Part shown: positions 1 through 6,309 of the stretch, in pieces
How the letters are laid out: the number at the start of each line of letters is the position of its first letter
Position numbering within the stretch: position 1 is the stretch's first letter
IMG/VR virus record: IMGVR_UViG_2703718791_000019
Length of the DNA: 6,309 nt
Strand: one strand, 5' to 3'
DNA from: a virus
Taxonomy: Duplodnaviria; Heunggongvirae; Uroviricota; Caudoviricetes
The notes under the pieces: generated by a model
Told to the model about the DNA's origin: nothing
Database searches by the model: none
The model's input: only the letters and a program-made list of their open reading frames with translations
Position numbers and translations under genes: made by a program

Positions 1-230
1 GGTGCTTTCAGAATATTGTCCAGGTCACGGCGGCGCTTATCCGGTGGCTCTGCAATAATTTTTATTGCCAGCCGTCCGGACAGGCTTAATTTCAGTCGCT
101 GCTGGCGAACAATAAGCGCCACTGCCCGGCGATAACGCTCCCCGGCTTTTGATACAAAATATGTGCTGCCACGGCGTCGCCAGTAAGTGTTCACCGTCGG
201 CGGGTAAGGTAAAACCAAATCTATGAGCAT
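1..230 (-). CDS. rusA: Holliday junction resolvase RusA, 5' portion (76 codons visible; 3' end beyond window start)
   Basis: Own translation of the minus-strand frame that is open to the window edge: ATG at 230-228, preceded by an in-frame TGA at 236-234 and a GAGG Shine-Dalgarno 6 nt upstream. Product MLIDLVLPYPPTVNTYWRRRGSTYFVSKAGERYRRAVALIV...EPPDKRRRDLDNILKA matches the remembered E. coli RusA N-terminus (LPWPPSNNRYY..., DRRRRDLDN motif). Missing from the ORF track because it has no stop inside the window. Confidence 0.8.
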   Translation of the reverse strand, partial: MLIDLVLPYPPTVNTYWRRRGSTYFVSKAGERYRRAVALIVRQQRLKLSLSGRLAIKIIAEPPDKRRRDLDNILKA

Positions 231-242
231 CAGTCACCTCTT

Positions 243-1292
243 TTACCCAAGCACGCCAGTTGCAAAGGCGTGATCAAGAAAACGAAAAATTAAATCAACC
301 TGAGAACCATGCTTTTCTTCGAACGCCAGCGGATCCGCATGAAGCTCGTTGTGATGCTCCCGACACAGCGGTAGCGTGAAAATATCGTGGGATTTTGTTC
401 CCATTCCGCCCTGACCATGACCAATCAGATGATGAGGATCGTCCGCTGGCTTACCACAACACGCACACGGCTGTGTCTTTACCCAGCGTGTGTATTTCTC
501 ATTTACCCAGCGGCGACGTTTAGGTCGTTTCATGAAGGATTCCGGAGACTCCGGATCAACGGCAATGCTGACCACCGTCTTTTCCTGTGGTGGGTTCTGT
601 TGCTGGTGGGTGTGAGGCGGTAGCGCAATATTTTTTGTGCGCTGCTTCAGTATGCTGGTGGCGGTCTGTTCTCCCGGTATGATGTCGCTTTCACGGTATA
701 CGGAGCGGATTTTTTCCGCCGGTAATCCCAGAGAACGACGCGCTACTGCCTCAGGTAGTGCATCCACCACCTGATTGCAGGCCGCCCACCAGGATAATTC
801 GGCCAGCGATAACTCCCTCTCCTGCGTGCCGCTTATTGCGTGACGGATGACGTCAATCATCCAGGCAACCAGATTCTGCTGAGCAAGTTGATCGAGTGAT
901 TCTGATGTCTGGTCGCGCAGCTGGTTGTCACAGTGCCAGCACAACACCATCGCGCCGGTACCGTAACGGTGAATGACTGTTTCGCTGTGATGATAATCGC
1001 CGTGTGGCCACTGGCAGGATTTAATATGGCGCAACAGCCAGTCAGACAATGCACCAGCACCACCAGCAGCACGAATCACCCGTGCGTTACTGAAAAACGG
1101 CAGCAATGTTTTGTCTTCCACTAGCGGCTGGCGAACGGCAGGAACAACCCCGGACGGCAGATTACGCATGCTTTTCGGTTCCGGCTCCACCAGTACCCGG
1201 GTATTGTGGAATACCGGCATGGATTCACGGCCCGGCTTAACGATCACCAGCCCGAGTTCCGGTACCAGAACAGGTCGAAGTAATACCCGCAC
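243..1292 (-). CDS. Cys/His-rich prophage protein with HNH-like C-terminal motif; resembles DUF968/YdfU-type proteins (family name from memory)
   Basis: 349-aa ORF. Start codon is GTG at 1292-1290 with a GGAGG Shine-Dalgarno 5 nt upstream, 1 nt after the TAA of the preceding ORF. Two Cys/His clusters: SCQWPHGDYHH...LCWHCDN and CACCGKPADDPHH...LCREHHNELH. Stop TAA at 243-245, 12 nt before the rusA ATG. Confidence 0.8.
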   Translation of the reverse strand: MRVLLRPVLVPELGLVIVKPGRESMPVFHNTRVLVEPEPKSMRNLPSGVVPAVRQPLVEDKTLLPFFSNARVIRAAGGAGALSDWLLRHIKSCQWPHGDYHHSETVIHRYGTGAMVLCWHCDNQLRDQTSESLDQLAQQNLVAWMIDVIRHAISGTQERELSLAELSWWAACNQVVDALPEAVARRSLGLPAEKIRSVYRESDIIPGEQTATSILKQRTKNIALPPHTHQQQNPPQEKTVVSIAVDPESPESFMKRPKRRRWVNEKYTRWVKTQPCACCGKPADDPHHLIGHGQGGMGTKSHDIFTLPLCREHHNELHADPLAFEEKHGSQVDLIFRFLDHAFATGVLG

Positions 1293-1293
1293 G

Positions 1294-1566
1294 TTACCTC
1301 CAGATGCGTTGCTGGAATGTGCGGGACGGACGCGGCGGGCGTTCGGAATAAAGGAGCCTGACGTAGATTATCCAGTGACGGTAGTCGAGGCTAAGGGCTT
1401 TCTTAAACTCATACCCACGTCTGCGGTAGTTATGAATCAGCCATTCGGCCTGTTCTTCAGTGCAGGGATCGTGCTGATACCAGTCATATTTGAATGTGTG
1501 AGAACACCGCCCTTGCCTGCTGGCAGGGGCGATATCAGAATTGTGATGTTTGGTATTGTGCGCCAT
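1294..1566 (-). CDS. hypothetical 90-aa protein
   Basis: ATG at 1566-1564 is the first ATG in the frame; stop TAA at 1294-1296 is 1 nt from the GTG start of the next gene, so the two look coupled. No clear Shine-Dalgarno. The ORF-track extension to 1647 starts at a TTG inside the terminator U-tract and is rejected. No recognisable family. Confidence 0.45.
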   Translation of the reverse strand: MAHNTKHHNSDIAPASRQGRCSHTFKYDWYQHDPCTEEQAEWLIHNYRRRGYEFKKALSLDYRHWIIYVRLLYSERPPRPSRTFQQRIWR

Positions 1567-1635
1567 CGGTTGTCTCTGCTGGCGCAGCAGGTGCCAGTTG
1601 TTCAGGCTGGCGTGTGGATTGTAAACCAGAATGCC

Positions 1636-1664
1636 AGGAAAAAACAAAACCCGCGAAGCGGGTT
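1636..1664 (-). terminator. Rho-independent terminator downstream of the restriction endonuclease gene
   Basis: Plus strand 1648-1664 is aacccgc-gaa-gcgggtt, a perfect 7-bp stem with 3-nt loop. On the minus strand it is followed by TTTTGTTTTTTCC (plus 1635-1647). It sits 73 nt after the endonuclease stop. Confidence 0.6.
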
Positions 1665-1736
1665 AGTAAAAATGTACTGAAGTCAATGACGTGCCATCAC
1701 AGTTAAAATATGACAGACTCTATTTACGTAGAGATG

Positions 1737-2615
1737 TCAGACTGCAAGATCCAAGGGAAGATCAGAAATATCCTTTAATCTTTTACCATTAACCATCACG
1801 GAAAGCATGTCAGCTGCATCGCTGAGCCCCAGTATTTCAACTGCTGATATAAGTTCATAAAGCGCAAAATGATACACGCAATCTATATCACCAGTACCAA
1901 GAGCAATAGACGCCAGACGACTTGGAGTAGGCTCAGCAGTAACAACCATTACATGAGGGAGATTTCCCTTACGGTTGCGAATAAGATTTAATGCCTCAGA
2001 ACGAGCATTCTGGGCCCGGTCGCTTCTTATTGTCCATTTGCAGGAAATACTTGCGTGTAATATTGGTTTCCCACCATTCGAACTCCTGAGAGCTGACATG
2101 CGGGTAACAGAATCATCCACCAGTAATTCAGGACTGTTGATAACTTGATCACATTCAGGTTCTCTTTCAACAATAATATCTGGTGAAATCGTATAATCAC
2201 TCCCCAGTGCAGCAGCTAGCTGAGGATTACTTTTTGCAGCACTATCCAATGCTATAAGATGGGCATATTGTTCATATTTAGCTATCTCTAATCTGTTTCT
2301 ACCAGAAACCTGATGTACATTCCATTTTCCAGGGCGTAAGTGGCTGAGTTTAAAAAAGGTTTTTTCTATAAACTCTGCGCAGATACTCTCAAACTGATTA
2401 CCAGATGTTTGCCCTGCAACACGTTCACCAATCGTTTCAGCCTGCAAGAAGCGAGCAATTTCTCTTGCTATAGCTTTACTGTTTTTGTTACTGCTATCTG
2501 CGTTACTAACAACTCCGGCAGTATTAATTGTGAGCGTATTCAGTAACAATTGGGCATGAAACTCCTTTCTGGCTTCAGCAAAACCAACTATGCTGTCAAC
2601 CAAATCTCCATTCAT
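1737..2615 (-). CDS. Type II restriction endonuclease, PD-(D/E)xK fold, NgoMIV/Cfr10I-like (predicted GCCGGC or RCCGGY specificity)
   Basis: 292-aa product from ATG 2615-2613, with AAGGA about 9 nt upstream and 14 nt after the methyltransferase stop. Candidate catalytic residues are SPD(146), SCK(193) and E(207): spacing D-47-K-14-E, the same spacing I recall for NgoMIV D140/K187/E201. C-terminus MVNGKRLKDISDLPLDLAV. The ORF-track N-terminal extension (2616-2750) overlaps the methyltransferase in another frame and is rejected. Confidence 0.75.
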   Translation of the reverse strand: MNGDLVDSIVGFAEARKEFHAQLLLNTLTINTAGVVSNADSSNKNSKAIAREIARFLQAETIGERVAGQTSGNQFESICAEFIEKTFFKLSHLRPGKWNVHQVSGRNRLEIAKYEQYAHLIALDSAAKSNPQLAAALGSDYTISPDIIVEREPECDQVINSPELLVDDSVTRMSALRSSNGGKPILHASISCKWTIRSDRAQNARSEALNLIRNRKGNLPHVMVVTAEPTPSRLASIALGTGDIDCVYHFALYELISAVEILGLSDAADMLSVMVNGKRLKDISDLPLDLAV

Positions 2616-2628
2616 TTCTGGATTTCCT

Positions 2629-3753
2629 TCAGGCTGCTTGACTATTCTTACTGATGTTATTCTTATACCGTCCCTGCAAAACTCCATACACATATTGTGC
2701 GATTTTTGCCGCAAATAGCGGTGGAACAGCATTCCCGATCTGCTTTGCAATCTCAGTTTTTGAACCGGTAAAAATGAAATTATCAGGAAAAGACATTAAT
2801 CTCGCTGCCTCACGATGAGTTATTGGCCGATCCTCTTCCGGATGTAAATATCGCCCTTTCTCCGGTTTGAAAAACTCAGTACGAATCGTTACTGAAGGTC
2901 TGTCCCACCACAGACGTCCAAACAAATCGGTCCCTCCAGATTTCTTTTTTAGCCAGCACGCCGGGGTTATATCAGGTCTTTTTTTCTGTAAATCGAAACG
3001 GTTACCTCCTGGTGGAACCGCTTTATATCGCTCCAGAGAAACAGGTGTGGGATTACGCCCAAAATGTAAGTTCAGCGGAGGAAGTTCATTACGAATATCA
3101 GTTCCAACAGGAGCAGGTAAGTCACCAATTGCATCACGCGTACAGACCCATTCAGGCAAAGCGACATCCTTATCAGGGGAACGATGCGTTGGTGCTGGCG
3201 GGAACGCCGGAATACTATGCACATCGAAGAGTTCTCGTTTGATACCGATTGCTATCGTTCGTTTTCTTGTCTGAGGTACTCCATAGTCAGCAGTATTCAA
3301 CACCATTGGATTAAGCAGAATAAAGCCCATGGATTTCGCTCTAAACGTAATGTCCGCAAACTCATCGCTTATCAGCAATCCGGGGACATTTTCCATGACG
3401 AACATACAAGCCCTTGAACGCTCAATGACATCCATATAAGGCTCCCACAATGCTCTTCGGTGATCACCATAACGATTCTTATTCAATAAACTGAATCCCT
3501 GACACGGGGGGCCACCTATGACCACATCAGCCTCAGGAACAGTATTGCTGGATGCCCACTCCTCAATATTTGCCTGAACTCCATGCAAACCAAAATTGGC
3601 ATTGTAGGTATTTATAGCTGCAGCATTATTATCAATAGCAAGGATACTTTCAAAGTAGTCAGACATCTCTCCATGAAGAAAACCATAAGATAATCCACCT
3701 GCCCCACAAAAGAGGTCTATCACTCTGAATTTATTTAATTCTTTCATCCGCAT
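2629..3753 (-). CDS. DNA (cytosine-5)-methyltransferase, cognate methylase of the adjacent endonuclease
   Basis: 374 aa with canonical m5C-MTase motifs in order: I FCGAGG, IV GGPPCQGFS, VI FVMENVPGL, VIII QTRKR, X QIGNAVPP. ATG at 3753 with GAGG 8 nt upstream. Stop TGA at 2629-2631. Confidence 0.93.
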   Translation of the reverse strand: MRMKELNKFRVIDLFCGAGGLSYGFLHGEMSDYFESILAIDNNAAAINTYNANFGLHGVQANIEEWASSNTVPEADVVIGGPPCQGFSLLNKNRYGDHRRALWEPYMDVIERSRACMFVMENVPGLLISDEFADITFRAKSMGFILLNPMVLNTADYGVPQTRKRTIAIGIKRELFDVHSIPAFPPAPTHRSPDKDVALPEWVCTRDAIGDLPAPVGTDIRNELPPLNLHFGRNPTPVSLERYKAVPPGGNRFDLQKKRPDITPACWLKKKSGGTDLFGRLWWDRPSVTIRTEFFKPEKGRYLHPEEDRPITHREAARLMSFPDNFIFTGSKTEIAKQIGNAVPPLFAAKIAQYVYGVLQGRYKNNISKNSQAA

Positions 3754-3836
3754 CCATATGCCTCAGATTAATGTTGAGCGTCTTACAGGACGCGTAATGT
3801 TAACTGGGGCTTTCTCTATCTGCCTTTTGGTGTTCA

Positions 3837-3861
3837 TGCCTGAGGCAGACAGCCTCAGGCA
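3837..3861 (-). promoter_or_regulatory. Perfect 10-bp inverted repeat (stem-loop) in the leader upstream of the methyltransferase
   Basis: 3837-3846 tgcctgaggc and 3852-3861 gcctcaggca are exact reverse complements, with a 5-nt loop agaca. No flanking U-tract on either strand, so it is not a canonical intrinsic terminator. It lies between the QueH-like stop (3932) and the methyltransferase start (3753). Confidence 0.45.
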
Positions 3862-3870
3862 CCCGCAGCA

Positions 3871-3899
3871 ATTCTACTTAACTCACGTCACCTCGCCAA
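3871..3899 (-). promoter_or_regulatory. Candidate sigma70 promoter for the R-M operon
   Basis: Minus strand reads TTGGCG (3899-3894), 17-nt spacer, TAGAAT (3876-3871). The predicted transcript start would place the inverted repeat at roughly +5 to +30 of the leader. By-eye match only. Confidence 0.3.
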
Positions 3900-3931
3900 T
3901 ATGAAATCAATCAGAAAGGTGATCCATAAAA

Positions 3932-4618
3932 TCACTCCTTCTCTTCTTTTCCGTAGTGGAGTTGGCCAATTTTGATAAGAGGGCGTCCCTGAGATTTGCG
4001 GTGTAGATTGGTATCGCGCAGAGAATACACACAGCCACAATATTCCTGCTGATAGAATTTTTCGCGCTTGCTGATTTCAATCATACGGGACGAGCCGCCC
4101 TGCTTGCGCCAGTTATAATCCCAGTACACCATACCCGGATAATGCGCAACAGCTCGCCGCCCACACTCGTTAACCTGCTGCATATTTTTCCAGCGTGAAA
4201 TGCCCAGTGAACTGCTGATCACACTGAAACCATTTTCAGCAGCGTACAACGCTGTCCGCTCAAAACGCATGTCAAAACACATGGTACAACGGATCCCCCT
4301 CTCAGGCTCCCATTCCATTCCTTTGGCACGTTCAAACCAGTTGTCGGTGTCGTAATCAGCATCGATAAACGGCACGCCGTGTTGTTCAGCAAAGCGAATA
4401 TTTTCATCCTTACGAATTAAATACTCTTTCTGAGGATGAATGTTCGGGTTGTAGAAAAAGATGGTGTAGTCGATTCCCGAGGCCTGAAGCGCCTCCATCA
4501 CTTCACCGGAACATGGAGCACAGCAAGAGTGCAGTAGTAGTTTGTTTGCCCCGTTTGGGAGCTCCAATTTAGGCCGTTTGAAATCAGCAATAGTCATAAA
4601 TATTTTTATTGGGGTCAT
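3932..4618 (-). CDS. queH: QueH-like protein (DUF208 family; putative cobalamin-independent epoxyqueuosine reductase)
   Basis: 228 aa carrying the DUF208/QueH hallmark [11 protein letters not shown] near the N-terminus, then [19 protein letters not shown] and [14 protein letters not shown] cysteine motifs. ATG at 4618; the alternative ATG at 4597 cannot be excluded. No strong Shine-Dalgarno. Stop TGA at 3932-3934. Confidence 0.75.
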
Positions 4619-4771
4619 GAAAATAGCACAGAGTGTAGCATCAGAGCAGGGCTATCGGGAATATATGTCTAAATCTGGTAATATCTGGTTTTGACGCAAA
4701 GCGGACAACCACGCTGGCTCTACCCTGCGCCATGAAAATGTCAATTCACATCTGAACTAATGCTCTTTAAT

Positions 4772-5197
4772 CTAGTAACGTCTAAAATATCTAACATTTC
4801 CTTGATAAAATGCCAGTACACGCTGCATAGCTTCGCTCTTCCGGCACTCGCGACAGATTATGTTCATACGCCTGTCGTAGCGGCGTATTTCTCCGTCGGG
4901 TAATGTCCAGATAAGGCCCGGATCAACCACTGCAGGTTTCTTCACCTTTGCCCTTGAGAGTTTTTTGCGAGCATTTTGCCAGTCCTTACGCGCCTGTTCA
5001 GACGGGAATAACCCGTAACCAGAGTTGTATACATCGCCACTGGCAACCAGCTCTCTGGCAAGAACGCTCATCAGATATCTTGTCGCACCTGTCTTGGCTT
5101 CCAGTTGCCGTAACGTCTCGCGCCCACTCCGGCGTACTAGCTCAACAACCTGCCCTTTAATTTTTTCCCGCTCTTCTTGTGTAAATACTTTTGCCAT
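4772..5197 (-). CDS. hypothetical basic protein, 141 aa, possible winged-helix DNA-binding N-terminal region
   Basis: ATG at 5197-5195 with AAGG 6-7 nt upstream, 15 nt after the TGA of the upstream gene. The TTG at 5212 used by the ORF track is less likely. Lys/Arg-rich; contains LRQLEAKTGATRYLMSVLARELVASG, read by eye as HTH-like. Stop TAG at 4772-4774. No family recognised. Confidence 0.65.
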   Translation of the reverse strand: MAKVFTQEEREKIKGQVVELVRRSGRETLRQLEAKTGATRYLMSVLARELVASGDVYNSGYGLFPSEQARKDWQNARKKLSRAKVKKPAVVDPGLIWTLPDGEIRRYDRRMNIICRECRKSEAMQRVLAFYQGNVRYFRRY

Positions 5198-5212
5198 AAG
5201 CGCCTTCGGCAA

Positions 5213-5960
5213 TCACTTTTCCGATACAACACGGCGGGAAGAATCAGTAATCTGTCGAACAATATCCCGGTGCTTGTTCAGCTCCCGCAGCGCGGCGCAG
5301 ATTCGCTCCCACTTCTGAACATCACTTTTCGCCCTGCGCAGCGCCAGGTTTGCCCTGCGCAGGGACGGAAAAATCAGCTCATCTGCTTGCGTTTCGGTAA
5401 ACGATAGCAACGGCTGCACAATGTCCGCCACAGTTTCTGTTTTAATTTCTTCCTGTGTTGCGGCTTCCCGGACTGGTAACGCAGCACCTGCTGGCTGAGG
5501 AAAGGCCTTACCATCATTTTCCGTTACCAGCGCGGCTTTCGGCTCTGCTGGTAAATTATCGCCCGGCATGCAGTAACGAAATTTACCGTTCTGATTAACG
5601 CGTGCCAGGCGCCCCGTTGCTGTTACGACCGCCAACGTGGAAGCAACCTTGCGAATGCTAACACCGAACTTATCCGCCAGTTCCTCACACGTTTTAGCCC
5701 CATCCTGACCGATAAACTCAATCATCATGTCTGCGGTAACTTTTTGTTCGACCTCCCCGGTCAGCATATCCTGTGCTTCAGATTTTACTGGCCGCTCTTC
5801 GGTTACCCGGGATTCACCTTCGCCAGCCAGAAACCAGGTGTGACCAGTTTTATCAACGACGCCATTTCTTTTGAGTTCCCACAGCTCGTTGACAGCATCT
5901 TCGCGGCTGATTCCAAGGCGCGATGCCACTACCTGTGAAGAGGCTTTTTTCAGTGCTTTC
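5213..5960 (-). pseudogene. Gene for a winged-helix-like protein, 5'-truncated by IS insertion; the open frame continues into the IS to 6037
   Basis: The 274-aa ORF 5213-6037 crosses the IS terminus at 5961. Its first 25 codons (MLPSEIMIWQPEFTDKILSRKPGAV) are encoded inside the IS right end, so the native N-terminus is missing from the window. The native part has two HTH-like stretches: VASRLGISREDAVNELWELKRNGVV and CEELADKFGVSIRKVASTLAVVTATGRLARV. Confidence 0.55.
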
Positions 5961-6309
5961 TGAACCGCCCCGGGTTTCCTGGAGAGTATTTTATCTGTGA
6001 ACTCAGGCTGCCAGATCATTATTTCCGATGGAAGCATAATAAGCTTTTTCTGCTTCTGCCGGAGGAATATGGCCCAGCCTTTCCAGCAATCGTCGATTGT
6101 TATACCAGTCCACCCACGTTCGTGTGGCCAGTTCCACTTCTGTCCGGTTTTTCCAGCTATTACGGTGTATTACCTCCGCTTTGTAAAGACCATTGATGCT
6201 CTCAGCCATCGCGTTGTCATACGAGTCGCCAGTACTCCCTGTTGATGCCAGTAATCCGGCTTCCTTAAGCCGCTGCGCGTAGGCCAGCGATACATACTGA
6301 GAACCTTTA
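5961..6309 (-). mobile_element. IS3-family insertion sequence, IS629/IS1203-like, right end (partial; continues beyond window)
   Basis: The terminus TGAACCGCCCCGGGTTTCCTGGAGAG beginning at 5961 matches the remembered IS629-type terminal inverted repeat (TG... end). The OrfB stop lies 42 nt inside the end. Orientation is minus. Confidence 0.85.
6003..6309 (-). CDS. IS3-family transposase OrfB, C-terminal portion (partial at window edge)
   Basis: The frame is open to the window edge. Translation ...KGSQYVSLAYAQRLKEAGLLASTGSTGDSYDNAMAESINGLYKAEVIHRNSWKNRTEVELATRTWVDWYNNRRLLERLGHIPPAEAEKAYYASIGNNDLAA contains the DDE-region signature GDSYDNA..ES.NGLYK.E and the WVDWYNNRR tail typical of IS3-family OrfB. 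Stop TGA at 6003-6005. Confidence 0.9.
   Translation of the reverse strand, partial: KGSQYVSLAYAQRLKEAGLLASTGSTGDSYDNAMAESINGLYKAEVIHRNSWKNRTEVELATRTWVDWYNNRRLLERLGHIPPAEAEKAYYASIGNNDLAA

Follow-up and report, generated by a model that had tools for sequence, protein, structure and literature searches.

A cytosine methylase gene paired with an NgoMIV-type restriction endonuclease gene at the hok/sok slot of an Escherichia coli lambdoid prophage

The viral DNA analysed here (a stretch of 6,309 nucleotides, referred to as the window) carries two co-oriented ORFs on its (–) strand, i.e., a cytosine DNA methyltransferase gene (M) located upstream of a restriction endonuclease gene (R). The pair is bordered on one side by replication genes, DUF1627, DUF977 and QueH, and on the other by a DUF968-RusA-antiterminator Q array, which supports its placement in that part of a lambdoid prophage which is equivalent to the nin region. 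The relevant features are the following:

1638..1664, (–) strand: intrinsic terminator AACCCGCTTCGCGGGTT with T run, stemming from a hok unit (terminator scan, homology)
1666..3759, (–) strand: acquired cassette of 2094 bp, consisting of M, the spacer, R and a 71-nt 3′ tail (blastn against hokD allele L005)
1737..2615, (–) strand: R, NgoMIV-family Type II restriction endonuclease of 292 aa with G/CCGGC as predicted site (PF09015, 1FIU/4ABT, PADLOC, PGAP)
2616..2628, (–) strand: M–R spacer AGGAAATCCAGAA of 13 nt, with an AGGA ribosome-binding site for R (read from the sequence)
2629..3747, (–) strand: M, m5C DNA methyltransferase of 372 aa (PF00145, TIGR00675, motifs, PGAP start)
3760..3864, (–) strand: residual 5′ leader of the hok mRNA (approximately nt 1–105), now the 5′UTR of M (Rfam RF01794, alignment)
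3871..3899, (–) strand: captured hok promoter, TTGGCG-17-TAGAAT (promoter scan, conservation)

The R product (PGAP accession WP_001012717.1) matched the Pfam NgoMIV_restric profile over its entire length (PF09015, positions 1–275 of 275; E = 6e-127, 423 bits vs. a cut-off of 23.2), and was called as REase_II by PADLOC (E = 8e-126). Among PDB entries, residues 12–292 of R aligned to residues 5–286 of NgoMIV (1FIU; E = 1e-118), and identity to the crystallised enzyme (1FIU/4ABT) amounted to 66% (185 of 281 aligned residues), a sequence likeness that is far beyond chance. The active site of the CCGG family has been defined as PDX46–53KX13E together with an upstream Glu (PMC3413111), and its constituents E76, P145-D146, K193 and E207 in R correspond to E70, D140, K187 and E201 in NgoMIV. 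The alignment over the catalytic region on which the original prediction of an NgoMIV-like enzyme depended was thus found, with all catalytic residues conserved, and the D-47-K-14-E spacing it had noted proved exact (D146/K193/E207 vs. D140/K187/E201). Moreover, the R-x-D-R motif that reads CCGG (R191, D193 and R194 in NgoMIV; PMC3413111) is present as R197-S198-D199-R200 (NgoMIV R191, S192, D193 and R194), while D34, Q63, S192 and R227, which specify the strict outer G:C pair in NgoMIV (PMC4652773), have their counterparts in D40, Q69, S198 and R233. These correspondences support R as a bona fide NgoMIV-family enzyme with all of its catalytic and recognition residues intact. From its 66% identity to the crystallised NgoMIV tetramer, R is predicted to cut G/CCGGC, and probably does so as a Type IIF tetramer requiring two sites. 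A longer R call (from a TTG at 2750, yielding 337 aa and overlapping M) was ruled out, as homologues, NgoMIV itself and PGAP all favour the ATG at 2615.

The pair had initially been labelled an NgoMIV/Cfr10I-family system, of which the NgoMIV part holds for R only, since M turned out to belong to another lineage (see below) and Cfr10I and Bse634I were unmatched. Indeed, a Pfam scan of R (E ≤ 0.01) returned NgoMIV_restric alone, and a PDB phmmer search at E ≤ 1 returned NgoMIV chains alone, with no Cfr10I or Bse634I among them. Cfr10I and Bse634I (R/CCGGY), like the wider CCGG family, have a common fold, active-site arrangement and R-(D/E)R mode of CCGG recognition (PMC3413111), so that their kinship with R lies at the fold or superfamily level described in the literature. 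In contrast to these enzymes, R also retains the NgoMIV-specific D34 and R227 determinants of a strict outer G:C pair (PMC4652773).

For M, the ORF in its longest form spans 2629–3753, with an alternative in-frame ATG at 3753. However, the ATG at 3747 is the one that is conserved and used by PGAP (WP_001427299.1), and the ATG at 3753 is missing from variant L119. The M product matched Pfam DNA_methylase (PF00145; E = 4e-54) as well as TIGR00675 (dcm), and motifs I (DLFCGAGG, 11–18), IV (GGPPCQGFS, 78–86), VI (ENV, 119–121), VIII (QTRKR, 159–163), IX (residues 312–322) and X (GNAVPP, 338–343) could all be located, with a target recognition domain (TRD) between motifs VIII and IX. By these motifs M encodes a complete C5-cytosine DNA methyltransferase, as originally claimed. 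A PDB search with M yielded generic m5C-methylase matches alone (M.HaeIII, M.HhaI and DNMT1), which are uninformative for specificity.

Between the M stop codon (TGA) and the R ATG lies the spacer AGGAAATCCAGAA, so that the earlier count of 14 nt between both genes was essentially right. A controller protein (i.e., a small HTH gene with a C-box upstream of R) was not found, as the ORFs at M and R other than the two genes are only overlapping and out of frame. The M-then-R order, the co-orientation and the lack of a controller protein are shared with the NgoMIV system of N. gonorrhoeae (G/CCGGC, Type IIF tetramer), to which R is also alike over its full length, including PDX46KX13E and RSDR. 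In contrast, the NgoMIV system is chromosomal, whereas the pair in the window is prophage-borne and would depend on captured hok signals.

To delineate the borders of the cassette, the window was compared by blastn with hokD allele L005, which matched window positions 1–1665 and 3760–5960 and left the interior without a match. In place of the cassette, L005 carries 287 bp of hok/sok core (L005 1874–2160) that is missing from the window, and with which the locus has lost its two ORFs (mok and hok), its Sok antisense promoter and its fbi element. Judging from this alignment, a two-gene cassette has replaced the core of a resident hok/sok type I toxin–antitoxin (TA) locus. Since the hallmarks of such a locus (a hok ORF, an overlapping mok ORF, a Sok promoter and a 3′ fbi element) are absent from the window, the locus is no longer a TA system. 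The cassette has a lower G+C content than its flanks (42.7% vs. 51.1%), as expected for acquired cargo, and the proposal of an accessory cassette in a prophage nin region is supported by both this difference (43% vs. 51%) and the neighbouring genes. The window further carries an IS3 junction at 5960.

What remains of the hok unit is its promoter, its leader (approximately nt 1–105) and its terminator. The leader remnant was recognised by the Rfam sok/hok model (RF01794; 61 bits vs. a gathering score of 59, E = 1e-11) and is 95–98% identical to hok loci as far as AATCTGAGGC, where homology ends; it closes with the mok Shine-Dalgarno (SD) sequence GAGG at 3764–3761 on the (–) strand. On its 5′ side the cassette opens only some 10 nt short of the M start codon, and on its 3′ side it reaches the base of the terminator hairpin. 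The same hok-leader::M junction was found in diverged copies (97–99.6%) with a different upstream backbone; among phage GenBank records, the hok-leader piece alone was matched and no copy of the cassette. The slot itself (QueH, the locus, then a small ORF-DUF968-RusA-Q) is that of hokD and of hokW-sokW in Sp5, and hok/sok is a functional TA system in O157 lambdoid prophages (PMC8621323). The window thus resembles hok/sok loci of lambdoid prophages in promoter, first ~105 nt of mRNA and terminator, but differs in having no mok and hok ORFs, Sok promoter or fbi.

The promoter hexamers are identical and equally positioned in alignments with hokD allele L005 and with phages Tritos and Rac-SA53. 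A promoter scan gave no excess of promoter-like sites (4, vs. 4.7 in shuffled sequence); it is on consensus match and conservation that the hok promoter is considered the likely lysogen-active promoter of M and R. At the other end, the hairpin arms of the terminator span 1664–1648, followed by the T run, and a homologous hairpin closes the hok unit in L005. In the lysogen, M and R would be read from the constitutive hok promoter up to the hok terminator as a single mRNA, and during lytic growth they might be transcribed by read-through of the early-right operon. In a single-sequence prediction of the leader fold (MFE), pairing involves the mok SD/M start region.

The original prediction had credited the pair with a promoter and a terminator of its own. 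Such sites do flank it, but they belong to the pre-existing hok/sok unit, as both lie outside the cassette in backbone DNA common to hok/sok loci (84–98% identical). A self-contained mobile cassette, which entered the nin region together with a promoter and a terminator of its own, might still be argued from a related pair in Klebsiella prophages, where a short upstream stretch is conserved and includes a separate SD. However, DNA homology between the window and these Klebsiella copies is limited to the M and R ORFs, the 84–98% identity extends to hok/sok loci devoid of R-M genes, the upstream piece is matched by the Rfam hok/sok model, and the non-backbone DNA begins only approximately 10 nt ahead of the M ATG, so that a cassette-borne promoter would have no room. 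We consider such a self-contained cassette highly improbable, and retain the capture of hok signals as the preferred reading.

The usual methylase partner of NgoMIV-type enzymes was compared with M. Among the 80 closest relatives listed by one genome scan (Neisseria gonorrhoeae not being among them), 74 loci carried an m5C methylase of ~325 aa directly upstream of the NgoMIV-family R gene, with a mutual identity of 61–100%. This canonical partner is defined by its conservation beside NgoMIV-family R genes, and may not be M.NgoMIV itself. At 372 aa, M of the window differs from it in length and m5C lineage, sharing 28% identity over residues 4–180 and 44% over its C-terminal 52 residues, the TRD remaining unaligned, so that M does not qualify as its orthologue. 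Instead, the relatives of M usually precede an HNH nuclease (in Yersinia, including a P2-like prophage of Y. kristensenii, in Psychromonas and Halomonas, plus 30+ IMG/VR loci), i.e., a protein of 312–330 aa with a two-wHTH/HNH architecture (Pfam PF01844). Within this phage-borne lineage, which is 47–77% identical to M of the window, those Ms that are partnered with an NgoMIV-type R form a single nested clade that includes M of the window. On this phylogenetic evidence, M derives from a phage-borne m5C lineage that normally accompanies an HNH nuclease, with one sub-clade accompanied by an NgoMIV-type enzyme instead. The m5C methylase + HNH pairs in the cargo region of P2-like prophages are accordingly alike in methylase lineage and in placing M before the nuclease, but their HNH nuclease is unrelated to the PD-(D/E)XK NgoMIV fold of R.

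Since M stems from an HNH-partnered lineage and shares only ~28% identity with the methylase that usually accompanies NgoMIV-type R, a single swap of the R gene can be inferred. The TRD core is 87–91% identical across partner types, which equals its conservation inside the NgoMIV-partnered clade and suggests that the specificity of M stayed unchanged while the nuclease fold changed. We tentatively propose, at somewhat less than even confidence, that the locus records two events, i.e., the replacement of the hok/sok toxin core by an R-M pair and a single exchange of an HNH for an NgoMIV-type nuclease under a constant TRD. To our knowledge, both module exchanges have not been described together before. 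If true, the uncharacterised two-wHTH/HNH nucleases would be GCCGGC-type (iso- or neoschizomeric) restriction enzymes. As regards the first exchange, one post-segregational-killing module would have given way to another that uses the existing expression chassis, namely the hok promoter, the mok translation-initiation region and the hok terminator.

The TRD comparison can also be read differently, in that the system is active while M methylates a shorter or degenerate site (CCGG, RCCGGY or GGCCGGCC-related) of which R cuts the GCCGGC subset only; M specificity would then be inherited from the former HNH partnership. The TRD of M is indeed unrelated to that of the canonical partner and its core is as close to HNH-partnered relatives as within the NgoMIV-partnered clade, yet a viable R swap is most simply explained by a site common to both nucleases, and we deem a degenerate M site rather unlikely. 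M is expected to protect GCCGGC sites in host and prophage by m5C methylation; given that M is not orthologous to the canonical NgoMIV-partner methylase, we infer this solely from its co-inheritance with an intact R.

The M-R pair is not new but already known and annotated in public genomes: copies with 100% identity occur in about 60 complete genomes of E. coli, chiefly of O157:H7, and RefSeq lists their products as "NgoMIV family type II restriction endonuclease" and "DNA cytosine methyltransferase". Strain 9000 is one of the carriers. Both genes are under purifying selection (dN/dS of 0.04–0.07 for R and about 0.155 for M). Among IMG/VR copies, R is frameshifted in two (near residue 85) and M in one, through either lineage-specific decay or sequencing error. 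The R frameshifts, together with a phage-borne methylase lineage that outlasts changes of partner and the absence of a phenotype reported in the literature on such systems, could indicate that R is inactive or attenuated and that M serves as a solitary phage methyltransferase shielding phage DNA from host NgoMIV- or HNH-type systems. This is nevertheless improbable, as R is full length with each catalytic and recognition residue intact, is identical throughout those complete genomes, and has a dN/dS below that of M. A literature search on NgoMIV-type systems in E. coli prophages and on GCCGGC methylation in O157 found nothing relevant.

Taken as a whole, the locus is probably best explained as cargo of an E. 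coli lambdoid prophage, in the form of an intact Type II R-M operon lodged in the nin region, and it most likely functions as an active G/CCGGC restriction-modification system that the lysogen expresses. Such a lysogen would restrict phage and plasmid DNA that enters unmethylated, and cells losing the prophage would be penalised by post-segregational cutting, a stabilising role of the same kind as that of the displaced hok/sok module. A role in superinfection exclusion or addiction, as first proposed, is plausible. Avoidance of GCCGGC had been considered as a sign of activity, but was dropped because depletion of this site in the prophage does not exceed that of the unrelated GC-rich palindromes GGCGCC, ACCGGT and GCGCGC.

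Since public pipelines already name both genes correctly, the value for annotation is small, and the system is of an ordinary kind in a mildly instructive setting. It predicts m5C at GCCGGC and a restriction barrier in an O157:H7 sub-lineage and a few other STEC-like strains, which would bear on transformation and transduction efficiency and on phage-therapy host range in carrier strains. Sites with G-m5C can also be targets of McrBC. The methylase phylogeny additionally offers a testable specificity prediction for an uncharacterised HNH restriction-enzyme family that is common in P2-like prophages. Finally, the locus is a clear case from nature of cargo being exchanged at the lambdoid hok/sok slot with capture of promoter and terminator, and this exchange supports the view that selfish or defence modules have a hotspot there. 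The Stx2 prophage of E. coli O104:H4 carries a PstI-like R-M system, which is likewise lysogen-expressed accessory cargo of a lambdoid prophage, but differs from the pair in the window in its enzymes, site, insertion point and expression signals.

The minus strand of the window carries every substantial ORF, given here in order of transcription:

6003–6209 (–), IS3-family transposase fragment (C-terminus of the transposase)
5213–6037 (–), DUF1627 protein
4772–5212 (–), DUF977 protein
3932–4618 (–), QueH homologue (epoxyqueuosine reductase; PF02677, E=1e-65)
2629–3753 or 2629–3747 (–), C5-cytosine methyltransferase, M (Pfam DNA_methylase, TIGR00675)
1737–2615 (–), putative nuclease, R (Pfam NgoMIV_restric)
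1294–1647 (–), small ORF (90 aa in the PGAP version)
243–1292 (–), DUF968/HNH-like protein (weak HNHc_6 match)

The small ORF found no family match in a profile search of the window ORFs and, together with the DUF968 gene, belongs to the conserved prophage backbone that separates the hok slot from RusA/Q. The M–R pair of strain 9000 and F8704-2 sits within a lambdoid prophage with the order repressor/cro, replication genes, DUF1627, DUF977, QueH, M, R, small ORF, DUF968, RusA, antiterminator Q, and lysis and morphogenesis genes, i.e., at a location equivalent to the nin region, as originally predicted. The cassette holding the pair has a G+C content of 42.7%, versus 51.1% for its flanks. The QueH gene, which lies in the early-right operon directly upstream of the hok slot, is conserved in E. 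coli prophages, thousands of which carry it. Other prophages share backbone with the window up to position 5960, beyond which 5960–6309 corresponds to the terminal part of an IS3-family element. Relative to its annotation elsewhere, the DUF1627 gene has lost its initial ~8 codons to this insertion; the exact junction was absent from complete E. coli genomes.

M proved to be the complete m5C methyltransferase that had been proposed, matching Pfam DNA_methylase (E=4e-54) and TIGR00675, with motifs I, IV (GGPPCQGFS), VI, VIII, IX, and X all at their expected positions. The co-oriented R gene starts 13 nt (rather than 14 nt) after the M stop codon. R covers the whole Pfam NgoMIV_restric profile (E=6e-127) and aligns with crystallised NgoMIV (1FIU/4ABT; E=1e-118, 185 identities over 281 mapped residues); its assignment to the NgoMIV family stood in every sequence-level comparison. 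The catalytic residues of NgoMIV (E70, D140, K187, E201), its CCGG-reading residues (R191, D193, R194), and its outer G:C determinants (D34, Q63, S192, R227) (PMC3413111, PMC4652773) are all kept in R, and the proposed D-47-K-14-E spacing is exact (D146, K193, E207). R is predicted to have G/CCGGC specificity and Type IIF (tetramer, two-site) behaviour.

Comparison with close (97–99%) and distant (80–86%) copies yielded dN/dS values of 0.04–0.07 (R) and about 0.155 (M), indicating that R and M alike are under purifying selection. In two IMG/VR copies, the R reading frame breaks in two near residue 85 (M being intact), and in one the M frame breaks near residue 251–256 (R being intact) (L118 5133–6007; L119 2210–3084; L137 4001–5115). 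Since these are draft assemblies, the frameshifts may reflect either natural decay or sequencing/assembly error. The window contains no GCCGGC, and the prophage has 4 versus 15 expected; as unrelated GC-rich palindromes are equally scarce in the prophage, this scarcity says nothing on M–R function.

The 2.3-kb region of the pair was found to be 100% identical in 59–60 of 5426 complete E. coli genomes. The majority come from UK isolates of O157:H7, namely strain 9000 and the Z-series; the remainder are O39:NM F8704-2 and a bovine isolate from Japan. RefSeq/PGAP already names M “DNA cytosine methyltransferase” (WP_001427299.1) and R “NgoMIV family type II restriction endonuclease” (WP_001012717.1), while PADLOC models call them MTase_II and REase_II, and our literature search found no paper characterising this particular system. 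The M–R system is of a well-known kind, already annotated in public genomes but uncharacterised, and only its replacement of the hok core and its proposed nuclease swap are mildly novel.

The pair had been credited with its own candidate promoter and an intrinsic terminator, which is contradicted by the boundaries of the cassette, as the promoter-like site (TTGGCG-17-TAGAAT, 3899–3871) and the terminator (hairpin at 1664–1648 plus T run) both lie in backbone common to hok loci. A blastn comparison with a hokD-bearing allele (L005) delimited the backbone to 1–1665 and 3760–5960, with 1666–3759 (2094 bp) standing in place of 287 bp of the hok allele, in which the same promoter and hairpin with T run flank a ~415-nt hok unit. 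Identity continues across AATCTGAGGC, which contains the mok Shine-Dalgarno, stops just before the mok ATG, and restarts at the base of the terminator hairpin. The mok and hok ORFs both fall within the replaced 287 bp; as we read the sequence, so do an antisense Sok-type promoter and the fbi element TCAACGCACCC, whose complement lies at the 5′ end of the mRNA.

The stretch ahead of M at 3760–3929 (170 nt) is also shared with many phages and with E. coli genomes, the latter in their thousands, without the R-M pair, where it lies directly upstream of hok/mok. Moreover, the Rfam hok/sok leader model matches 3864–3684 (61 bits, above the gathering score, E=1e-11), aligning well only to about 3760. 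The order QueH-hokD-small ORF-DUF968 is found in the same backbone in many genomes (e.g., ST131 strain ZH193), and experiments have verified hok/sok at this prophage location as a toxin-antitoxin system (hokW-sokW of Sp5, PMC8621323). The truncated hok leader, being a relic, shows the direction of the event: R-M displaced the hok core. Since non-backbone DNA starts only ~10 nt ahead of the M start, too close for the cassette to have brought a promoter, M–R would be expressed from the hok promoter, plus lytic read-through. Three close ATGs follow the retained mok Shine-Dalgarno (3745–3757), of which 3757 is out of frame with M and opens an 8-codon mini-ORF, and 3753 and 3747 are in frame; in variants L119 and L120, only the ATG at 3747 is conserved.

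The hok-leader::M junction recurs in diverged copies (97–99.6%) with a different backbone upstream of the hok –10 hexamer. Another copy (L121; 97.6% identical) is without the hok leader, its sequence being different to within ~12 nt of the M ATG, and retains the downstream terminator region. About 2 kb past R, this locus (regions 3800–4000 and 8283–9074) encodes a further m5C methylase, 32% identical, on the other strand. In prophages of Klebsiella and other enterobacteria, the pair is carried at ~80% amino-acid identity in other accessory slots (flanked by DinI and a LexA-like gene, ahead of DUF968-Q, or immediately after Q), with DNA similarity limited to the two ORFs. The pair is thus a recurrent lambdoid-phage cargo that takes up local expression signals. 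Between QueH/hok and the terminator, phage Tritos (L003 858–2614) has an ImmA/IrrE-type protein and a hypothetical gene downstream of hok, and the gene next to QueH in strain S1bESBLb encodes a KwaB-like (Kiwa) protein, which would make this slot a hotspot where accessory or defence genes settle.

A genome-wide scan retrieved more than 500 loci encoding R relatives, across many phyla. Among the best 80 of these, the relatives are 60–78% identical, and 74 have an m5C methylase of ~325 aa immediately upstream. These partner methylases are 61–100% identical among themselves, versus 28% to M over its N-terminal half, with no alignment of the target-recognition domain (TRD). The proposed assignment to an NgoMIV/Cfr10I-family system therefore stood for R and not for the system as a whole, as M, judged by these alignments, differs from the methylase that NgoMIV-type nucleases usually go with.

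In relatives of M at 47–77% identity, the next gene encodes an uncharacterised 312–330-aa protein that combines a pair of winged-helix-like repeats with an HNH motif at its C-terminus (Pfam HNH; distant match to McrA), probably a Type II restriction enzyme. Such pairs occur in a Yersinia P2-like prophage, Psychromonas, Halomonas, and more than 30 IMG/VR contigs. HNH genes of this family lie at L093 6100–7092, L094 4654–5640, and L095 6115–7053, and in many of L126–L163. The HNH family is always directly downstream of an M-lineage methylase, often overlapping it, and is frequent in P2-like prophages. In a neighbour-joining tree, all NgoMIV-partnered methylases (the window, Klebsiella lambdoid prophages L007–L012, L122–125, and L160) form a single clade nested among the HNH-partnered ones. 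Residues 231–300, within the TRD, are the most conserved segment (87–91% identity whichever the partner), and the alignment of M to HNH-partnered methylases ends at residue 363 of 372. The simplest reading is a single event in which an NgoMIV-type gene took the place of the HNH nuclease gene while the methylase before it stayed the same, which in turn would imply, though not prove, that GCCGGC is covered by M, with the HNH enzymes acting on this or an overlapping site.

Follow-up and report, generated by a model that had tools for sequence, protein, structure and literature searches.

A gene on the minus strand of the virus-derived DNA analysed here (a stretch of 6,309 nucleotides, called the window below) encodes a member of the QueH family, and its place has been found to be an accessory slot of a lambdoid prophage. 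It is likely, with a probability of roughly three in four, that this gene specifies a functional and orthodox QueH, that its native promoter came along with it when it was captured, and that it behaves as a moron giving a B12-independent route from epoxyqueuosine (oQ) to queuosine (Q). The enzyme would act on tRNA, it would be expressed in lysogens and benefit their fitness, and its carriage would represent a case of lysogenic conversion. The kind of enzyme is already known, and proteins identical to this one are named QueH in RefSeq.

Family membership of the encoded protein

In the list of open reading frames of the window, the gene appears as a minus-strand frame of 228 codons (3932..4618), whose translation contains three QueH motifs, located at residues 27–37 and 56–66 and, as RCTMCF, at residues 110–115 (residue numbers are given throughout in the 228-aa numbering, that is, from ATG 4618). 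The true start is most likely ATG 4597, because ATG 4618 is not kept in a divergent prophage copy (L004), in which it has become ATT, while ATG 4597 is invariant among the prophage copies compared and coincides with the start codon assigned in RefSeq. The original prediction had recognized in this frame a DUF208/QueH signature, and the profile search bears it out along the full length of the domain. In fact, Pfam PF02677 (QueH, formerly DUF208) is matched with E=1.1e-65 and 221.5 bits (the cut-off being 23.5 bits) over profile positions 1–174 of 175, and a phmmer search against the PDB matches the QueH of Thermotoga maritima (7lc5) at E=8e-22 across 175 residues. The signature is confirmed as real and well past chance. 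No NCBIfam model matches the protein; therefore, the name QueH in RefSeq must derive from some other source.

A search of 1.84 billion proteins gave 4,774 matches at E<=0.001, and residue conservation was evaluated on an alignment of 82 full-length representatives of 50%-identity clusters plus T. maritima QueH. At every strongly conserved column, the window protein has the residue found in the majority of these 82 representatives, the conserved set being C32, C33, P35, C36, N57, N59, E65, Y66, R69, W94, E106, R110, C111, C114, R118, S141, K144, C194, G195, and C196. The conserved cysteines, to which the original prediction had drawn attention, are all retained on this alignment. The six that form the metal site (motifs CC, RCxxC, and CGC) are present as C32/C33, C111/C114, and C194/C196, corresponding to C9/C10, C87/C90, and C169/C171 of T. 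maritima, and each of them is conserved in 59–81 of 69–83 representatives. The sole departure from the crystallised enzyme is Cys36, which stands where T. maritima has Asp13. Of 75 representatives, 69 have Cys in this column and a single one has Asp; judged from the alignment, it is T. maritima that is the outlier, and the window protein follows the family majority. Since Cys36 replaces Asp13, mechanistic details may differ between the window protein and the crystallised enzyme. Asp13 of T. maritima is also the residue mutated by the depositors of PDB entry 9dco (D13N).

The structural comparison with Thermotoga QueH proposed at the outset points in the same direction. The AlphaFold2 model of the protein (pLDDT 77, pTM 0.77) has the fold of the family, a Rossmann-like adenine-nucleotide alpha-hydrolase core with an Fe-S site, and its top five PDB matches by Foldseek are all T. 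maritima QueH (target-normalised TM 0.74–0.76, probability 1.00), among them the queuosine complex 9deu, with 7lc7/7lc5 at a TM of 0.75. Enzymes of the TtuA type, which are Fe-S proteins of the same superfamily, rank next and well behind. Sequence and predicted structure together place the protein in the QueH family as firmly as such evidence can. The resemblance to T. maritima QueH (PDB 7LC5, 7LC7, 9DEU; IPR003828) extends to the full-length domain, the predicted fold (TM ~0.75), the cysteines, and the length of ~220 aa; in contrast, the two proteins are only ~31% identical, the window protein has Cys for Asp13, and its carrier is a temperate phage and not a chromosome.

The prophage locus and its neighbouring genes

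The nearest match among complete genomes is Escherichia coli E110019 (97.6% identity over positions 1–5960), where the matching region belongs to a lambdoid prophage, the 46-kb locus L001, located beside a tRNA-Ser gene and mtfA. The genes of this region follow one another on one strand in the order cro-like regulator, YdaT-family gene, hypothetical gene, DnaC-like ATPase, DUF1627, DUF977 (Ren-like), and queH, and then C5 methyltransferase, NgoMIV-family endonuclease, small hypothetical gene, DUF968 (YdfU), RusA, and DUF1133, with the lysis, head, and tail genes beyond. Thus, queH occupies a slot bounded by the replication module on one side and the nin/Q region on the other, in agreement with the original prediction of a nin-region accessory slot within a prophage and of an adjacent restriction–modification (R-M) pair (Table 1). 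In five annotated loci queH is directly downstream of the DUF977 gene, and this arrangement recurs on no fewer than four backbones, namely the prophage at tRNA-Ser/mtfA, a Qin-like one, Rac, and the free phage HannyBb. The homology of the window to the prophages carrying queH ends at 5960, and positions 5960–6309 match (by blastn) IS3-family copies present in the 46-kb prophage L001. This IS3-family element interrupts DUF1627 and stands between queH on one side and the replication genes with the early promoter region on the other.

Table 1. Features of the window; the coding sequence of queH is given from its most likely start.
Feature	Position	Strand	Composition and evidence
queH CDS	3932..4597	-	221 aa; PF02677, PDB 7lc5, Foldseek 7lc7/7lc5; RefSeq WP_000150294.1 = QueH
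Minimal queH unit	3928..4646	-	gene + ~49 nt upstream + 4 nt downstream; common to prophages with otherwise unrelated flanks
Putative extended -10 element TGcTACACT	4632..4640	-	TG 4640-4639, hexamer 4637-4632; conservation across phage and chromosomal copies
hokD-type hok/sok remnant	3760..3899	-	promoter-like TTGGCG-17-TAGAAT (3899..3871) and 5' part of hok mRNA/sok (3864 downward); Rfam, promoter scan
Low-GC type II R-M cassette	1666..3759	-	C5 DNA methyltransferase 2629-3753, NgoMIV-family endonuclease 1737-2615; Pfam PF00145, PF09015; PADLOC MTase_II, REase_II
Upstream prophage backbone	4772..5960	-	DUF977/Ren-like (4772-5212) and DUF1627 (5213 to ~5983, 5' end lost at 5960); Pfam, PHROGs, annotated loci L001-L005
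IS3-family insertion sequence end	5961..6309	-	transposase C-terminus matches NF033516 and rve_3

The limits of the inserted unit are given by a blastn comparison with the Rac-type prophage L004, in which the homology to the window is confined to 3928–4646 (90% identity), and for related phages (PPompW, Evi, mEp460, and others) the similarity covers the flanks and leaves out queH. The unit is therefore a discrete insert between conserved modules that is missing from related phages. As in the case of morons of lambdoid phages such as bor, lom, and hokD, queH is found at a fixed module boundary and is accompanied by a promoter-like element. Unlike them, no terminator of its own has been found for queH, its GC content is close to that of the backbone, and its cargo is a housekeeping tRNA-modification enzyme and not a surface or virulence protein.

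The original prediction had also remarked that queH resembles the phage backbone in GC content more than it resembles the R-M pair, and had taken this as a hint of a separate acquisition. The values are 48.2% for queH, 42.7% for the R-M cassette, and 49–54% for the backbone genes. In the common arrangement (loci L002/L003) queH is followed by hokD, and positions 3760–5960 of the window are collinear with it; in the window, the hokD coding region has been replaced by the R-M cassette. Among the 995 complete E. coli genomes that carry queH only 56 have the R-M pair as well, and the cassette stands beside queH in 21 of the 80 IMG/VR loci examined. Thus, queH and the R-M pair are independent acquisitions, the cassette being a later insertion outside the queH unit. 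A functional link between the two was rejected in view of this later replacement of hokD, the rarity of the combination, and the difference in GC content. The trace left by hokD is recognized by Rfam as sok (RF01794) at 3684–3864, with 61 bits (gathering score 59, E=4e-12) and a poor alignment 3' of ~3760, and the surviving hok promoter-like site now faces the methyltransferase gene. No avoidance of GCCGGC was found in the prophage (13 sites observed vs 17.4 expected). As a hot spot, the slot admits not only queH but also hokD and R-M cassettes. In Erwinia and Pantoea, a C5-methyltransferase gene also adjoins the chromosomal queH; this is the housekeeping dcm, in the order dcm–queH–yedJ, and the adjacency is coincidental.

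Distribution, relatives, and putative promoter of queH

The gene is present in 995 of 5,426 complete E. coli genomes (18%), including ST131, APEC O18, and O157:H7 strains. At least 80% of its length is kept in 985 of these carriers, and 707 have it with at least 99% identity. A phage-borne QueH had been described as unusual, which, given this frequency and the name already assigned in RefSeq, was an overstatement: the label "epoxyqueuosine reductase QueH" is on 40 of the 40 records listed, sampled across the ranking of the 995. The gene has also been found in E. albertii and in 190 viral contigs of IMG/VR. One isolated phage carries it, Escherichia phage HannyBb (45 kb), where it is labelled "hypothetical protein," and the corresponding PHROGs family (phrog_3217) is described as of "unknown function." Other apparent cases of phage carriage were not accepted, namely the 328-kb "Acinetobacter phage MD-2021a," the 282-kb "Staphylococcus phage SA 1306 Kay," and short unannotated faecal contigs with QueH, for which the size or the missing annotation suggests host DNA.

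In the same set of complete genomes queG is universal (5,426 of 5,426) and queH is outside the E. coli core; therefore, every queH-positive E. coli has both enzymes. With queG as the last gene of the pathway in all 5,426 genomes, the oQ-tRNA substrate of QueH is to be expected in these hosts. The premise that enterobacteria normally rely on QueG holds for E. coli; many Enterobacterales, however, have a chromosomal queH of 79–92% identity to the window gene. The closest of these (88–92% identity) are from Scandinavium, Kluyvera, and Enterobacter, and those of Symbiopectobacterium, Erwinia, Pantoea, Serratia, Providencia, and Photorhabdus are at 79–87%. They are found in ordinary non-phage neighbourhoods, that of Erwinia, for instance, being flanked by dcm and yedJ. 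The chromosomal proteins are of equal length to that of the window and share with it 79–92% of their amino acids, and the closest genes have the same TGnTACAMT promoter-like motif ~35–40 nt upstream of the start; the window copy differs in being placed between phage replication and nin genes. The dN/dS ratio is ~0.05 between phage-borne alleles (dS 0.3–0.45) and 0.02–0.04 when these are compared with the nearest chromosomal genes. A ratio this low between alleles so diverged shows that strong purifying selection has been sustained on the QueH protein while phage-borne.

The motif shared with the chromosomal genes is the basis for assigning a promoter to queH. The putative extended -10 element lies inside TCTGATGCTACAC, a segment that is unchanged in three diverged prophage contexts with variable flanks, and it is 35–43 nt upstream of ATG 4597. 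At the matching distance from the start, GCTAC[AC][AC]T has been found in seven chromosomal queH loci (Scandinavium, Kluyvera, four of Enterobacter, and Symbiopectobacterium), the upstream TG being kept in 6 of the 7 and the surrounding sequence being otherwise unrelated. Because this motif is conserved in phage and chromosomal copies, queH probably has its own promoter; it is likely that this native promoter travelled with the gene, and it would allow its expression in a repressed prophage. It could also drive queH in the window despite the IS3-family element at 5961 that cuts off the early promoter. No -35 element was found at queH, and a consensus scanner found no -35/-10 promoter there. 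The predicted transcription start (~4625) would give an A/U-rich, unstructured leader of ~28 nt, in which no Shine-Dalgarno sequence was found and whose fold is not significant (z = -0.47). Control by a riboswitch was discarded, as no preQ1, cobalamin, or other relevant Rfam family is matched in the window or in 4560–4780; a likeness of "GCUACAC...ACCCC...AAAAA" to the preQ1-I aptamer was likewise dropped, with neither an Rfam match nor a significant leader structure. Downstream, the interval from the stop codon at 3932 to the hok promoter-like site contains no terminator-like site belonging to queH, and the 9-bp inverted repeat (stem-loop) at 3841–3863 considered for this role is the 5' stem of the hok mRNA/sok remnant.

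Proposed queuosine maturation without B12 and its alternatives

The sequence of events that we propose is the following. The gene and its extended -10 promoter would have been captured from the chromosome of a relative among the Enterobacteriaceae and kept as a moron in a fixed slot after the DUF977/Ren-like gene of several lambdoid backbones. The protein would act on position 34 of tRNA-Asn, -Asp, -His, and -Tyr, where it would reduce the epoxide of oQ to give the cyclopentene of Q with the help of its Fe-S site and without cobalamin. De novo synthesis of B12 is beyond E. coli. Because QueG needs B12 and E. coli cannot make it, a prophage queH would render Q maturation free of scavenged corrinoids. 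In the absence of B12, tRNA remains at oQ, and the prophage QueH would complete Q for the lysogen, and for the phage during its growth, much as MetE backs up MetH. Zallot et al. reportedly found QueH to be cobalamin-independent in 2017, and in that work organisms with both QueG and QueH are said to be few, Acinetobacter baylyi being one of them. The benefit of a prophage QueH may be small, because we know of no documented difference between oQ and Q in physiology, decoding, or nuclease sensitivity, and because corrinoids are present in the gut. QueG has the same predicted reaction and the same tRNAs as QueH, and both genes are in every queH-positive E. coli; however, the two proteins are non-homologous, and QueG is dependent on B12 (PMC4646009). 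The full queuosine pathway has been established in E. coli, and QueH has been described as a non-orthologous replacement of QueG (PMC5372724). In a passage of PMC6850298 that cites Frey 1988, enteric bacteria are stated to retain oQ in their tRNA when cultured in a glucose-salts medium lacking B12, and PMC4646009 likewise supports the persistence of oQ under such conditions.

Alternatively, QueH might serve the phage itself. QueH would then be produced in the lytic phase by translation of the early rightward transcript and would rapidly convert the oQ of host tRNA into Q, either tuning NAU/NAC decoding in phage genes or altering the recognition of tRNA-Tyr, -His, -Asn, and -Asp by anticodon-directed nucleases or defence. 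In favour of this reading, queH shares its strand with the replication and nin/Q genes of the early right operon and has them on either side; also consistent with it are the retention of the gene in the isolated phage HannyBb and the frequency of tRNA genes in these prophages, which suggests that translation matters to them. Those tRNAs, however, are for Arg, Ile, Gly, and Thr, none of them Q-bearing, and no difference between oQ and Q is known in decoding or nuclease sensitivity. Moreover, the conserved native promoter motif favours expression outside the phage programme, the gene of the window is intact even though the IS element cuts it off from the early promoter, and PADLOC gives no defence-related match for QueH, whose membership of a defence system was also rejected on this account. 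A role confined to the phage is hence considered improbable. Equally improbable is that queH is a neutral passenger in a popular lambdoid recombination slot, a working or once-working copy of no measurable effect, QueG being sufficient wherever B12 is present. Selection at dN/dS ~0.05 over a dS of 0.3–0.45, the retention of at least 80% of the length in 985 of 995 genomes, and the persistence of the gene on at least four backbones weigh against neutrality, although the universality of queG in E. coli, the entry of hokD and R-M cassettes into the same hot spot, and the undocumented phenotype of oQ versus Q are all as a passenger would require.

The last alternative, an action of QueH on 7-deazaguanines of DNA (in hypermodification or anti-restriction, possibly tied to the R-M system), had been called conceivable in the original prediction, which at the same time pointed out that DpdA/TGT, QueC, QueD, and QueE are missing from the window. 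That absence stands, and it extends to FolE and to the 61 annotated features of the 46-kb prophage L001: neither in this prophage nor in the window was there a transglycosylase or preQ0 gene from which a DpdA-based system could be made up. Although 7-deazaguanines are known in phage DNA (PMC6884629) and queH does adjoin an R-M cassette in the window, this association is a secondary and uncommon one (56 of 995 genomes, with hokD replaced), and the 79–92% identity to housekeeping QueH, together with strong purifying selection, leaves little room for a new substrate. Furthermore, oQ or Q in DNA is unreported, and a survey of phage 7-deazaguanine genes found no homologues of QueA, QueG, or QueH in the viruses analysed (PMC6884629). 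Such a DNA role is regarded as very improbable, far more so than the two preceding alternatives.

A moron-borne QueH that completes Q on tRNA remains the preferred reading, and its value lies in offering a cheap and well-defined physiological test and not in a new mechanism, the existing annotation being correct but ordinary. In full-text literature searches no paper was found on the carriage of QueH by phages or prophages in E. coli, the matches to "Queh" in reference lists being names of authors. The finding bears on surveys that report no Q-specific genes in viruses (PMC6884629), and also on experiments with queG mutants or B12-free media in strains other than K-12. If the enzyme is active in lysogens, about one in five E. 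coli strains finishes queuosine without B12, and the others rely on scavenged corrinoids. This would amount to a change of tRNA modification delivered by a phage, a type of lysogenic conversion that has received hardly any attention and that is overlooked in phage resources. More tentatively, and as a possibility that we hold to be less likely than not, temperate phages may be spreading a B12-independent Q-finishing enzyme through E. coli, the lysogens then keeping fully mature Q-tRNA, with measurable effects on fitness or virulence. If this is true, the sites concerned would be those where corrinoids are poor or sequestered, such as urine, blood, and a gut dominated by B12 scavengers, and lysogenic conversion would be acting on the translation machinery itself.

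Apparent exchange of modules 3' of queH

The restriction-modification (R-M) cassette beside queH has sharp edges, located at 1665/1666 and 3759/3760 when the window is compared with the queH-hokD order of other prophages, and its GC content is markedly lower (42.7%, with a GC3 of 30-37%). Between queH and the methyltransferase gene lies a remnant of a hok/sok locus, in which a sok match has been detected (Rfam RF01794, 61 bits), with the good alignment confined to the 5' two-thirds, together with a sequence resembling a promoter (TTGGCG-17-TAGAAT, 3899..3871). Of the hok coding region nothing is left: the R-M cassette occupies its place, in what looks like an exchange of addiction-type modules within one slot. 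The methyltransferase gene may be driven in lysogens by the orphaned hok promoter.

Features of the window other than queH
Feature	Window position	Strand	Remarks
Small conserved gene	1294-1566	minus	phrog_1212; unknown function
NgoMIV-family R-M cassette	1666-3759	minus	edges relative to the queH-hokD arrangement of other prophages
Truncated hok/sok locus	3684-3899	minus	between queH and the methyltransferase gene
IS3-family element	5961-6309	minus	transposase C-terminus at 6003-6209

State of the prophage copy

The IS3-family element has inserted into the DUF1627 gene at its 5' end, and the long ORF at 5213-6037 is an artefact, since it runs into this insertion. The element also lies between the replication genes and early promoter on one side and queH with the nin region on the other, and the prophage copy is therefore probably defective. 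In every prophage examined, the small phrog_1212 gene, which has no Pfam match, immediately precedes the DUF968/YdfU gene; the mechanical ORF of this small gene begins at a TTG and has 117 aa, against 90 aa for the annotated product.

QueH in chromosomes, phage records and structures

In Erwinia chromosomes, queH is flanked by the housekeeping cytosine methylase gene dcm and by yedJ, and in Pantoea it lies directly downstream of dcm (Erwinia/Pantoea loci L097, 3402-6902, and L093, 2774-5660). A C5 DNA methyltransferase gene thus adjoins queH there as well as in the window, which appears to be a coincidence. QueH homologues are also encoded in phage-labelled records of 280-380 kb (H92, H93 and H110), among them "Acinetobacter phage MD-2021a" and "Staphylococcus phage SA 1306 Kay", whose size suggests host chromosomal DNA misfiled as phage. 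The QueH assignment has not yet been taken up by phage annotation resources: the PHROGs family containing QueH, phrog_3217, is given as "unknown function", its profile beginning at residue 34 and therefore lacking the CCAPC motif, and queH of the isolated phage HannyBb (PP925841.1; L005, 6001-6687) is labelled "hypothetical protein". Residue 36 of the 228-aa product (4511-4513) is the equivalent of Asp13 of Thermotoga maritima QueH, mutated in structure 9dco; of 75 family representatives, 69 carry Cys at this position and a single one carries Asp. The crystallised enzyme departs from the norm at a residue presumed to be catalytic, so that in most QueH enzymes the CCAPC motif may signify an active-site chemistry somewhat unlike its own.

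Follow-up and report, generated by a model that had tools for sequence, protein, structure and literature searches.

Resistance to RexAB exclusion is the phenotype that defines ren, the gene that follows P in bacteriophage lambda (where the replication genes are not accompanied by a DUF1627 gene), and the name Ren reflects this Rex-exclusion phenotype. The 96-residue lambda Ren is non-essential and contacts Rex proteins in a two-hybrid assay; Thomason et al. described ren as "likely involved in DNA replication" and reported two-hybrid contacts within the O/Ren/Rex set. Once polarity has been corrected for, lambda forms plaques without the gene, and neither P-lethality nor replicative killing requires Ren. 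A second described relative of the locus studied here is YdaW (b1361) of the Rac prophage of E. coli K-12, which sits after the DnaC-like YdaV; over-expression of K-12 ydaW was validated as blocking the retron-Sen2 toxin RcaT, an effect that was obtained with a truncated, over-expressed allele and could be indirect. A third, LygF of Salmonella Enteritidis phiSE14, belongs to the DUF977 family and gives its name, which carries no functional information, to many phage records.

Here we analyze two adjacent minus-strand genes in a 6,309-nt stretch of Caudoviricetes DNA (IMG/VR record IMGVR_UViG_2703718791_000019; hereafter the window), which lie between an insertion sequence and a QueH-like gene and whose features are collected in Table 1. 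A sequence-only reading had described two tightly linked genes, 15 nt apart, for proteins with HTH-like stretches, the downstream one a highly basic protein of 141 aa and the upstream one interrupted by the insertion sequence. On these points the description was borne out: both ORFs are present, the spacer is exactly 15 nt, AlphaFold2 models two winged helices with an acidic linker between them upstream and one winged helix downstream, and the downstream protein has a pI of 10.3. The same reading recognized no family for either protein, a view that does not survive comparison with Pfam, where both score far above the gathering thresholds of their families, DUF1627/YdaW for the upstream protein and DUF977 for the downstream one.

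Table 1. Features of the two-gene locus and of its insertion-sequence edge, in window coordinates.
Feature	Position	Strand	Evidence
IS629 (IS3 family) 3' end, C-terminal part of OrfB transposase	5961..6309	-	Pfam rve_3/rve_2 matches, identity
5'-truncated DUF1627 / YdaW-family gene, residues 9-256 of 256-aa protein	5213..5960	-	PF07789, PHROG 630, intact homologue
DUF1627 winged helix 1, residues 9-53, first helix partly lost	5825..5959	-	AlphaFold2 pLDDT 84-92
Acidic disordered linker 1, residues 54-83, pI 4.05	5735..5824	-	pLDDT <50 at residues 56-79, composition
DUF1627 winged helix 2, residues 84-140	5564..5734	-	AlphaFold2 pLDDT ~80
Disordered Pro/Ala/Glu-rich linker 2, residues 141-196, pI 4.25	5396..5563	-	pLDDT 31-46
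DUF1627 C-terminal long basic helix, residues 197-256	5216..5395	-	Single helix H197-255, pLDDT 65-84
Intergenic spacer TTGCCGAAGGCGCTT, 15 nt, Shine-Dalgarno-like GAAGG 7 nt ahead of ATG	5198..5212	-	Sequence
DUF977 / LygF gene, 141 aa + stop	4772..5197	-	Pfam PF06163, PHROG 142, hhalign to lambda Ren
DUF977 winged helix (residues 7-64) and fourth, basic helix (residues 67-85)	4943..5179	-	AlphaFold2 pLDDT 94-97
Conserved C-terminal Ren motif NIICRECRKSEAMQRVLAFY, residues 112-131	4805..4864	-	Comparison with lambda Ren and DUF977 alignment

The downstream ORF starts with an ATG at 5197 and stops at 4772-4774. Its product matches PF06163 (DUF977) with 100.2 bits (E 1.3e-28) over profile positions 1-133 of 134, and membership, defined as a whole-protein HMM score of at least 22.1 bits (the gathering threshold) together with full-length coverage, is established. 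The profile of PHROG 142, annotated as a "Ren-like exclusion protein," is matched both by the window protein (E 1.3e-46) and by lambda Ren (E 1.6e-41), which places the two in one family. Alignment of the DUF977 profile with lambda Ren by hhalign yields a probability of 95.3% (E 2e-8) and spans the winged helix and the C-terminal motif; the motif by itself matches in a pairwise comparison of the two proteins with E 5e-7, and 12 of its 20 positions are identical to lambda Ren residues 73-92. In 16 sequences, lambda Ren among them, the pattern N-x2-[CF]-x-ECR-x-S-x2-M-x-R-V-L-A-x-Y is almost invariant, the DUF977 form being N-x2-C-x-ECR-x-S-x2-M-x-R-V-L-A-F-Y; the corresponding segments read N-LVFKECRQSAAMKRVLAVY in lambda Ren and NIICRECRKSEAMQRVLAFY in the window protein. 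When lambda Ren was used as a tblastn query against the IMG/VR loci, 90 of its 96 residues aligned to DUF977 genes, although the Pfam DUF977 model finds no match in lambda Ren itself. Both genes also stand directly after the replication genes of a rightward early operon. These comparisons of sequence and gene order identify DUF977 as a longer homologue of lambda ren and as its positional counterpart. Clear homology to a well-known lambdoid protein was what the sequence-only reading had named as counting against its proposal of an uncharacterized module, and for the downstream protein such homology is what was found.

In DUF977 a winged helix is followed by a disordered, basic linker and then by the conserved C-terminal helix motif of Ren. 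It shares the winged helix and the motif with lambda Ren, and both proteins are basic (pI 9.9 for lambda Ren; in the window protein, 31 K+R against 16 D+E residues). The window protein is 45 residues longer; it has one more helix at its N terminus and, between winged helix and motif, an insert of 45 residues that is basic or disordered, and an invariant CxxC (C115 and C118) stands where lambda Ren has F-x-x-C. The strongest conservation in the family falls on the C-terminal motif and not on the HTH: of 13 invariant columns in the DUF977 alignment, nine lie inside the motif and a tenth, Y107, just ahead of it. At low confidence, AlphaFold2 predicts the motif as a helix that is not packed against the winged helix; the protein ends in ...NIICRECRKSEAMQRVLAFYQGNVRYFRRY. 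Elsewhere, DUF977 winged helices are reported fused to Fic domains, an arrangement that the window protein does not share. Within the window the DUF977 gene is intact and retains its own ribosome-binding site.

Foldseek returned only generic GntR/MarR/ArsR-type winged helices for the DUF977 winged helix, and searches against PDB and BFVD gave generic winged helices with no Ren-specific or other informative fold; single-protein sequence searches of PDB found no significant match, and NCBIfam has no family for either protein. A Z-alpha identity was considered after the DUF977 profile matched the Z-alpha domain of PKZ (E 8e-4), and it was rejected because the residues that contact Z-DNA are not conserved: the positions of the Asn and Tyr on the Z-alpha recognition helix are Arg/Glu in the DUF977 profile consensus and Ser/Leu in the window protein, and the wing reads G-x-F, not P-P-x-W. 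A dimeric factor of the MarR or GntR type was likewise discarded; all Pfam HTH-family matches fall below their cut-offs, Foldseek E values against such winged helices are only ~1e-2, and the models show neither MarR dimerization helices nor a GntR effector domain.

The upstream gene, which ends in a TGA at 5213-5215, belongs to DUF1627: its product scores 319.4 bits against PF07789 (E 4.3e-96; profile positions 1-155 of 155), far beyond the whole-protein gathering threshold of 28.1 bits that defines membership, and PHROG 630 matches the gene with E 8e-124. The search for uninterrupted homologues that had been proposed for this gene succeeded, recovering the full-length protein of 256 aa; the intact copy found in E110019 scores 313.7 bits against PF07789. 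Comparison with such copies locates the damage precisely. Similarity to E. coli prophages ends at 5960, and the terminal inverted repeat of IS629, ...CCGGGGCGGTTCA, has its end at 5961, which sets the IS629 edge at 5960/5961. The stretch beyond the edge is 99.1% identical to the IS629 OrfB annotated in phage BP-4795 and 99.4% identical to IS3-family copies of E. coli, and it contains an OrfB remnant as a 68-aa ORF fragment at 6003-6209. IS629 has removed the first 23 nt of the DUF1627 gene, that is, the start codon, residues METVSDA and part of L8, and has also displaced the Shine-Dalgarno sequence; the native form of the protein is probably not made from this decapitated copy. The 274-aa ORF at 5213-6037 is a chance in-frame run into IS629. 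The IS629-DUF1627 junction of the window is absent from the related loci retrieved for comparison.

DUF1627 has a beads-on-a-string architecture, in which each of the two winged helices is followed by an acidic disordered linker and a long helix forms the C terminus; the AlphaFold2 model, which was built on a shallow alignment of sequences 60-96% identical, bounds the winged-helix domains at residues 1-52 and 84-138. Winged helix 1 (H4-11 E13-15 H16-23 H27-39 E43-46 E49-52 in the model) is the best-conserved block of the alignment and gives a weak Pfam match to HTH_Crp_2, and linker 1 differs in length and sequence from clade to clade. Winged helix 2 is weakly related to the winged helix of Ren/DUF977 (hhalign against DUF977, 62%, E 7.5e-5), and PHROG 142 also matches residues 102-155 of the IS-fusion ORF, which cover this region, with E 5e-6. 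In the C-terminal helix, K224, W225, E226, R227, C229, A231, L232, R233, E234 and N236 are invariant, and this helix is probably a coiled-coil or oligomerization element. The best Foldseek matches to the whole model are tandem winged-helix scaffolds (ScpB, the SelB C-terminal domains, ESCRT-II and TFIIIC), matches that are weak (E 5e-4 to 1e-2, TM ~0.2) and lack sequence homology; unlike these scaffolds, DUF1627 has a disordered acidic linker of ~30 residues between its domains, and no fixed tandem arrangement is predicted.

K-12 Rac YdaW is 51% identical to the window protein over the first 146 residues, occupies the same place and has the same two winged helices. The two copies are damaged at opposite ends, K-12 YdaW being cut after winged helix 2 and continued by an unrelated tail to 186 aa, whereas the window copy is cut at its 5' end; the long C-terminal helix of the intact 256-aa protein is missing from K-12 YdaW. 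The family is narrow: a scan of GTDB species with two N-terminal peptide patterns as the query found 4 Escherichia loci only. PGAP names the homologues of the window gene "DUF1627 domain-containing protein."

In the window both genes are in one reading frame, and ENA contains two proteins (P0123 and P0124) in which they are fused. Programmed readthrough or fusion was nevertheless rejected as a conserved property: spacers of 16 nt and a double stop, TGA-TAG, also occur, and the spacer has its own Shine-Dalgarno sequence. The 15-nt spacer (TTGCCGGAGGCGCTT) recurs, with GGAGG, in most of the distinct junctions of related loci. An Rfam search gave no match within either gene.

The pair closes the early-right (replication) operon of an Escherichia lambdoid prophage of the Rac/Qin type, and the order YdaS-YdaT-initiator-helicase loader-DUF1627-DUF977 parallels lambda cro-cII-O-P-ren. 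The genes had been assigned to an accessory-gene slot; instead, they are backbone and not cargo, because the variable cargo (QueH, R-M) begins only after DUF977. Wherever a locus left room for it, DUF977 followed DUF1627 (117 of 117 loci, all from the close clade of the window); at least 25 different neighbors follow DUF977, and the pair is found both with and without QueH and R-M. In the sampled loci DUF1627 comes immediately after a phage-encoded helicase loader, which is of the DnaC type or the lambda-P type, two unrelated families; DUF1627 and a loader occur together in 47 of these loci, neither occurs in 22 and a loader alone in 0, counts drawn from closely related prophages that are phylogenetically non-independent. 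Co-occurrence of the two genes, the lack of which the sequence-only reading had named as counting against its proposal, is frequent but not obligate. DUF1627 is present in 24 GenBank phage records and DUF977 in 24, with both in only 12; 22 of 72 DUF977 loci lack DUF1627, PPompW phages and locus L167 carry DUF1627 without DUF977, and in E. coli, too, either gene can be found by itself. The two genes therefore do not make up an obligate module.

By analogy with lambda Ren, the likeliest role of the two proteins would be to protect lytic replication from abortive-infection systems, and we give this explanation as a whole a probability of about 50%. DUF1627 and DUF977 would be made along with the replication proteins during lytic growth and would act as non-enzymatic binding proteins (neither AlphaFold2 model contains an enzymatic domain). 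Both would protect the phage, while it replicates, against abortive-infection or exclusion systems encoded by the host or by resident prophages, as Ren does against RexAB; the C-terminal motif of DUF977 may be a partner-binding element, and DUF1627 may act beside the helicase loader. Of the roles offered earlier, that of an exclusion module comes closest, in that an exclusion-related direction is the best supported, but the proteins would more probably counteract exclusion, as lambda Ren does, than cause it. Prophages that carry window-type genes have no rexAB beside the repressor, so an anti-Rex role would matter only in superinfection of Rex+ lysogens, or another system would be the target.

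The main rival, a possible but less favored account, is that the proteins are replication accessory factors, DUF1627 as an adaptor or regulator working with the loader or with host DnaB and DUF977/Ren as an auxiliary part of the replication complex, which would improve or time origin firing with no counter-defense function. The place of both genes directly after initiator and loader argues for this account. So does the way DUF1627 tracks loaders of both unrelated types, a pattern that a target common to the two, e.g., DnaB, would suit. Tandem winged-helix proteins (ScpB, SelB-C and TFIIIC, for instance) typically serve as scaffolds, and the view of ren taken by Thomason et al., with the O/Ren/Rex contacts, points the same way. 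On the other hand, plaque formation, P-lethality and replicative killing do not depend on Ren, replicons built on the same initiator function with neither loader nor DUF1627, and DUF1627 is truncated both in K-12 Rac and in the window. A more specific version of the protective reading, which we regard as rather unlikely, would make the slot that closes the lambdoid replication operon the seat of a non-enzymatic winged-helix counter-defense family, in which the C-terminal helix shared by Ren and DUF977 would neutralize a sensor of replication intermediates (RexA-like or of another abortive-infection system) and DUF1627/YdaW would be carried with loaders because host abortive-infection systems, e.g., retron toxin-antitoxins, detect the loader-DnaB complex.

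It is improbable that the proteins are MarR-like, sequence-specific transcription factors of the downstream nin region or of the QueH and R-M cargo, the idea that had led the sequence-only reading. The winged helices, with their GntR/MarR/ArsR regulators as best matches, the strongly basic character of DUF977 and the listing of YdaW among the uncharacterized MarR-type transcription factors of K-12 would suit such a role, but control of the cargo is disfavored by the variety of downstream neighbors beside a constant pair. The subthreshold HTH-family matches, models that lack MarR-type dimerization helices or a ligand domain, and the peak of conservation in a non-HTH motif also speak against it, and a promoter and terminator scan stayed at background level, with no gene-strand promoter-like site in the DUF977-QueH intergenic region. 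Least probable is a prophage defense, superinfection-exclusion or toxin-antitoxin pair that guards the lysogen. PHROG 142 is filed under "moron, auxiliary metabolic gene and host takeover" with the word "exclusion," and an R-M system and a hok/sok remnant lie nearby; yet the genes lie in a lytic operon of the pR type, after analogues of cro and cII, and would be expected to stay silent in a lysogen, neither model has an enzymatic, membrane or toxin-like domain, and genes that each occur alone fit poorly to a two-component pair. PADLOC reported nothing for DUF977 and only weak, HTH-level matches of the DUF1627 fusion ORF to Csa3 and CARF3 (E ~0.002), and the precedent of Ren is relief from exclusion. 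Protection of lytic replication in the manner of Ren is the reading that we prefer.

The discovery value of the locus is small: both genes are common and already catalogued, being known from thousands of annotated E. coli genomes, and PHROGs already imply the link to Ren. Of the complete E. coli genomes, 84% contain DNA that matches the pair at least in part, and more than 200 blocks of public assemblies encode the exact 141-aa DUF977 protein. Read as a longer form of Ren whose 20-residue motif is sharply delimited, DUF977 offers a handle on the mechanism of Ren, a question now 45 years old, and the association of DUF1627/YdaW with two unrelated loader families, together with the retron-toxin blocker phenotype, suggests a counter-defense or loader-associated role. 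The variable cargo slot (QueH, R-M, hok/sok) has its true left edge after DUF977, which aids the reading of neighboring features of the window.

By profile comparison, both proteins belong to named families. The upstream protein matches Pfam DUF1627 at 319 bits (cut-off 28) and PHROG 630 at E 8e-124, and the downstream protein matches Pfam DUF977 at 100 bits (cut-off 22) and PHROG 142, "Ren-like exclusion protein," at E 1.3e-46; the sequence-only reading had recognized no family for either, a view overturned by scores far above both Pfam cut-offs. Homologues are called "DUF1627 domain-containing protein" and "DUF977 family protein" in RefSeq and "YdaW family protein" and "LygF" in phage records, and the K-12 Rac gene ydaW is a truncated DUF1627 gene (51% identity) lying directly after DnaC-like ydaV. 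At the DNA level, 4,573 of 5,426 complete E. coli genomes match some or all of the pair, with up to nine places in a single genome, and at least 80% of the pair is present in 1,145 of the 5,426; public assemblies contain the exact 141-aa DUF977 protein in more than 200 indexed blocks. Among 1.8 billion representatives, DUF977 matches form only 101 clusters at 50% identity, many of them fragments, and two peptide patterns scanned against 185,579 species representatives placed DUF1627 in Escherichia only. On these searches both families are taxonomically narrow, DUF1627 as far as the two patterns reach. The pair thus consists of known, very common, functionally uncharacterized families, of which DUF977 is homologous to lambda Ren, and the finding is an ordinary one.

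Actinobacillus phage vB_Apl-pPE4 (PP818812.1, 10084-10806) carries a DUF1627 gene with 76% protein and ~84% DNA identity to the E. coli one. Its recorded host is Actinobacillus pleuropneumoniae; the other DUF1627 records here are from Escherichia and Shigella phages only, besides a few Salmonella-labelled database proteins. The host could be mis-assigned, or the transfer could be very recent.

Lambda Ren itself matches PHROG 142 (E 1.6e-41). A DUF977 profile built from twelve diverse DUF977 proteins, with Ren left out, aligned to lambda Ren over both the winged helix and the C-terminus (hhalign probability 95.3%, E 2e-8), and in tblastn 90 of 96 lambda Ren residues aligned to DUF977 genes in IMG/VR loci. 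Pairwise BLAST between lambda Ren and the window DUF977 matched NIICRECRKSEAMQRVLAFY to NLVFKECRQSAAMKRVLAVY, with 12 of 20 residues identical (E 5e-7). Nine of the 13 invariant columns of the DUF977 alignment (N112, C115, E117, C118, R119, S121, M124, R126, and F130) fall in the conserved C-terminal stretch common to lambda Ren (residues 112-131, the Ren motif) and a tenth, Y107, just ahead of it; the winged helix is only ~20-30% conserved. By these alignments, DUF977 is a longer homologue of lambda Ren, so that the downstream gene has clear homology to a well-known lambdoid protein, which the sequence-only reading had named as evidence against itself. Lambda Ren lies below the reach of the Pfam DUF977 model, and this probably explains why routine annotation does not show the relationship.

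The minus strand carries every sizeable gene of the window (table below). DUF977 is followed, after a gap of 153 nt, by QueH, a C5 methyltransferase, an NgoMIV-family endonuclease, a small ORF, and a DUF968 gene. The gene boundaries proposed from sequence alone proved exact, with similarity to E. coli prophages ending at 5960, and the C-terminal end described for the downstream protein is present, as is its strongly basic character (pI 10.3). As an observation the two-gene arrangement was confirmed; its interpretation found partial support.

Features of the DUF1627-DUF977 region (nucleotide positions) and of the two predicted protein models (residues)
Feature	Position	Strand	Remark
IS629 3' end	6309-5961	-	first in transcription direction
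DUF1627 gene, 5'-truncated	5960-5213	-	TGA stop at 5213-5215
Spacer between DUF1627 and DUF977	5212-5198	-	15 nt
DUF977 gene, 141 aa	5197-4772	-	ATG at 5197
DUF1627 winged helix 1	residues 1-52		predicted model
DUF1627 disordered acidic linker	between winged helices 1 and 2		predicted model
DUF1627 winged helix 2	residues 84-138		predicted model
DUF1627 second disordered linker	residues 143-196		predicted model
DUF1627 single long basic helix	residues 197-255		predicted model
DUF977 winged helix	residues 7-64		AlphaFold2, pLDDT >94
DUF977 basic fourth helix	residues 67-85		AlphaFold2, pLDDT >94
DUF977 disordered basic stretch	residues 86-115		AlphaFold2
DUF977 C-terminal helix	residues 116-138		AlphaFold2, pLDDT 50-77; not packed on winged-helix domain

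Positions 5961-6309 are 99.1% identical to the IS629 annotated in phage BP-4795, and the terminal repeat of the window IS (...CCGGGGCGGTTCA) finishes at 5961. Uninterrupted homologues, which the sequence-only reading had suggested looking for, supply the full-length upstream protein of 256 aa, starting METVSDALKALKK; comparison of intact DNA with the window places the insertion after nucleotide 23 of the coding sequence, leaving nearly eight codons, together with the start codon and the Shine-Dalgarno sequence, on the far side of IS629. Two IMG/VR contigs hold intact copies that match the residual 248 residues at 100% identity, so the insertion looks recent; the IS629/DUF1627 junction of the window is absent from all ~170 related loci compared. 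The window DUF1627 is probably a pseudogene, since the translation start is gone and the first helix of winged helix 1 is partly missing. A 274-aa ORF was rejected as a real gene, being a chance in-frame run into the IS without an obvious ribosome-binding site. DUF977 is undamaged and is preceded by a ribosome-binding site of its own, in which the Shine-Dalgarno sequence is slightly weakened; with a 1.3-kb IS of the same orientation now upstream of it, the gene may receive less transcription from the early promoter.

The spacer between the genes, TTGCCGAAGGCGCTT, contains a Shine-Dalgarno-like GAAGG; this 15-nt spacer, mostly with GGAGG, is found at most distinct junctions of related loci, and some variants have a 16-nt spacer or a TAG immediately after the TGA. 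In the window the genes share a frame, with the TGA plus five codons between them (5198-5215); programmed readthrough as a conserved device was rejected because of the 16-nt and TGA-TAG junctions elsewhere. Two proteins from ENA contigs, P0123 and P0124, are DUF1627-DUF977 fusions with GGA in place of the TGA stop, probably through mutation or sequencing error and not programmed readthrough.

Uninterrupted relatives have a repressor and then the order YdaS or Cro, YdaT (a cII analogue), initiator, helicase loader, DUF1627, DUF977, variable genes, DUF968, and RusA, the same order as cro-cII-O-P-ren in lambda. The replication operon therefore ends with the pair, which lies outside the accessory slot to which it had been assigned, since the variable genes begin after DUF977. 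In neighbor counts from ~150 IMG/VR loci of close relatives, which overlap because some contigs are in both sets, DUF977 directly follows DUF1627 in 117 of 117 loci with room, and a helicase loader directly precedes DUF1627 in 112 of 115 (DnaC/IstB type in 94, lambda-P type in 18). DUF977 is preceded by DUF1627 in 119 loci and directly by an O-like initiator in 22, and followed by QueH in 56 and elsewhere by at least 24 other genes. Contigs with the identical DUF977 protein join one right-hand block (DUF1627-DUF977-QueH-MTase-NgoMIV) to three different replication modules.

O-like initiators of HannyBb (L001:13758-14828), E110019 (356 aa; L086:2495-3460), and PhiR5_2 (L002:6948-8030) share ~19-20 identical residues, a stretch that K-12 YdaU (L003:4120-4977) matches at 68-70%. 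HannyBb O has no other BLASTP similarity to the E110019 and PhiR5_2 initiators, which are 69% identical to each other over 197 residues; the shared stretch may mark a recombination joint.

The pair is a two-gene module only loosely. Among 50,697 GenBank phage records, DUF1627 occurs in 24, DUF977 in 24, and both in 12, where they are adjacent every time; each gene is also found alone. The PPompW phages and E. coli prophage L167 have loader-DUF1627 without DUF977, and HannyBb, PhiR46_1, and prophages L165 and L166 have DUF977 without DUF1627, with HannyBb, L165, and L166 also lacking a phage loader. DUF1627 and a phage-encoded loader form the cleaner association: in 70 loci anchored on DUF977 that extend 2.6 kb or more upstream, which are closely related, so that counts are not independent events, both are present in 47, neither in 22, DUF1627 without a recognized loader in one, and a loader without DUF1627 in none. 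Lambda differs in that ren follows P with no DUF1627 between.

Between otherwise similar replication modules (related loci L165-L167, L094, L113-L128, and others), loader and DUF1627 come and go jointly; downstream of the same YdaT and O-like genes stands either the series loader, DUF1627, and DUF977 or DUF977 directly. Loader-DUF1627 behaves as a two-gene insertion/deletion unit.

The HTH-like character read by eye was borne out in predicted structures, with two winged helices in DUF1627 (28 sequences of 60-96% identity, mean pLDDT 66) and one in DUF977 (AlphaFold2, 12-sequence alignment, mean pLDDT 79). In the latter model, the C-terminal helix looks like a partner-binding element. Winged helix 2 of DUF1627 shows a weak relationship to that of Ren/DUF977, with E 5e-6 against PHROG 142 and an hhalign probability of 62% (E 7.5e-5). 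Fold searches returned, with weak E-values, only generic winged helices (GntR, MarR, and ArsR types) for both proteins, including for DUF1627 the tandem winged-helix scaffolds SelB-C, ScpB, ESCRT-II, and TFIIIC; no enzymatic, membrane, or toxin-like domain was found in either protein. A profile resemblance to the Z-alpha domain (E ~8e-4) was rejected since the Z-DNA contact residues fail.

We propose that DUF1627 and DUF977 would be non-enzymatic binding proteins produced along with the replication machinery, that both may shield lytic development against abortive-infection or exclusion systems, and that DUF977 would engage, via the Ren motif, a partner conserved between lambda and Rac-type phages; to this joint reading we assign a probability of about 0.4-0.5. 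Toothman and Herskowitz reportedly defined ren in 1980 as the gene that lets lambda evade Rex exclusion, and Thomason and Court are said to have found in 2022 that Ren rescues host phenotypes caused by RexAB. A bacterial two-hybrid assay shows contact between Ren and Rex proteins, and K-12 ydaW, when over-expressed, was validated as one of a few prophage "blockers" of the retron-Sen2 toxin RcaT.

The main rival, a direct replication-accessory role, draws on the operon position of the pair and on a loader linkage that spans two unrelated loader families with only their target, DnaB, in common; lambda ren, co-transcribed with O and P, has been described as "likely involved in DNA replication." [quoted passage not shown] Specific transcriptional regulation of the QueH and restriction-modification (R-M) cargo, as suggested from sequence alone, is improbable and a poor fit to this genomic context: QueH occurs with or without the R-M cassette and the pair also with neither, which speaks against regulators of this particular cargo. 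A defense or toxin-antitoxin module fits that context poorly as well and is very improbable. Our additions are modest: an explicit Ren-DUF977 motif, the DUF1627 domain architecture, and the DUF1627-loader linkage, by which targeted experiments on Ren-type proteins become straightforward.

In the downstream cargo, QueH (epoxyqueuosine reductase) is full-length (3932-4618, minus strand; 221 bits); this tRNA-modification enzyme is the commonest gene directly after DUF977 in related prophages (the 56 loci), a recurrent prophage cargo. G+C is 0.41-0.43 over the endonuclease and methyltransferase (~1600-3800) versus 0.50-0.57 in the flanks, and the R-M cassette is present in only some of otherwise identical loci, which fits recent acquisition. 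Between QueH and the methyltransferase, and sharing ~60 nt with the start of the methyltransferase ORF, lies a match to Rfam sok (RF01794; 3684-3864, minus strand; 61 bits, gathering score 59; E 4e-12). No Hok-like ORF was found at this site; relatives carry hok/gef-type genes in the same slot (PPompW gef, a MokW-like gene in HannyBb, and hokD in prophage L165), and the window site resembles a hok/sok remnant that took up the R-M cassette by insertion. The small conserved ORF (1294-1566, minus strand; 90 aa in RefSeq) matches PHROG 1212 and no Pfam family, and in all related loci having it, it adjoins the DUF968 gene on the upstream side.
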